Source: an uncultured delta proteobacterium (GTDB taxonomy: Bacteria; Myxococcota; Myxococcia; Myxococcales; Myxococcaceae). From it: a DNA stretch of 64,000 bases. Shown here in pieces: positions 1 to 64,000 of the stretch; the first letter of the stretch is position 1; each line of letters starts with the position of its first letter. Both the position numbers and the translations under genes were made by a program. Below the pieces are notes generated by a model. It did no database searches. It was given only the letters and a program-made list of their open reading frames with translations, and was not told the origin of the DNA. The stretch spans positions 992,001 to 1,056,000 of the forward strand of contig CAWCKH010000004.1 in assembly GCA_963796055.1 (NCBI GenBank), in the 5' to 3' direction.

Positions 1-2274
<2,274 letters not shown>

Positions 2275-2435
2275 CACGGACGCAGCCGGTGTGAAGGGTC
2301 GCATGCTGTCGCACCGATGCGCTCCTCCACGCGGGGGTCGAGGTCCACTCGGCTGTCCGCAGATGAATCGGCGCTTCTAGACTGTCGTCCTCAACTCGTC
2401 CCGATGAGCCGTCGGGCGACAAGGGGATTCCAACG

Positions 2436-3257
2436 ATGAAGCGTGTCCTTCTTCTTGCCGGCATCGCCGGCGCACTCGTCGGCTGCGGCAGCGGGTTGCC
2501 CACGCCCCCGGAGCTCAAGAGCTTCAACTACGGCGCGCCGACCGCCCCCACCCCCGAGCAGAGCAGCGCGGCCAGCATCGGCGAGAGCGGCGTGAGGAGC
2601 GCCGCGGGCGTCAATCAGACCTCGAACCCCCAGGCGGCCCCGGGACTGCCCGATCAGATGGCGGCGAACTTCCCGAGCCTTGGAAGCGCGCTTGCTCCGC
2701 CCTCGCTGGAGGCAGCGCTGTCCCGTCTCCCGGTGCCGACGGCGGCGAGCGCGGCGCAGGCCGTGCGGAGCGCGGGCCTGAGCGTGGGCAGCAACTGCAC
2801 CACCGTGACCGACACCAGCGTGACCTACAAGGACTGCTCGACCAGCTCCGAAGGATTCGCCCTGACGCTGAACGGGACCATCTCCGTCTCGCCAGGGTCG
2901 ATTCACTGGGACATCAGCGCCACCGCCTCCGGAAATACCCAGGGCATCTCGGTGGACGGCAAGTTCATCTGGACCGGGCAGCTGACCTGGACCAGCGCGA
3001 CCGTGCAGGGCCAGGGCCGAAGCGCGTACGGGGTGAGGGCCGACGCCAACGGCCAGCACGTCGAGCTCGCGGCGACTGCCGGGGTCGACGTGAACCTCCA
3101 GGTAGATGCGACCAACCACTGCATCAGCGGCGGAACGCTCGAGCTCCGCCGAGTGGCCGAGGGCCATGCGAGCAATGGACAGTCGATCTCGCAGGCGGTC
3201 GGCTGGAAGTTCACCTGGAACGGCTGCGGCAACGTGACCGTGGCCAACGGGACCTAG
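2436..3257 (+). CDS. Hypothetical lipoprotein, Ser/Thr/Gly-rich and beta-strand-like
   Basis: MKR + hydrophobic stretch + LVGC lipobox; GC3-biased codons; four further Cys. Confidence 0.8.
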   Translation: MKRVLLLAGIAGALVGCGSGLPTPPELKSFNYGAPTAPTPEQSSAASIGESGVRSAAGVNQTSNPQAAPGLPDQMAANFPSLGSALAPPSLEAALSRLPVPTAASAAQAVRSAGLSVGSNCTTVTDTSVTYKDCSTSSEGFALTLNGTISVSPGSIHWDISATASGNTQGISVDGKFIWTGQLTWTSATVQGQGRSAYGVRADANGQHVELAATAGVDVNLQVDATNHCISGGTLELRRVAEGHASNGQSISQAVGWKFTWNGCGNVTVANGT

Positions 3258-3362
3258 AGTCACACCTCCGGTTCGTTTTTTCCGGCCCGCGGCCCCGACG
3301 AGAGGTGCCGCGGGTCGTTTCGTCTTCGCGGTCACGAGGCGTCCGGTACCGCGGTCGCGCCT

Positions 3363-3527
3363 GTAACGAGGTGCCGAGGTAACGAGGTGTCAGGTAACGA
3401 GGTGTCGGTAACGAGGTGTCTGGCACCGCCCCTCGGCACCGCGGCCCGGAGACGGAATCCTCAAGCACCGTCTCAGTTGACATGGACTGGTGTCCGGCCC
3501 GACGGACGTAACGAGGTGTCTGGCACC
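3363..3527 (+). repeat. REP-like cluster: three left-half copies (3363, 3379, 3394) and full cores GTAACGAGGTGTCTGGCACC at 3408 and 3508
   Basis: Read directly; intergenic. Confidence 0.9.
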
Positions 3528-3747
3528 GCCTAGGAGCAGCGCCTGGGAGCAGCTCGCCTCGGCGCCGCGGGGTTCAGGGCGCGCGTGCGGCCCGCCCGGC
3601 TTCACGCCTGTCCTCTCGCCTGCCCGGAGCACGAACAACCGCCCACGAACTCCTAGCGCGGGCCCGGACCGGGCGTGCGCCTCGGCGGTCCCGCACCCAA
3701 GTTGTGGGACGTCAATCAATGTTTCCCATGAAAGCGGAGTAGCGAAC

Positions 3748-4596
3748 GTGAGGACTCGTGTCTTGGTAGTGACCGCGGCACTCGCCTTTGCCGGCGCGTG
3801 CGCGCACGGAAGCATGAAGAGCGACACGGTGAGCGACGAGGTGCTCGCCCGCGTGCCGCCTGACCAGATGGGCGGGGTCAACCAGGCGCGCCTGGACCAC
3901 TCCAAGGCCCAGGACACCCTGGCCCGGGAGAAGCTGGGTCAGGAGAAGGCCAAACGGTACATCGACGTCGCGAACAACGAGGTCTCGATCGCCAAGGCGC
4001 AGATCGAGCGCGACCACTCAGCGCAGCAGGCCGCGGATTACGCCCGGAACAATCAGGCCGCCACCCAGTCGCAGAGCGCGTCGGGCCTCGCGCGGCAGCG
4101 GGAACAGGTCGCGAACGCGCATTTGAACGCGGCGCAGGAGCTCTCCAAGTACAGCGACTCGCGGGTGAGCGCGGCGCAGAAGGCAGTGGACCTGGCCAAC
4201 GCGCGGCTGGAACTGGCGAAGTACAAGGCCGTCCAGGCATCGGGCGACAAGAGCGCGGCCAACATCGATGGCCCCGCGATCCAGAAGACGGTGGAGGACG
4301 CCCGCGTGGCCTTGGAGCAAGAGCGGGCCAAGGTCACTCAGACCAAGGCGAGCGCATCGGCCGCGCACAACAGCTGGGTGGCGCTCCGCGATCAGCTCCC
4401 GGCTGATCAGCGCTTCGGCGTCGGTGGCTCGGGCTCGGGCACCGCGGCGAACCTGAGCGGCCAGAGCGGAACCAACCAGACCGGCTCGGGTCGAGAGAAC
4501 TACAACATCGACACCAAGAACACCGATCCCCACAAGGGCCCGATGAGCAACAACCCGGCGGTCTACGACGACAAGGATCTCTTCAACCTGCTGTAG
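3748..4596 (+). CDS. Hypothetical coiled-coil lipoprotein
   Basis: GTG at 3748 after GGAG RBS; AFAGAC lipobox; Ala/Gln/Lys-rich helical body. Confidence 0.8.
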   Translation: MRTRVLVVTAALAFAGACAHGSMKSDTVSDEVLARVPPDQMGGVNQARLDHSKAQDTLAREKLGQEKAKRYIDVANNEVSIAKAQIERDHSAQQAADYARNNQAATQSQSASGLARQREQVANAHLNAAQELSKYSDSRVSAAQKAVDLANARLELAKYKAVQASGDKSAANIDGPAIQKTVEDARVALEQERAKVTQTKASASAAHNSWVALRDQLPADQRFGVGGSGSGTAANLSGQSGTNQTGSGRENYNIDTKNTDPHKGPMSNNPAVYDDKDLFNLL

Positions 4597-5278
4597 CCGC
4601 CTTCAGCCAGCCGAACGCGTCGCGCACCGCAGCGGGTCCGCCATGCTCGAGGACCCGCCCGTGCGCGACGACGATTCGGTCGAAGTCGAGCGCCAGCAGC
4701 CGATCGAGGCTCCTCCGGGCCGCCGGGCGATCGCGATACGCCAGCCGCAGGAACCGGCTCCAGCCGACCCGGCCCTCGAGTCCCGCCACCTTGAGGTACA
4801 GGCGCGTGGGGAGGTGCGGACTCCCGTCGAAGTTCTCCACCAGGTCCGCGGTGATCAGCGTCCGGGTCGGACGATGGACGAACACCGTCTCGTCGAGCAT
4901 CGAGCCGTCGACGTGCAGGGGAACGAGTGCGCCACCCCAGTCCGGGTCGGGGGTTTCGGTGAGGTCGGCGTCGATTCGCACCTCGGGGCGCTTCCGCCGC
5001 ATCGCCGCGGGCGCGTGCACCCGGGCGTTCGGCCAGCGCTGGATGGCTTCGGTGACGTACACGTGGTGGTAGAGATTGGGCATCACGATGTGGGCCACCG
5101 GGCCGACCGCGTCGAGCTCGTCCTCCAGCAGATCGTCGACCGCCACCACCGAGTGGAGCCAGAGCGCACCGCTCGGTAGGCGAACCACCGTCATCCGCGT
5201 CCCGAGGTGAAGACCGAGGTAGCGGTGCGGAACGGGCGCGCTCCACAGCCCCTCGGCATGCTGGACGAGCTCGCTCAT
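4583..5278 (-). CDS. DUF4336-family (metallo-beta-lactamase-like) protein
   Basis: TRMTVVRL..G.LWLHS, HIVMPNLYHH, ETVFVHRPTRTLITADL, DFDRIVVAHG; ATG overlaps argE stop (ATGA). Confidence 0.85.
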   Translation of the reverse strand: MSELVQHAEGLWSAPVPHRYLGLHLGTRMTVVRLPSGALWLHSVVAVDDLLEDELDAVGPVAHIVMPNLYHHVYVTEAIQRWPNARVHAPAAMRRKRPEVRIDADLTETPDPDWGGALVPLHVDGSMLDETVFVHRPTRTLITADLVENFDGSPHLPTRLYLKVAGLEGRVGWSRFLRLAYRDRPAARRSLDRLLALDFDRIVVAHGRVLEHGGPAAVRDAFGWLKAATAG

Positions 5279-6429
5279 CCGCAGAAGTGGCGGATCGCCG
5301 CCTCGAGGATCTCCTCGCAGCGGAGGAGCTCGGGGACGGGGACGAACTCTCCCGTCTGGTGCGCGACCTGGATGTTCCCCGGCCCGAAGACCACCGAGCG
5401 TGCCCCCAGGGCCGTCATCTGCGGCGCCTCGGTGCCGAAGCTGACGGTGGCCGAGGACTGACCGGTCTGGCGTTCGAGGAACGTCACCACCTCGGCGGAG
5501 GCGGGCGTCTCCACGCCGCGGTCGGTGCGGAGGATGCGCATCCGGACCTCGCATCCGGGCTCCTCGCGGCGGAGCTGGAACATGAGCTGCTCGATGGCGT
5601 AGGGCACCGCCTCCACCGGCTGGGCCGGGATCGGCCGCCACTCGAGGGTGAAGGTGCAGCTTCCGGGGATGACGTTCTTCGCCCGCCCGCCCTGGATGAG
5701 GCCCACGTTCAGGGTGGTGTAGGGCGGCTCGAAGGACGGGTCGGTCTCGCCGCGCAACGGGCCCTTCGCGTAGGACTCGATCCGGCTCAGCAGACGCGCG
5801 GCGCGGAAGATGGCCGAGGCCCCGGTGTCCGGGTAGGCGCTGTGGCCCTCCTTTCCCGAGACCTCGATCTCCGCCAGGCAGTAGCCCTTGTTGGCGCGGA
5901 TCGGACGGAGCGAGGTCGGCTCGCCCACGATGGCGTTGCGGGCCGCGCCGCGACGGGCCTCGAGCAGCATCTTGGCCCCCAGGCAGCCCACCTCCTCGTC
6001 GGCAGTGAAGACGAGGCCCAGCGGCTTCTTCAGCGCGCTGCGGGTTCGCTCGGCGGCGAGGAGGGCGCAGGCGATGAAGGCCTTGGTGTCACAGGCGCCG
6101 CGGCCGTAGAGGCGCTCACCGTCGCGGGTGAGCGTCAGCGCCTCGGCCCAGCCGGTGTCGTAGGGCACGCAGTCGGTGTGGCCCACCAGCGCGAGCTCGG
6201 GGACCTCCCCGGCGCCGTGGCTGAAGGCCAGGAGGTTCACCTTCTCCACGCCGGCATCGTCCGGGTAGTGCTGCCGCTCGCAGCGAAACCCCAGCGCGGT
6301 CAGGCGCGGCTCGAGCCAGTCGACGAGGGGCTGGTTCGGGAGGCGGCTCGTCGTGTCGAACCCCACCAGCGCCCGCAGTGTCTCCTCGAGCCGTTCCTCC
6401 ACCTCGCTCACGCGAACGTCCTCCGGCAC
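5275..6429 (-). CDS. argE: Acetylornithine deacetylase (M20 family)
   Basis: GHTDCVP, GRGACDTK, ADEEVGC, IVGEPT, FGTEAP, AHQTGEFV motifs. Confidence 0.9.
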   Translation of the reverse strand: MPEDVRVSEVEERLEETLRALVGFDTTSRLPNQPLVDWLEPRLTALGFRCERQHYPDDAGVEKVNLLAFSHGAGEVPELALVGHTDCVPYDTGWAEALTLTRDGERLYGRGACDTKAFIACALLAAERTRSALKKPLGLVFTADEEVGCLGAKMLLEARRGAARNAIVGEPTSLRPIRANKGYCLAEIEVSGKEGHSAYPDTGASAIFRAARLLSRIESYAKGPLRGETDPSFEPPYTTLNVGLIQGGRAKNVIPGSCTFTLEWRPIPAQPVEAVPYAIEQLMFQLRREEPGCEVRMRILRTDRGVETPASAEVVTFLERQTGQSSATVSFGTEAPQMTALGARSVVFGPGNIQVAHQTGEFVPVPELLRCEEILEAAIRHFCG

Positions 6430-7781
6430 AGCGCTGTGAAGTCACGGGCCGTGGCCTCCTCCAGCGGGTGGCGGCGGTCCTGTACCACCCGCCGGCCCTG
6501 AACCCAGGTGTCGGTCACCGCCGCGGCCGGAGCCGAGAACACCACCGCGGCGAGCAGACCGTCCTCGGGCGCGCCCAGCAGGGCCGGATCCTCGAGGTCC
6601 ACCGCGCACAGGTCGGCCGGACGGCCTGGTGCGAGACGGCCCACGTCGAGGCCGAGGCTCCTCGCTCCACCGTGCGTGGCGACCTCGAGCAGCGTGCGGG
6701 CGAGCGCGTCCGGACCCTCGCCAGTCGGCGGAAGGACGAGGCGGCGGCGGCCCTGCAGGCGGAGGTGGCCCTCGAGCGCGCGGAGCTCGCCGAAGGGGTC
6801 GATCTCGCTCTGTCCGTCGGTCCCGATGCAGAGCGTGGCTCCGGCGGCGGCGAGCCCGTCGGCGGGGAGGATGCCGTCTCCGAGGTCGCGCTCGGTGAGG
6901 GGGCAGGCGCAGACGCTCGTCGGTGCGAGGAGCGGGATCTCGTGTGGAGCGAGGTGCACCGCGTGCACGGCGGTGAAGCGGGCGTCGAGGAGGCCGAGCT
7001 CGGAGAGGAGCTCGACGGGCCGGCGCCCGTGCTCGGCGAGGCACGACTCGACCTCCCGTTGCTGCTCGGCGACGTGCATGTGCACCGTCGTCGGGCGAGC
7101 GCGGGCGACGGCCTCGAGCCAGGAACGGGGGACCGCGCGCACGCTGTGGGGCGCGGCCCCGACGGTGACCAGGGGGTCGGGGCGCGTCCGTCGCTCGAGG
7201 GCGGCCACGGCCGAGAGGAAGCTGTCCGGGTCGGGGTCGTAGCAGCGGCGCTGCCGTGGCTCGGGCGGAGCGTTGAAGCCGGGCCGGGCGTAGCCCACGC
7301 GGAGGAGGTGGATGCGGAGGCCCGCATCCCGCGCGGCGGCGATGACCCGGAGCGAGAGCTCGAGCGGGTCCGCGTAGGGGCGGCCGTCGGGCGCGCGGTG
7401 GAGGTAGTGGAACTCGCCGACGGTGGTGATGCCGGCGCGCGCCATCTCCAGGAAGCACTGGCGGGATGCGATGGCCAGGCCGTCCGGGTCGAGCACGGCG
7501 GCGGCGCGGTACATCGTCTCCCGCCAGGTCCAGAAGTCGTCCTGGGCGTGGCCGGCGGACGGGGCCTGGGTGCGGCCGCGGAGGAGCCGCTGGAAGGCGT
7601 GGCTGTGGGCGTTCACCAGCCCGGGGAGCAGCAGCTTGCCGGGGAGGCGCTCGACCGTGGCCCCCGCGGGTGGCGTGCCGGCGGTCTCACAGGTGCCGTC
7701 GGCAGCGACGGCGAGCGCCGCGCCGTGCAGGAGGCGGCCCCCCCAGACGAGGGCCTCGGGCTGGAGCCAGCGGGAAACCAT
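6408..7781 (-). CDS. hutF: Formimidoylglutamate deiminase
   Basis: PGLVNAHSHAFQR, DFWTWRETMY, EFHYLH, APHSVRAV, HMHVAEQ..EV, CPLTERDLGDG. Confidence 0.92.
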   Translation of the reverse strand: MVSRWLQPEALVWGGRLLHGAALAVAADGTCETAGTPPAGATVERLPGKLLLPGLVNAHSHAFQRLLRGRTQAPSAGHAQDDFWTWRETMYRAAAVLDPDGLAIASRQCFLEMARAGITTVGEFHYLHRAPDGRPYADPLELSLRVIAAARDAGLRIHLLRVGYARPGFNAPPEPRQRRCYDPDPDSFLSAVAALERRTRPDPLVTVGAAPHSVRAVPRSWLEAVARARPTTVHMHVAEQQREVESCLAEHGRRPVELLSELGLLDARFTAVHAVHLAPHEIPLLAPTSVCACPLTERDLGDGILPADGLAAAGATLCIGTDGQSEIDPFGELRALEGHLRLQGRRRLVLPPTGEGPDALARTLLEVATHGGARSLGLDVGRLAPGRPADLCAVDLEDPALLGAPEDGLLAAVVFSAPAAAVTDTWVQGRRVVQDRRHPLEEATARDFTALCRRTFA

Positions 7782-7918
7782 GGGCCGCGGGGCACCCTAG
7801 CAACGCGCTCGTGGCCGGAGCGAGGGGGCGGACGGGACGGGTCAACGCAGATGCGACGCGTGGACCGCGTGCACACCCTGGGATGCCCAACGACGAGGAA
7901 CTTCCTCGGGAGGTGTGC

Positions 7919-8245
7919 ATGGAAGCAGATCGCGTGGTCGAGGCGCAGGTCCGGCGGGTTCCCCCGTCGGTGCTGGTCGGACTGGCCCTGGGATCGATGG
8001 CGGTGTCGGCGGCATTCGCGCTGGCCGGCAAGCTGAAGGTCGCGAACTTCATCGGGCAGTGGGTGCCCTCCCTCCTGATCCTGGCGACGTTCGACCGGCT
8101 GGTGCAGAGCGGGGGAGGGTCCGGGGCGGAGGAGTCGGCGAGAGCGGCGCTGCCGAACGGCGTCGTCGGGTCGTCGGCCAGCGCGGGCGCCGGCTCGAGC
8201 GTGGGCGGCACGGCGGCGGGCTCGACGCGGACGCCGGGGCTGTAG
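7919..8245 (+). CDS. Small membrane protein
   Basis: GGAGG RBS then ATG; hydrophobic segment followed by ANFIGQWVP. Confidence 0.7.
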   Translation: MEADRVVEAQVRRVPPSVLVGLALGSMAVSAAFALAGKLKVANFIGQWVPSLLILATFDRLVQSGGGSGAEESARAALPNGVVGSSASAGAGSSVGGTAAGSTRTPGL

Positions 8246-8267
8246 CGGAGTCGTTCGCGGGAGGCCC

Positions 8268-8299
8268 GTAACGAGGTGTCCGTAACGAGGTGTCTGGCA
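8268..8299 (+). repeat. REP-like copies (half at 8268, core at 8282) interrupted by the IS
   Basis: gtaacgaggtgtcc-gtaacgaggtgtctggca then IS end; the motif resumes as tgtctggcacctc at 9595. Confidence 0.9.
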
Positions 8300-9594
8300 C
8301 TGACGGATCCCCACTTCTCATGCGAGCAGTAGGGGTGGTGGACCGCCAAGAGCGTCCCGGAGGGGGGCGAGGAGTATGTTGAGGACGAGCATCCCGGCAC
8401 GGAAGACGGAGAGCACCCGTCGGTCTTTGATGGTGTTGGCCTGAAGCCCGCGGACGAGGCCTATCTTCTCGGCGTGCTCGCCCATCGCCCTGCAGACCTT
8501 CGCGGCGATGGCGCCGATGAGCCACAGGACGCGTACCCGAGGGAGCGAGCGTGAGGCGGAGCCGGCGAAACCCATGCCGAGGCGTGGGTTCTTGATGTCT
8601 CGGAAGGTCTCCTCGATGGCCATGCGCATCGAGTAGAGCTGCCGAATCCTCTCGGCGCCGTCCGGCAGGGACGTGAGCAGCACCCACGGTTCCCGCCACG
8701 AGGAGGCGTAGTGACGGCTCCGTCGCCACTTCCGGACACGGCCCAGTCGGTCCTTCGCTTTGCGTCCCTTCCGCCGCGTCCGGAAGAGCACGAGTTGGCG
8801 GCACACGAAGGCTTTGCTACCTCGACAAACCTGTGCCGGGCCGAGCGACGCTGCCGTTGGCCTTGCGCGACGGCGGAGTTCCTTCAGCCGGAAGCTCTCA
8901 CCGGTGCGCTTGAGCAGGACGTAGGGGCGGCCACGTAGACGGACGACGAAGTCCCAGCCGCGGGAAGCCAGCTGCTTGAGAAAGGGCACCCGAAAGCCAG
9001 CATCGGCCACGAAGATGACTCGCCTGCACGGAGGCAGAATCCGCTCGAGCTCTCGCAGGAAGGTCTCCCGTGCTCGGACCGAGTCGTACTCTCCCTTGCC
9101 GAAGACGGCGTCGTAGAGCGGGATGGCTCTGCCAGCGGCGGCGAGGGACGCACTGAGCACCCACCACTGCTTGCCGTCGTTGGCGCCCGTCCAGTCGATG
9201 AGGAGGACGATGCGGCCCTTCGCGGGAAGGGCGGCCAGCGCTGCCCAACACGCCGCCAGCTTCAGGTGCAACCTGTTGTTCCCGAGGAGCCGGTCGATGC
9301 GCTTCACTGAGTGCTTGCGAAGCGCTGGTCCGGGAAGCCATCGCCCCAGGGACGTCAGCGTCAGCTGGGCGCCCATGCAGGCCGCCGTCACTGCGACCGT
9401 CAGCGCGCTGACGAGCCGGGTGTCGAGGACTGCTTGCAGAGGGCTGGTGAAACGCGCGACAAGAAGCGCGGCGCGGGCCGCGTCTACTGATCCTGGTTTT
9501 CTCACAAGAACAAGCGTGACGTGTCGCGGCCACGCGCCGTTCAAGCTCCCGACTTTCCTCGCGCTCTGCCTCACGAGAAGTGGGGATTCGTCAG
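8300..9594 (-). mobile_element. Complete IS4-family (IS10-like) insertion sequence, 1295 bp, 9-bp TSD TGTCTGGCA
   Basis: TIRs CTGACGGATCCCCACTTCTC (8300) and reverse-complement CTGACGAATCCCCACTTCTC (ending 9594); TGTCTGGCA at 8291-8299 and 9595-9603; ends resemble IS10 CTGATGAATCCCC. Confidence 0.95.
8318..9505 (-). CDS. IS4-family DDE transposase (start uncertain; GTG 9505 proposed)
   Basis: LTLTSLGR, KHSVKRIDRLLGN, IDWT, ADAGF, and YREK signature YSMRMAIEETFRDIK; stop codon lies at the inner edge of the left TIR. Confidence 0.92.
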   Translation of the reverse strand: MRKPGSVDAARAALLVARFTSPLQAVLDTRLVSALTVAVTAACMGAQLTLTSLGRWLPGPALRKHSVKRIDRLLGNNRLHLKLAACWAALAALPAKGRIVLLIDWTGANDGKQWWVLSASLAAAGRAIPLYDAVFGKGEYDSVRARETFLRELERILPPCRRVIFVADAGFRVPFLKQLASRGWDFVVRLRGRPYVLLKRTGESFRLKELRRRARPTAASLGPAQVCRGSKAFVCRQLVLFRTRRKGRKAKDRLGRVRKWRRSRHYASSWREPWVLLTSLPDGAERIRQLYSMRMAIEETFRDIKNPRLGMGFAGSASRSLPRVRVLWLIGAIAAKVCRAMGEHAEKIGLVRGLQANTIKDRRVLSVFRAGMLVLNILLAPLRDALGGPPPLLLA

Positions 9595-9690
9595 TGTCTG
9601 GCACCTCTCGGAGGCGGGCCCCCTGGCCTTTGCGCGACCCGGCGGGGCGTGCTGACCTTGGCGGCAGGCAGGAGACCCCATGGCCCGCCG
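9595..9690 (+). repeat. Duplicate of the ligD upstream region, RBS and first codons (other copy ~9952-10047)
   Basis: Near-identical cacctctcggaggcggg...gctgaccttggcggcaggcaggagaccccatggcccgccg in both copies, about 4 mismatches. Confidence 0.9.
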
Positions 9691-9964
9691 GTAACGAGGT
9701 GTCCGGTAACGAGGTGTCTGGCACCGCCCCCCGGCACCGCCCCCCCGGGGGGCACCCGGGGCCCCGGTAACGAGGCGTCCGGTAACGAGGTGTCTGGCAC
9801 GCCTCCGGGCACCGCCTGCGGGCACGTTCCCGTCACGCATCCTGAACCACGGATGGTGCGTCCGCCGCGGCGCACTCCACCCGCAACGCGCCTGAGACCA
9901 GGAGCCAGAATCCTCTCGAACTCAACGGGCCACAGGGTGTCCGTAACGAGGTGTTTGGCACCTC
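9691..9964 (+). repeat. REP-like cluster (starts at 9691, 9706, 9767, 9782, 9943)
   Basis: GTAACGAGG[T/C]GT[C/T]TGGCAC motifs in direct orientation. Confidence 0.9.
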
Positions 9965-10036
9965 TCGGAGGCGGGCCTCCGGGCCTTTGCGCGACCCGGG
10001 GGGGCGTGCTGACCTTGGCGGCAGGCAGGAGACCCC

Positions 10037-12773
10037 ATGGCCCGCCGCAACGACCCGCTCGAGACGTACCGGCAAAAACGCGACTTTGCCATCACCCCCG
10101 AGCCTGCCCCGGAGCGCCCCGCGCCCGCTCCCACCGGGGCGCCACGGTTCATGGTGCACAAGCATGATGCGACGCGGCTCCACTACGACCTCCGGCTCGA
10201 GACGAACGGGGTGCTCGCCAGCTGGGCCTGTCCCAAGGGGCCGAGCTACGACCCCGCCCAGAAGCGCCTCGCCGTCGAGACCGAGGACCACCCGCTCGCC
10301 TACGGCGATTTCGAGGGCCGCATCCCCGACGGCGAGTACGGCGCAGGCGACAGCATCATCTGGGACCGCGGCACCTACGACACCGTGCCCCCCGGCCAGT
10401 TCGAGGCGCAGCGCCGCAAGGGACACCTGCACCTCGTCTTCAACGGGCAGAAGCTCAAGGGGGGCTGGCACCTGGTGCGGACGCGCCCCCAGGGCGGCAA
10501 GGCCCAGTGGCTCCTCTTCAAGGCGAAGGACGGCACCGAGCGGCCGGACTACGACGTGGTGGCCGAGCGTCCCGAGTCGGTGGTCAGCGGCCGCCGTCTG
10601 ACCCGTGGGCCCGAGCGGCAGAGCCAGCTCCGCGGCGTCCATCCCGACCCGGAAACGCTGCTCGCGCGGGTCTGGCCGCCGATGCTGGCCGTGCTCGCCA
10701 AGGGTACGCCGGCGCCGGCGAGCCACTACCTGTACGAGGTGAAGTACGACGGGTACCGCGCGCTCGCCGCCATCTCGGGCGGAAAGGTGTCGGTCCGCTC
10801 GCGGAACGACCTCGACTTCGGCACGCGGTTCCCCTGGGTCTTGCCCGCGCTCTCGCAGGTCGTGGTGGGCGAGGCGGTGCTCGACGGCGAGCTGGTGGCG
10901 CTCGACGCGGCGGGGGTCTCCCGCTTCCAGAAGCTCGGCGATCCCACGGCCGAGCACCGGTACATCGTGTTCGACCTCCTCTGGCTGGACGGCGAGGACC
11001 TCCGGTCACGACCGCTCGAGGAGCGACGCGAGCTGCTCGAGTCGGTGATGGCCAACACCCGTCCGCCGCTCGAGCTGGCGCAGCGGGTCCGCGGCGACGA
11101 GGAGACCGCGCTGGCCGAGGCGAAGCGCCGCGGCTGGGAAGGCCTCCTGGCGAAGCGGCGTGGCTCGCCGTACGTCGGGACCCGCAGCGCGTACTGGCTG
11201 AAGCTGAAGGTGCTCGGAACGGACGAGCTGGTCATCGCGGGCTGGACGCCGATCTCCAACGGGGCGGCGGAGATCGGTGCGCTGCTGGTGGCGGCCCGAC
11301 GGGGATCGCGGTTCGTGTACGCCGGGAAGGTCGGGACGGGGTTCGACCGGAAAATGCGACGGCGGCTCCTCACCCTGCTGAAGAAGGACGAGGTCCCGAG
11401 CCCGGCCATCGAGGGCGCTCCGCGGATGCGCGACGCCCACTGGGTGACGCCGCGGCACGTGGCCGAGCTGCAGTTCACCGAGTGGACCCGTGATGGAAAG
11501 CTCCGGCATCCGTCGTTCCAAGGACTCCGGGAGGACAAGGGTCCGCTGGAGATCGGCCAGGACGAGGCGGCCGCGCCGCGTCCTCGGAAGACGCCGCGGA
11601 AATCCGCAGAGACGGGAACGCGGCGGACGGCCGGGCGCACGGTCTCGGCGGCGCGCGCGCGGACGACGTCGGGACGCGGGGGGTCCACGTCAGGAAAGGC
11701 CGCGGGCGCCACCAAGCGCGGGACCAGGACACGCTCCTCGAAGCGCGGCAGCAGCGACGGCGCCGATCCGGACGGTGCGCCGGTCACAGGATTCTTCGGA
11801 AGCGCTCCGGCCGAGGGTTTCGGGACCTGGCACTCGAACCGGGGGGAAGCAGAGGCGGCTCCGGCGAGCGCGGCGCGCCCGGCCGCCGCCGAGTTCACCG
11901 CCCGGGAGCCTCCGCCCGCCGAGGTACCCATCACCCACCCGGAGAAGGTCCTTTTCCCGGCCTCGAAGATCACTAAGGCCGACGTCCGGGCCTATGACGA
12001 TGCGGTGGCTCCGGCGCTCATCGCCGCGCTCCGAGGACGGCCGCTCTCCTTTCAGCAATGGCCTCAGGGGATCGGCAAGCCGGGCATCTTCCGGCAAGGC
12101 GCGACCACCGCGCCGCCCTGGATTCCCCGGGTGACGGTGCAGCACGTCGACCACCCGCTCGAGCACATCGTCGTCGACCGGCCGGAGACGGTCTCGTGGC
12201 TCGCCAACCAGTCGGCACTCACGCTGCACATGACCTCGAGCCGCGCCGCCACCGTGGACGAGCCCGACTGGGTGGCGTTCGACTTCGATCCCGCCGAGGC
12301 CGGGTGGACGCAGAATCCCCCCGCTGGCGAAGGCGCTGAAGGGGCTGCTCGACGAGCTGAAGCTGATCTCGGTGCCGAAGACCTCCGGGAAGCGGGGGCT
12401 CCACGTCTTCGTCCCGCTCGGGCCGGGACACACCCATGCGCAAGCGCTCGGGTTCGCCGAGGCAGTGACCGGAGCGCTCGCCGCGCGCTTCCCGGACCTG
12501 GCGACCACCGAGCGCGCTCTGAATCGCCGGCGCGGGCGGCTGTATCTCGACGCGTTCCAGAATGGACGGCTGAAGACGATGGTCGCCCCGTACTCGATCC
12601 GCGCGGTCGAGGGTGCGCCGGTCTCGACCCCGCTGGAGTGGGACGAGGTGGACGCGCGGCTCGATCCGGGGAAGTTCAACATCCACACCGTGCCCCGGCG
12701 GCTCCAGGAGCGGGGGGACCTGTTCGCGCCGGCGCTCGCCGGGAAGCAGCGGCTCCCCGAGTTTCGCGCCTGA
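10037..12773 (+). CDS. ligD: NHEJ DNA ligase D (phosphoesterase-ligase-polymerase); frameshift near 12315
   Basis: PE domain (HDATRLHYDLRLE, WACPKGPS, TEDHPLAY); ligase EVKYDGYR, EGLLAK, WLKLK; polymerase THPEKVLFP, continuing in another frame as PKTSGKRGLH and APYSIRA. Confidence 0.92.
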
Positions 12774-12846
12774 ACGGAGCCATTGGGCTGGTTTGCCGTG
12801 CCGCCTCCACCGTGGTCCCGGCTTGTGGTAGTCGGCCGACTCCGGG

Positions 12847-13416
<570 letters not shown>

Positions 13417-13515
13417 GCGGCAGTCCGGGCTGCCGGTCCCGGCAGGCACATCTTCCGGGTGGCCGTGTGCATGCGTGCCCGGGTGCGTGCTCGGGGAGCG
13501 TGCTAGCCAGGACGA

Positions 13516-13875
13516 ATGGTGGCCGTGCTCCCGGTCGAGGATGACAGGGATGTCCGCGAGTCGATCGTCGAGATCCTCGAGGCGGAGGGGCACGCCGTCA
13601 TCCCGGTGTCGACGGCTCGGTCGGCCCTCGAAGTCCTGGAGCAGCCGGACGCCCCGGCCCTGGTCCTGCTGGACCTGCGGATGCCGGGAGTGGATGGGCG
13701 CTCGTTCCTGGACTCTCTGCGCGACTGGCCGGACCGTGACCGCTTCCGCGTCATCCTGATGTCGGCGGACCGCGCCGTGGCAACCCTGAAAGAGGCTCCC
13801 GGCGTGGTTGCAGTGCTCAAGAAGCCCTTCGAGAGCTCGGAGCTGCTGGAGTTGCTTCAACGGCATGCCACGTGA
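13516..13875 (+). CDS. Single-domain response regulator
   Basis: VEDD, LLDLRMPGVDG, MSA, KKPF receiver motifs. Confidence 0.88.
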   Translation: MVAVLPVEDDRDVRESIVEILEAEGHAVIPVSTARSALEVLEQPDAPALVLLDLRMPGVDGRSFLDSLRDWPDRDRFRVILMSADRAVATLKEAPGVVAVLKKPFESSELLELLQRHAT

Positions 13876-13906
13876 TGGGCGGGAATTAGGCCGGTACCGA
13901 GGTCCG

Positions 13907-13940
13907 GTAACGAGGTGTCGGTAACGAGGTGTCTGGCACC
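13907..13940 (+). repeat. REP-like copies downstream of the RAYT-like gene
   Basis: gtaacgaggtgtcg-gtaacgaggtgtctggcacc. Confidence 0.9.
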
Positions 13941-14009
13941 TTGGCGGGCACCTTAAGCGGGCTCGTGAGTTCGGCAACCCGGCGCGGCCCGTCGCGCTCG
14001 GTCTTCGCG

Positions 14010-14936
14010 TCATGCGGCCAGAGGGATCGGCGTGGACCTTGGCCACAGGAAGGGTTTGATCGCGGATTCCGGGAAACAGGCGGTGAGGTCTCCGGTCCTC
14101 CAGCGAATCGAGGCCCGACGAAAAGCCGCGGCGAAGCTCCGGTACCGTTCGAGAAATGCGTCGCGCATCCCCGGGATTGTCGTGTGGCACGGCGGCCGTC
14201 GCCTGCGCTCGGATGGAGGCGGCGGCTGCGAGTGCGGTTGTTGCTTCAGGACCCCGGCAGGCCCAAGGACCTTCCGGGACTGGCGCGCTGCTTGTTTCTC
14301 GATGGCGTCGACGGCTCTCCGCAGGAAGCGCCGGAGCGCGCCGGGCTTCTGTAGAGACGGACTCGGTAGAGGGGTGAGCCGGAGCTCCTCCGGCTCCGCC
14401 CAGCGGCTGTCGAGCAGTGCGCGGGCCGCGGGGCGTGCGTTGCCACTGGCACGACGCGTCCAGTTGAACCATCGAAAGGCCCTGGGCTGACCGTCGAGCA
14501 TGAGCGGCAAGCAGCTCAGTCCCGGCCATTCACGACAATGTCGAACCAGGCCCTCCTTGACCCCGTGGGAGAAGACGTAGGCCACCTTCTCCAGGAGAGC
14601 GGCGTCATCGAGGATCGGCTCCGCTGAGTACCGCCGCTCCCAGAAGCTGCCGCGCCATCCGACGAGCCTCCCGACCTTCTTGGAGATGTTCGTCATCAGG
14701 TACTGCATGAAGGCTGGCAGGTTTCCGCGTGGAGCCCGGACGACCAGGTGCATGTGATTCGACAGGAAGCTGAAGGCGAGTAACTCCACGCCGTACAGCC
14801 GCACTGCCCGAGCCAGTACGCCGCCGAGGACTTCGTTCGTCTCCGGAGACGGACGGAGGAGAAGCCGGCGCTGAAAGCACCGCGCGGTCACCAAGAACCT
14901 CTCTACTGCATTCAGCATTCGGATTGGCCTCGCCAT
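14010..14936 (-). CDS. HUH Y1 transposase, REP-associated (RAYT-like), with C-terminal extension
   Basis: FLVTARC, NHMHLVV (HUH), GSFWERRY, AYVFSHGVKEGLV (catalytic Tyr region); no tnpB; REP-like clusters on both sides. Confidence 0.88.
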   Translation of the reverse strand: MARPIRMLNAVERFLVTARCFQRRLLLRPSPETNEVLGGVLARAVRLYGVELLAFSFLSNHMHLVVRAPRGNLPAFMQYLMTNISKKVGRLVGWRGSFWERRYSAEPILDDAALLEKVAYVFSHGVKEGLVRHCREWPGLSCLPLMLDGQPRAFRWFNWTRRASGNARPAARALLDSRWAEPEELRLTPLPSPSLQKPGALRRFLRRAVDAIEKQAARQSRKVLGPAGVLKQQPHSQPPPPSERRRRPPCHTTIPGMRDAFLERYRSFAAAFRRASIRWRTGDLTACFPESAIKPFLWPRSTPIPLAA

Positions 14937-14999
14937 CGTGACACCCCCCTGTTTCGAACGATGCCAAGCAGGAGTTGGGCCAACAGCGACGCACGGGAG

Positions 15000-15079
15000 G
15001 TAACGAGGTGTTTGGCACCTCGTCGAGTGGCACCTCGTCGAGTCGAAGCAGGCACCTCGTCGACCGCGGAGGCACCTCG
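15000..15079 (+). repeat. REP-like full hairpin GTAA-CGAGGTG-TTTGG-CACCTCG followed by three right-half GGCACCTCG copies
   Basis: Read directly, upstream of the RAYT-like gene. Confidence 0.9.
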
Positions 15080-15089
15080 CCCGCAGAGG

Positions 15090-18000
15090 TCAGGATGCGA
15101 GGGCCGCTTCGGGGCCAGCGGACACGGGCTCGGCAGTCTGGGGTACGCCGTCGAGATACACGACCTTCTGCCCGAGCACTGACGGAACGCGGGGACCTGG
15201 CGTGACGACGCCGGTGAGATTGAGCGGGTCAACCGCCGCTACCTCGATGCGCTGCCCCGAGGGGCGAGACCTCCGGATTGTCCGCGCGACGTCGACGGCG
15301 TCCGGAGCTGCGAATTGCTCCCCACCCACCCCGGCCAGGAAACGCCCGCCGCGGATTTCCCCACGGGCCTCTAGCCGCCGGTAGTATCGGACCAGCTCCC
15401 GCCAGGGCGGCGCCAGCGGCTCCCGGACCACGAGGTCACGGAAGACGATTCCCCAGCGCGCCAGCAGCAGTCGGGCCACACAGCCGAGCCGTTCTTCCTC
15501 GCTCACGCCCCCCTCGGGACGGAGCAGCGACCAGCGCCCGGGCCCGCCGCGCTTCAACGCCCGCTGCTGTCGGCGTCGCTTCGGGCTGAGCAGCACCCGC
15601 AGGTTGTCCACCGCGTCGGCGGTCACGAGACCGCGGCCGAGCAGGTCCCATAGCGCGTCCTCCACAGCCTCGATGGGCTGGCCAGAGGAGGAGACCAGCT
15701 CGGGAAAGAAGCATGCCCCGCGCCGCGCGAGGACTTCGGCCACGGTACGGCTCCCTTCCACGAGGTCCTCGGGCCATCCGTCCCCGGCTTCCGAGCGTGC
15801 CACGGCGAGAAGCGCCGGCAGCTCGGAGCGTCGAACGAACGTCAGCGTCGCCGTCCGACCTGGCTTGAGCGCGCGCGCAGTCACCGCCTCCACCTCGGCA
15901 CCCCGGCGCGGCCCGACGATCCTGGGCTCGCGGAGGCTCAGGCGACCCCAGGCGACTTCTCCGGTCCAGCACGCCCGCTCGAGCAGCTCGGCGACGTTGC
16001 CCCGGACACGGGCGGGCAGGAGTACTTGCTCCCAGGCGGCGGCCGGGGCCTCCCAGCCCTCGAGCAGCGAGATTGCCCTGAGCAGGCCTCCCTGACCTCC
16101 GAGCGCATCGCTCGCCTCGAGGTGGTGCCATCGGAACAGGAAGCGCATGAAGTCCTGTGCCGAGAGTGGTTCGATCTCGCGCCGGAGCCGGCCCACGGTC
16201 AGCCGGTGGATCCGCTGCAAGAGCCGCCGGTCACACCATTCGAGCTCCTCGGCGCCAGGCCGGAACGTGCCCCGCAGGACCTGACCGTCGGACTCCAGCC
16301 GATGCAAGGCCAACGTCACCTCGTCCCTGGACAAGGCAAGCGCAACGCTCAGGCCGGAGGCCGTGACCGGCCCCGCGACCTCCATCCGTCCTCGCACCAC
16401 CGCCAGTGCCGCCACCTCCCGTTCCATCGGATTGTCACCGGGCAACGCCGAGAGCTCCGGGGCGATCGCGGCGTCCGGAAACAACGCACGGCCATGCAGG
16501 AGGCGTTCCGCGCAGATGACGAACGAGCGGGTGGCCACTCCCTTCCCTTGCTCCGCGGTGCCAAACACCTCGTTACCCGCCTCGTTAGCCGTGGCGGGTC
16601 TCTCGTGGCCGTCCATCCGTGAGACGGTCAGTCTCGCTGCGCGGCCGGTCGCGACCAGCTCGCCCAGCAAGTGGGGGGGAACCCCTTCTGCCGGCACCAG
16701 CACCGCGGCGAGCAGCCAGTCATGCAGCTCTTCCGCGTCGCGAACCAACGGGCGCGCGTCGGCGATGACCTGCTCGATGGCCGAGGCGTCCAGCGCCCCG
16801 AGCCCCGCCGCGTCCTCCGCGGGCAACGCCCGGCGGACCTGGACCGCCCGGGCCCTCCGCTCCTCCAGCGGGGCGTCGTCGAGGAAGGTGTAGGGCTGCG
16901 AGTTGAGCAGCGCGTGCGCGAGCGGGGACGGCTCGGGCAGGTCGCGCGCCAGGGTACGGATCTCTCCGGCCCGGAGCCCCCGGAGCACCCGCTTCAGCCC
17001 ATCGATGTCGAGCGCCTCGGTGAGGCAGTCCCGGAGCGCCTCGTGGACCAGCGGATGGTCAGGCGGCTCCACCTCGGCCGCGCCGTGGTTGTCCTGACAG
17101 CCGACCTGCGCGGGGAACACCGCCGCCAAGAGATCTTCCGCCCGGGCGCGCTGGATGTGCGGCGGAACGCGGCCGCCACTCTGGTAGCGCGACAGCGCCA
17201 GCGCCCGCGTCGCGCTCCAGCGGAAGCGTGTCCCGAACAGCGGCGCCTGCAGGACGGCCTGGACCAGCACTGACTCGACGGTGTCCGGGTGCAGGAACTC
17301 GAAGATGTCCTCCAGCGCGAAGCTGTGCTGCTCCCCGAGCGACAGCAGGATGCCATCGTCCGTCGCCGCCGCCTGCAGCTCGAAGTCGAAGGTGCGGCAG
17401 AAACGCTTCCGCAGCGCGAGTCCCCAGGCCCGGTTGATCCGGCCGCCGAACGGTGCATGGAGGATGAGCTGCATCCCACCGGCTTCGTCGAAGAAGCGCT
17501 CGGCGATGACGGTGCGCGCGCTCGGCAAGGCTCCGAGCACCTGCCTGCTCGCGCGAGAGGTACTCGGACAGTGACTCGGCGTCCCGCGCTCCGAGTCCAA
17601 GCCGATGCGAGCCAGGCTCCAGCCTCGGGATGGTCGAGCACCTCGTCACGCAGACGTCCCACCTCACGCGACAGCTCGTCGGTCCGGGACGGCGCCTCGC
17701 CCCGCCAGAACGGGATGCTTGGCGGCGCTCCGCGGGCGTCCTCGACTCGCACCACGCCCGCGCGAAGCCCCTGCACGCGCCAGCTGGTGCTCCCCAGCAG
17801 GAAGACGTCCCCACCGTTCATCTCCACCGCGAAGTCCTCGTCGAGCGTGCCGACCTGGCGGCCGTCGGGCTCGGCCACCACCGGGTAGGTGAAGGTGTCG
17901 GGGATCGCGCCGCCGTTCATCAGCGCAGTGAGCCGCGCCCCCTTCCGCGCCCGGAGCAGGTGGTTCACCCGATCGCGGTGCAGATGGACGCGCATCCGCC

Positions 18001-19433
18001 CGCGCCGCTCGCTCACGCCCTCGGAGAGCATCTGGAGGACCTGCGCGTACCGCTCCCAGGACAGGTCACGGTAGGGCCAGGCCCGCCTCAGCAGCGCGTA
18101 CAGCGCCCGCTCGTCCCAGGCGTCCACCGCGCAGGCAGCGACGATCTGCTGGGCGAGCACGTCCAGCGGCGCCTCGGGCATCCGCACCGCGTCGAGCTCG
18201 CCATCGTGAACCGCACGGAGGAGCGCGGTGCACTCCACCAGCTCGTCCCGGGTCAGTGCGAAGAGGATGCCTTTGCTCACCCCGTGCAGCGAGTGCCCCG
18301 CGCGCCCCACCCGTTGCAGGAAGAGCGTGATGCCCCGCGGGCTCCCAAGCTGCACCACCAGGTCCACGGCGCCGATGTCGATTCCCAGTTCGAGCGAGGC
18401 GGTGGCCACCATCGCCCGCAGCTCGCCCCGCTTGAGCTTCTCCTCGGCCGCGAGTCGCAGCTCCCGTGCCATGCTCCCGTGGTGTGCCGAGACTGTACCC
18501 GGGCCGAGTCGCGTCCCGAGGTCATGGGCCACGCGCTCGGCCAGCTTCCGGGTGTTGGTGAAGATGAGCGTCGTCCGGTGCTCGGAGGTGAGCTGCACCA
18601 GCCGGTCGTAGACCTGTCCCCACATCTCGTGGGTCGCGACCGCGCTCAGCGCGTCCTCGGGCGTCTCGAGCGACAGCTGCCACTTGCGAAGGTGTCCCAC
18701 CTGGACCACTGCGCATCCCTCAGGTCGTCCGGTGAGGAAGGAGGCGAAGGTCTCCACCGGCTTCTGCGTGGCCGACAGCCCGATCAGCTGGGGACGGCGC
18801 CGCACCTGCGCCTTCAGCCGCTCGAGCGAGAGCGCGAGATGACTGCCCCGCTTGTCCCGCGCCAGGGCGTGGATCTCGTCGACGATGACCGTGTCCACGT
18901 CACGGAGCGTCTCGCGTCCACGCGCGGCGGTGAGCACCAGGTACAGCGACTCCGGCGTGGTGATGAGGACGTGCGGGGGCCGGCGGAGCATCTGGGCCCG
19001 CTCGCTCGCGGGCGTGTCCCCGGTCCGGACCTGGACCCGGACCGGCTCGGGGAAGAGGCCTTCCCTCGCGGCGAGGTCGTAGATGGCCTCGAGCGGAGCG
19101 AGCGAGGTTCTTCTGGACGTCGTTCCCCAGCGCCTTCAGCGGCGAGACGTAGACCACCGACGTCCGGTCCTCGAGCCGGTTCTCGAGCGCGCGTCGGAGA
19201 AGCCGATCCAGCGCCGCCAGGAACGCCGAGAGCGTCTTTCCCGAGCCGGTGGGCGCAGCGATGAGGACGTCCTCTCCGGCGAGGATCCGCGGCCAGCCCC
19301 GACTCTGCGGCTCGGAAGGCTGGCCGAGCGTCGACTGGAACCACCGCTGGACGAGCGGGTGGAAGGCGGCCAGGCCGGGGTGGACCGCCTCGGCAGCCGA
19401 GGCGAACTGGAGCGGAAGCTGCGGTGCGGCCAT
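15090..19433 (-). CDS. lhr: Lhr-family DEAD/DEAH helicase; frameshifts near 19095 and 17590
   Basis: [53 protein letters not shown], and C-terminal GEIRGGRF across three ORF pieces. Confidence 0.9.
16557..16589 (-). repeat. REP-like copy plus half copy inside the lhr reading frame
   Basis: Reverse complement gctaacgaggcgg-gtaacgaggtgtttggcacc, translated as [11 protein letters not shown]. Confidence 0.8.
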
Positions 19434-19571
19434 GGCCCGCATTCCTGAACGCCGGTGCAGGCCGCGTCAAGAGCGCGGGAGGTTCGACGGAGTCACCGGC
19501 ATCGCAGACCTCGCTTGGATTCGTCGCCCCAAAAGCGGCCTGGAACACACCGTAATCACGAGACTTTTTAC

Positions 19572-19614
19572 GGTGCCAGACACCTCGTTACCACGGTGCC
19601 AGACACCTCGTTAC
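19572..19614 (-). repeat. Two REP-like cores on the minus strand
   Basis: ggtgccagacacctcgttac at 19572 and 19595. Confidence 0.9.
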
Positions 19615-19630
19615 CGGACCGGGCAGCTCG

Positions 19631-19921
19631 TCACGAGAGCTGCACCCTCCGGAAGGGGTGCACCGCGACGTGCTCCCAGACCTGGCCGGTGACGTACGGG
19701 TCGGCGGCAAGCCAGGCGTCGACCTCGGCCCGGGAGGGGAACTCCACCAGGAGCATCGAGCCCACCATCCGGCCCTCGTCGTTCAGCATGGCCCCACCTT
19801 CCAGGAACGTTCCCTCGGCCTTCATCCGCTTCACGCCCTCGAGGTGCGCCGGCCGCTGCTGCATCCGCCGCGACAGGGCGTCGGGATCACGGAAGTCGCG
19901 GGCGATGATCAGGAACTGCAC
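19631..19921 (-). CDS. yciI: YciI-family protein
   Basis: GGAGG RBS then GTG; RPAHL, GSMLLVEF, ADPYVTGQVW. Confidence 0.88.
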   Translation of the reverse strand: MQFLIIARDFRDPDALSRRMQQRPAHLEGVKRMKAEGTFLEGGAMLNDEGRMVGSMLLVEFPSRAEVDAWLAADPYVTGQVWEHVAVHPFRRVQLS

Positions 19922-20122
19922 GTGGACCTCCCCATGGGCACGGGCCTCATCCTGCCGGCCGATCCCCGGCCTCGTCGAGCGCGCGCAGCACCGACTCTGG
20001 GGCAACGTCCTGCTTCAGCTCGTCGACATCCGCCGCACGCCCGCCCTCCACTCCCAGGTGCTCGGCCACTGCCTCGAGGCGCTTGACCAGCCGGGTGACC
20101 TCGTGTTCGGACCGCCGCTCCG

Positions 20123-20877
20123 ATGCGCGCCGTCTTCTCCGCGCTGTTCTGGGCCTACCTCGCCGCTGGGGTGCATCCCGCTCTTCCTGGGGGCGGTGCT
20201 CATCTGGGCTGGTGACGCTGCCGTTCGACCGGAACGGCCGGATCCTCCACCTCTACTCCTGCTTCTGGGGCCAGCTCTTCTTCTGGAGCAACCCCTTCTG
20301 GCGGCTCCGGGTCGAGGGGCGCCAGCACCTGCCATGGCGCGGCGGCGCAGTGCTCGTCTCCAACCACGCGTCGCTTGCCGACATCCTGGTGCTGTTCGGC
20401 CTCTGGCGGCCGTTCAAGTGGGTCTCCAAGGCGAGCAACTTCCGCATCCCGTTCATCGGCTGGAACATGCGGCTCAACCGGTACGTGTCCCTGGTACGGG
20501 GGGACAGGGACAGCATCGCGGCCATGGTGCACGCCTGCGAGGCCTGGCTCGCGCGCGGTGTCCCAGTTCTCCTCTTCCCGGAGGGGACCCGCTCCCCGGA
20601 CGGCGGGGTGAAGGCCTTCAAGGACGGGGCCTTCCGGATGGCCATCGAGCAGCAGGTGCCACTCATCCCCATCGCTCTGAGCGGCACCGGAGACGTGCTC
20701 CCCAAGCACGGCTGGGTGATGCGCGGGACGGCCCGCTGCCGGGTGCGGGTCCTGCCCCCCATCGACCCGGGACCGTTCCACGGCGATGTCCCGGCCTTCC
20801 GCGAGCACGTCCGGGCGCTGATCGTGGCCGAAAAGTCCCGTCTGGACGCCGAGGCACCGCCCGCGCCCCCGGACTGA
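20123..20877 (+). CDS. Lysophospholipid acyltransferase (PlsC-like); frameshifts in 5' part (~20168, ~20207)
   Basis: SNHASLAD (HX4D), FPEGTRS, FKDGAF; N-terminal MRAVFSALFW in another frame. Confidence 0.85.
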
Positions 20878-21103
20878 CGCTACAAACCGCCGACACCGGT
20901 TCGTCACCGCCGGACCGGAATCGACCGAAACTGGCCGTTCTCGCTGCAACGAATCCTCGGTGGGAGTGTCGGATCTCATGCCGGGCTGGCGGCCAGGCAC
21001 CTTTGGCGGGCTGGTAGAGAGCGGCCCGCCCGGGGATCATGCGGAAACCTTTTCGAGGGTTCCCGGGCGGCACGAGGGGAGCGCTGCTCGCGTGGAGGCG
21101 ACG

Positions 21104-22537
21104 ATGCAGGGTCGGCTCGTTTGTGTCTTCGGTCTGGTGGTTTCTTCTCTCGCGCTGGCCCGGCAGCAAGCCCCGCAGCCGTGGGTGCCGCAGGCTGCAC
21201 CGGCGCCCGCGCCGCAGGTCGCACCGGTGCAGTACGCCCCGGCACCGCAACAGCAGTACGTGGCACCTGCCCCACAGGCGGCGCCACCGCAGCAGTACTC
21301 GGCGCCAGCACCGCAGGTTGCGCCGGCTCAGTACGCCCCACCGCCGCAGCAACCGGTCGCGGCGCCAGCGCAGCAGGCCGCCCCGCCGCAGCAGTACGCC
21401 CCGCCACAGCAGTATGCGCCACCCCAGGCCGCGCCTCCCCAGCAGTACGCCCCGCAGCAGGCCGCCCCGCCACAGCAGTATGCACCGCCGCCAGGCCGCG
21501 CCTCCCCAGCAGTACGCCGCGCCGCCCCGCAGCAGTACGCGCCGCCCCAGGCCGCGCCTCCCCAGCAGTACGCCGCGCCTCCCCAGCAGTACGCGCCGCC
21601 TCAGGCCGCCCCGCCACAGCAGTACGCGCCGCCCCAGGCCGCGCCTCCGCAGCAGTACGCCCCGCCAGCAGGCCGCACCTCCCCAGCAGTACGCGCCGCC
21701 AGCTGCCGCCGGGGCCGCGGCCGGAGCCGCCGTCGCTGCTCCTGCTGCTGCTCCCGCGCCGGCTCCGCAGTACTCGGCACCAGCTCCCCAGGCCGCGCCG
21801 CCCGCCGCTCCGGCCCCGTCCGTCGCTCCCGCTCCCGCCACGCAACCTCCGGCGAAGCCGCTGCTGCCGCCCGGAGCCGTCCCGATCCAGCAGGCTCCAT
21901 CCGCCGGTCCGGCAGCCAGCCCGGGGACGCAGTCGGTGGATTCCCAGCCGGGCAGGGCGGTGCAGGAGGACCTGCCGGCAGCCGGCCTGGCGCGCGAGGT
22001 CTACTACCGGGACATGCTGCGGGTCCGCCCGCACCAGACGGACGTCTTCACCCAGCACGGCGCGCGCAAGCTCGCCGCCACCGAGTTCTACCGGCTGGTG
22101 GGCCGCGGTGACCTGGCGTCGGCGTCGGAGGTCGCGCAAGAGCGAGCGCGCCATCCTCTACACCTTCTCGTTCCTCACCTTCGCCGCCGGCGTCGGCTCC
22201 GGCATCTGGGTGAGCAGCAACGCCCAGAACCTCAACGACCCCGCCTGCTTCGCGCAGGGCGACCAAGAGCTACAACCAGTGCGTGGACAAGGCGCAGAAG
22301 ACGAGCCTCTACGGCGCGCTCCTCATCGGCGGCGGCGTCGTGGTGGGCGGTCTGCTCATGACCATCGCCGCGCTCACCCCGGACATGGTGACGACTCCCG
22401 AGGAGACCGCCCGGCTCGCCGACCAGTACAACCGGAACCTCTCCAAACGGCTGAGCTCCATGTCCGAACCACGGGTCCAGGTGGCACCGGTGTTCGGCAA
22501 GGACGGCGGCGGGATCGCCGCGCGCTTCACGTTCTAG
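21104..22537 (+). CDS. Exported Pro/Gln/Ala/Tyr-repeat protein with two C-terminal TM segments; several frameshifts
   Basis: GGAGG RBS, signal peptide, many PQQYAPPQAAP units; C-terminus GGGIAARFTF. Confidence 0.65.
21190..21790 (+). repeat. Imperfect coding tandem repeat (cagcagtacgcgccgccccaggccgcgcctccc-type)
   Basis: Repeated cagcagtacgc units. Confidence 0.8.
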
Positions 22538-24556
22538 GAGCTGCCAGCGACACCGGGGCCGCCTCGTGCAGCTCCGGTGCGTGCCGCCTGCTTCCACGGA
22601 CCAGCCACGCCCCGAGGGCGGTACTGCCGAGGGCGAGCGCCATCACCACCGGGGAGCGAAGCCGATCGGCCAGTCCCGGCACGCGGTCGAGCAGCACCTG
22701 CGCCCCGTTGTTCACCAGATGGATGAGCACGCCGGGGACGATGCTTCCGCTCTCCAGCGCCACCCAGCCGAGGAGCAGGCCGATCACCGATGGCCGCGAC
22801 CACGTGGTAGGGGTTGATGTGAAACAGCCCGAACACCAGCGCGCTCCCCACCGATGGCGATCCACCGTGAGCCACTGCGGCGGAGCCCGGCCAGCACCAC
22901 GCCCCGGAAGGTGACCTCCTCGGCGACGGCCGGCAACAGCGCGACCAGCAGCAGCGCCGAGCCGAGCCCGAGCTGGCCCTGCTTCCCGAGCAGCTCGCCC
23001 AGCCAGTCGGAATAGGCCCGCGCCCCGGGAAAGCGGAGGAGCTGTTCCCAGACCACCGCACCCACGCTCCACCCCCCGGCCGCGAGCAGCGCCGTCGCCG
23101 CCCAGCCCCGGGACGTCGGCCACCGGAGCTGGAGCGTCTCGGAAACCGGGGCACGGAACAGACGGCACCAGATCAGCGAGGGCAAGAGAAAGAACCCGAG
23201 CTGCGAGCCGAGGATGAGCGCCGCGACCGACGTGCGCCGCTCGAAGAGCGCCGAGCCGTAGAACGTCAGGACCAGCAGCACCGCGGCGAATCCCAGCGCG
23301 TTTCCGGGGGTCAGCCCGCGACCGGCGCGCCGGCCCGGGGAGAACACGTCCCGCCACGGCTTCTCGCCCGACAGGAGCACCTGCTCGGTCTGGAACACCC
23401 GCGCCGCGAGCAGGATGCCCAGCACCGCCCAGGCGAGGCTCACCGCCCAGACCACGAGAATCTGCTGTCCGCCCGCCTTGCCCACCAGGAGGTCGTGCAC
23501 CAGCAAGGTCACGTTCAGGAGCGGCACCAGCGCGGTGCCGGCAGTGAGCTCGGCACCGGGCAGAAAGCTGGCGAACCCCGCCAGCATCACCACCAGGAGT
23601 AAGGGCATCAGGTAGCTCTGCCCCTCGCGGTAGCTCCGGGCGAGGACGCCGATCGCCATCAGCAGCGCGACGATCAGCAGCGCCGCCGGGAGCACGGTGA
23701 GGAAGATGGCCCCGGCGCTCGACAGCCCGAGCGAGAAGCGGGCCGCCCCTTCCATCGCTGCCGTCCCGCGCGCCAGGGCCAGGGCGATCGACCCGAGGTT
23801 GCACACCGTCGCCGCGAGGGTGAGGGCCAGGACGGCCAGGTACTTGCCGGCGACGATCTCCACCGAGCGCACCGGAGCGGTCAGCAAGGTCTGCAGCGTC
23901 CCCCGCTCCTTCTCCCCGGCGGTCAGATCCAGCGCCGCGTAGAACCCCGAGGTCGCCACCAGTACCAGGAGCAAGTACGGAAGCAGCGCAGCGGCGAAGC
24001 TGGCACCGCGGCGGGCGGCGTCGGCCAGGTCCTCTTCGCGCACGTCGAGCGGCCTGGCCGCGGCGGCGTCCTGCCCGAGCGCGGTCATTCGCTGGCGGAG
24101 CAGCTCCGCGCCGTGGTCGGTCAGGGCGCGCGAGACCCGCCGCTCCATGGCGTCCGAATCCACGTCGGTCGAGTCGGCCAGCACCCGGAGGGGGATGCTC
24201 GGGCCCGAGGCACCCGCCGGCGTGAGGAGGACCAGATGCACCTTCTTGGCGGTGACCAGCCGACGGGCCTCCGCCTCGGGCTCGGCCGGGGGCTGCTCGC
24301 GCCGGTCGACGACGTCCGCCCGGGCCTGCTGCTCGACCGCCCGCAGGGTGGCCTCCGGCACCGGGCCCCAGGCGGCGATCCGGGCCCGGGTCCGCTCGAG
24401 CTCCCCTCGCTTGTCGGTGGCCACCGAGCCGAGCAGGGTGAACAGCAGCGGGTAGACCAGCGCCGGGACGACGAACGCCATCACCACCGTGCGGCGGTCC
24501 CGCAGCGTCTCGATCAGGTCCTTGCGAAAGATGTGGAAGACGATGCGCAGCCTCAT
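22527..24556 (-). CDS. NatB-like ABC-2 permease fused to a CPBP (Abi/CAAX) protease; frameshifts near 22790-22850
   Basis: RKDLIETLRDRRT, AGEKERGTLQTLL, then AEEVTFRG, LVFGLFH, IHLVNN. Confidence 0.85.
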
Positions 24557-25281
24557 GCGGCCACCTCGTCGCCCACCCGGGCAAGGAAGGCGTCGGTGAG
24601 CGTCCGCGCCCCGGCCCGCGCGCAGACCTCGTCGACCGTGCCCTGGTCGAGCACCTGTCCCCGGTGCAGCAGGACCACCCGGTCGCAGAGTGCCTCGGCG
24701 TCGCCCAGCACGTGGGTGCTGAAGAGGATGGCCTTCCCGGCCGCGCGCGCCTCGCGGAAGGCCTCGAGAAGGAAGCGTCCGGTCACCACGTCCAGCGCAG
24801 TGGTGGGCTCGTCGAGGATCAGCGCCGGCGGGTCGTGGACGAAGGCGCGCGCGATGTTCGCCCGCTGCTTCTGCCCGGCGGAGAGCTTGCCGCAGGGCCG
24901 GTCGGCAAACTCGGTGAGCCGGAAGCGGGCCACGAGCGCCTCGATCCGCGCGGGGAGCGCTGCCTCGGGAATCTCGTGCAGCCGCCCGAAGTACCGGAGC
25001 ACCTCGCGGGGCGTGAGCCGCTGGTACAGCGCGGTGTCGCCGGTGAGGAACCCCAGCGCGCGCTTGAGCTCGAACGCCTCGCCCTCGGTCCCGTGGCCGG
25101 CGATGCGCACCTCGCCGGCGGTGGGGGTGAGCACCCCGGCGAGCATCCGCAGGACGGTCGTCTTGCCCGCGCCGTTCGGACCGAGCAGGCCCACGACCTC
25201 GCCGCGACCGACGGTGAAGCTCACCTCGGAGGCCGCCACCACCTCGCCGTAGCGCTTCGAAAGTCCGCGGGCCTCGATCAT
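24553..25281 (-). CDS. NatA-like ABC transporter ATP-binding protein
   Basis: GPNGAGKTT, LSAGQKQR, ILDEPT, STH. Confidence 0.93.
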   Translation of the reverse strand: MIEARGLSKRYGEVVAASEVSFTVGRGEVVGLLGPNGAGKTTVLRMLAGVLTPTAGEVRIAGHGTEGEAFELKRALGFLTGDTALYQRLTPREVLRYFGRLHEIPEAALPARIEALVARFRLTEFADRPCGKLSAGQKQRANIARAFVHDPPALILDEPTTALDVVTGRFLLEAFREARAAGKAILFSTHVLGDAEALCDRVVLLHRGQVLDQGTVDEVCARAGARTLTDAFLARVGDEVAA

Positions 25282-25348
25282 CCTGGACGAGGCGCTCGTA
25301 CCACAGAGTGCCGTCTGGCCGCGCACCCCGGGTGAATCGGAGCCCCTG

Positions 25349-25499
25349 AACGAGGTGTCTGGCACCTCATCAAGCACCTCATCAAGGAACCTCCACCCCG
25401 GGGCCCGACAGCCCCGGCGTGGAGGTGAGGCGCAGAGTCGCACCTACATGAAGCCGCCCCCGTAACGAGGTGTCTGGCACCTCCCCCGAGGCACCTCCC
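25349..25499 (+). repeat. REP-like cores at 25349 and 25462 with trailing GCACCTC half copies
   Basis: aacgaggtgtctggcacctc; gtaacgaggtgtctggcacctc. Confidence 0.88.
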
Positions 25500-25559
25500 C
25501 CGGGAGGGCGGCGCGGGTCCGTGGGGCCTCGGACCACGCCGCGACGGCGCCCGTGCCCG

Positions 25560-26300
25560 CTAGGGATGGACCTGCGGGAACGTGTTTCCGGTGAACCAGC
25601 AGATGCCCGTCCCGGGATCCTCGCCGAACAGCGCGCCCACCTCCATGTTGCAGCTCACCGGGTAGAACGGGTTCACGCCCGAACCTGCGGCCCGTCCGTT
25701 CGCCGGATCGGCGAAGGGATTGCAGTCGGCATCCGTGCCGCACGCCGCGATCGGCGTGAGCATCAGCCCGTGGTAGCTCGCGCTGCAGGAACCGATGGTG
25801 TAGGTCGCGTCGCTCTCGGCCTGCGAGCCCTGGTACGCCGGGGCGCTCAGGAACCGGGTGTTCGACAGGGTGATCGAGCGGGGCGGGTCGGGAGGAGTCC
25901 CGTCGCTCTGCGCAGGAACCGCGTTGGCAGTGGTGAAGCTCGGCACCGTGCAGATGCCCTGAGCGTCGGGAGACGCGCCGATCTGTCCCCGGCCCACGTC
26001 ACCGGTCGACGCCGGGAAGTCCGGGTTCCCGTCGGCGTCGAGAGGCAGCATCGACTCCGCCCGGAACACCACCTCGAGCTGTTCCGCTCCGAGCTTGTCG
26101 AAGCGGATGTTGTCCGCCATCCGCGGTGGCAGCACCGTGTCGTCACAACCCGCCCCGCCGCTGACCGCGCCGGTGCGATCCATCACGAACAGGTACCCGC
26201 CGAGCCCGGGGCGCTGCACGATGCACGTCTGGTTGACCTCTCCCCCGCACGCTGCGAGCAGCACCAGGAGAGGCACCACAAGGAACGAAGGCTTGCACAT
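25560..26300 (-). CDS. mlpA: Cys-rich lipoprotein, MlpA-like
   Basis: LAAC lipobox; directly downstream of the oar-like gene, as in the M. xanthus oar-mlpA arrangement; symbol rests mainly on synteny. Confidence 0.6.
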   Translation of the reverse strand: MCKPSFLVVPLLVLLAACGGEVNQTCIVQRPGLGGYLFVMDRTGAVSGGAGCDDTVLPPRMADNIRFDKLGAEQLEVVFRAESMLPLDADGNPDFPASTGDVGRGQIGASPDAQGICTVPSFTTANAVPAQSDGTPPDPPRSITLSNTRFLSAPAYQGSQAESDATYTIGSCSASYHGLMLTPIAACGTDADCNPFADPANGRAAGSGVNPFYPVSCNMEVGALFGEDPGTGICWFTGNTFPQVHP

Positions 26301-26314
26301 GGTGTCGTCGGTCC

Positions 26315-29300
26315 TCAGAAGCTGAAGCGGGCAGTGAACCGGAAGCTGCGCACGGCCTGGTACTGCGTGGGCCGGCCCCAGTTCGGGTTGATGGCGTAGG
26401 TCTGCGGCTGCTGGTCGGGATCCGGAAGGACCACGGTCTTGAGCGTCACGCCGTTCGGTCCGGCCACGACGCCGCCTCGCGGCAGGTACCCGTTCACGCC
26501 GTACGGAGCGGGAATCGTCCCTTGCGTGCCGTTGACGATCGGCCCGGGATCACGCCCGTTGCCGGTCAGCGAAGGCAAGGTCACGTACTCCTCGTCGACC
26601 CGGATCGGGTTCTGGAAGTTGAAGAGGTTGAACCCATCGACTCCGACGGTGATCGTGCTGTCCTTGCTCAGTCGGTAGTTCAGCGCCAGCCGGGCATCGA
26701 TGCTGTGCACCCAGGGGAGCCGCCCACCCTGCCCGCGCTGGAGGATGTACACCTGACCCGGCCCGTAACCGGTCTCGTTGGACGGGCCGGTGTAGCTGAT
26801 GGGTGGTCCCGACGCGCCGGTGTAGGTGACGCCGAGCGACAGGCTCAGCACCGGAGTGATGATGAACTCCTTGGCTGCGAACACCTTGATGGTGTGGGTG
26901 ATGTCGCCGGACAGCGGCCCGTCCTGATTCACCAGGAGCTGGGCCAGGTCGAAGGTCGCGTTGATGTTGGGATCGAGCTGCCCGGTTCCGTTGACGAACA
27001 GGCCCTCGTAGTTCCCGCGCAGCTGCGACCAGGTGTAGCTGACCTGCGCCTGCCACAGGTCGCTGAAGTTCTTCGTGAACTGGAAGGTGACCGCGTGGTA
27101 CGTCCGCGTCGCCTTCGGGAACGAGGTGGCGATCCCCTCGCCCGGGTTGCCGACGAAGTAGGTGTTCCCGTTGTCCGCCGACATGTCCTCGATGGTGCGG
27201 ACCAGGTTCCGGTAGGTGTAGGAGACCCCGGCGCGCGCGTTGGGGAAGATCTCGTACTCGCCGCCGGCCACGATCTCGTCGTTGGAAGTCGGCTGGAGGT
27301 TGGGATCCACGGCGGTCTTGTCCACCGCGACGTTCCGCCACTTCACGTTGGGGCTGGCGATGCTCCTGCCGCGATTGGCGGTGGTCAGGTCGCAGCCTGC
27401 CACTCCCACGACCCGCGGGTCGCAGTCGTGGCCGGCGATGACCAGGCTCTCACCGGAGAGCGCCCGGTCGGCGATGTCGAGCGGTACTGCCTCGTAGTAC
27501 CGCCCATAGTTGGCGAAGATCTTCGAGCGGCCCTGCTGCGTCGGATCCCACACGAAGCCGATGCGGGGCGACCACTCGTTGCCGAGCTTGATCCCCAGCA
27601 ACCCGTCCTTGTCGTAGATGTACTGGCCGTCCCAGCGCAGACCGACGTTCAAGGTGACCTTGTCCAGGATGCTCCAGCTGTCCTGGACGAAGCCGCCGAT
27701 GATCACCGACTTGCTCTTCACGGTGAGGATGCCGTTCCCCGCCGTCGTGTCGATGTCCGAGAGGTACCCGAACCGGCGTGCCTCCTGGACGCCGAGCGAG
27801 TTGCCCGGCGCGACCCCGCCGGGGCCGAAGTCGAAGTACCAGGCCCCACCGCCGTAGGTCTTCAGATGCTCGTAGTAGGAGAGGCTCCCGTCGACGCCGG
27901 CCTTGATCACGTGGTGGCCCAGCGCGTTCAAGAGATAGGTGATGGTTGCCTTGCCCTGGAAGGAATCGAGTACCTGTCGCTCCAGGAAGTTGTTTCCCCC
28001 GTACAGGAGCCAGCTGGTCTGACACTTGGTGGTGCGGTCTCCCGTGCCGCACGCCTCGCGAACGCTCGCCGGGACCTGGTCCTCGAAGTCGAGCACGTTG
28101 CTGTTGTACAGCGGCGCCAGTGAGGGGATGCCAGCCAGGGTGTTGAGGTTGTGGATGTTGTCGAACCCGGCCCCATCTCCCGGCGCGCCCTCGTCGAGCT
28201 GATGATGCCAGCCGAGCCGCACGTCGAGGAGCAGCCTCTTGTCCAGGAAGCTGCTGTTCAGCTCGCCGTTCACGTCGTACGTCGTGTCGTTGGTCAGGAA
28301 GTGGTTGGAGTTGAAGGTCTGCAGGGTATAGGCGCCGAGCGGGAAGGGAGCCCGGCCGGCGAGCACGCCGGGCACCCGGACCGAGAAGGCCGAGTCGCTG
28401 CCGCCCGTGGTCGGCGTGCCGGTCACCGTGAGGCTCAGCCGGTGATCGGAGCTGATGAGGTAGGTCAGCTTCCCGATGAACTGGATCGACTTCTCGTCCG
28501 CGAACCGGCGCTGGTTGCTGTCGGGGATCGGCGAGTACGCCTGGTTCCCATCGGCATCCAGCTGACCCGGGTTCTCGATGGAGAACTGCCGGGTGTACGA
28601 ATACCGGGTGAAGCTCGGCTGGATGCCGGCGAAGAACCAGAGCTTGTCCTTGATGATGTAGCCGCCGAGCGTCGCCCCGAAGTCGCCGATGTTGTAGAGG
28701 TCGCGCGTGCCGGAGACGACCGCACCGGCGGTGGTCACCGTCTTGGCCCGGCCCTGGAGCGCCCCCGGAGTGAAGGTGCCCCACACGCTTCCGTGGAACT
28801 CGTTGCCGCCGGACTTGGTGATTCCGCTCACCGCGCCGCCGGTGGTGCGACCGTACTCCGGCATGTACCCGCCGGTGATGACGTTGACCTCGTCGAGGAA
28901 CTCCACCGTGAGCGGGGTGCCGAGGACGCCATAGGCCGGGTTGTTCACCGCCAGCCCATCGATGAGATACGAGTTCTCCGGCGAGGTCGAACCGCTGATC
29001 GAGATGCCGTACAGGTCCACCGCGGCCTGGGGAGCGGCGGTGGCGATCGAATCGAACGAGCGAACTGCGCCGCCGACGCCGCCCGCCCGGCTCAGGGCGA
29101 AGTTGCGGATGAAGTCCTGGTTGATGGTGGTGCCGACCGCGCTCGAGCCCACGTCCACCACCGGGGCCGCGCCGGTGACGGTGATGGTCTCGCCCTGGAT
29201 CGCCTCGGGGAGGATCTCCACGTTGAGCCGGAGAGTCCGGTCCGCCGCCATCTCGATCCCGGTTCGGCTGTAGGGCCGGTAGGTCTCCTTCTCGAACCGG

Positions 29301-29548
29301 AGCGTGTACGAGCCCGGCGGCAGCTGCGGGATGCGGTAGAGACCGCTGGAGTCGGTGACCACCACCTGCTCACCCTGCAGGTTGGGCGAGGTGGCGGTGA
29401 CCACCACGTCCGGAACCGGAGCCTTGCTGGACGCGTCCACCACGTTCCCGGTCAGCACCGAGGTCGCCGCCTGGGCCAGCGCCAGCGAGGGGAGCAGCAG
29501 CGCCGCGATCAGCGGCGTGCCGAGCCTTCCCACACGAATCAGTCGCAC
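26315..29548 (-). CDS. oar: Oar-like TonB-dependent outer membrane transporter
   Basis: AGGAGG RBS then GTG; carboxypeptidase-regulatory-like N domain (ATSPNLQGEQVVVTD); plug ENSYLIDG/ITGGYMPEYGRTTGG; barrel ending RFSF. Confidence 0.88.
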   Translation of the reverse strand: MRLIRVGRLGTPLIAALLLPSLALAQAATSVLTGNVVDASSKAPVPDVVVTATSPNLQGEQVVVTDSSGLYRIPQLPPGSYTLRFEKETYRPYSRTGIEMAADRTLRLNVEILPEAIQGETITVTGAAPVVDVGSSAVGTTINQDFIRNFALSRAGGVGGAVRSFDSIATAAPQAAVDLYGISISGSTSPENSYLIDGLAVNNPAYGVLGTPLTVEFLDEVNVITGGYMPEYGRTTGGAVSGITKSGGNEFHGSVWGTFTPGALQGRAKTVTTAGAVVSGTRDLYNIGDFGATLGGYIIKDKLWFFAGIQPSFTRYSYTRQFSIENPGQLDADGNQAYSPIPDSNQRRFADEKSIQFIGKLTYLISSDHRLSLTVTGTPTTGGSDSAFSVRVPGVLAGRAPFPLGAYTLQTFNSNHFLTNDTTYDVNGELNSSFLDKRLLLDVRLGWHHQLDEGAPGDGAGFDNIHNLNTLAGIPSLAPLYNSNVLDFEDQVPASVREACGTGDRTTKCQTSWLLYGGNNFLERQVLDSFQGKATITYLLNALGHHVIKAGVDGSLSYYEHLKTYGGGAWYFDFGPGGVAPGNSLGVQEARRFGYLSDIDTTAGNGILTVKSKSVIIGGFVQDSWSILDKVTLNVGLRWDGQYIYDKDGLLGIKLGNEWSPRIGFVWDPTQQGRSKIFANYGRYYEAVPLDIADRALSGESLVIAGHDCDPRVVGVAGCDLTTANRGRSIASPNVKWRNVAVDKTAVDPNLQPTSNDEIVAGGEYEIFPNARAGVSYTYRNLVRTIEDMSADNGNTYFVGNPGEGIATSFPKATRTYHAVTFQFTKNFSDLWQAQVSYTWSQLRGNYEGLFVNGTGQLDPNINATFDLAQLLVNQDGPLSGDITHTIKVFAAKEFIITPVLSLSLGVTYTGASGPPISYTGPSNETGYGPGQVYILQRGQGGRLPWVHSIDARLALNYRLSKDSTITVGVDGFNLFNFQNPIRVDEEYVTLPSLTGNGRDPGPIVNGTQGTIPAPYGVNGYLPRGGVVAGPNGVTLKTVVLPDPDQQPQTYAINPNWGRPTQYQAVRSFRFTARFSF

Positions 29549-29696
29549 GAACGTCCTCCTCCGTTTGAGCCGAAGGAGATACCGGGCCGTCACCCGCGCT
29601 TCCTTGGTGCGACCGACCGGTACGCACGCTGGTACGTACCAGTCGATGGATGGGAAGAGGCGCTCGCCTTCCGCCGCTTCGGAGCGCCGGCGGCGC

Positions 29697-30491
29697 TCAG
29701 ATCGAGGAGCGATCCTCGCCGGCGAGCACGCCCATCAGCTCCGACCGCGTGCAGACGCTCATCTTGGCGAACAGCCGGGCCAGGGTGTTCCGCACCGTGT
29801 TGGTGGAGATCCCCAGCGCCTGGCCGATCTGCTGGTTGGTCAGCCCGGAGCGAAGGTGCTGGACCACCTCGCGCTCGCGGCGGGTGAGGCGTTGCGTCGC
29901 CAGCGGCCCGTCCACCAGCTGCGCGCGCGTCCGGACACCGGTCTTGTCGAAGATGCGCACCAGCAGATTGCGCACCGCGGCCACCGACCGTCCGGTGGCC
30001 AGGGCGATCTGCGCGTTGGTGTACCCGAGCCGCACGTAGTCGATGACCTCCGACTCGCGTGCACTCAGCGCCCGCGCGGGCCCCAGGCCGGTGGGCGACG
30101 TTCCCTCGTCCGCCAGGATCAGCGTGGGGAGGAGGGACTCGAGCAGCTCCACCTCCTCGGAGGAGAACAGGCCATCGTCGCGCTCCAGGACCAGCGCCGC
30201 AGTCGGCCTTCCGGAACGCTCCAGCGCCAGTCGCAGCACACCAGGCGCACCGACCGCGTGCGGCCCCATCGACGGATCCGCGGGCCCGGGCACCTCGGTC
30301 GGCGCCTCCCCCGAGGACGGCGCGTCGTGCCAGCCTCCCCGGCTGAAGGGGACGAGGCCGCCGATCGCCTGGAGCGCGCCGCGCCGGAACGCCGCTCGGG
30401 AATCACAGCCCAGCGCCAGCAGGGTGAGCTCGTTCAGCAGCTCCAGCACGCCGACCGGGCGGCGCGGCTCGAGCAGAGCCACACCCGTCAT
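29697..30491 (-). CDS. LuxR-family regulator with two tandem HTH domains
   Basis: LSARESEV..GYTNAQIA..KTGVRTR and LTRREREV..GLTNQQIG..ISTNTVRN. Confidence 0.85.
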   Translation of the reverse strand: MTGVALLEPRRPVGVLELLNELTLLALGCDSRAAFRRGALQAIGGLVPFSRGGWHDAPSSGEAPTEVPGPADPSMGPHAVGAPGVLRLALERSGRPTAALVLERDDGLFSSEEVELLESLLPTLILADEGTSPTGLGPARALSARESEVIDYVRLGYTNAQIALATGRSVAAVRNLLVRIFDKTGVRTRAQLVDGPLATQRLTRREREVVQHLRSGLTNQQIGQALGISTNTVRNTLARLFAKMSVCTRSELMGVLAGEDRSSI

Positions 30492-30733
30492 CCGGCACTC
30501 CCTCGGCTCCCGTGTGCCGCCGGAGAGCCAGGACCCGGCGGCTTCCCACCCGTGGGAAGGTGTCCTTCACCGTGTCTGGGCAGCGGCATGGCGGACGCTC
30601 GAGGTTCGGGCGAACTGGTGCAGCGACACCTCGGGGGAACCCCGCCGCTCCCGGCGTTGCGTCTGCCGTTGGCTGTTCTGCCCGCGCGCGCGGAGGAACT
30701 GTCCCCTCCCACCCCGCCGCGGGCCCGGAGCCG

Positions 30734-31573
30734 CTACCCGGTTGCGCGCGAGGGCCCCGCGCCTTCCGTCAGCGCGCCGATCAGCTCCGAGCGGGTGGAC
30801 ACGCCCACCTTCTCGAACAGCCGGGCCAGCGTGTTCCGCACCGTGTTGGTGGAGATGCCGAGCGTCCGGCCAATCTCGCGGTTGGTGAGCCCGGCCCGCA
30901 GGCCCTGGACGATCTGGGATTCGCGAGGGGTGAGCCCCCGGGTCACCACCGGGCCGTCCACCAGCTGGGCCCGCGTTCGGACGCCGGTCTTGTCGAAGAC
31001 CCGCACCAGGAGGTTGCGCACCGCTGCCACCGACCGGCCGGTGGCCAGGGCGATCTGCGCGTTGGTGTACCCCAGACGCAGGTACTGAACGACGTCCGCC
31101 TCCCGTGGGGACAGCGCCCGCGCAGCCTGCGCGCCCGTGCCCCGGGCGGCGCCCTCGTCGGCGAGGATCAGCGTCGGAAGCAGCGTCCGGAGCCGGCTCA
31201 CCTCGTCGGCTCCGAACGCCCCCTCGTCCCTCTCGACGATCAGGGCGGCCCGCGTCCGCCCGTACCGTTCGAGATCCAGCCGCAGCTCCACGCCCCTGCC
31301 CCTCTGCTCCGGATGGCTCGCCAGCCCCGCCACGGGCGCACCGAGGCTCACCGGGCGGCGGACCGGGAACTCCACCCGGAGCTCGCCGAAGGGAGGCACC
31401 TCCTCCCAGGCGCCCCGATCGAACGGGAGCGCCCGGGCCAGCAGCCCGAGCGCGCGCGCGCGGAACTCGGCCTTCGAGGAGGCGGAGAGCGCCAGCCGGG
31501 TGAGCTGGGAGATGAGCTCGGCGGCGTCCGACGCCGTCGATGGAGCGACCACCGTGGCGTTCAGGGCGGTCAT
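30734..31573 (-). CDS. LuxR-family regulator with two tandem HTH domains (paralog of 29697-30491)
   Basis: Nearly identical YLRLGYTNAQIALATGRSVAAVRNLLVR..KTGVRTRAQLVDGP; ATG overlaps upstream stop. Confidence 0.85.
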   Translation of the reverse strand: MTALNATVVAPSTASDAAELISQLTRLALSASSKAEFRARALGLLARALPFDRGAWEEVPPFGELRVEFPVRRPVSLGAPVAGLASHPEQRGRGVELRLDLERYGRTRAALIVERDEGAFGADEVSRLRTLLPTLILADEGAARGTGAQAARALSPREADVVQYLRLGYTNAQIALATGRSVAAVRNLLVRVFDKTGVRTRAQLVDGPVVTRGLTPRESQIVQGLRAGLTNREIGRTLGISTNTVRNTLARLFEKVGVSTRSELIGALTEGAGPSRATG

Positions 31574-32256
31574 CGCGCACCTCCGGCCGCCGCCTGGACC
31601 AGCAGCCGCGAGGTCGCCAGGCCCACCAGCTCGGAGCGCGTGCCCACTCCCGTCTTCCGGTAGAGGCGCACCAGCTGGTTGCGCACCGTGGCCGGGGAGG
31701 TCCCGAGCGCCCGGGCGATGTCGTCGTTCCGGAATCCCCGGACCAGGTACGCGAAGATCTGCCGCTCGCGCGGCGACAGGGACACCCCCACCGTCTCGCC
31801 GACCTCGACCTGTCGCTCGTCGCCGAGCTGGAGCACCGGCCGGAGCTGGCCGAGGACGGACAGCTCGTCGGTGGTGAATGGACGGACCCTGGAAACCGAC
31901 AGCGCGGAGGTCGAACGCTCCCCCACCCGAAGCACACAGCACATGAGCTCACGTCCCGTCGCGGACCAGTCCCGCTCACCCGGCCCACACAGCACCCATC
32001 GCGCCGGAGGGCGCAGCCGAGCGCGGAGCTCCGCGGCCTCCTCCGACCAGAGAGACACCAGGCGTCGCTCGCTGGTGTTCCACACCGCGGCCGTCTCACC
32101 GCCGGGCGAGGGCGGCAGGCTGGCGAAGGCCGCGGCCTCCAGCGACAGCACGACCCTCAACCGCTCGACGACCCCGCGCCTGAACCCCTGCCGGCTCGGA
32201 GCCTGGCAGGCCCACTCGGCGATGTCCGAGACCAACGAGCCGACGACGAGGTTCAA
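31570..32256 (-). CDS. LuxR-family regulator, single C-terminal HTH
   Basis: LSPRERQI..GFRNDDIARALGTSPATVRNQL..KTGVGTRSEL. Confidence 0.82.
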   Translation of the reverse strand: MNLVVGSLVSDIAEWACQAPSRQGFRRGVVERLRVVLSLEAAAFASLPPSPGGETAAVWNTSERRLVSLWSEEAAELRARLRPPARWVLCGPGERDWSATGRELMCCVLRVGERSTSALSVSRVRPFTTDELSVLGQLRPVLQLGDERQVEVGETVGVSLSPRERQIFAYLVRGFRNDDIARALGTSPATVRNQLVRLYRKTGVGTRSELVGLATSRLLVQAAAGGAR

Positions 32257-32449
32257 CGCGCTTCGCGCTCGGGCCCCCCGACACGCTCCCCTCTGCCGGG
32301 GGGGCGCCCTGACTGGAACCGTAGGGCATCTGCACCACGCGGGTGAAGGCCCCTAGAACGAATGTTCTACTGTTCGTCGCCTCCTGGGCGATTCGTACCC
32401 ATCACGACTGGTGCGAACCTACCCGGTGCGGACGTGGGGCGACGGGAAC

Positions 32450-32959
32450 ATGGAGGAAGGGCACGTGCTCGCGCTTCCTCGAGAGGATCTGCTTCACTGC
32501 CTTCGAGCGCTCGGAGACCCGCTGCGGCTCCGCATCGTCGTGCTCCTCGCCCATCCGCCCGGCTCCCGCCTGGGGCCTTTGGCGGAGGGTGAGCCCGGGA
32601 TGTGCGTCTCGGACCTGCGGGCGAAGATCGGGCGCGCACACGCACTGGTCTCCCACCACATCCAGGTCCTCCGCCGGGCCGGGCTCGTCCGCCGCATCCG
32701 CCGCGGGCGCTGGTCGCTGTTGCAGCTGGAGACCGCCCGGGTCGCCGCGCTCGGACAGCAGATTTCCGCGCTGGGTGGAGAGACGATCGCCCTCCTCGGG
32801 CAGGCGGAGGCGTACCCCCCCGGGGTCCTCGGATCCGCCGCAGCGCCGGGCCACCTCCTGGGAGAAGCCGGTACGCCGGGCCACTGCCTCAGACCCACCG
32901 CTCCGTCTCCGCGCGGCGGCTCGGTCGCGACCGGAATGGCTGGCGCCCGGTCGTGGTGA
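32450..32959 (+). CDS. ArsR/SmtB-family regulator
   Basis: RALGDPLRLRIV, MCVSDL, VSHHIQVLRRAGLV..RRGRW. Confidence 0.82.
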   Translation: MEEGHVLALPREDLLHCLRALGDPLRLRIVVLLAHPPGSRLGPLAEGEPGMCVSDLRAKIGRAHALVSHHIQVLRRAGLVRRIRRGRWSLLQLETARVAALGQQISALGGETIALLGQAEAYPPGVLGSAAAPGHLLGEAGTPGHCLRPTAPSPRGGSVATGMAGARSW

Positions 32960-32998
32960 GCGCGGGCTCCAGTCCCGGGGCGCACGGCCGGCCCGGGG

Positions 32999-33631
32999 TC
33001 ACGCCGACCTGCGACGTCCGAAAGCCCGCGTCACCTCCGGGTGGGAGGCGAGGAGGTCGAGCGCGCGGGCGAGCAGCGTCTTTCCCGGCTCGGTCCGGTG
33101 CCAGGTCGACGCCCCCGACGGATGCGGCAGCGGGACGACGTCCGCCCGGTGCCCCTCGAAGACCAGGCAGTGCAAGGTGCCCACCACCTCGGCCAGCCCT
33201 CCCCGGTGCCCCATCACCTCGGCGATGGCCAGGGTGCCCACCGGCACCACCAGCCGGGGACGCATCAGCTCCACCTCGGCCCGGAGCCAGCGCCGGCAGC
33301 GCGACACCTCGCCCGGATCGGGCCGGCGATCGCCGCCCCCCGGTGCCTTCCCCGGGAAGCAGCGCGTGACCGCCGAGAGGTAAACGTGCCGCCGCACCGT
33401 CTCCTCGTCCGCCCCGAGCACCGAGCCGAACCACCCGAAGAGGGTGCGGCCGGCGGTCCAGGCGAACGGCTTTCCGAGCGACGCCTCCCTCGGCCCCGGA
33501 GCCTGCCCCACCAGGAGAATTCGCGCCGGTTGTGCGGAAGGGTGCACCGGGGTCCCCAACACCCGTGGGCAGGCGCGGCACCCGGAGAGCGCGGCGTGGA
33601 GATCCTGTAGTCGTTCCCGGGTGGTTGGCAT
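32999..33631 (-). CDS. Uracil-DNA glycosylase superfamily protein
   Basis: CRAC, LVGQAPG, TRCFPGK..GDRRP, PLPHPSGAS. Confidence 0.88.
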   Translation of the reverse strand: MPTTRERLQDLHAALSGCRACPRVLGTPVHPSAQPARILLVGQAPGPREASLGKPFAWTAGRTLFGWFGSVLGADEETVRRHVYLSAVTRCFPGKAPGGGDRRPDPGEVSRCRRWLRAEVELMRPRLVVPVGTLAIAEVMGHRGGLAEVVGTLHCLVFEGHRADVVPLPHPSGASTWHRTEPGKTLLARALDLLASHPEVTRAFGRRRSA

Positions 33632-33697
33632 GCGTCGTCGGGTTGTCCCTGGATTCGACGGAAGGGTAGCCTCGGAAGGTCGCCCCCGTCCCCAGCG

Positions 33698-35551
33698 ATG
33701 CCCGCCTCCATCGAAGCCAGCAATCCACCACTGCGGCCGGTCGCAGGGCCCCCGCACATCCCCGGTTACCGACTGGAGAAGCTGGTGGGCAAGGGCGGGA
33801 TGGGGGAGGTGCACCGTGCGGTCCAGCTGAGCCTGGGCCGCGTGGTGGCGGTGAAGATCCTCTCCGGGGAGCTGGCCGCCGACCCTACCTTCGTCGCTCG
33901 GTTCGACAAGGAGGCCGCTGCGCTGGCCACGCTCAGCCACCCCAACGTGGTGAGCATCGTCGACAAGGGGAAGGCGGAGAACACCTACTACCTGGTGATG
34001 GAGTACGTGGACGGCCCCTCGCTGCGCGAGGTGATGCGCTCGCCCCTGCTCGACATCCCCGGCGCGCTCCGGATCATCATGGAGATCGCCCGGGCCATCG
34101 ACTACGCGCACAGCCGCGGCGTGGTCCACCGCGACCTCAAGCCGGAGAACATCCTCTTCGACGAGCAGGCGGGCGGCATCGCCAAGGTGACCGACTTCGG
34201 CCTGGCCACCTTCTTCGACGACAGCAAGCTCACCAGCCGCTTCAACGTCACCGAGACCCACGTCTCGATGGGCACCCTGAGCTACATGGCGCCCGAGCAG
34301 CGGGTGGACGCGAAGAACGCCGACCACCGCGCCGACGTCTACTCGCTGGGCGTCATGCTCTACGAGCTGCTGGTGGGCGAGGTGCCGATCGGCACCTTCG
34401 ACCCGCCCAGCCAGCGCCGCCCGGGGACCGACCGGCGCCTCGACGGCATCGTCCTCCGCTGCCTCAAGCCCTCGCCCGCCGACCGCTACCAGCGCGTGGC
34501 AGATCTCATGCTGGACCTGGAGCCGTTTGCCCCGGTGTCGTTCAGCCAGGTGCCACGGAAGATCTCCCGGGTCGAGCAGCTGAAGAACCAGGTCCGGGCG
34601 GTGCTGCGCAAGACGATGCGGGTCGCCGAGGTGGCGGTGGTGGTCGCCGCGTTCGCCATCCTGGGCATCAGCTTCGCCCGGACCCGCTACCACCCGCCGC
34701 CGCGGCCGTCACCCGGGACCGCCCTCACCTCCGCCGACCTGCGTCTGGAGACCGCCACCACCTCGCCCGGCCGGATCGCCGACACCAGCAACGTGCGCCG
34801 GATGGTGCTCGGCGAGGGTCCCGACGCCATCCCGCTCATCGCCTGGGGTCGCGTCCCGGGGCTCGAGGGCCGCACGGTGCGCTTCCCCGCAAGCGCCGAC
34901 GACGTCAGCGTGGGGCGCCTCAACCTGGACCTGGTCGACCGCGACGGCATCTCCGCCCATTTCATCGCCGACGTGACCTCCACCGCGCCGCCCTCGTCCT
35001 TCTGGGCCGGCCTCCGCGAACAGCTGCTGGGGGTCTCCCGCGAGCCGCAGTCGGCGCTGGTGCTGCTCGGCAGCCCCGGGCGCTACGTGGCGGTGGTGGT
35101 CTCCGGGGACGGTGAGCCGGTGGCGTTCGAGTGGGCGCTGGGCGAGCGCCGGGGCACCATGCTCGGGCCGCCCAGTCCGCCTGGTGGCGCTGCCCACGTG
35201 AAGCTCGAGGTGGACCGGGCCGGCCAGCTGCAGGCCTTCGTCGGCACGGACATCGACCAGCGGCCGGTCGGCGAGCCGCTCTATCTGGGAACCGACTGGC
35301 GGAACAGCTTCGGCTCCCCACCCACCCCCGCGCTGGGCTGTATCGACGGAGAATGTACCTTCCGCCAGGTGGGTTACGAGATTGGCCGGGAGCCGCCGGA
35401 CCTTCCCGAGCCTCTGGTACTGACCGAACCCTCCACCCCCGGGAAGTCGAAGACGGTTGCCAAGGGGACCACCAAGCGCAAGGCACAGACCGACAAGAAG
35501 CCGGTTCCCGTGCGCCCCCCGGTGTCCACCACCCGCCACGCGAAGAAGTGA
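33698..35551 (+). CDS. Membrane-anchored Hanks-type Ser/Thr kinase
   Basis: GKGGMG, VAVK, HRDLKPEN, DFG, YMAPE, TM segment. Confidence 0.93.
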   Translation: MPASIEASNPPLRPVAGPPHIPGYRLEKLVGKGGMGEVHRAVQLSLGRVVAVKILSGELAADPTFVARFDKEAAALATLSHPNVVSIVDKGKAENTYYLVMEYVDGPSLREVMRSPLLDIPGALRIIMEIARAIDYAHSRGVVHRDLKPENILFDEQAGGIAKVTDFGLATFFDDSKLTSRFNVTETHVSMGTLSYMAPEQRVDAKNADHRADVYSLGVMLYELLVGEVPIGTFDPPSQRRPGTDRRLDGIVLRCLKPSPADRYQRVADLMLDLEPFAPVSFSQVPRKISRVEQLKNQVRAVLRKTMRVAEVAVVVAAFAILGISFARTRYHPPPRPSPGTALTSADLRLETATTSPGRIADTSNVRRMVLGEGPDAIPLIAWGRVPGLEGRTVRFPASADDVSVGRLNLDLVDRDGISAHFIADVTSTAPPSSFWAGLREQLLGVSREPQSALVLLGSPGRYVAVVVSGDGEPVAFEWALGERRGTMLGPPSPPGGAAHVKLEVDRAGQLQAFVGTDIDQRPVGEPLYLGTDWRNSFGSPPTPALGCIDGECTFRQVGYEIGREPPDLPEPLVLTEPSTPGKSKTVAKGTTKRKAQTDKKPVPVRPPVSTTRHAKK

Positions 35552-35586
35552 CCGCGGGCGGCCTCCCGGTTCACGAAAGCCACCCG

Positions 35587-38500
35587 ATGCGTCGCCTCCT
35601 CCCCGTCCTGGTGCTCGCGCTCTGCGCCTGCGCCCACGTCGCACCCTCTCCCACCGCGGTGCTCGACGACGCCGCGGGCCGCGCGAAGGACGCCGACGCC
35701 CCGGCCCGGACCGTGGCCCTCGCCGCCTTCCACGCCCTGCTGGTGGAGAACCAGCCGGAGCGCGCCCGGTCCCTCGCCGAGGATGCCCTTCGCCGCGACC
35801 CCCGTGAGCCCTACGCGCTCGCGCTGCAGGGCGTGCTCGCCCACCGCGACGGACACCCCGAGGCGGCGCTCGACGCGGCTCTCCGGCTGGTCCGGGCGGC
35901 GCCGAAGCACCCCCTGGCCACCGCGGCGGCGCGGGAGATCCAGGACAGGGCGGGGACGGCAGGCTCGCTGGACGCGCGCATCCTCGCCGAGGCACCCCAG
36001 GCGCTCGCCGCGGGCGCGGGCGGCGAGACCGCGGTCCTTCTCCGCCAGGCGCTCGCCCAGCTGCAGTTCCTCGACCAGCGGCCCGAGCTGGCCGAGACCC
36101 GGGCGGCGGCGGGGGTGCCGGCGGAGGTCACCGTCCTCGGGCCACTGTCCCCGCTGCACCTGCTCGCCTTCGGAGAGCGCACCGAGTCGGAGCGCACCGG
36201 CGCCATCCCGGACACGGTGGACGGCCCCTTCGGCGCGACCAGTCCCCGGGTCCTCCCGCTCTCCTCCGGCGGGAGGCTGTCGCTCGAGGCCGAAGGGCTC
36301 GCCGGAGACGTCTACGTGGTGGCGGTGGACGTCGAGGTGCCCGCGGCGGCGCTCTACGTGGTCCGTGCGACCAGCCCCAGCACCCACCGGATGCTGCTCG
36401 ACGGCACCCTGCTCTACGAGCGCCGGACGTACGAGCGGCCGGGTTCCACCGTCGCGGTGCGCGCGGTCCGCCTGGAGCCCGGCGTCCATCGGCTCCTGGC
36501 GGTGCTGCTCAAGGAGGAGCGCACCGGCTCGCTGGCGTTCACCGTGTCGCGGGCGGACGGGCAACCTTCGGGCCTGCGCCTGTCGGCCGCGCGGGGGCCA
36601 GCGCCGCGCTGGAGCGGGGTGAAGGTGGAGGATGCCCCGGGCTTCCACCCGGACGCGGCGAGCATGGAGGCCGCGCTGGAGAGCGAGGCGGGCCGGTCGC
36701 TGGCCACCTACCTCGCCGCCCGCGACGCGGAGGGCCGGGACGTGGACGGCGCCCGGCGGATGCTCTCGGAGCTGGGGCCGCCGCCGCCCGCCGCGGCCTG
36801 GAACGTGCTCTCGGCGGACCTGGCCCTGCGCGACCGGAGCCTCCCCACCAAGGTGGCGCAGGGCCGGGCGACGCGGGACCTCGAGGTCGCGGTGGAGCGG
36901 GACCCGGCGAACGTCGGCGCCCTGCTGGCTCGCGGCTTCCTGGCGATCAACGATCAGCGGGTGGACCAGGCGGTGGCGCTCGCTGCCCGGGCGCGCGCGG
37001 CGCACTCTCCGGTGGGGACGCCGCTGCTGTCGCTCGAGTCACGGATCGCGCTGGCCCAGGGCGTGGACGCGCAGGCGGACACCCTGGCCCGGCAGAGCCT
37101 CGAGCAGGTCCCCGGGCTCTGCGAGGCGCTGCTGGTCCGCTACGACGTCGCCCGGCGGCGTGACGCGGTGGCCACCAGCGACGGGCTCCTCGACGCCCTC
37201 TCCACCTGCCCCGGCGAGCAGCTCCGGCGGGTGAACCACTGGAAGCTCCGCGGCCAGCTGGACCGGGCGCTGGGGGAGATGCGACAGCTCCGGGCGCGGC
37301 TCCCCGGGGACTTGACGCTCGGCGCGCAGGAGGCGGATCTCCTGGTGGCGCTGCGGCGGACGGACGAGGCGGCGGCGCTGCTCCGGGGCCTCACCGCGCT
37401 GCGTCCCCGCGACCCGTCGCTCTGGAAGCGCCTCGGTGACACCCTGGCGCTGGGCAAGCACCCCGCCGAGGCGCTGGACGCGCGCGAGCGGGCGCTCACC
37501 CTGGATGGCTCGGACCTCTCGCTGCGGCGCACGGTGGAGCGGGCCAGGACCGGGAAGGAGATCCTCGCCGAATTCGCCATCGACGGGCGGAAGGCGCTCA
37601 AGGCCTTCGACGCGCGGGGGAGCAACGTCGAGGGCTCGAGCGTGCTGGTGGTGGACGCCGCGGCGACCCGGGCCTTCGCCGACGGCTCGATGGTGGACCG
37701 CATCCACACCGTGGAGAAGGTGCTGGACCAGAGCGCGGTGGCCCGCGTGGCCGAGGTGCAGGTGCCGCAGGGGGCGCAGGTGCTGGCGCTCCGGACGCTC
37801 AAGGCCGATGGCACGGTGCTCGAGCCCGAGAGCCTGGACAAGGACACGGTGAGCCTCCCCGGCGTGGGTGTAGGCGACGCGGTGGAGTTCGAATATCTCC
37901 TGTCGCATCCGGCGCGGCGTGCGGCGAGCCCGGGCTGGACCGCGGGCGCGTTCTACTTCCAGGTGGGGGGACGGCGGACGACTGGGCGACGTACGCGGTC
38001 CTCGCGCCGCGCGGCTCGGGGATGACGGTGGACGCGCACAACATGCCCGCTCCGCCGGTGAAGACGGAAGGTGACCAGGACGTGCTGCGGGCGGAGGTGC
38101 GCGGCGCTCCGGCGCTGGTGCCCGAGCCCAACGCGCCACCGTCGGGGACCGAGCAGCTCCCCTTCCTCGTCGTCGGTGCCGGCGACACCGGGCCAGGCGG
38201 GCTGCTCACCGCCACCGGCGACGCGCTGAGCGCGCGGGCGCAGCGGACCTTCGAGGTCGAGGCCTTTGCCCATACGGCCACGGCTGGAAAGTCGGGGCTG
38301 GAGGCGGTGCGGGCGCTGCACGCGGCGGTGATGGACCGCATCCCGGGGCGGGACTCCGGACTGGCGCTCAGCGCGGCCAGCACCCTGGCGCAGGATCGGG
38401 GAAGCCGGCTGTGGCTGCTCAAGGCGGCGCTCGAGGCGGAGGGCTTCCCCGCGCGCCTGGCGGTGGTGCGGACGTTCGCCACCGACCCCAACCCTTACCG

Positions 38501-39371
38501 GTTCCCCAACGAGAATCTCTTCCCCTACGTGTGCCTGCGGGTGGAGGTGCCAGGCCGCGAGCCGGTGTGGCTGGACACCGTGATCCGCTACGGCCCGTTC
38601 GGCTTCCTTCCCGAGCAGGCGGCGAACGGCCGGGAGGCGTACCTGCTTCCCGAGCCGGGACGGCCGCTGGTGGCGCTGAAGACGCCAGCGCAGCCACCGC
38701 TCGGAGGGCGCGAGGTGAAGCTCGACCTGGCGCTGGCCGAGGACGGGACGCTCAGCGGCAACGTGCTCGAGGTGTACAGCGGCTTCGAGGCGGCGCAGCT
38801 GGCCGAGACGCTGGAGGGAGTGTCCAACGAGCAGCGGGACCAGGCGCTGCAGCAGGCGCTGTCCCGCTACTTCGGCGGGGCACAGCTGTCGGACCTCCGG
38901 CTGGACGTGAAGCGGGCGGTGGGGGCGCCACTGTCGCTGCGCTACCACTTCGTCGCGCCGAGGTTCGCCCGGGTGGACGAGGGCCGGATGACGCTCGGCC
39001 CACTCACCTACCCCGCGCAGGTGGGGCGGCGGTACGTGACGGTGGGGACGCGCCGCTCGCCGCTGTTCATCGACTCCACGGAGCAGAACGTGAGCCACGT
39101 CGCGCTCCGGCTCCCACCCGGCTGGCACATCGACGACCCGCTGAAGGGCGGGAAGCTGGAGAGCCCGTTCGGCCTCTTCACCCGCGACGAGCAGGGGGCG
39201 GACGTGTTCCGGGTGGAGGAGCGCTACCGGCTGGACATGGCGCGCATTCCGGTGAACCAGTACGAGGCGTTCGCCAGCTTCGCAGGCCAGGTGGACCTGC
39301 TCCAGACGCGGGACCTGGTGGCGATCAAGCCGGGCGCGCTGAAGAACCCCGCCGGGCGGACCCAGCGCTGA
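35587..39371 (+). CDS. Large TPR lipoprotein with DUF3857/transglutaminase-like region; frameshift near 37965
   Basis: LCAC lipobox, TPR-like helices, RTLKADGTVLEP..GDAVEFEY, VWLD, HVALRLPPGW. Confidence 0.75.
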
Positions 39372-39390
39372 GCTTCGTTCGGCCCCCCGG

Positions 39391-39667
39391 AACGAGGTGT
39401 CCCGGAACGAGGTGTCTGGCACCTCCCGGTCGGGTACCCGTAACGAGGCGTAACGAGGTGTCCGGAACGAGGTGTCTGGCACCCCGTCCGCGGCGCGACC
39501 GTCCGTAACGAGGCGTCTGGCACCTCCCGGCCGGGCACCTTCCCGGTCGTAACGCGGCGTAACGAGGTGTCCTTAACGAGGTGTCTGGCACCTCGTCCGG
39601 GCACCTCGTCCGGGCACCTCGTCCGGGGGGTAACGAGGTGTCTGGCACCCTGTCCGGGTACCTCGAC
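39391..39667 (+). repeat. Largest REP-like cluster: five cores plus many half copies, between convergent genes
   Basis: Cores near 39407, 39466, 39505, 39574, 39630; full hairpin 39577-39595; ggcacctcgtcc x3. Confidence 0.92.
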
Positions 39668-39669
39668 CG

Positions 39670-40110
39670 TCAGGGCCCGGCGCGGGCCGGCACAACCTGC
39701 CTTCGCCGCAGGGCATCGAGGCTCCAGGGTCCGGCGCCCGCGGCGGAGATGTAGAGCCAGACGAAGCAGAACAGCACGGCCGGGTGTCCCCCGTTGAGCA
39801 CCGGCCAGAAGCCCTGCGGGGCGTGACCGTGGAAGTACGCCACGGCCATCTCGCCCGAGAGGATGAAGGCGACCGGGCGGGTGAAGAGCCCGAGCAGCAG
39901 CAGCGGCCCGCCCACCAGCTCCAGGAGGGCGGCGACCCCCAGGAGCGAGGCGAGTGGGACGGCCCTTCCGTCGGGCATCAGCGGGCCTGGCCACACGAGG
40001 AGCTTGGCCGTCCCGAACTGAAGGAAGAGGAAGGCGGCGACGATGCGCAGGATGCTCAGCAGCTGCGGCGCCCAGCCGACCCACCGGGCGACGAGACTCT
40101 GTTCGGCCAT
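39670..40110 (-). CDS. DoxX-family membrane protein
   Basis: LSILRI, LGLFTRPVAFILSGEMAVAYF, GAGPWSLD. Confidence 0.92.
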   Translation of the reverse strand: MAEQSLVARWVGWAPQLLSILRIVAAFLFLQFGTAKLLVWPGPLMPDGRAVPLASLLGVAALLELVGGPLLLLGLFTRPVAFILSGEMAVAYFHGHAPQGFWPVLNGGHPAVLFCFVWLYISAAGAGPWSLDALRRRQVVPARAGP

Positions 40111-40306
40111 GAAACCTCCCCGCGAAGGGTTCACGATGGTACGCGCGGGACGGCGGCTCCAACCGCAGGCCGCGTCCAGCACCGCTCACCGCCCGACAGG
40201 AGTCGAGGCGCCTCTCCCACCGGCAGCCAGGGAACCTCCACTCGCTGCCCCCGCCATCGCTGCGCCCGAATCGACCGACAAGCTTCCGGGCCTGATGCCC
40301 GAACGG

Positions 40307-40825
40307 ATGTCTGTGCTCACGAGGGTCTTCCTCGCCACCGTCGTGGTGGCCGCGGCCGACCTCGCCGATGCGGTGGTGATCTGGGTGGTTCTGTTCCAGC
40401 GCAGCACCGTGCAGCGCATCCTCCAGAGCATCGCCTCGGGTCTCCTCGGCCCGGACGCCTTCCGCGGTGGGAGCACGACCGCGCTGCTCGGACTCGGCCT
40501 GCATCTCACGATCGCGCTGGGATGGACGCTGGTCTTCCTCGCCCTCCTCCAGCGCTGGCCATGGCTCCGAGCACGGACCCGCGCCGTCCGGGGAGCCGTG
40601 CTGGTCGGGCTGGTCTACGGTGCCGCGGTCTGGCTGCTGATGGACGGCGTGGTGCTGCCGCTCAGCCGGGCGCGGGCGGTCTCGCCCACGGTGGCGTGGT
40701 TCTGGATCCAGCTCGCCACCCATCCGCTGGTGGTCGGACTGCCGATCGCGCTCATCCTCCGGGGCGTCCAGCCATTCGCCGCGCCACTCGCGGCAGTCTC
40801 CGCGGCGGCACGTGGGGATCGCTGA
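40307..40825 (+). CDS. Hypothetical membrane protein (about four TM segments)
   Basis: QSIASGLLG..AF.GG, GLHLTIA, HPLVVGLPIA; start uncertain. Confidence 0.75.
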   Translation: MSVLTRVFLATVVVAAADLADAVVIWVVLFQRSTVQRILQSIASGLLGPDAFRGGSTTALLGLGLHLTIALGWTLVFLALLQRWPWLRARTRAVRGAVLVGLVYGAAVWLLMDGVVLPLSRARAVSPTVAWFWIQLATHPLVVGLPIALILRGVQPFAAPLAAVSAAARGDR

Positions 40826-40837
40826 ACGACGCCACCC

Positions 40838-42394
40838 TCAGATCGCGATCTCGCCCGCCCGGTCGTGCCGGGGCAGGGCCACGTAGAAGGTCGCCCCCTG
40901 GTCGGGCACCCCCACGCCCCACACCCTCCCTCCATGCCGCTGCACGATGCGCCGCACGTGCGCCAGCCCGATGCCGGTGCCCTCGAACTCGTCCGCCCGG
41001 TGCAGCCGCTGGAAGACGCCGAAGAGCTTGTGGGCGTACTTCATGTCGAAGCCCACTCCGTTGTCCCGGACGTAGACGATGTCCTCGGCGCCCGGGACGT
41101 TCACCGTCCCCACCTCGACCCGCGCCTGCCGTCGCATGCGGGTGTACTTCAGCGCGTTGCCGAGCAGGTTTCGCAACACGAGGAGCAGCATCGACGGATC
41201 ACCCTGGACGGTGGGGAGCCCGTGGACCACCCACTCCACCTCGCGCCCCTCCTGCTCGTGGAGCAGCCCCTCCCGGGCCAGACGGAGCACGGAGTCGAGG
41301 TCCACGCTGACGGCGCGAAGCTCGGCCCTGGACACCCTGCTGAAAGAAAGCAGGTCGTCCACCATCTGGACCGCCTCGGCGGCGGTGCTCCGGAGCATCG
41401 CCACGTAGCTGCGCTCGCGGGCGTCGAGGCGAGAGCCGGCGCTCTCGTCGAGGAGCCGGGTGAAGCCACCCAGCTGGCGGAGCGGCGCCCGAAGGTCGTG
41501 GCTCACCGAGGAGGTGAACGCCCCGAGCTCGGCGTTCACCGCGGCCAGCGCCTGGGTCCGCTCGGCGACGCGCTGCTCGAGCGAGGAGTTGAGCGCGCGG
41601 ATGGCCTGCTCGCGCTCGTCCATCGCCGTCACCGCCTCGGCGTGGCTCCGGGCCAGGGCCAGGAGCTGCCGGCGGCTGGTGTATCCGAGTAGCAGCGCCA
41701 GCATCCCCACGCACCCCAGCGACAGCCAGAACAGCAGCCGGCCGGTGAGCGCCGCGTGCTCGGCCCGTTCGCGGCGGCGCGCCTGCTCGCTCTCGCCGAG
41801 GGTGTCGAGTACCGCGAGCATGCTGGAGAGCCGTTGCACGCCCTCGCCGGCCTTGAAGTAGTGGATGTAGTCGTCGCCCGACTCGAAGAGCGCGCGCTCC
41901 CAGACGGCGTACCGGCTCCAGTCCCGCGCCATCGTCTCGACGATCTCCAGTCGCGCGAGCTGGTCCGGGTGGTTGCGCAGGAGGAGCCGCAAGCTCTGGA
42001 TCGTCTCGGTGACCTTGCCGTCGGCGCGCTCGAGCGGCCCGAGGAAGCTCCCGTCACCGGAGAGGAGGTATCCGCGCAGCCCGGTCTCCCGATCGACCAG
42101 CAGCTCGCGGAGCCGTGCCAGCTGCGCGAGCACCTGGTCCGACCGCTGCGTCAGCCGTGCCTGGTGAACCAGCAGCGCCACCCCGCTGCCCAGCGCCACC
42201 GCGAGGAGCGTGAGCAGGATCGCCGGGATGAGGAACGCGTGGGTGAGCAGCCGCCGGAACTCGACCGACTCGTGGGCGAGCGGCGCGGAGGGCGGCGTGA
42301 GGCCGGGAGGGAGCTGGACGGAGGCACCGGGCGAGGCGGCGGTCGTCGGAGCGGGCTCGCCGAGAGGCTCGGCAACGGAGTGCGGGGCGTGCAC
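40838..42394 (-). CDS. CHASE3 sensor histidine kinase
   Basis: DRETGLRGYLLSGD (CHASE3), SHDLRAPLR, NALKY, DNGVGF, GTGIGL. Confidence 0.93.
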   Translation of the reverse strand: MHAPHSVAEPLGEPAPTTAASPGASVQLPPGLTPPSAPLAHESVEFRRLLTHAFLIPAILLTLLAVALGSGVALLVHQARLTQRSDQVLAQLARLRELLVDRETGLRGYLLSGDGSFLGPLERADGKVTETIQSLRLLLRNHPDQLARLEIVETMARDWSRYAVWERALFESGDDYIHYFKAGEGVQRLSSMLAVLDTLGESEQARRRERAEHAALTGRLLFWLSLGCVGMLALLLGYTSRRQLLALARSHAEAVTAMDEREQAIRALNSSLEQRVAERTQALAAVNAELGAFTSSVSHDLRAPLRQLGGFTRLLDESAGSRLDARERSYVAMLRSTAAEAVQMVDDLLSFSRVSRAELRAVSVDLDSVLRLAREGLLHEQEGREVEWVVHGLPTVQGDPSMLLLVLRNLLGNALKYTRMRRQARVEVGTVNVPGAEDIVYVRDNGVGFDMKYAHKLFGVFQRLHRADEFEGTGIGLAHVRRIVQRHGGRVWGVGVPDQGATFYVALPRHDRAGEIAI

Positions 42395-42522
42395 GTGGGC
42401 GAAGGAGCCCGGTTTCTAGCACGCCCGCCATGCGGGCTTGCCGCTGGCGCCGTTGTCGGATACCCGCGCCGTTGCACCCGCACGCACATCCATCGACTCC
42501 ACCTGCTTCTTGCGCGCCCTGC

Positions 42523-43713
42523 TCAGACGAGGCGGGCGCTGATCTCCTGGTGGAGGTGGGCGCCCCGCCGGGTGAGCCGGAGCCGAGGCCCGACCGGCTC
42601 CAGGAATCCGTCGCGGACGAGCGCCTCGACCTGGGCGGTGCGCGGGGGAATGCCATGCCCGGCCCAGAGCGCGGCCAGATCCAGCCCCGAGCGGAGCCGC
42701 AGCCCGAGCAGCAGGCGCTCCTCGTAGAGGGCGGCGTCGTCGAGCGTCTCCCGATCCTCGTCCGGGTGGCGTCCCGACCCGACCGCCTCGAGCCAGCGTG
42801 GCGTGCTGCGAAGGTTCGTGGTGCGAACACCGCCCGCACCATGGCGATGGAAGCCGACCGCGCCGGCCCCGAGGGCGAGCGACTCTCCGCCGGTCCAGTA
42901 CAGGGCGTTGTGGCGCGCGTGTCGACCCGGGACCGCGTGGCTGGAGATCTCGTACCGCTCGAGGCCCGCACTGGCGAGCACCTCACCCACGGCGTCCACC
43001 ATCTCCACCACCGCCCCGTCGTCCGGAAGCGCGAGCCGGCCCTGGCGGAGGCGGCGGCTGAACACCGTCTCGGCGCCGAGGTGCTCGCGGTCCACCGTCA
43101 GCACGTAGGACGAGACGTGCTCCGGCCCGAGCGCGGCCGTGCGACGGGCATCCTCGACCGCCGCGGCGAGCGACTGACCCGGCACTCCATGGATCAGGTC
43201 GACGGAGACGTTCTCGAATCCCGCGGCGCGCGCTGCACCGAAGGCGGCGTCCGCGTCGGCAGGGGAGTGCGCCCGGCCGAGCGTGGTCAGCACCGCGGCC
43301 TCGAACGACTGGATGCCGAGCGACAGCCGGTTCACGCCCGCGGCCCGGTAGCCGGCCAGCCGCGCGGCGTCGGCCACCTCGGGGTTCGCCTCCAGCGAGA
43401 CCTCGGCGTCGGGGGCCAGCGGAAGCGCGGCGGCGAACCCTTCGAGCACCCGGCCCACCTCGCGCGGTTCCCATAAAGAGGGGGTCCCGCCGCCGAGATA
43501 GACCGAGTCAAGAAGCCGCTCGGCCCAGGCCGGGCGCTCCTCGAGGCGCAGGCGCAGCTCGGCCAGCACCGCGTCGGCGTAGCGCGCCCCGGGAATCGAC
43601 CGCGCGATGGCAATGGTGAAGTCGCAATACGGGCATCGCCGCAGGCAGTACGGGAAGTGCACGTACAGCCCGGAGCGCGCGACCTCGAGCCCGGTGAGCG
43701 GATCGACCTCCAT
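42523..43713 (-). CDS. hemW: Radical SAM heme chaperone HemW
   Basis: YVHFPYC..RCPYCDF, GGGTPS, YEISS, HNALYW. Confidence 0.92.
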   Translation of the reverse strand: MEVDPLTGLEVARSGLYVHFPYCLRRCPYCDFTIAIARSIPGARYADAVLAELRLRLEERPAWAERLLDSVYLGGGTPSLWEPREVGRVLEGFAAALPLAPDAEVSLEANPEVADAARLAGYRAAGVNRLSLGIQSFEAAVLTTLGRAHSPADADAAFGAARAAGFENVSVDLIHGVPGQSLAAAVEDARRTAALGPEHVSSYVLTVDREHLGAETVFSRRLRQGRLALPDDGAVVEMVDAVGEVLASAGLERYEISSHAVPGRHARHNALYWTGGESLALGAGAVGFHRHGAGGVRTTNLRSTPRWLEAVGSGRHPDEDRETLDDAALYEERLLLGLRLRSGLDLAALWAGHGIPPRTAQVEALVRDGFLEPVGPRLRLTRRGAHLHQEISARLV

Positions 43714-43804
43714 GGAGGAAAGGGCTGTACACCGACGAGGAGCCGTCCGGCGACTCCGTGGCCGGGTGACCGTCGGTGGTGCTCAGCGACTGCGCGCGAC
43801 ACTC

Positions 43805-44038
43805 CCCCGGCGCCGCCCGACCGATTCGGTATGTGGAAGGCCGTTGCAGGCACAAAACCGGTCGCTCGCCGGGGCGGGCGTGGAGCGGCCCAGCGCCTCC
43901 AGAGCGTTCGGTCTCGCGCCGGCCAGCCGGAACGGGCACGACAGCGGGTCACCAGGCCACAGAGGCTCCCAGGGGCGTTAAAACCCGTTGAGCATCCGGC
44001 ACACCCCTGGTGCCCGGTGGGCCACCCCCCCCCGCCAG
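43805..44038 (-). ncRNA. Candidate structured RNA / 5' leader of hemW (family not recognised)
   Basis: Two long imperfect hairpins whose mismatches become G-U pairs only on the minus strand. Confidence 0.3.
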
Positions 44039-44067
44039 GCACCGCCCGAAAGGACCCGCCGGTGAAG

Positions 44068-44796
44068 CTACCCGCGCCCCCGCGCGCCGGCCGGCTCAGG
44101 CTCCATCGACGCCCGGATCGCCGCCCGCGCCAGCAGCCGGGTCGAGTCCAGCGTCGGCAGCGGCGAGTTGGCGTCCGAGATGATCAGCGGAATCTCCGTG
44201 CACCCCAGCACCACCGCATCACACCCTGCGTCCTTCAGCCGTCCGATGACCGCCTGGAAGCTGCGTACTCCTTCGGCAAGGAAACGGCCGTTGACCAGCT
44301 CCTCCATGATGATCCGGCTGCACTCCAGCCGGTCCGCCTCGTCCGGGCGCACCCAGGCGAGCCCGCGCGCACCCAGCTTCTCCGGATACACCTCGCTCGC
44401 CACCAGCCACCGCGTCCCGGTGAGCCCCAGCTTCCGGAAGCCGCGGGCGGCCGCCTCCTCCGCCACCACCTCCGCGATGTGCAGCCAGGGCAGCGAAGAC
44501 CGCCCCCCGAAGAACGGGAACGCCTGGTGAATGGTGTTGTCCGGGCAGATGAGGAGGCGCGCGCCGGTCGCTGCCAGCTTCCGCGCCGAGTCCAGCATCA
44601 GCTCGGCCACGCCGGCCCAGTCGTCTCGGGTGATGCACGCGTCGTACGCCGCGAACGAGTGTCCGTGCAGCGAGACCTCCGGATGCGCGTACGGGCCGAG
44701 CACCCGGGGGGCCTCCGAGCACAGCGTGCGGTAGCAGAGCGCGGCGCCCTCGGCGGAGCAGGCGACGATCCCGATGTGGAGAGGAAGCGCGGTCAT
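44068..44796 (-). CDS. Aspartate/glutamate racemase family protein
   Basis: ICPDNTIH, LHIAE, VLGCTEIPL, LDST. Confidence 0.9.
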   Translation of the reverse strand: MTALPLHIGIVACSAEGAALCYRTLCSEAPRVLGPYAHPEVSLHGHSFAAYDACITRDDWAGVAELMLDSARKLAATGARLLICPDNTIHQAFPFFGGRSSLPWLHIAEVVAEEAAARGFRKLGLTGTRWLVASEVYPEKLGARGLAWVRPDEADRLECSRIIMEELVNGRFLAEGVRSFQAVIGRLKDAGCDAVVLGCTEIPLIISDANSPLPTLDSTRLLARAAIRASMEPEPAGARGRG

Positions 44797-44830
44797 CGCC
44801 CCGGATGCTTGCAAGGGGCGACCGGTACAG

Positions 44831-47161
44831 TCAGCCCTTCTTCTTCAGCTGCGCCTCGAGCCGCGCAACCTTGGACTTGAGCAGCGCCGCTGCCTCGGCG
44901 GCGTTCTCCGCGGCGACCAGCTTGGTCTTCAGCTTGGCGATGTCGGCGCGGAGCTTCTCCACCTCGGCGCTACTCGCCGCGGCCGGGGCAGCGGGAGGCG
45001 GCCGGCGCTCCAGCTCGGAGACGCGGGCCGCCAGCGTCTCGCGCTCGCGCTTCTCCTTCATGAACGAGGCCTGCGACTCCATCGCCTTGCGGTTGGCGTC
45101 GGTCAGCTCCTCGCGGACCTTCTTCAGGGCGATGGTGTCCCCACGGAGCCGCTCCAGCTCCTCGGTGAGCTTCCGGATGGTGGCCTCGGAACCCCCGGCC
45201 AGCTGCGCGCTCAGCTGCTCGCGGAGCGAGGTCGACTTCTGCTGCTCCGTCTTGAGCGAGTCCTGGAGCCTCTGGACCTGCGTCGCGACCTGCGCGGCCT
45301 GCGCCTTCGCCTTCTCCTCGGCCGAGCGCGCCGACTCCAGCTCCTTGGCCACCGTCTGTAGCTTCTGCTCCGCACTCTTGCGCTTCTGCTCCTCGCCCCC
45401 GAGCGCGGCCTCGAGCTGCGCAGCCTGGGTGCGCTGGGTCTCCAGGAGCGAGCTCGTCTCCTGGTGCGCCCCCTGGTACTCGTCGAGCTGGCGTCGGAGC
45501 TCGGCACCCTTCGCCTCGGCCTGGGTGCGCTTCTCCACCTCGGTCTGCAGCTGCCGCTCCAGCGCCTTGACCCTCTCGGCGCGGGACTCGCTCTCCAGCC
45601 GCACCGCGCCCTCGGACTTCTGCGCGCCGTGGAGCTGCTGAGAGCGCTCGGCGAGCCTGGCCTCCAGCGCCTTCCGGGCCTGGGCCTCGCGTCCGAGCGC
45701 CTCGTCCAGCTCGGCGCGGGCCCGCTGCTCCTCGGCCTGCATCTGGCTCTGGAAGGCCTCCAGCTCGCCGCGCAGCGCGGCCGATTCCTCGGAGTGCCCG
45801 TGCAGCTGGTCCTGGAGCTGTGCGGCGTTCCGGGTGCTCTCGTCCAGCTGCGCCTGCAGCTCGCGCACCTTGGCCAGCTGCGTCTCCAGGGCCTGGCGGA
45901 GCCGGGGCAGATCCGCCGCCTCCTTCTCCAGATCCGCCTTCTCGGCCTTGAGCGCGGCGAGGGCGGCGCTCGACTCGGCCAGCTCCTCGCTGGAGGCCTC
46001 GGCCATCTGGGCCGCGCTCTCCTCCAGCGCCTGGGCCCGCTGGCGCGCCTCGTCCAGCTCTCCCTCGAGGTAGCGGAGACGGCCCTCGAGCTCGTCCACC
46101 GAGGCCCGGCTCTGCCCGTGTTCCTGCTCCAGCGACGACAGTGACTGCCGCGCGGCCTCGAGGTCCTTCCGGAGCCCGTCTGCCTCCCTGGTGAGCCGCT
46201 CCACGTCGGCGGTGGCGAAGTCCTTCTCGGTGACGGCGCCGTCGCGCTCGGCGGTGAGGGTCCTCACCTCCTCGGCCAGCCGGTCCCTCTCCTGCTCCAG
46301 CCGGTCCGCCACGCTCGCCATCTCGTGGTACTGGCCATTGACCGCGTCGAGGCTGCCCATCGCCTCGAGCTTCTCCACCTCGAGCTGGCGGGCCTTCTCC
46401 TCGGTGGCCTGGAGCGACTCCTTCACCGTCGCCAGCTCCTCGGCAGTCGCGGCGCGGGCGAGCTTCTCCTCGTCGAGCGCGGCCCTCAGCCCGGGGAGCT
46501 CGGCCTCCACCTCGGCCAGGGCCCGCGCCAGGTCCCGCCGGTCGGCCTCGCTGGAGGCCAGGTGCTGCTCGAAGCCGGTGGCCTGGCCCTCGGCAGCGTC
46601 GGCCCGGAGCCGCTCCTGCTCGAGTGCCGCCTGGAGCTGCTCGAGCCGCGCGGGCAGGTACCGGAGCTGGCCGAGCTGGGGGAGCACCTCGTCCAGCTGT
46701 GCCTTGAGCGCCACCGCCACCTCGCGCAGCCGGGCCGCCTCGAGCTCACGCTGCTCGTAGGCGCTCCGCGCCCGGGTGAGCGTCTCTTCCTTCAGCTTGA
46801 GGACGGCGCGGAAGTACTCGAGCTTCTCGTCCAGCGCGATGCCCCGGGGAGGCCGAGGCTCCGGGGGCTCCTGGAACGGGTCTCCCGAGGGCCGCGGAAG
46901 GGCGGGGGGCACCTGGGCCACCGGGACGAGGCCTCCGGTCGCGGCGCCGGGCTGGGCGGGGGCGGGAGCCGCGCTGGACGGGCGGTTCCCGGAGGACCGC
47001 CTCGGCAGGGGCGGCGGAGCGCCCGGGGCCGGAGGGGCTGCCTGCTGGGGCGGCGGGGGAGCCCGTCGCGTAGGTGGGACAGCCGGCGCCTTCGGGGCGA
47101 GGGGTTCGTCCCCGAAGTCCAGATCTTGAAGAGGATTGACGTCTTCCGGTGCGCCGGGCAT
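44831..47161 (-). CDS. Long coiled-coil protein with Pro-rich N-terminus
   Basis: More than 600 aa of Glu/Ala/Leu/Gln/Arg heptads. Confidence 0.85.
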   Translation of the reverse strand: MPGAPEDVNPLQDLDFGDEPLAPKAPAVPPTRRAPPPPQQAAPPAPGAPPPLPRRSSGNRPSSAAPAPAQPGAATGGLVPVAQVPPALPRPSGDPFQEPPEPRPPRGIALDEKLEYFRAVLKLKEETLTRARSAYEQRELEAARLREVAVALKAQLDEVLPQLGQLRYLPARLEQLQAALEQERLRADAAEGQATGFEQHLASSEADRRDLARALAEVEAELPGLRAALDEEKLARAATAEELATVKESLQATEEKARQLEVEKLEAMGSLDAVNGQYHEMASVADRLEQERDRLAEEVRTLTAERDGAVTEKDFATADVERLTREADGLRKDLEAARQSLSSLEQEHGQSRASVDELEGRLRYLEGELDEARQRAQALEESAAQMAEASSEELAESSAALAALKAEKADLEKEAADLPRLRQALETQLAKVRELQAQLDESTRNAAQLQDQLHGHSEESAALRGELEAFQSQMQAEEQRARAELDEALGREAQARKALEARLAERSQQLHGAQKSEGAVRLESESRAERVKALERQLQTEVEKRTQAEAKGAELRRQLDEYQGAHQETSSLLETQRTQAAQLEAALGGEEQKRKSAEQKLQTVAKELESARSAEEKAKAQAAQVATQVQRLQDSLKTEQQKSTSLREQLSAQLAGGSEATIRKLTEELERLRGDTIALKKVREELTDANRKAMESQASFMKEKRERETLAARVSELERRPPPAAPAAASSAEVEKLRADIAKLKTKLVAAENAAEAAALLKSKVARLEAQLKKKG

Positions 47162-47235
47162 CGCCTGACAGGGCAGACTACCTGTCCTTCGGGGGTTTCC
47201 CCAAAAGCCACCGGCCCGACGAGGCTCCATCCTAC

Positions 47236-49837
47236 ATGCCGACCCGCCATCGACTCGACAACGGCCTCACCGTCCTTCACAAGCAGCAGGGGGCCGCACA
47301 CGTGGTGGCCTGGCAGGTCTGGGTCAACGTGGGGGGCGCCGACGAGAGCCCGGACGAGGCCGGCCTCGCCCATCTCCACGAGCACATGCTGTTCAAGGGA
47401 ACCGAGCGCCGGGGGCTGGGGGAGATCGCCCGAGACATCGAGGCGCACGGCGGGGAGGTCAACGCCTGGACCTCGTTCGACCACACCGTCTACCACACGG
47501 TGATGGCGTCCCAGTTCGCGCGCGAGGGCCTGGACGTGCTCGCCGACGCGGTGCGCTTCCCCCGCTTCGACCCCACGGAGCTGGCGCGCGAGTGCGAGGT
47601 GGTGGTGGAGGAGATCAAGCGCGCCGAGGACTCGCCGGCCCGCCGCGCCTCCCGCGACCTGTTTCGCGAGAGCTACCAGGTACACCCCTACCGCCTCCCC
47701 GTCCTGGGGACGCCGGAGAGCGTGCGGGCGACGACTCGCGAACGCATCCTCGACTTCTACCGCCGGCACTACACACCCGAGGCGATGACGCTGATCGCCG
47801 TGGGCGACGTCTCGCTCGCCTCGGTGCGTACCTGGGCCGAGCAGCTGCTCGGCGGCGACTGGGGTCGTCCGCGCGCGCCCGGCCGTCAACGGGCGGTGGA
47901 ACCTCCGCGGACGGGCCGACGCATCTTCCTTTCGGCAGACGAGGCGAAGGAGGCCTGGCTCAACGTCTCGTTCGCCATTCCCGCCGCCAACCACGAGGAC
48001 GTGCCCGCCCTCGACGTGCTGGCGATGCTCGCCGGGCAGGGCGAGACGAGCCGACTCTTCCGCCAGGTGAAGCGCGCCGGCCGGCTGGTGAACGAGATCA
48101 GCGCCTACGCCTACACCCCGGTGGACCCGGGCCTGTTCGGGGTGGGGATGACCTTGCCGGGCGAGAAGGTGCGGCCGGCGCTCACCGAGTCGCTGCGCAC
48201 GCTGGCCCAGCTGGCCACCGCGCCCGCCCGCCGAGGAGGAGCTGGCGACCATCAAGGCGCTGGTGGAGAGCGAGGCAGTCTACGCCCGGGAGACGGTGCA
48301 GGGCCTGGCGCGGAAGCTCGGGCACTACGAGACGACGCTCGGCGGTTTCGAGGCCGAGGAGAAGTACCACGCCAGGGTCGCCGCGCTGACCCCGGACGCT
48401 GTGTGGCAGGTGGCGCGGCGGTACCTCGACTTCGACACCGCGGTGGTCACCGGGCTGCTGCCGGCGGGGGCGCAGCTCACCGAGGCCGAGGTGCACGAGG
48501 CGCTGGACGAGGCACGACGCGAGCCCGGGCGTCACCACCCCGGCGCGCCGGGCGCAGACGGTGCCCGCAGCGGCGATGCCGAAGCTGATGGGTACCGGGC
48601 CCGAGGCGGGGAAGATCGCAGATCGAGACGGCTGGGCAACGGCGCCACCCTGCTGGTGCGCGAGGAGCGGGCGACCCCACTGGTGGCGATGCGGGCGGCC
48701 TTCGTCGGGGGCTTGCGCTTCGAGACCGAGGAGATCAACGGGCTCACCACCCTGCTTTCGCGAATGCTCACCCGCGGTACGACATCGCTCGGGGCCGAGG
48801 AGATCCAGCATGTGATGGACGCCTGTGCGGGCTCCGTCGCCGGAGTGGGTGGGCGGAACTCGGTGTCGCTCCGGGCCGAGGCGCTGTCCCGGCACTTCGA
48901 GCGTGCCTTCACCCTCTTCGCCGACTGCCTGCTCGACCCCGCCTTCCCCGAGGAGGAGCTGGAGCGGGAGCGGCATCTCCTCCTGCAAGAGATCGCCGCC
49001 CGTGAGGACCGACCCTCCTCGCTGGCGTTCGACACCTTTTCCCGCACGCTGTTCCAGCACCACCCCTACCGGATGCCGCAGATCGGCGAGCGGGCGACGG
49101 TGGAGCGCTTCCCCGCCGAGCAGCTGCGCGCGCACCACCGCCGCTTCCACGACCCCTCGCGGATGGTGCTGGCGATCATCGGCGACGTGAACGCGTCCGA
49201 GGCGCTGGAGCATGCGCGCATGCTGTTCGGCGCGACGGGAGAGGGACCCGGTCCGCTCCCCGACGTGCCCCGCGAGGCGCCACCCACCGAGCGACGACGG
49301 GTGCACCGGGTGCTCAGCCGCGCGCAGGCGCACCTGGTGCTCGGGTTCCAGGGGCTCACCCTCTTCGACCCGGACCGGCACGCGCTGGAGGTGCTCTCCA
49401 CCGTCCTCTCGGGCATGGGCGGGCGGCTCTTCACCGAGCTCCGCGACAAGCGGAGCATGGCGTACGCCGTGACCAGCATGGCGGTGGAGGGGATCGACCC
49501 CGGGTACTTCGCGGTCTACATCGGCACCAGTCCCGACAAGCGCGAGGCCGCCGAGGCGGCGATGGAGACCGAGCTGCGCAAGCTGCTCGAGGAGCAGGTC
49601 ACTCCCGCCGAGCTGGACCGGGCGAAGGCGCACCTGGTGGGGACGCACGAGATCGGCCTGCAGCGAAACGCAGCCCGGGCGGCGCTGCTGGCGCTCGACA
49701 CGGCGTACGGGCTCGGCCTCGACAACTTCGAGCACTACGGCGAGCACATCCAGGCGGTGACCGCGGACGACGTCCAGCGGGTCGCCCGGCGCATCATCCA
49801 GCTGGACCGGGCGGTGGTGGCGGTGGTGGGGCCGTGA
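47236..49837 (+). CDS. M16 (pitrilysin-family) zinc peptidase; frameshift near 48230 and probable compensating shifts at 48540-48620
   Basis: AHLHEHMLFKGT (HXXEH), NAWTSFD, second inactive M16 half, RLFTELRDKRSMAY. Confidence 0.9.
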
Positions 49838-50205
49838 CCGCGCCGGCGCTCGTGCTCTGGGATGGCGACTGCGGCTTCTGTCGCCGGAGCGTCCAGTGGG
49901 CGGAGCGCCACGACACCGGCCATGCGTTCCGCGCGGTGCCGTACCAGCAGGCGCCATCGCCGCCGATGACCCCGGAGCTCCGTCTGGCGTGTGCCCGGGC
50001 GGTGCACGTGATCACCCCGGAGGGGACCGTGCTTCGCGCCGGTCGCGCCCTCCTCTGGGTCCTGGAGCGAACGGGCCACCCGGTGCTGTCACGGATGCTG
50101 TCCCTGCCGCCCCTGGTGTGGGCGGTGGAGCTGGGCTACTGGCTGGTGGCCCGGAACCGCCGGCTCGCCTCGCGGGTGCTGTTCCGGGGAGGAGCGGAGC
50201 GATGA
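49834..50205 (+). CDS. DCC1-like thiol-disulfide oxidoreductase (DUF393)
   Basis: WDGDCGFC, YWLVARNR. Confidence 0.9.
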   Translation: MTAPALVLWDGDCGFCRRSVQWAERHDTGHAFRAVPYQQAPSPPMTPELRLACARAVHVITPEGTVLRAGRALLWVLERTGHPVLSRMLSLPPLVWAVELGYWLVARNRRLASRVLFRGGAER

Positions 50206-50507
50206 TCTGCGTCGCCGTCACCTACGTCGTCCTCCCCAACCGCGACGAGGAAGCCATCGACCTCTTCACCTCGATGACCGAGGCCAGTCTTCGAGAACCT
50301 GGCTGCCGGATGTACCAGGTGCACCGGAGCCGCGAGGAGCCGAGGCGCTTCTTCCTCTACGAGCAGTACGACGATGAGAAGGCGCTCGAGGCGCACCGGA
50401 AGAGCCCGCACTTCGAGCAGCACGTGCTGCGCGGGCTGTTCCGCATCCTCGAGAGCCGCACGCCGGACACCTGGGTTCCCCTCCAGCTCCCGGGCAAGCG
50501 GAGGTGA
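50202..50507 (+). CDS. ABM-family putative quinol monooxygenase
   Basis: EPGCRMY, FFLYEQY, AHRKSPHF. Confidence 0.9.
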   Translation: MICVAVTYVVLPNRDEEAIDLFTSMTEASLREPGCRMYQVHRSREEPRRFFLYEQYDDEKALEAHRKSPHFEQHVLRGLFRILESRTPDTWVPLQLPGKRR

Positions 50508-51361
50508 AGGCGGTCTCGCTCAGCCTGGACGTGCCCGAGCCGGAGGCAGAGCGGGTGGAGGCGCTGCTCTGGGACGCGGGGGCGACCGGGCTGGAGATCC
50601 GGGACCGCGAGGCGCCGCCGATGCCGGGCGTGCGCGGGCCATCGCCGGGGGAGGCCATCGTGGTGGCGTGGTTCGAGGGCCGCGGGCCCGCCGAGGCCGC
50701 CCTGGAGGACGTCCGCGCCTGGGTGCCGAGCGCGCGCGGAGTGCTGGAGGAGCCCCCCGACACCGACTGGTCGACGGCGTGGCGGGCCCGCATCCGGTCC
50801 ACGCGCGTGGGGCGGCTGTGGGTGGGGCCACCGTGGGAGACCGCGCCCGAGGGAACGGTGGCGCTCACCATCGAGCCGAAGATGGCCTTCGGCACCGGCG
50901 ACCATCCGACCACCGCGCTGTGCCTCGCAGCGGTGGAGGCGTTCTGCACCGCCCGCCCCGGCGCCTCGGTGCTCGACGTGGGCACCGGCACGGGCGTGCT
51001 CGCGCTGATGGCGCGGAAGCTGGGGGCCGGTCGGGTGGTGGGGGTGGACAACGACCCGATGTCGGTGACGCTCGCGCGGGAGAACGCGGTGCTGAACGGC
51101 ATCACCGGGGTCGAGCTCTCCGGCGCGACGCTCGACGGGGTCGACGGACCGTTCGCCCTGGTGCTGGCCAACATCCTGGCCAACACGCTGGTGGAGCTCG
51201 CGCCAGCGCTGGTCCGGCAGACCGGGGCGCGGCTGGTGCTCGCGGGCGTGCTGCTCCACCAGGAGGACGAGGTGCGGGAGGCCTTCGAGCGTGCCGGGGC
51301 GGTGCCCGCGGGCGGCGACCGCATCGGCGATTGGGTTCGGCTCGACTTCCGCGTGGCCTGA
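50504..51361 (+). CDS. prmA: Ribosomal protein L11 methyltransferase
   Basis: PKMAFGTGDHPTT, LDVGTGTGVL, LANIL. Confidence 0.95.
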   Translation: MKAVSLSLDVPEPEAERVEALLWDAGATGLEIRDREAPPMPGVRGPSPGEAIVVAWFEGRGPAEAALEDVRAWVPSARGVLEEPPDTDWSTAWRARIRSTRVGRLWVGPPWETAPEGTVALTIEPKMAFGTGDHPTTALCLAAVEAFCTARPGASVLDVGTGTGVLALMARKLGAGRVVGVDNDPMSVTLARENAVLNGITGVELSGATLDGVDGPFALVLANILANTLVELAPALVRQTGARLVLAGVLLHQEDEVREAFERAGAVPAGGDRIGDWVRLDFRVA

Positions 51362-51362
51362 C

Positions 51363-52082
51363 GTGTTCCGGGTCCGCCTCGACGTGCCCACGCCTGCCCC
51401 CGAACGCCTCCGGGTGGAGGGTGCGGCGCTGCACCATCTGCGCGTCGCGCGGGTCGTCCCCGGTGAGAAGATCGAGGTGTTCGACGGACGCGGCCGGGCC
51501 TGGGCGGGGTGGCTGGAGACTGTGGACGAGGGCGGCGCCGTGCTCCGCCTCGGCGACGAGCGGCGGGGCGAGACCGGGCGGTCGGTGGTGCTGATCCAGG
51601 GCCTCCCGAAGGGCGACAAGCTGGACTGGGTGCTGCAGAAGGCCACGGAGCTGGGCGTGTCCGCGGTGTGGCCGGTGGTGACCGCGCGGTCGGTGGCGCG
51701 GCCGAAGCCCGAGGCGCTCGGGGCGAGACATGTCCGCTGGCAGCGGATCGTCGAGGAGGCGGCGCGACAATCGGGCCGGGCGGAGGTGCCGGAGGTGGCG
51801 GCGCTCCGTCCACTCGACGAGGCGGTGAGGGCGCTGGTGCCGGGCGTGCGGCTGCTGGTGCTCGACGAGGAGGAGCGTTCCGAACGGCTCGGGCTGGCCG
51901 CGGGCGAGGGCGCGGTGGCAATCGTCGTCGGCCCCGAGGGCGGGCTCGCGCGCGAGGAAGTGGAGACCTTGCGCGCCGCGGGCGGCGTCCCGGTCTCGCT
52001 CGGTCCGCTCGTTCTCCGGACCGAGACCGCGGGACTCGCCGCGCTGGCGGTGCTTCGTCACCTCGACGGCCTGCTGGGCTGA
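51363..52082 (+). CDS. rsmE: 16S rRNA m3U1498 methyltransferase
   Basis: HHLRVAR, QKATELGV, EAARQSGR, VGPEGG, VLRTETA. Confidence 0.95.
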   Translation: MFRVRLDVPTPAPERLRVEGAALHHLRVARVVPGEKIEVFDGRGRAWAGWLETVDEGGAVLRLGDERRGETGRSVVLIQGLPKGDKLDWVLQKATELGVSAVWPVVTARSVARPKPEALGARHVRWQRIVEEAARQSGRAEVPEVAALRPLDEAVRALVPGVRLLVLDEEERSERLGLAAGEGAVAIVVGPEGGLAREEVETLRAAGGVPVSLGPLVLRTETAGLAALAVLRHLDGLLG

Positions 52083-52129
52083 GTCAGCAGGGTGTCCTCC
52101 TGCCGGGACCCGCGTCCCGATGCACGGAC

Positions 52130-52182
52130 GTAACGAGGTGTTTGGCACCTCGACCGGGCACCTCGACCGGGCACCTCGACCG
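52130..52182 (+). repeat. REP-like full hairpin plus two GGCACCTCGACCG right-half copies
   Basis: gtaacgaggtgtttggcacctcgaccg-ggcacctcgaccg-ggcacctcgaccg. Confidence 0.9.
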
Positions 52183-52244
52183 GGAGCGGACAGGCGGGCA
52201 GCCCGTTTCTTGCGTCCCTCCTCCATCCGGCCTTTCATGCCGCC

Positions 52245-54800
52245 GTGTCCAAGTGCCTGAGATGCGGCGCCGAGTTGCCGCCACACGGCGACTGCACGGC
52301 CTGCGAACCGGGCACGCTCCCCGCACGACCGCCGCCGGAGATCCTCAGCCGGGAGATCCCGCTCGATCGCCGGCAGACGCCGCCCGCCACACCCGCGCGG
52401 GCGACCCCGGTGCCGTTCAAGCTGGACCCACCGGGCACCTCGGGGCCAGGGCCGCACATCCCGATGCTGACGCCCATCCCCCGGCCGGGACCGGCGTTCG
52501 ATCCGCGACCGCCCGTGCTCACGCCGGTACCGCATGCCGCTCCGGGCTCGGTGACCGACCCGGACCTTCGCTCGATCGCACCTCCCGGTCCGCCCTCGAC
52601 GGGGAGCACGGCCGGGACGGCGGGGTCCCCGCCGGGCCGCCCGCCAGCGCCGATCCCGACCACCACGACGCCGGCCTGGCCGCGCCCGGCGACGCCATCC
52701 GGCCCCACCACGGCGCCCGCCGCTGCTCCGCGCGCGCCCTCCGCCTCGAATGTTCCGGCAGCTCCCGGCGCTGGCCTTCCCCCACCTCGCACTGCCAGGG
52801 TCGAGCCTTCACTCCCGCCCGCGACGACCTCCGGCCTCCCTGGCCCGATGCGTCCACCGACCCTCGTTCCCGGACACGCAGGGACGGGTCCTGGCCTCGT
52901 GAGCGGCTCAGGCAGCCCCGGAAGCCCGGCGGGGTCGGGCGCACGACCCGCCCAGGCCCCGACCGGCGCGCCGGTGCCGGCGCCCACGATGCCGGGGATT
53001 CCGGCCACGCGGGCTCCCCAGCCGACCGCGCGCTTCGGGGATGAGCCGAGCCCATCTTCGTCCAGCAGCGCTCCCGCAGGTCCGGCTTCTGGAGCCCGAG
53101 CGCACCCGCTCTCCCCTGCGACCGGCAGCGGCGCGGCCTCGAAGCCGCCCACGGGTGACGAGCCGCTGACCTGGCCAAAGGTGGAGGTGTCCACCCCCGG
53201 GGGGCCATCGGGTCGAGTTCCGGTGGTGCCCTCCCGACCCCCGAGTGCACCGTCCGTTCCAGCAGCCGCGCCGGCGCCTCGCGCCGCCGAGGCGCCGCCG
53301 AGAGCTTCGGTCGCACCGTCCTCGCCCGCCGCCTCGCAGATGCCTCGCGCCCCCGACGCGCCACCGAGAACCTCGAGTGCACCGTCCGTTTCCACCGCGG
53401 CGCAGGTGCCTCCTGGCCTCGAGACGCCGCCGAGAACCTCGAGCGCGCCGTCCTCGCCCGCCGCCACGCAAACGCCTCGCGCCCCCGACGCGTCACCCAG
53501 AACCTCGAGCGCACCGTCCTCGCCCGCCGCCACGCAGATGCCTCGCGCCGCCGACGCGCCACCGAGAGCGTCGAGCGCGCCGTCGTCGCCCGCCGCCACG
53601 CAGATGCCTCGCGCCCCCGACGCGCCGCCGAGAACCTCGAGCGCACCGTCGTCGCCCGCCGCCACGCAAACGCCTCGCGCCCCCGACGCGATACCGAGAA
53701 CCTCGAGCGCGCCGTCCGTTCCCGCCGCGCCGCAGGTGGCTCCTGTCTTCGACACGCCGCCGAGAACCTCGAGCGCACCGTCCTCGCCCGCCGCCCCGCA
53801 AACGCCTCGCGGCCCCGACGCGCCACCCAGAACCTCGAGCGCACCGTCCTCGCCCGCCGCCTCACAGATGCCTCGCGCCCCCGACGCGCCACCCAGAACC
53901 TCGAGCGCACCGTCGTCGCCTTCCGCCAGCCCGGCTCCCTCGGCCCAGCCGGAGAACAGGATCCCCTCCCCCGCCGCGACGCCTCACCTCCCCGAGACAC
54001 CCCCGAGGACCACGGGTGGGCCGTCCGTTCCCACCCAGCCCGCGCAGACATCTCCGGTCGCCGTCGCGCGCTCTGCCGCGCCTCCTCCGATGGCCCCGCC
54101 AATCCTCACCCCCTCGGCTCCACGGACTACAGCGCCGCCAGCGCCGCTGTCGCCGAGCATGGCCGAGCTCATGGGCCCGGCACCCCTCCCCACTCCACGG
54201 ATCGAGCCCCGCCCGGAGCTGCCCGCAGCGGCGTTCGCCTCGGCGCCGTGGGAGCCCGGCCCCGCGGCCGCGAGCACGCCCGCGCCCGGCCTGGCGACCA
54301 GCCCTCCTCCGTCGGGAGAGCTCATCGAGGTCCGCGCCCGTCCCGCCGCGCTCTGGCAGCGCATCACCGCCTTCATCGTCGACGGTGCACTCGTCGGAGG
54401 TGTGCTCGCCCTCTACGTCGGGCTCGCGGCCGCGCTCATCGCTCCCCGGGGGGTCTCGGCGACCCAGCTCACCGGCATCGACGGCGTCATGGCCCGGGTG
54501 CACCAGCTCCACGCGGTGCTCGCTCCCTGCGTCGCGCTCGCGCTGGTGCTGGGACTGGTGTACGCCGCCACCTTCGCCCTCCTCTGGAACGGCCGCACCC
54601 CCGGCCGACGCCTGCTCGGCATCCGCCTGGTGGACCGGACCGGCCTCGCGCCGGCCCCGGGAAGGGCCATCGCCCGTGCCGCGCTGGCGGTGGTCTCCTT
54701 CGTCCCGTTCCTCGCCGGGTTCTGGCTCGCCCTGTTCGACCGGCGCGGGCAGACCCTTCACGACAAGCTCACCCAGACATTCGTCGTTCGTCCAGGCTGA
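52245..54800 (+). CDS. RDD-family membrane protein with N-terminal zinc ribbon and long Pro-rich linker
   Basis: CLRCG..CTAC; WQRITAFIVD, GRTPGRRLLGIRLV, QTLHDKLTQTFVV. Confidence 0.85.
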   Translation: MSKCLRCGAELPPHGDCTACEPGTLPARPPPEILSREIPLDRRQTPPATPARATPVPFKLDPPGTSGPGPHIPMLTPIPRPGPAFDPRPPVLTPVPHAAPGSVTDPDLRSIAPPGPPSTGSTAGTAGSPPGRPPAPIPTTTTPAWPRPATPSGPTTAPAAAPRAPSASNVPAAPGAGLPPPRTARVEPSLPPATTSGLPGPMRPPTLVPGHAGTGPGLVSGSGSPGSPAGSGARPAQAPTGAPVPAPTMPGIPATRAPQPTARFGDEPSPSSSSSAPAGPASGARAHPLSPATGSGAASKPPTGDEPLTWPKVEVSTPGGPSGRVPVVPSRPPSAPSVPAAAPAPRAAEAPPRASVAPSSPAASQMPRAPDAPPRTSSAPSVSTAAQVPPGLETPPRTSSAPSSPAATQTPRAPDASPRTSSAPSSPAATQMPRAADAPPRASSAPSSPAATQMPRAPDAPPRTSSAPSSPAATQTPRAPDAIPRTSSAPSVPAAPQVAPVFDTPPRTSSAPSSPAAPQTPRGPDAPPRTSSAPSSPAASQMPRAPDAPPRTSSAPSSPSASPAPSAQPENRIPSPAATPHLPETPPRTTGGPSVPTQPAQTSPVAVARSAAPPPMAPPILTPSAPRTTAPPAPLSPSMAELMGPAPLPTPRIEPRPELPAAAFASAPWEPGPAAASTPAPGLATSPPPSGELIEVRARPAALWQRITAFIVDGALVGGVLALYVGLAAALIAPRGVSATQLTGIDGVMARVHQLHAVLAPCVALALVLGLVYAATFALLWNGRTPGRRLLGIRLVDRTGLAPAPGRAIARAALAVVSFVPFLAGFWLALFDRRGQTLHDKLTQTFVVRPG
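53277..53936 (+). repeat. About ten 66-nt (22-aa) coding tandem repeats, PRAPDAPPRTSSAPSSPAATQM
   Basis: agaacctcgagcgcaccgtc recurring at a 66-nt period. Confidence 0.9.
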
Positions 54801-54815
54801 CGCGCCGCGCCTACA

Positions 54816-57047
54816 ATGGCGCCCCGACGAATGACTGAACGGCTGGAAGAGCATCTCGTCGCCCGCGGGCTGTTGAGCCAGGAACGGGCAGACGACGCCC
54901 TGCGCTCGCAGGCGCTGGTGGGCGGCGCCATGGACACGCTCCTCCTGGAGATGGGAGCGCTGCGCGAGCAGGATCTCGTCACCGCAATGGGGGAGATGAG
55001 CGGACTTCAGCCCATCTACCTCGCGGACTACGTCCCCAACCCGGCGATGGCCTCCGCCCTGCCGCGCGAAGAGGCCGAGCGGCTGAACATCGCCCCGCTG
55101 TCGATCGAGGAGGGGATGCTGCACGTCGCCGTCCCCTTCCCCGTGCCGATGCGCGGGCTGGAGATCCTGGTCCGGAAGCTGGGCCGCTCGGTGGCGCCGT
55201 GGGTCTCCACCGACGTGCGAGTCCGTGCCTGGCGCTCGCAGATCTACGGCACACCTCTGCCGGCCCGGGACACCTCGCTGCTGGGGACGCTCGGGCCCAC
55301 GCTCGAGGAGCGGCTCGCCACGGAGATGGCGGAGCAGGCTGCCCGCGCGGTCGCGGAGGAGCCGGTGCCGCTGGTGAATCCCCGCCCCGCACCGGAGCCA
55401 GCCCCCTCCCCGACCCCCGAGGCCGCGGCGACCTCGGCGTTGGAGCCGGCCAGCTCGCTGCTCGAGGCGCTCGAGGCCGGCGTCGCGGCTGCCGAGCCCG
55501 AGCTTCCCGTCTGGCGATCCGAGTCGACCGCGCCGCGCTTCCCGCGCCGGACCCGCGAGGAGCCGACGGACGGCGCGCCCGACCGCGAGCCGGTGGTCGA
55601 CTGGACCCTGTCCGATGCCCGCAGTGCGCTGCGTGCGGTGGCGGGCGACCGGGAGGGGCTGAAGGACGTCGTCCTCCGCTACGCGCGGCGCACCTTCGAT
55701 TTCGTGGCCGCGTTCGCCGTGGTGCGCGGCGCCGCGATGGGCTGGGACGCGCGCGGCGATGGCGCCGAGGCCATCTCCCTGCCTCAGGTCTCCTTCCCGC
55801 TCGACGTCCCGTCGGTGTTCCGCACCGCCGCGCTCGCGCACGCGTGCTACGCGGGGCCCGTTCCCGGCAACCCGCTCACCCGACAGGTACTGGAGTCGCT
55901 GGGGCGAGCGCCACGCTCGGTGTTCGTCTTCCCGGTGGAGGTGCGCGGGCGACTGGTGGCGGTCCTCTACGGCGACCGAGGGGAGCGGCCCGTCAGCCAG
56001 CGCCGCCTGTCGGAGCTGATCCTCTTTTGCCAGGACCTGGGCCAGGTCTTTGCCGAGCTGATCGTCCTCCGCAAGCAGCGGCGCTTTCCCGAGGAGGAGC
56101 CACCCGGGGAGAACGCCGGCACGATGGGGCTCACCGGTACCAGCGGTCGGACGCTGGAGAGCCTGGATCGTGCCCCGCCCGCGCCTGCTCCGGCCGACCT
56201 CGGCCCGGTGCTGCAACGGCTGGTGGGAACCGACGCCACGGCGCGCGCGGCCGCCATCTCCGAGCTCACCCGCGCCCCCGATGCCGCTGCCCGCGCGCTC
56301 GCCGCGCAGTTCCCCGGTCCGAGCGCCTGGAGCAGGGTCCCGGTGCAGGAGCTGCCGGCGCCGGACGAGCTGGGCCCGGTCCCTGCCGGCCTCGCCCGGC
56401 TCGGGGCGGCAGGAGCACGCGCGCTGGCGAGGTTCCTCGACGCACCCGAGCCGGAGATCCGGTACGTCGCCCTGCTCACCGCTGGCAGCCTGCCCTACCC
56501 GGAGCTGGTGCCGGGAGTGCTGCGGGGCCTGTTCGATCCCGAGCCGGACGTTGCCTCGGCGGCGCGTGCGGCCGCCACCGCGCTTCGCCGTCTTCCCCGC
56601 TTCCAGGCGGCGCTGCCCGATCTCCGCCAGGAGCTGGTGGCGAAGGATCCCGAGCGCCGGGTGCTCGCCGCCCGGGCGGTGGGGATGCTGCACGACCGGG
56701 CCTCCATCGAGGGGCTGATCGGCCTGACTGCGAGCGACGACGCACGGTCGGCACAGGGCGCTACGGAGGCGCTGAACGAGATCACCCGCGCCTCCTTCGG
56801 CACCAGCACCCATGCCTGGATGGCGTGGTGGGCGGAGAACAAGGGACGCCGGCGGGTGCAGTGGCTGCTGGCTGCGCTCCGGAACCCCGAGGCGTGGCTT
56901 CGGTCCGTCGCCGCGGAGGAGCTCGCCGCTGCGCTGGGGGACACGCTGGGCTACTCGCCGGATGCGCCCGAGCCGGAGCGAAGGCTGGCCATCGGCCGCT
57001 GGGAGGAGGCGCTCCTCGACCCGCGCCTCCGTACCGTCGACGGCTGA
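54816..57047 (+). CDS. GspE N-terminal-like domain plus HEAT-repeat protein (FrgA-like)
   Basis: LEEHLVARGLL..MDTLLLEMG N-terminus, GAF-like middle region, HEAT repeats, WMAWWAENK. Confidence 0.7.
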   Translation: MAPRRMTERLEEHLVARGLLSQERADDALRSQALVGGAMDTLLLEMGALREQDLVTAMGEMSGLQPIYLADYVPNPAMASALPREEAERLNIAPLSIEEGMLHVAVPFPVPMRGLEILVRKLGRSVAPWVSTDVRVRAWRSQIYGTPLPARDTSLLGTLGPTLEERLATEMAEQAARAVAEEPVPLVNPRPAPEPAPSPTPEAAATSALEPASSLLEALEAGVAAAEPELPVWRSESTAPRFPRRTREEPTDGAPDREPVVDWTLSDARSALRAVAGDREGLKDVVLRYARRTFDFVAAFAVVRGAAMGWDARGDGAEAISLPQVSFPLDVPSVFRTAALAHACYAGPVPGNPLTRQVLESLGRAPRSVFVFPVEVRGRLVAVLYGDRGERPVSQRRLSELILFCQDLGQVFAELIVLRKQRRFPEEEPPGENAGTMGLTGTSGRTLESLDRAPPAPAPADLGPVLQRLVGTDATARAAAISELTRAPDAAARALAAQFPGPSAWSRVPVQELPAPDELGPVPAGLARLGAAGARALARFLDAPEPEIRYVALLTAGSLPYPELVPGVLRGLFDPEPDVASAARAAATALRRLPRFQAALPDLRQELVAKDPERRVLAARAVGMLHDRASIEGLIGLTASDDARSAQGATEALNEITRASFGTSTHAWMAWWAENKGRRRVQWLLAALRNPEAWLRSVAAEELAAALGDTLGYSPDAPEPERRLAIGRWEEALLDPRLRTVDG

Positions 57048-57093
57048 GCATGGACACTGGCGCGCTCCTGCGAGCGGGACACGGGCCGATGGT

Positions 57094-57678
57094 TCAGAAC
57101 CGGCCCACCAGCCCGAAGCTCGCCCCGCCGGGCCCGACGGCGACCGCCGGGAGTAGAACCGGGGACGTGGCCGCGGTGGGCGGAGCGGGCTGGTCCGACG
57201 AGGAGAGCTCGTAACCGATCACCGCACCCGCCACCGGGAGCAGCAAGGTCAGCGCGTAGGTCGCCTTGGCGGCCGAGCTGTCGCTCCCGGAGCGGATGAG
57301 GCCATAGATGCCGTACCCCACGCCCAGCCCGGCCACGCTGCTGAGCCAGCTGATGATGAAGCTCCCCTGGCGGCCCAGCAGCTTGCCGGTGAGCGAGACG
57401 CCGATCGGCGCACCCACCGAGACGCCGATGGCCGCGCCCACCTGTGCCGCCGAGCGCCGGGAGGCGTCGTCCCCTTGCGTGTTCAGCGTCTCCCAGATGA
57501 CCCACGCCGAGGCTCCGCCGATGACGAACCCGCCGAGGATGCCGCCGCCGGTCTCGGCCCCCACGCGAAGCAGGGGCGGGACCGGCTCGGTGGCGGCGTC
57601 CGGCGCGGGCTCGGCCCGGGCAGCCAGCGAGACGAGGGCGGCGAGGGCGACGCAGCGAGCGCGGGTCGGCGGGGTCAC
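57094..57678 (-). CDS. Hypothetical Gly-rich membrane or exported protein
   Basis: Signal peptide, glycine-zipper TM segments, C-terminal GLVGRF. Confidence 0.7.
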
Positions 57679-57771
57679 CGGGGCAGGGTGTCGGGCTTCC
57701 GGTCCGGCCGGTCACCGGGGCTCCGACGAGCGGCGGAGCATCCTGGCACACGTGCTAAAGCCCCTGCCACC

Positions 57772-59334
<1,563 letters not shown>

Positions 59335-59537
59335 GAACATCCCGCTTCAGGGCGGTCTCGTTCCGGACCAGCCGTGCAGGTGTGACAACCGCGCACGATG
59401 TCGCCTGTGACACCCCTGGGGTCCTCGCACGCAACTTCCGGGTGTCTGCCGCCCCGCGGGTCTCGAAGGACTTGCGGGTGGTAGGCATTCGTGTGTCTCA
59501 TGGCGGCGCTGCAGGAGTACTTCTCCAGGGGGACCAC

Positions 59538-60620
59538 ATGCACCGCACGGCGAGATTCACCGTCGTCATGCTGCTCAGCAGCCTGGTGGTCATCGGGTGT
59601 GGGCAGGGGGCCGGAGTCGACACTTCCTCCTTCTCGGATCGGCAGATCTTCGAGGGCATCGTCTTCGGTGCCGGTCCGGTGGCGAGCCTGCTCCCGGAGG
59701 CACGCGACCAGCTGCGGCCGGAGCTCTACGTGAAGAGCGGGGGCGAGCTGAGCGCGCTGGCGGACGCACGGGGCGCGGTCATCGACGCGATCGAGCGTGC
59801 CCAGCCTGGCTTCCTCGCGGAATTCGCACGCGCAGCTCGGAGCGGGAATCCCGCTGAAGTACAGGCCATGCTCGCGCGAGCGGCCCGCGCGATCTCCGCA
59901 GCGTCCTCCGCCCTGACCGCGGCCCGCGGCCCGAACGTTCCGGTCGACCTCGTCGCCCGCGGGCCGAACGTCCCCGTCGACACCGCCCGCGGCCCGAACG
60001 TTCCGGTCGACCTCGTCGCCCGCGGGCCGAACGTCCCCGTCGACACCGCCCGCGGCCCGAACGTTCCGGTCGACCTCGTCGCCCGCGGGCCGAACGTCCC
60101 CGTCGACACCGCCCGCGGCCCGAACGTCCCGGTCGACCTCGTCGCCCGCGGCCCGAACGTTCCGGTCGACCTCGTCGCCCGCGGGCCGAACGTCCCCGTC
60201 GACACCGCCCGCGGCCCGAACGTTCCGGTCGACCTCGTCGCCCGTGGGCCGAACGTCCCCGTCGACACCGCCCGCAGCCCGAACGTTCCGGTCGACCTCG
60301 TCGCCCGTGGGCCGAACGTCCCCGTCGACACCGCCCGCAGCCCGAACGTTCCGGTCGACCTCGTCGCCCGTGGGCCGAACGTCCCCGTCGACACCGCCCG
60401 CAGCCCGAACGTTCCGGTCGACCTCGTCGCCCGTGGGCCGAACGTCCCCGTCGACACCGCCCGCAGCCCGAACGTTCCGGTCGACCTCGTCGCCCGTGGG
60501 CCGAACGTCCCCGTCGTGAGCGTGCATCCGGCCTGGAATCTCTTCACCAGCAGGCTCTTCTCCGAGCAGCTCGCCAACTCCGTGGCCATCACGCTCGCTC
60601 AGCGGGGCAGCGAGAACTGA
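59538..60620 (+). CDS. sdpC: SdpC-like precursor lipoprotein (360 aa) with a 19-copy repeat core
   Basis: AGGGGG RBS; VIGC lipobox; FSDRQIFEGIVFGAGPVASLLPE and ARSGNPAEVQAML resemble the SdpC pro-domain; first gene of an operon with sdpA/sdpB. Confidence 0.75.
   Translation: MHRTARFTVVMLLSSLVVIGCGQGAGVDTSSFSDRQIFEGIVFGAGPVASLLPEARDQLRPELYVKSGGELSALADARGAVIDAIERAQPGFLAEFARAARSGNPAEVQAMLARAARAISAASSALTAARGPNVPVDLVARGPNVPVDTARGPNVPVDLVARGPNVPVDTARGPNVPVDLVARGPNVPVDTARGPNVPVDLVARGPNVPVDLVARGPNVPVDTARGPNVPVDLVARGPNVPVDTARSPNVPVDLVARGPNVPVDTARSPNVPVDLVARGPNVPVDTARSPNVPVDLVARGPNVPVDTARSPNVPVDLVARGPNVPVVSVHPAWNLFTSRLFSEQLANSVAITLAQRGSEN
59922..60515 (+). repeat. Coding tandem array: 10 x 33 nt, 8 x 30 nt and one partial unit, AR[G/S]PNVPVD(LV/T)
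   Basis: Counted directly; in frame throughout. Confidence 0.97.
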
Positions 60621-61132
60621 GGGCAAGACCGCGACAGCTGGCGCGGCTGATCGCCGCGGCGATCGTCTTCCTGACGTGCGTCACGTGGCTCGACTCGCCC
60701 CTGCGGCCATCCGCCACCAAGCGGCTGCAGATGCTGGCCGTCGCTCCGCAGTTCTGGGGATTCTTCGCCTCTCCCCGCGAGGAGCGAACCGAGGTTTTCA
60801 GGCTCCGGAACGGAGCCTGGGAGCGTGCCGACGCCCCGCTGGCCGCAACGGCGAACCTCCTCGGTCTCCGCCGGGCGGTGGTGAACCACGGTGCCGAGTT
60901 CCGGACTCTCGAGGCGCAGGTGGGAAACGGGTGGAGTAGCGCCACGCTCACCCCCGAGCAGCTCCCAGACACCGCCGTCGAGCCGGTGGTGGTCCGCAAC
61001 CTCGCACGGCAACCACAGCTCTGCGGCGAGGTCCTTCTCGTCGCGCGGCCACCCCTGCCCTGGGCCTGGGCGCGCTCGAGCAGCAAAGTCGAGCTTCCCA
61101 CCCGGTATGCCCGGTTGAGCATCCGGTGTTGA
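60617..61132 (+). CDS. sdpA: SdpA-family protein (CTG start overlapping the upstream stop proposed; first ATG at 60731)
   Basis: PQFWGFFASPRE, NLLGLRR, PQLCG, PLPWAW, terminal Cys; in-frame TM segment upstream of the ATG. Confidence 0.82.
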   Translation: MRARPRQLARLIAAAIVFLTCVTWLDSPLRPSATKRLQMLAVAPQFWGFFASPREERTEVFRLRNGAWERADAPLAATANLLGLRRAVVNHGAEFRTLEAQVGNGWSSATLTPEQLPDTAVEPVVVRNLARQPQLCGEVLLVARPPLPWAWARSSSKVELPTRYARLSIRC

Positions 61133-62031
61133 CTCGCAGGGACAGACCCTGGACCAACGTCTACGGCGTCGCACGCTCGGTGCTCGCCCTGGCGACGCTG
61201 CTCACGCTGCTCGCCGATTCGAGCGAACGGCTCTTCCATCCGCTGGTGGTCGATGACCCCGGCGTCTTCGACCGGAGCGCCCTCGCCGGCGCGAGCCTGT
61301 TCTTTCTCGCTCGCAACCACTTGACCGCGGCGAAGCTGCTGGCGATCGCCGTCCTCGCGCTGGTCATCGTCGGCTGGCGACCACGCTTCACCGCACTGCC
61401 GCACTGGTGGATCTCGTACAGCTTCGCAGCATCGGCCTCGATGATCGACGGCGGCGACCAGATCGCCGCGACGCTCACATTGCTCCTCCTTCCCGTCGCG
61501 CTGACCGATCGTCGCTCTTCGCACTGGCGAGGGACCGGAAGCGGCGGTCCCGCTGCCTCCATCGCCGCGCAGACCGGGTGGGTCCTCATCCGGGTGCAGA
61601 TGGCGGTCGTCTATCTGTTCGCGGCGGTGCTGAAGTTTCCGAACGAGGAGTGGGCCAACGGCACCGCGCTGTACTACTGGTGGCGAAACCCCACCTTCGG
61701 CGCCGCGGGTCTGCTCCATCCGGTGACCGACTGGATCGGTCGGACAGTTCTGGTCGTCCCGCTCACCTGGAGCGTTCTGGTGGTCGAGCTATGCCTGGCC
61801 GCGGCACTGGTCGCTCCACTCAGGTTTCGCAGGATGCTGCTCCCCATCGGGTTGATCTTTCACCTCGGTATCGCAGTCACCCACGGCCTCATCACCTTCG
61901 CCCTCACCATGTCGGCCGCGCTGGTGCTCTACCTCCGCCCGGCCTGGCGACCGTTCGCTCTGCCCGAGCTCATCCGCCGCCCGGTCGCGCGCTCCTCGGA
62001 GCCGGTGGCGCGCGTCACCGTCGCGCCGTGA
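61126..62031 (+). CDS. sdpB: SdpB-family HTTM-domain membrane protein
   Basis: PWTNVYGVARS, GWRPRFTALPHWW, DGGDQI, TDRR..HW, IRVQMAVVY, EWANGTALYYW, FHLGIA. Confidence 0.9.
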   Translation: MLTRRDRPWTNVYGVARSVLALATLLTLLADSSERLFHPLVVDDPGVFDRSALAGASLFFLARNHLTAAKLLAIAVLALVIVGWRPRFTALPHWWISYSFAASASMIDGGDQIAATLTLLLLPVALTDRRSSHWRGTGSGGPAASIAAQTGWVLIRVQMAVVYLFAAVLKFPNEEWANGTALYYWWRNPTFGAAGLLHPVTDWIGRTVLVVPLTWSVLVVELCLAAALVAPLRFRRMLLPIGLIFHLGIAVTHGLITFALTMSAALVLYLRPAWRPFALPELIRRPVARSSEPVARVTVAP

Positions 62032-62085
62032 CCCATCCTCGATCAGCGGGGAGCCTGAGGCGCAGGCGATCGTGGATGCTGAACT

Positions 62086-62280
62086 TTGCGCCCCGAGCAG
62101 CCGCCCGCCCAGCCTTCGACGACCGCCGAGCGGCACGCGTGGATGCTGCAGACCCTGCGTGCCGCCGTGGCCCGGGCCTGTCCGTCCGACCTCGCCGCAC
62201 ACCGCGAGGACCTCGTCCAGGCAGCCCTTCTCCGGGTCCTCGAGCGCGAGGGACGGGGTGAGCAGAACCATGTCCGGACG
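62086..62280 (+). pseudogene. 5' fragment of an ECF sigma factor (start of region 2 only)
   Basis: LRAAVARACPSDLAAHREDLVQAALLRVLE resembles ECF region 2 (EDLVQ); no region 4 follows. Confidence 0.55.
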
Positions 62281-62925
62281 GCTCCGGGCCGCCTGGGCCG
62301 CCCGTCCTCCCACCTCACCAGGGGCGGATTGCCCGCCGGCAGACGCCATCTGGGAGGCGGTCGCCGGGGATCGGTCCGAGGACGAGGTGCGGACGATGCT
62401 CGCCCACAGCGTCGGCTGTCCGGACTGCTCGGCGCTCTGGCGTCTGGCCCGCGAGCTGCGCAGCGCCGGAGAGGCGGACACTGCGGCAACCCTACCCGCA
62501 GAGCCGGTTCCGCTCCGGCGCCCGTCGGCGGGGTGCTGGCTCGTGGTCGCGGGCACGCTCGCCGCAGCAGCAGTGGTGGTGTTCGCGATCCTGCTCGGCG
62601 ACGGGACACGCGGTCCGTCCCCGGTCGTCCGTGGGACCGAGGAGTCCCGGCTCCGGGCCGATCCGGCCAGCGCGACGCTCGCGCGGGCACATCCGGTCCT
62701 CCGCTGGAGTGCGCACCGGAGGGCAGCCGCTACACCGTGGTGGTCTCCAAGCGTGACCTCACCGTGCTCTACCGGAAGAGCGGTCTGGTGACCTCGGAGC
62801 TCGAGCTCCCGGCCGAGGCGCTCACCGACGTCCCCGCGGGCGGCGAGATCGTCTGGCGGGTGGAGGCGATCGCTCCCGGCGGTCGCCGGATCTCCTCGGA
62901 GGCGTTCCTCAGCCGCGTACAGTAG
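62270..62925 (+). CDS. Zinc-binding anti-sigma-like membrane protein; frameshift near 62715
   Basis: CPPADAIW..HSVGCPDC (HxxxCxxC), TM segment, periplasmic beta domain ending WRVEA..SSEAF. Confidence 0.65.
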
Positions 62926-63042
62926 TGCCCCATCGGGCGGTGGCTTCCCTGCAGCCAATGGTCGGCCGGCTGCAAGCCCCGCACCCCTACCTTGCCCCCC
63001 CTGGGCGGGCGTGAGATCTCCCGGGGCACCGCGAGGTTCGTC

Positions 63043-63393
63043 ATGCGCAAGGACTCCCCGGTCGTCGCCTGCTCCATCGCCGCGCTGATCTTGGTCGTCA
63101 CCGGCGCCGCGCTCGTACCGTCCTCCGCCTGGCGCGCAGCGTCCGTCGTCGCCCGCCTCGCCCCCACGCTGGTCACCACCGCTTCCGCCCACGGGTCGAC
63201 CGCCGCGAGAGCGGCCGGGCTGGGTGTGCGCGCCGCGCCCGGACTGTTCCGCGAGGCTCCCCCGGCCGAGCGCCAGTCCGCGCCTCAGGTCCGGGTGTGC
63301 CGGCGTGACGCCCCGCGTTCGTGCAACCGGCCCGTGGAGTGCCCGCGGCAGATGATCCAGCGGCTGCACCTGATCTTCCCGATCGACGGCTGA
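63043..63393 (+). CDS. Small hypothetical protein with N-terminal hydrophobic segment
   Basis: GAGG RBS then ATG; hydrophobic N-terminus; three C-terminal Cys. Confidence 0.45.
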   Translation: MRKDSPVVACSIAALILVVTGAALVPSSAWRAASVVARLAPTLVTTASAHGSTAARAAGLGVRAAPGLFREAPPAERQSAPQVRVCRRDAPRSCNRPVECPRQMIQRLHLIFPIDG

Positions 63394-63516
63394 GCAGCAG
63401 CCGGTCTCGCCCGACCTCTTCGCCGACCGTGCGTGGGCGAGGGCCCGGACGCTGGCGCCTGTGCGGGGAGGACGCTAGGCAATGGCCGCTCCGTCTGCGC
63501 GTTGTCCCCGGTCACG

Positions 63517-64000
63517 ATGCCTGCACTTCTCCGCCGTCTTCTTCTCGCTCCCATCCCGCGGCTCGCCTGGACCGGCGTCCTCGCGTGGCTGCTGGCGCGG
63601 ATCCTCTTCTGGCTCGCGCCGTCCCTGGCGCGGGCGCCGAACATCCTGCTGACCGGGGCGATCCGGAACGCGGTGATGACCGTGATCGTCTTCTCGCTCG
63701 GCCTCTGGCTCTTCGAGCGGAAGACGCCGCGTGAGGCGGGGCTCGCACCGGCGCGCGCGGTGCCGGACACGGTGCGCGGGTTTCTCCTCGGTGCGGCGTT
63801 GCTCACCGCGGTCACCGGGGTGCTGGCGCTGGCAGGCTGCTACCACCTGGTCGGGTGGGCGCCGGTGCCGGAGGGCACGACGCGGGGCGCGCTCCTCGGC
63901 CGGGTGCTGCTGCTCTTCTTCGCGGTCGCCATCTTCGAGGAGGTGGCGGTCCGCGGCATCGTCTTCCGCCTGCTCGAGCAGGGCATCGGGACCTGGCTGG
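63517..64000 (+). CDS. CPBP (Abi/CAAX) intramembrane metalloprotease (3' end truncated by window edge)
   Basis: My own translation from ATG 63517: several TM segments and AIFEEVAVRGIVFRLLE (EExxxR motif). Confidence 0.85.
   Translation, partial: MPALLRRLLLAPIPRLAWTGVLAWLLARILFWLAPSLARAPNILLTGAIRNAVMTVIVFSLGLWLFERKTPREAGLAPARAVPDTVRGFLLGAALLTAVTGVLALAGCYHLVGWAPVPEGTTRGALLGRVLLLFFAVAIFEEVAVRGIVFRLLEQGIGTWL

Follow-up and report, generated by a model that had tools for sequence, protein, structure and literature searches.

In Bacillus subtilis, the core slot of the SdpC precursor yields the toxin SDP, for which both SdpA and SdpB are required (PMC6818787); the available passages nowhere state which chemistry the two proteins carry out. 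The locus described here encodes proteins of all three types. Linaridins are epimerised by CypH and CypL, an HTTM protein and its partner, and multi-core RiPP precursors are known from the cyanobactins and microviridins. According to the accessible parts of the sources, linaridin clusters encode HTTM and LinL proteins (PMC9927463), and linaridins and polytheonamides contain D-residues (PMC10373908). In the open literature, with subscription journals and bioRxiv supplements outside the scope of the survey, we found no report of repeat-core SdpC precursors or of SdpAB chemistry, and PMC11002830 and PMC10885120 held nothing on a repeat-core SdpC system. SdpABC loci, precursors with several cores and RiPP precursors that carry a lipid are each known. 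In the open literature surveyed, no account was found of the three combined, of a hypervariable Asn-Phi-Pro array spread across a genus, or of the Asn period in ordinary cores.

An SdpABC-type operon with a peptide array in the toxin-core slot

The window, the whole stretch of 64,000 nucleotides analysed here, holds a precursor gene followed by sdpA and sdpB, with overlaps of 4 and 7 bases between successive frames (Table 1). The first-pass annotation had described three overlapping genes, 19 units and a single lipobox Cys, and all of these were exact on recount. The array (aa 129 to 327) consists of six ARGPNVPVDLV, four ARSPNVPVDLV, eight ARGPNVPVDT and one partial unit and is followed by a 33-aa tail; the sole Cys of the precursor is residue 21, within the lipobox. 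The copy number of 19 is as assembled. Short-read contigs covered 93 bases within the array with zero mismatches, none of them crossed the whole array, and the runs may be those of the source study. The units inside one gene are near-identical at the DNA level, indicating recent expansions. The genome's high-GC3 reading frames, 1,574,385 residues in all, contain 429 instances of Asn-[VILM]-Pro, and from this background about 0.05 would be expected per 200 aa, compared with the 19 seen.

Table 1. Features of the precursor-sdpA-sdpB locus and its flanks (window coordinates)
Feature	Position	Strand	Basis or remark
Conserved upstream non-coding blocks (TGTGAC...CAC inverted-repeat-like box, GGGTC..GACTTG box, ATTCGTGTGTCT box); putative promoter/operator	59379..59502	+	Invariant columns in 7 aligned same-genus intergenic regions
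Ribosome-binding site, GGGGG run ahead of ATG	59526..59534	+	Conserved in same-genus intergenic alignment
Precursor (SdpC-type) ORF	59538..60620	+	360 aa
Lipoprotein signal peptide, lipobox VIGC with Cys21	59538..59600	+	Pattern match; predicted
SdpC-type helical pro-domain, aa 26-128	59613..59921	+	TIGR04032, E 4e-16; AlphaFold2 pLDDT >90
Array of 19 units of 10-11 aa, one Asn-Val-Pro each, in toxin-core slot	59922..60518	+	Predicted disordered
C-terminal helix L-x-x-E-Q-L-x-x-S-V-A, conserved in wider SdpC family	60519..60620	+	pLDDT 86-96
SdpA, start uncertain, probably CTG	60617..61132	+	TIGR04034, PF17418
SdpB, HTTM membrane protein	61126..62031	+	TIGR04033
Broken ECF sigma/anti-sigma remnant, outside core system	62086..62925	+	Deletion and one frameshift
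116-aa genus-restricted small protein, candidate accessory	63043..63393	+	10/12 same-genus genomes
Start of Rce1-like (CPBP) membrane protease gene (317 aa, runs beyond window); candidate processing/immunity	63517..64000	+	PF02517, 66.6 bits; syntenic

The proposed SdpC-type pro-domain was borne out by the HMM check, in which TIGR04032 (toxin_SdpC) matched residues 29 to 125 of the precursor with its positions 4 to 96, the first 96 of 172 (59.4 bits). The whole precursor scored 56.9 bits, below the cut-off of 99.2. Judged by cut-off and core, it is outside the SdpC toxin family, yet it is built on the same machinery. The AlphaFold2 model showed a confident pro-domain (approximately aa 26 to 129) and tail helix (331 to 354), with pLDDT below 50 in the array, and the C-terminal helix probably packs on the pro-domain. 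A fold search with this model gave nothing meaningful (best Z, 4.9). A second SdpC or SdpB copy elsewhere in the same genome was considered and rejected.

SdpA and SdpB are genuine, since both scored above their family cut-offs, SdpA with 61.3 against 53.1 for TIGR04034 (and 81 bits for PF17418) and SdpB with 247.9 against 178.4 for TIGR04033. The CTG start of SdpA at 60617 overlaps the precursor stop; the first ATG is at 60731, and with this start the N-terminal hydrophobic helix would be lost.

The 116-aa gene, located 3' of sdpB, was present in none of 48 genomes outside the genus, and the CPBP gene is syntenic with the cluster, as are its other neighbours. The cluster immediately follows pccB in all six genomes whose extracted region extends that far, and the interval that harbours it shrinks to roughly 0.8 kb in G024, a member of another genus. 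In the ECF remnant, a deletion fuses sigma aa 1 to 66 to anti-sigma aa 9. In G007, G008, and G001, sdpB and the small gene have no sigma module between them, and the module was therefore rejected as a part of the system; in G003 and G010 the sigma and anti-sigma genes are intact and accompanied by a CHAT/TPR gene. SdpI immunity (PF13630) was not found in the 98.5% complete genome, and no MNIO family member was found among the 35 neighbor proteins scanned (of 149 called). The genome contains menA and menD. A prolyl oligopeptidase (S9) gene lies a few kilobases downstream only in G004 and G005 (L075:7798-9318, L080:4057-6078) and was not seen at the other compared loci. Elsewhere in the window, positions 52245 to 54800 encode a Pro-rich protein in which a 22-aa (66-bp) repeat recurs about 10 times and whose hydrophobic C-terminal part may be RDD-like. 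Several intergenic sites between 2798 and 52184 carry short REP-like repeats, whose units are GGCACCTCG, counted 15 times in the window, and GTAACGAGGTGT.

Distribution of the array in the genus

An SdpB match was found in 11 of the 12 other same-genus genomes, 10 of them above the cut-off, and the shortfalls correspond to one contig-end fragment and one genome that is 68% complete. The array was present at the same locus in all 10 same-genus genomes with a readable precursor (12 examined), with 2, at least 5, at least 5, 24 and 14, at least 5, 18, 13, 2, 6, and 5 units; two precursor copies in G004 carry frameshifts as assembled, and contig ends truncate three others. The array is thus not the strain-private slippage that the first-pass annotation had named as a possible refutation of its reading. 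Among database homologues, all 22 had at least two units and matched PF26137. Near-identical metagenome contigs carried 1 to 4 units, to which short-read collapse may contribute; short-read assemblies may collapse arrays and blur all such copy numbers. The compared genomes are related, and their counts are not independent.

The pro-domains formed one clade (support 95/97; 23 rows, few columns), as did the SdpB proteins of the genus (support 100/100, with a long stem of 0.92). Both sdpA and sdpB are intact and 54 to 88% conserved across the genus. The best explanation is that the array system is genus-wide and vertically inherited. One clade member (P0166) is labeled Gemmatimonadales; it lies on a 2-kb contig and is probably a mis-binned fragment.

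The Asn motif is general, and the Arg delimiter is local

In a search without a preset motif, Asn-[VILM]-Pro was the sole tripeptide repeated in all 24 precursors. Across 31 precursors with 183 units, plus metagenome contigs, unit length and spacing ranged from 8 to 30 aa and copy number from 1 to 24. Within the 31 precursors, R/K occurred in 165 of the 183 units and D/E in 158, leaving 25 units without acidic residues. Trypsin-type sites (R/K not before Pro) were found in 143 of 183 units; 20 precursors had such a site in every unit, 5 had it in no unit, and one precursor was entirely without basic residues. A universal Arg cut was rejected on account of the five precursors without a trypsin-type site. 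This conservation pattern indicates that the Asn motif is general, whereas PNVPVD units and Arg delimiters are local variants. Asn stands as a likely target, in line with the Asn/Asp modification that the first-pass annotation had considered possible; its PNVPVD core does not hold as the general unit, and neither do Arg-delimited cores.

A lipobox was found in most complete clade members, and the tail helix was retained in all of them. A subclade with 26- to 30-aa Pro/Arg-rich units has no lipobox, indicating that tethering is not required.

Contrast with the wider SdpC family and periodic Asn in its cores

A profile search of the SdpC family gave 450 matches, of which the best 150 were examined; 130 of these were distant, and the 124 with at least 40 residues after the pro-domain entered the core comparison. 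A hydrophobic core was defined as a 19-residue hydropathy mean of at least 1.6, and five fragment or frameshifted clade entries were excluded. Among the best 150 of 450, such a core was present in 114 of 124 distant homologues versus none of 27 clade members, and none of the 124 had two Asn-Phi-Pro motifs or a comparable array. The best mean in the precursor of the window was 0.75, so the loss of the hydrophobic toxin core claimed earlier is upheld. Two Cys were found in just 4 of the 124 distant cores (best 150 of 450), indicating that a disulfide is not a family rule and that its absence here, to which weight had been given, carries little information. A lipobox, by a loose pattern, was also found in 59 of 126 hydrophobic-core relatives (best 150 of 450), and the tail helix is family-wide in SdpC proteins. 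Neither is special to this gene, and the family-wide helix identifies the array as an insert in the toxin-core slot.

In the distant hydrophobic cores (P0032-P0164, from the best 150 of 450), Asn at a spacing of six gave a count of 36 compared with 6.6 in shuffled sequences (z = 12.5; 104 dereplicated), and a spacing of 12 was likewise high. At the strictest dereplication (30%), the spacing of six was found in 11 of 54 cores from the same best 150 of 450, versus 4.2 expected, with 0 of 500 shuffles reaching this value. The signal was absent from the pro-domains and from the arrays of the array clade itself. In addition, Asn followed by V/I/L/M was enriched in the distant cores (62 versus 46; 1 of 1,000 shuffles; best 150 of 450). 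Beta-6.3 helices, in which D and L residues alternate, are marked by an Asn ladder with a step of six residues, as in polytheonamide. The Asn at every sixth residue of the distant cores, matched to this pattern of D/L beta-helical peptides, favors SdpAB as an epimerase and predicts D-residues in SDP-family toxins.

Polar repeat cores linked to sdpAB also occur in a second lineage of myxobacteria (L078:8641-9327, L079:8541-9197, P0173, P0174). These either have Asn at every fifth position (xxNTx; noted for L066, P0173, and P0174) or are rich in Tyr and Asp.

SdpB shares a membrane core with vitamin K-dependent carboxylases

The invariant residues of SdpB are G109-D111, K170, W176, H246, F258, and M262; all 30 rows of the alignment share K170, W176, and F258. 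The SdpB profile matched human GGCX (E = 4.5e-7); a single-sequence search of solved structures with SdpB gave no match, and the profile alone matched. GGCX was the top fold match for SdpB (Z 8.2, rmsd 3.9, 177 aligned), which is modest for a helical protein. SdpB K170, W176, E221, H246, F258, and M262 aligned with GGCX K218, W223, D263, H287, F299, and M303, respectively. In GGCX, catalysis depends on K218, the catalytic residue, while F299 is part of the wall that separates the Glu and vitamin K pockets, according to the available part of the source (10.1101/2025.02.09.637231). GGCX Asn290 aligned with SdpB Ile249, and GGCX Asn159-His160 landed beside the SdpB DGGD motif by ungapped extension, the alignment proper beginning at GGCX 166. 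From these positions, the Glu-pocket residues of GGCX appear to be replaced in SdpB, the DGGD motif at N159/H160 being an extrapolation. At 301 aa, SdpB has no room for a GGCX-type C-terminal (propeptide-binding) domain, for which SdpA could stand in. Beside K170, the SdpB proteins of the genus carry His165Phe in 12 of 12 rows (others have His in 13 of 14) and Gly169Leu in 11 of 12.

As far as the accessible text of a preprint goes (10.64898/2026.08.19.745780), a modeled DUF5819-HTTM pair resembles a GGCX-like enzyme split in two, and the residue that MloH carboxylates is an aspartyl. SdpA may be the counterpart of DUF5819. It gave an atlas match of 0.83 to a cluster with 27% DUF5819, a weak lead only, and its comparison with the DUF5819 profile (3 sequences) was not significant (probability 0.4%, E = 0.14). 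DUF5819 and HTTM pairs were also seen in other Myxococcaceae (L042:3306-5324, L068, L069), followed by a small exported peptide. This peptide, whose core is rich in Tyr, Ile, and Glu and whose end is a conserved D..FD[NQ], is a candidate precursor of a related undescribed system.

For the chemistry at Asn-[VILM]-Pro, a mass-neutral L-to-D epimerisation at or beside Asn has, by analogy, slightly less than an even chance in our judgment. Carboxylation seems improbable, Asn-directed cleavage or cyclisation equally so, and some other reaction would be still less expected. The link between beta-helices and an epimerase consists of the sequence period and the chemistry of polytheonamide and linaridins. 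The array points to Asn-hydrophobic-Pro as the substrate of poorly understood maturation enzymes. Because the array clade offers soluble, repetitive natural substrates with one invariant motif, it would give a direct handle on the SdpAB reaction.

Proposed mechanism and alternative explanations

We give roughly even credence to an exported multi-core precursor on which SdpAB modifies every Asn-Phi-Pro and from which cleavage yields numerous short peptides that are not membrane-active. The precursor would be exported and, as the lipobox motif suggests, lipidated at Cys21 in most members. In the predicted arrangement, the pro-domain and C-terminal helix together make up a folded carrier, and the array loops out of it where the normal core would be. 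SdpA and SdpB would together constitute a membrane enzyme on a vitamin K-dependent carboxylase core, in which Lys170, by homology, may drive proton-abstraction chemistry at every Asn-[VILM]-Pro. A general exported protease or the neighboring CPBP protease might then cut the loop, here most simply after Arg, which would release approximately 18 peptides of 10 to 11 residues per precursor. The calculated masses of the tryptic peptides without modification are 1024.53, 1135.64, and 1165.65 Da. Since the array products are polar, they are more likely to be signals or protease-resistant ligands than pore formers. The free copy number (1 to 4 in near-identical contigs and up to 24) is expected for independent cores, and the lack of a hydrophobic core together with the lack of an SdpI match argues against an SDP-like toxin. 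Against this multi-core reading, no universal cut site was found among the 31 precursors, and the CPBP protease is a candidate by synteny only.

The absence of a universal cut site also keeps alive an alternative that we regard as unlikely, in which the product is an intact lipid-anchored protein, modified by SdpAB at each Asn-Phi-Pro, whose loop forms a surface or periplasmic brush. For example, carboxylation would give a Gla-like metal-binding polymer, or epimerisation a protease-resistant chain. The lipobox of most complete members, the tail helix kept in all of them, and the SdpB-GGCX homology with the menaquinone pathway agree with such a protein, and RiPP-lipoprotein hybrids exist, as far as the available passages of PMC13056109 describe them. 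However, the lipobox of hydrophobic-core relatives (59 of 126, best 150 of 450) means that it is no marker of the array type, one subclade is without it, single-unit forms exist, and the family precedent in the accessible part of PMC6818787 is core excision.

A second alternative, which strikes us as distinctly improbable, is that Asn-Phi-Pro is a recognition or cleavage signal at which SdpAB cuts, and possibly cyclises, and that the products are the variable 8- to 30-aa spacers, such as the Pro/Arg-rich units found in the subclade with long units. The invariant part of multi-core precursors such as those of cyanobactins is often a recognition sequence, and Asn-Phi-Pro is the sole feature of all units, basic sites not being universal. 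Moreover, SdpAB are needed for processing of SdpC to SDP in the available passages of PMC6818787. However, SdpB resembles a carboxylase core and no known protease, and the Asn residues of the distant cores (best 150 of 450) are regularly spaced inside the hydrophobic stretch rather than at its ends. That the gene is a decayed toxin, a functionless remnant amplified by slippage, is very improbable: the recent expansions and the broken sigma genes nearby would fit, but the motif has persisted through separate expansions of unrelated units, neither sdpA nor sdpB is broken and both are conserved as given above, and the upstream elements are conserved.

Beyond the multi-core reading itself, we tentatively offer a wider and rather doubtful synthesis. 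SdpAB would be a non-radical membrane peptide epimerase derived from a vitamin K-dependent carboxylase core, and ordinary SdpC cores would be D/L beta-helical pore formers with an i, i+6 Asn ladder. The genus would have repurposed the same machine to produce short D-residue peptides from hypervariable multi-core precursors, perhaps as signals specific to each species, and the second myxobacterial lineage would have evolved its Asn-every-five repeats independently. The genus-wide, species-variable peptide array suggests an undescribed signaling or surface system in soil myxobacteria.

Comparison with known systems

The locus resembles B. subtilis sdpABC/yitPOM, as described in the available passages of PMC6818787, in its exported precursor, SdpC pro-domain, C-terminal helix, and adjoining SdpA and SdpB, and its variable segment occupies the same slot. 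In contrast to sdpABC, the array clade has tandem polar units and no hydrophobic core (0 of 27). It also differs in that the array genome gave no SdpI match and the precursor falls below the TIGR04032 cut-off. With the HTTM and LinL proteins of linaridins, insofar as the accessible sources describe them, it shares an HTTM membrane protein with a small partner and a ribosomal peptide substrate. Unlike in linaridins, the array precursor is large and exported with a folded pro-domain, and no methyltransferase or decarboxylase was seen at the loci.

SdpB shares its membrane core, catalytic Lys, and quinone-pocket Trp and Phe with the vitamin K-dependent carboxylases (GGCX, MloH, and the predicted DUF5819-HTTM complex), as far as the available parts of the sources show. 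Unlike GGCX, it appears to be without the propeptide-binding domain, its Glu-pocket residues appear replaced, and the presumed substrate motif has Asn in place of Glu. The precursor is like those of multi-core RiPPs in its repeated units, conserved motif, and variable copy number. In contrast to multi-core RiPPs and DAG-RiPPs, the enzymes here are an HTTM protein and SdpA instead of YcaO, ATP-grasp, or MNIO enzymes, and, unlike in multi-core RiPPs, the units are predicted to be looped out from a folded carrier. With the DAG-RiPPs, in the accessible portion of PMC13056109, the system shares a lipoprotein signal on the precursor of a modified peptide, here as a predicted lipobox.
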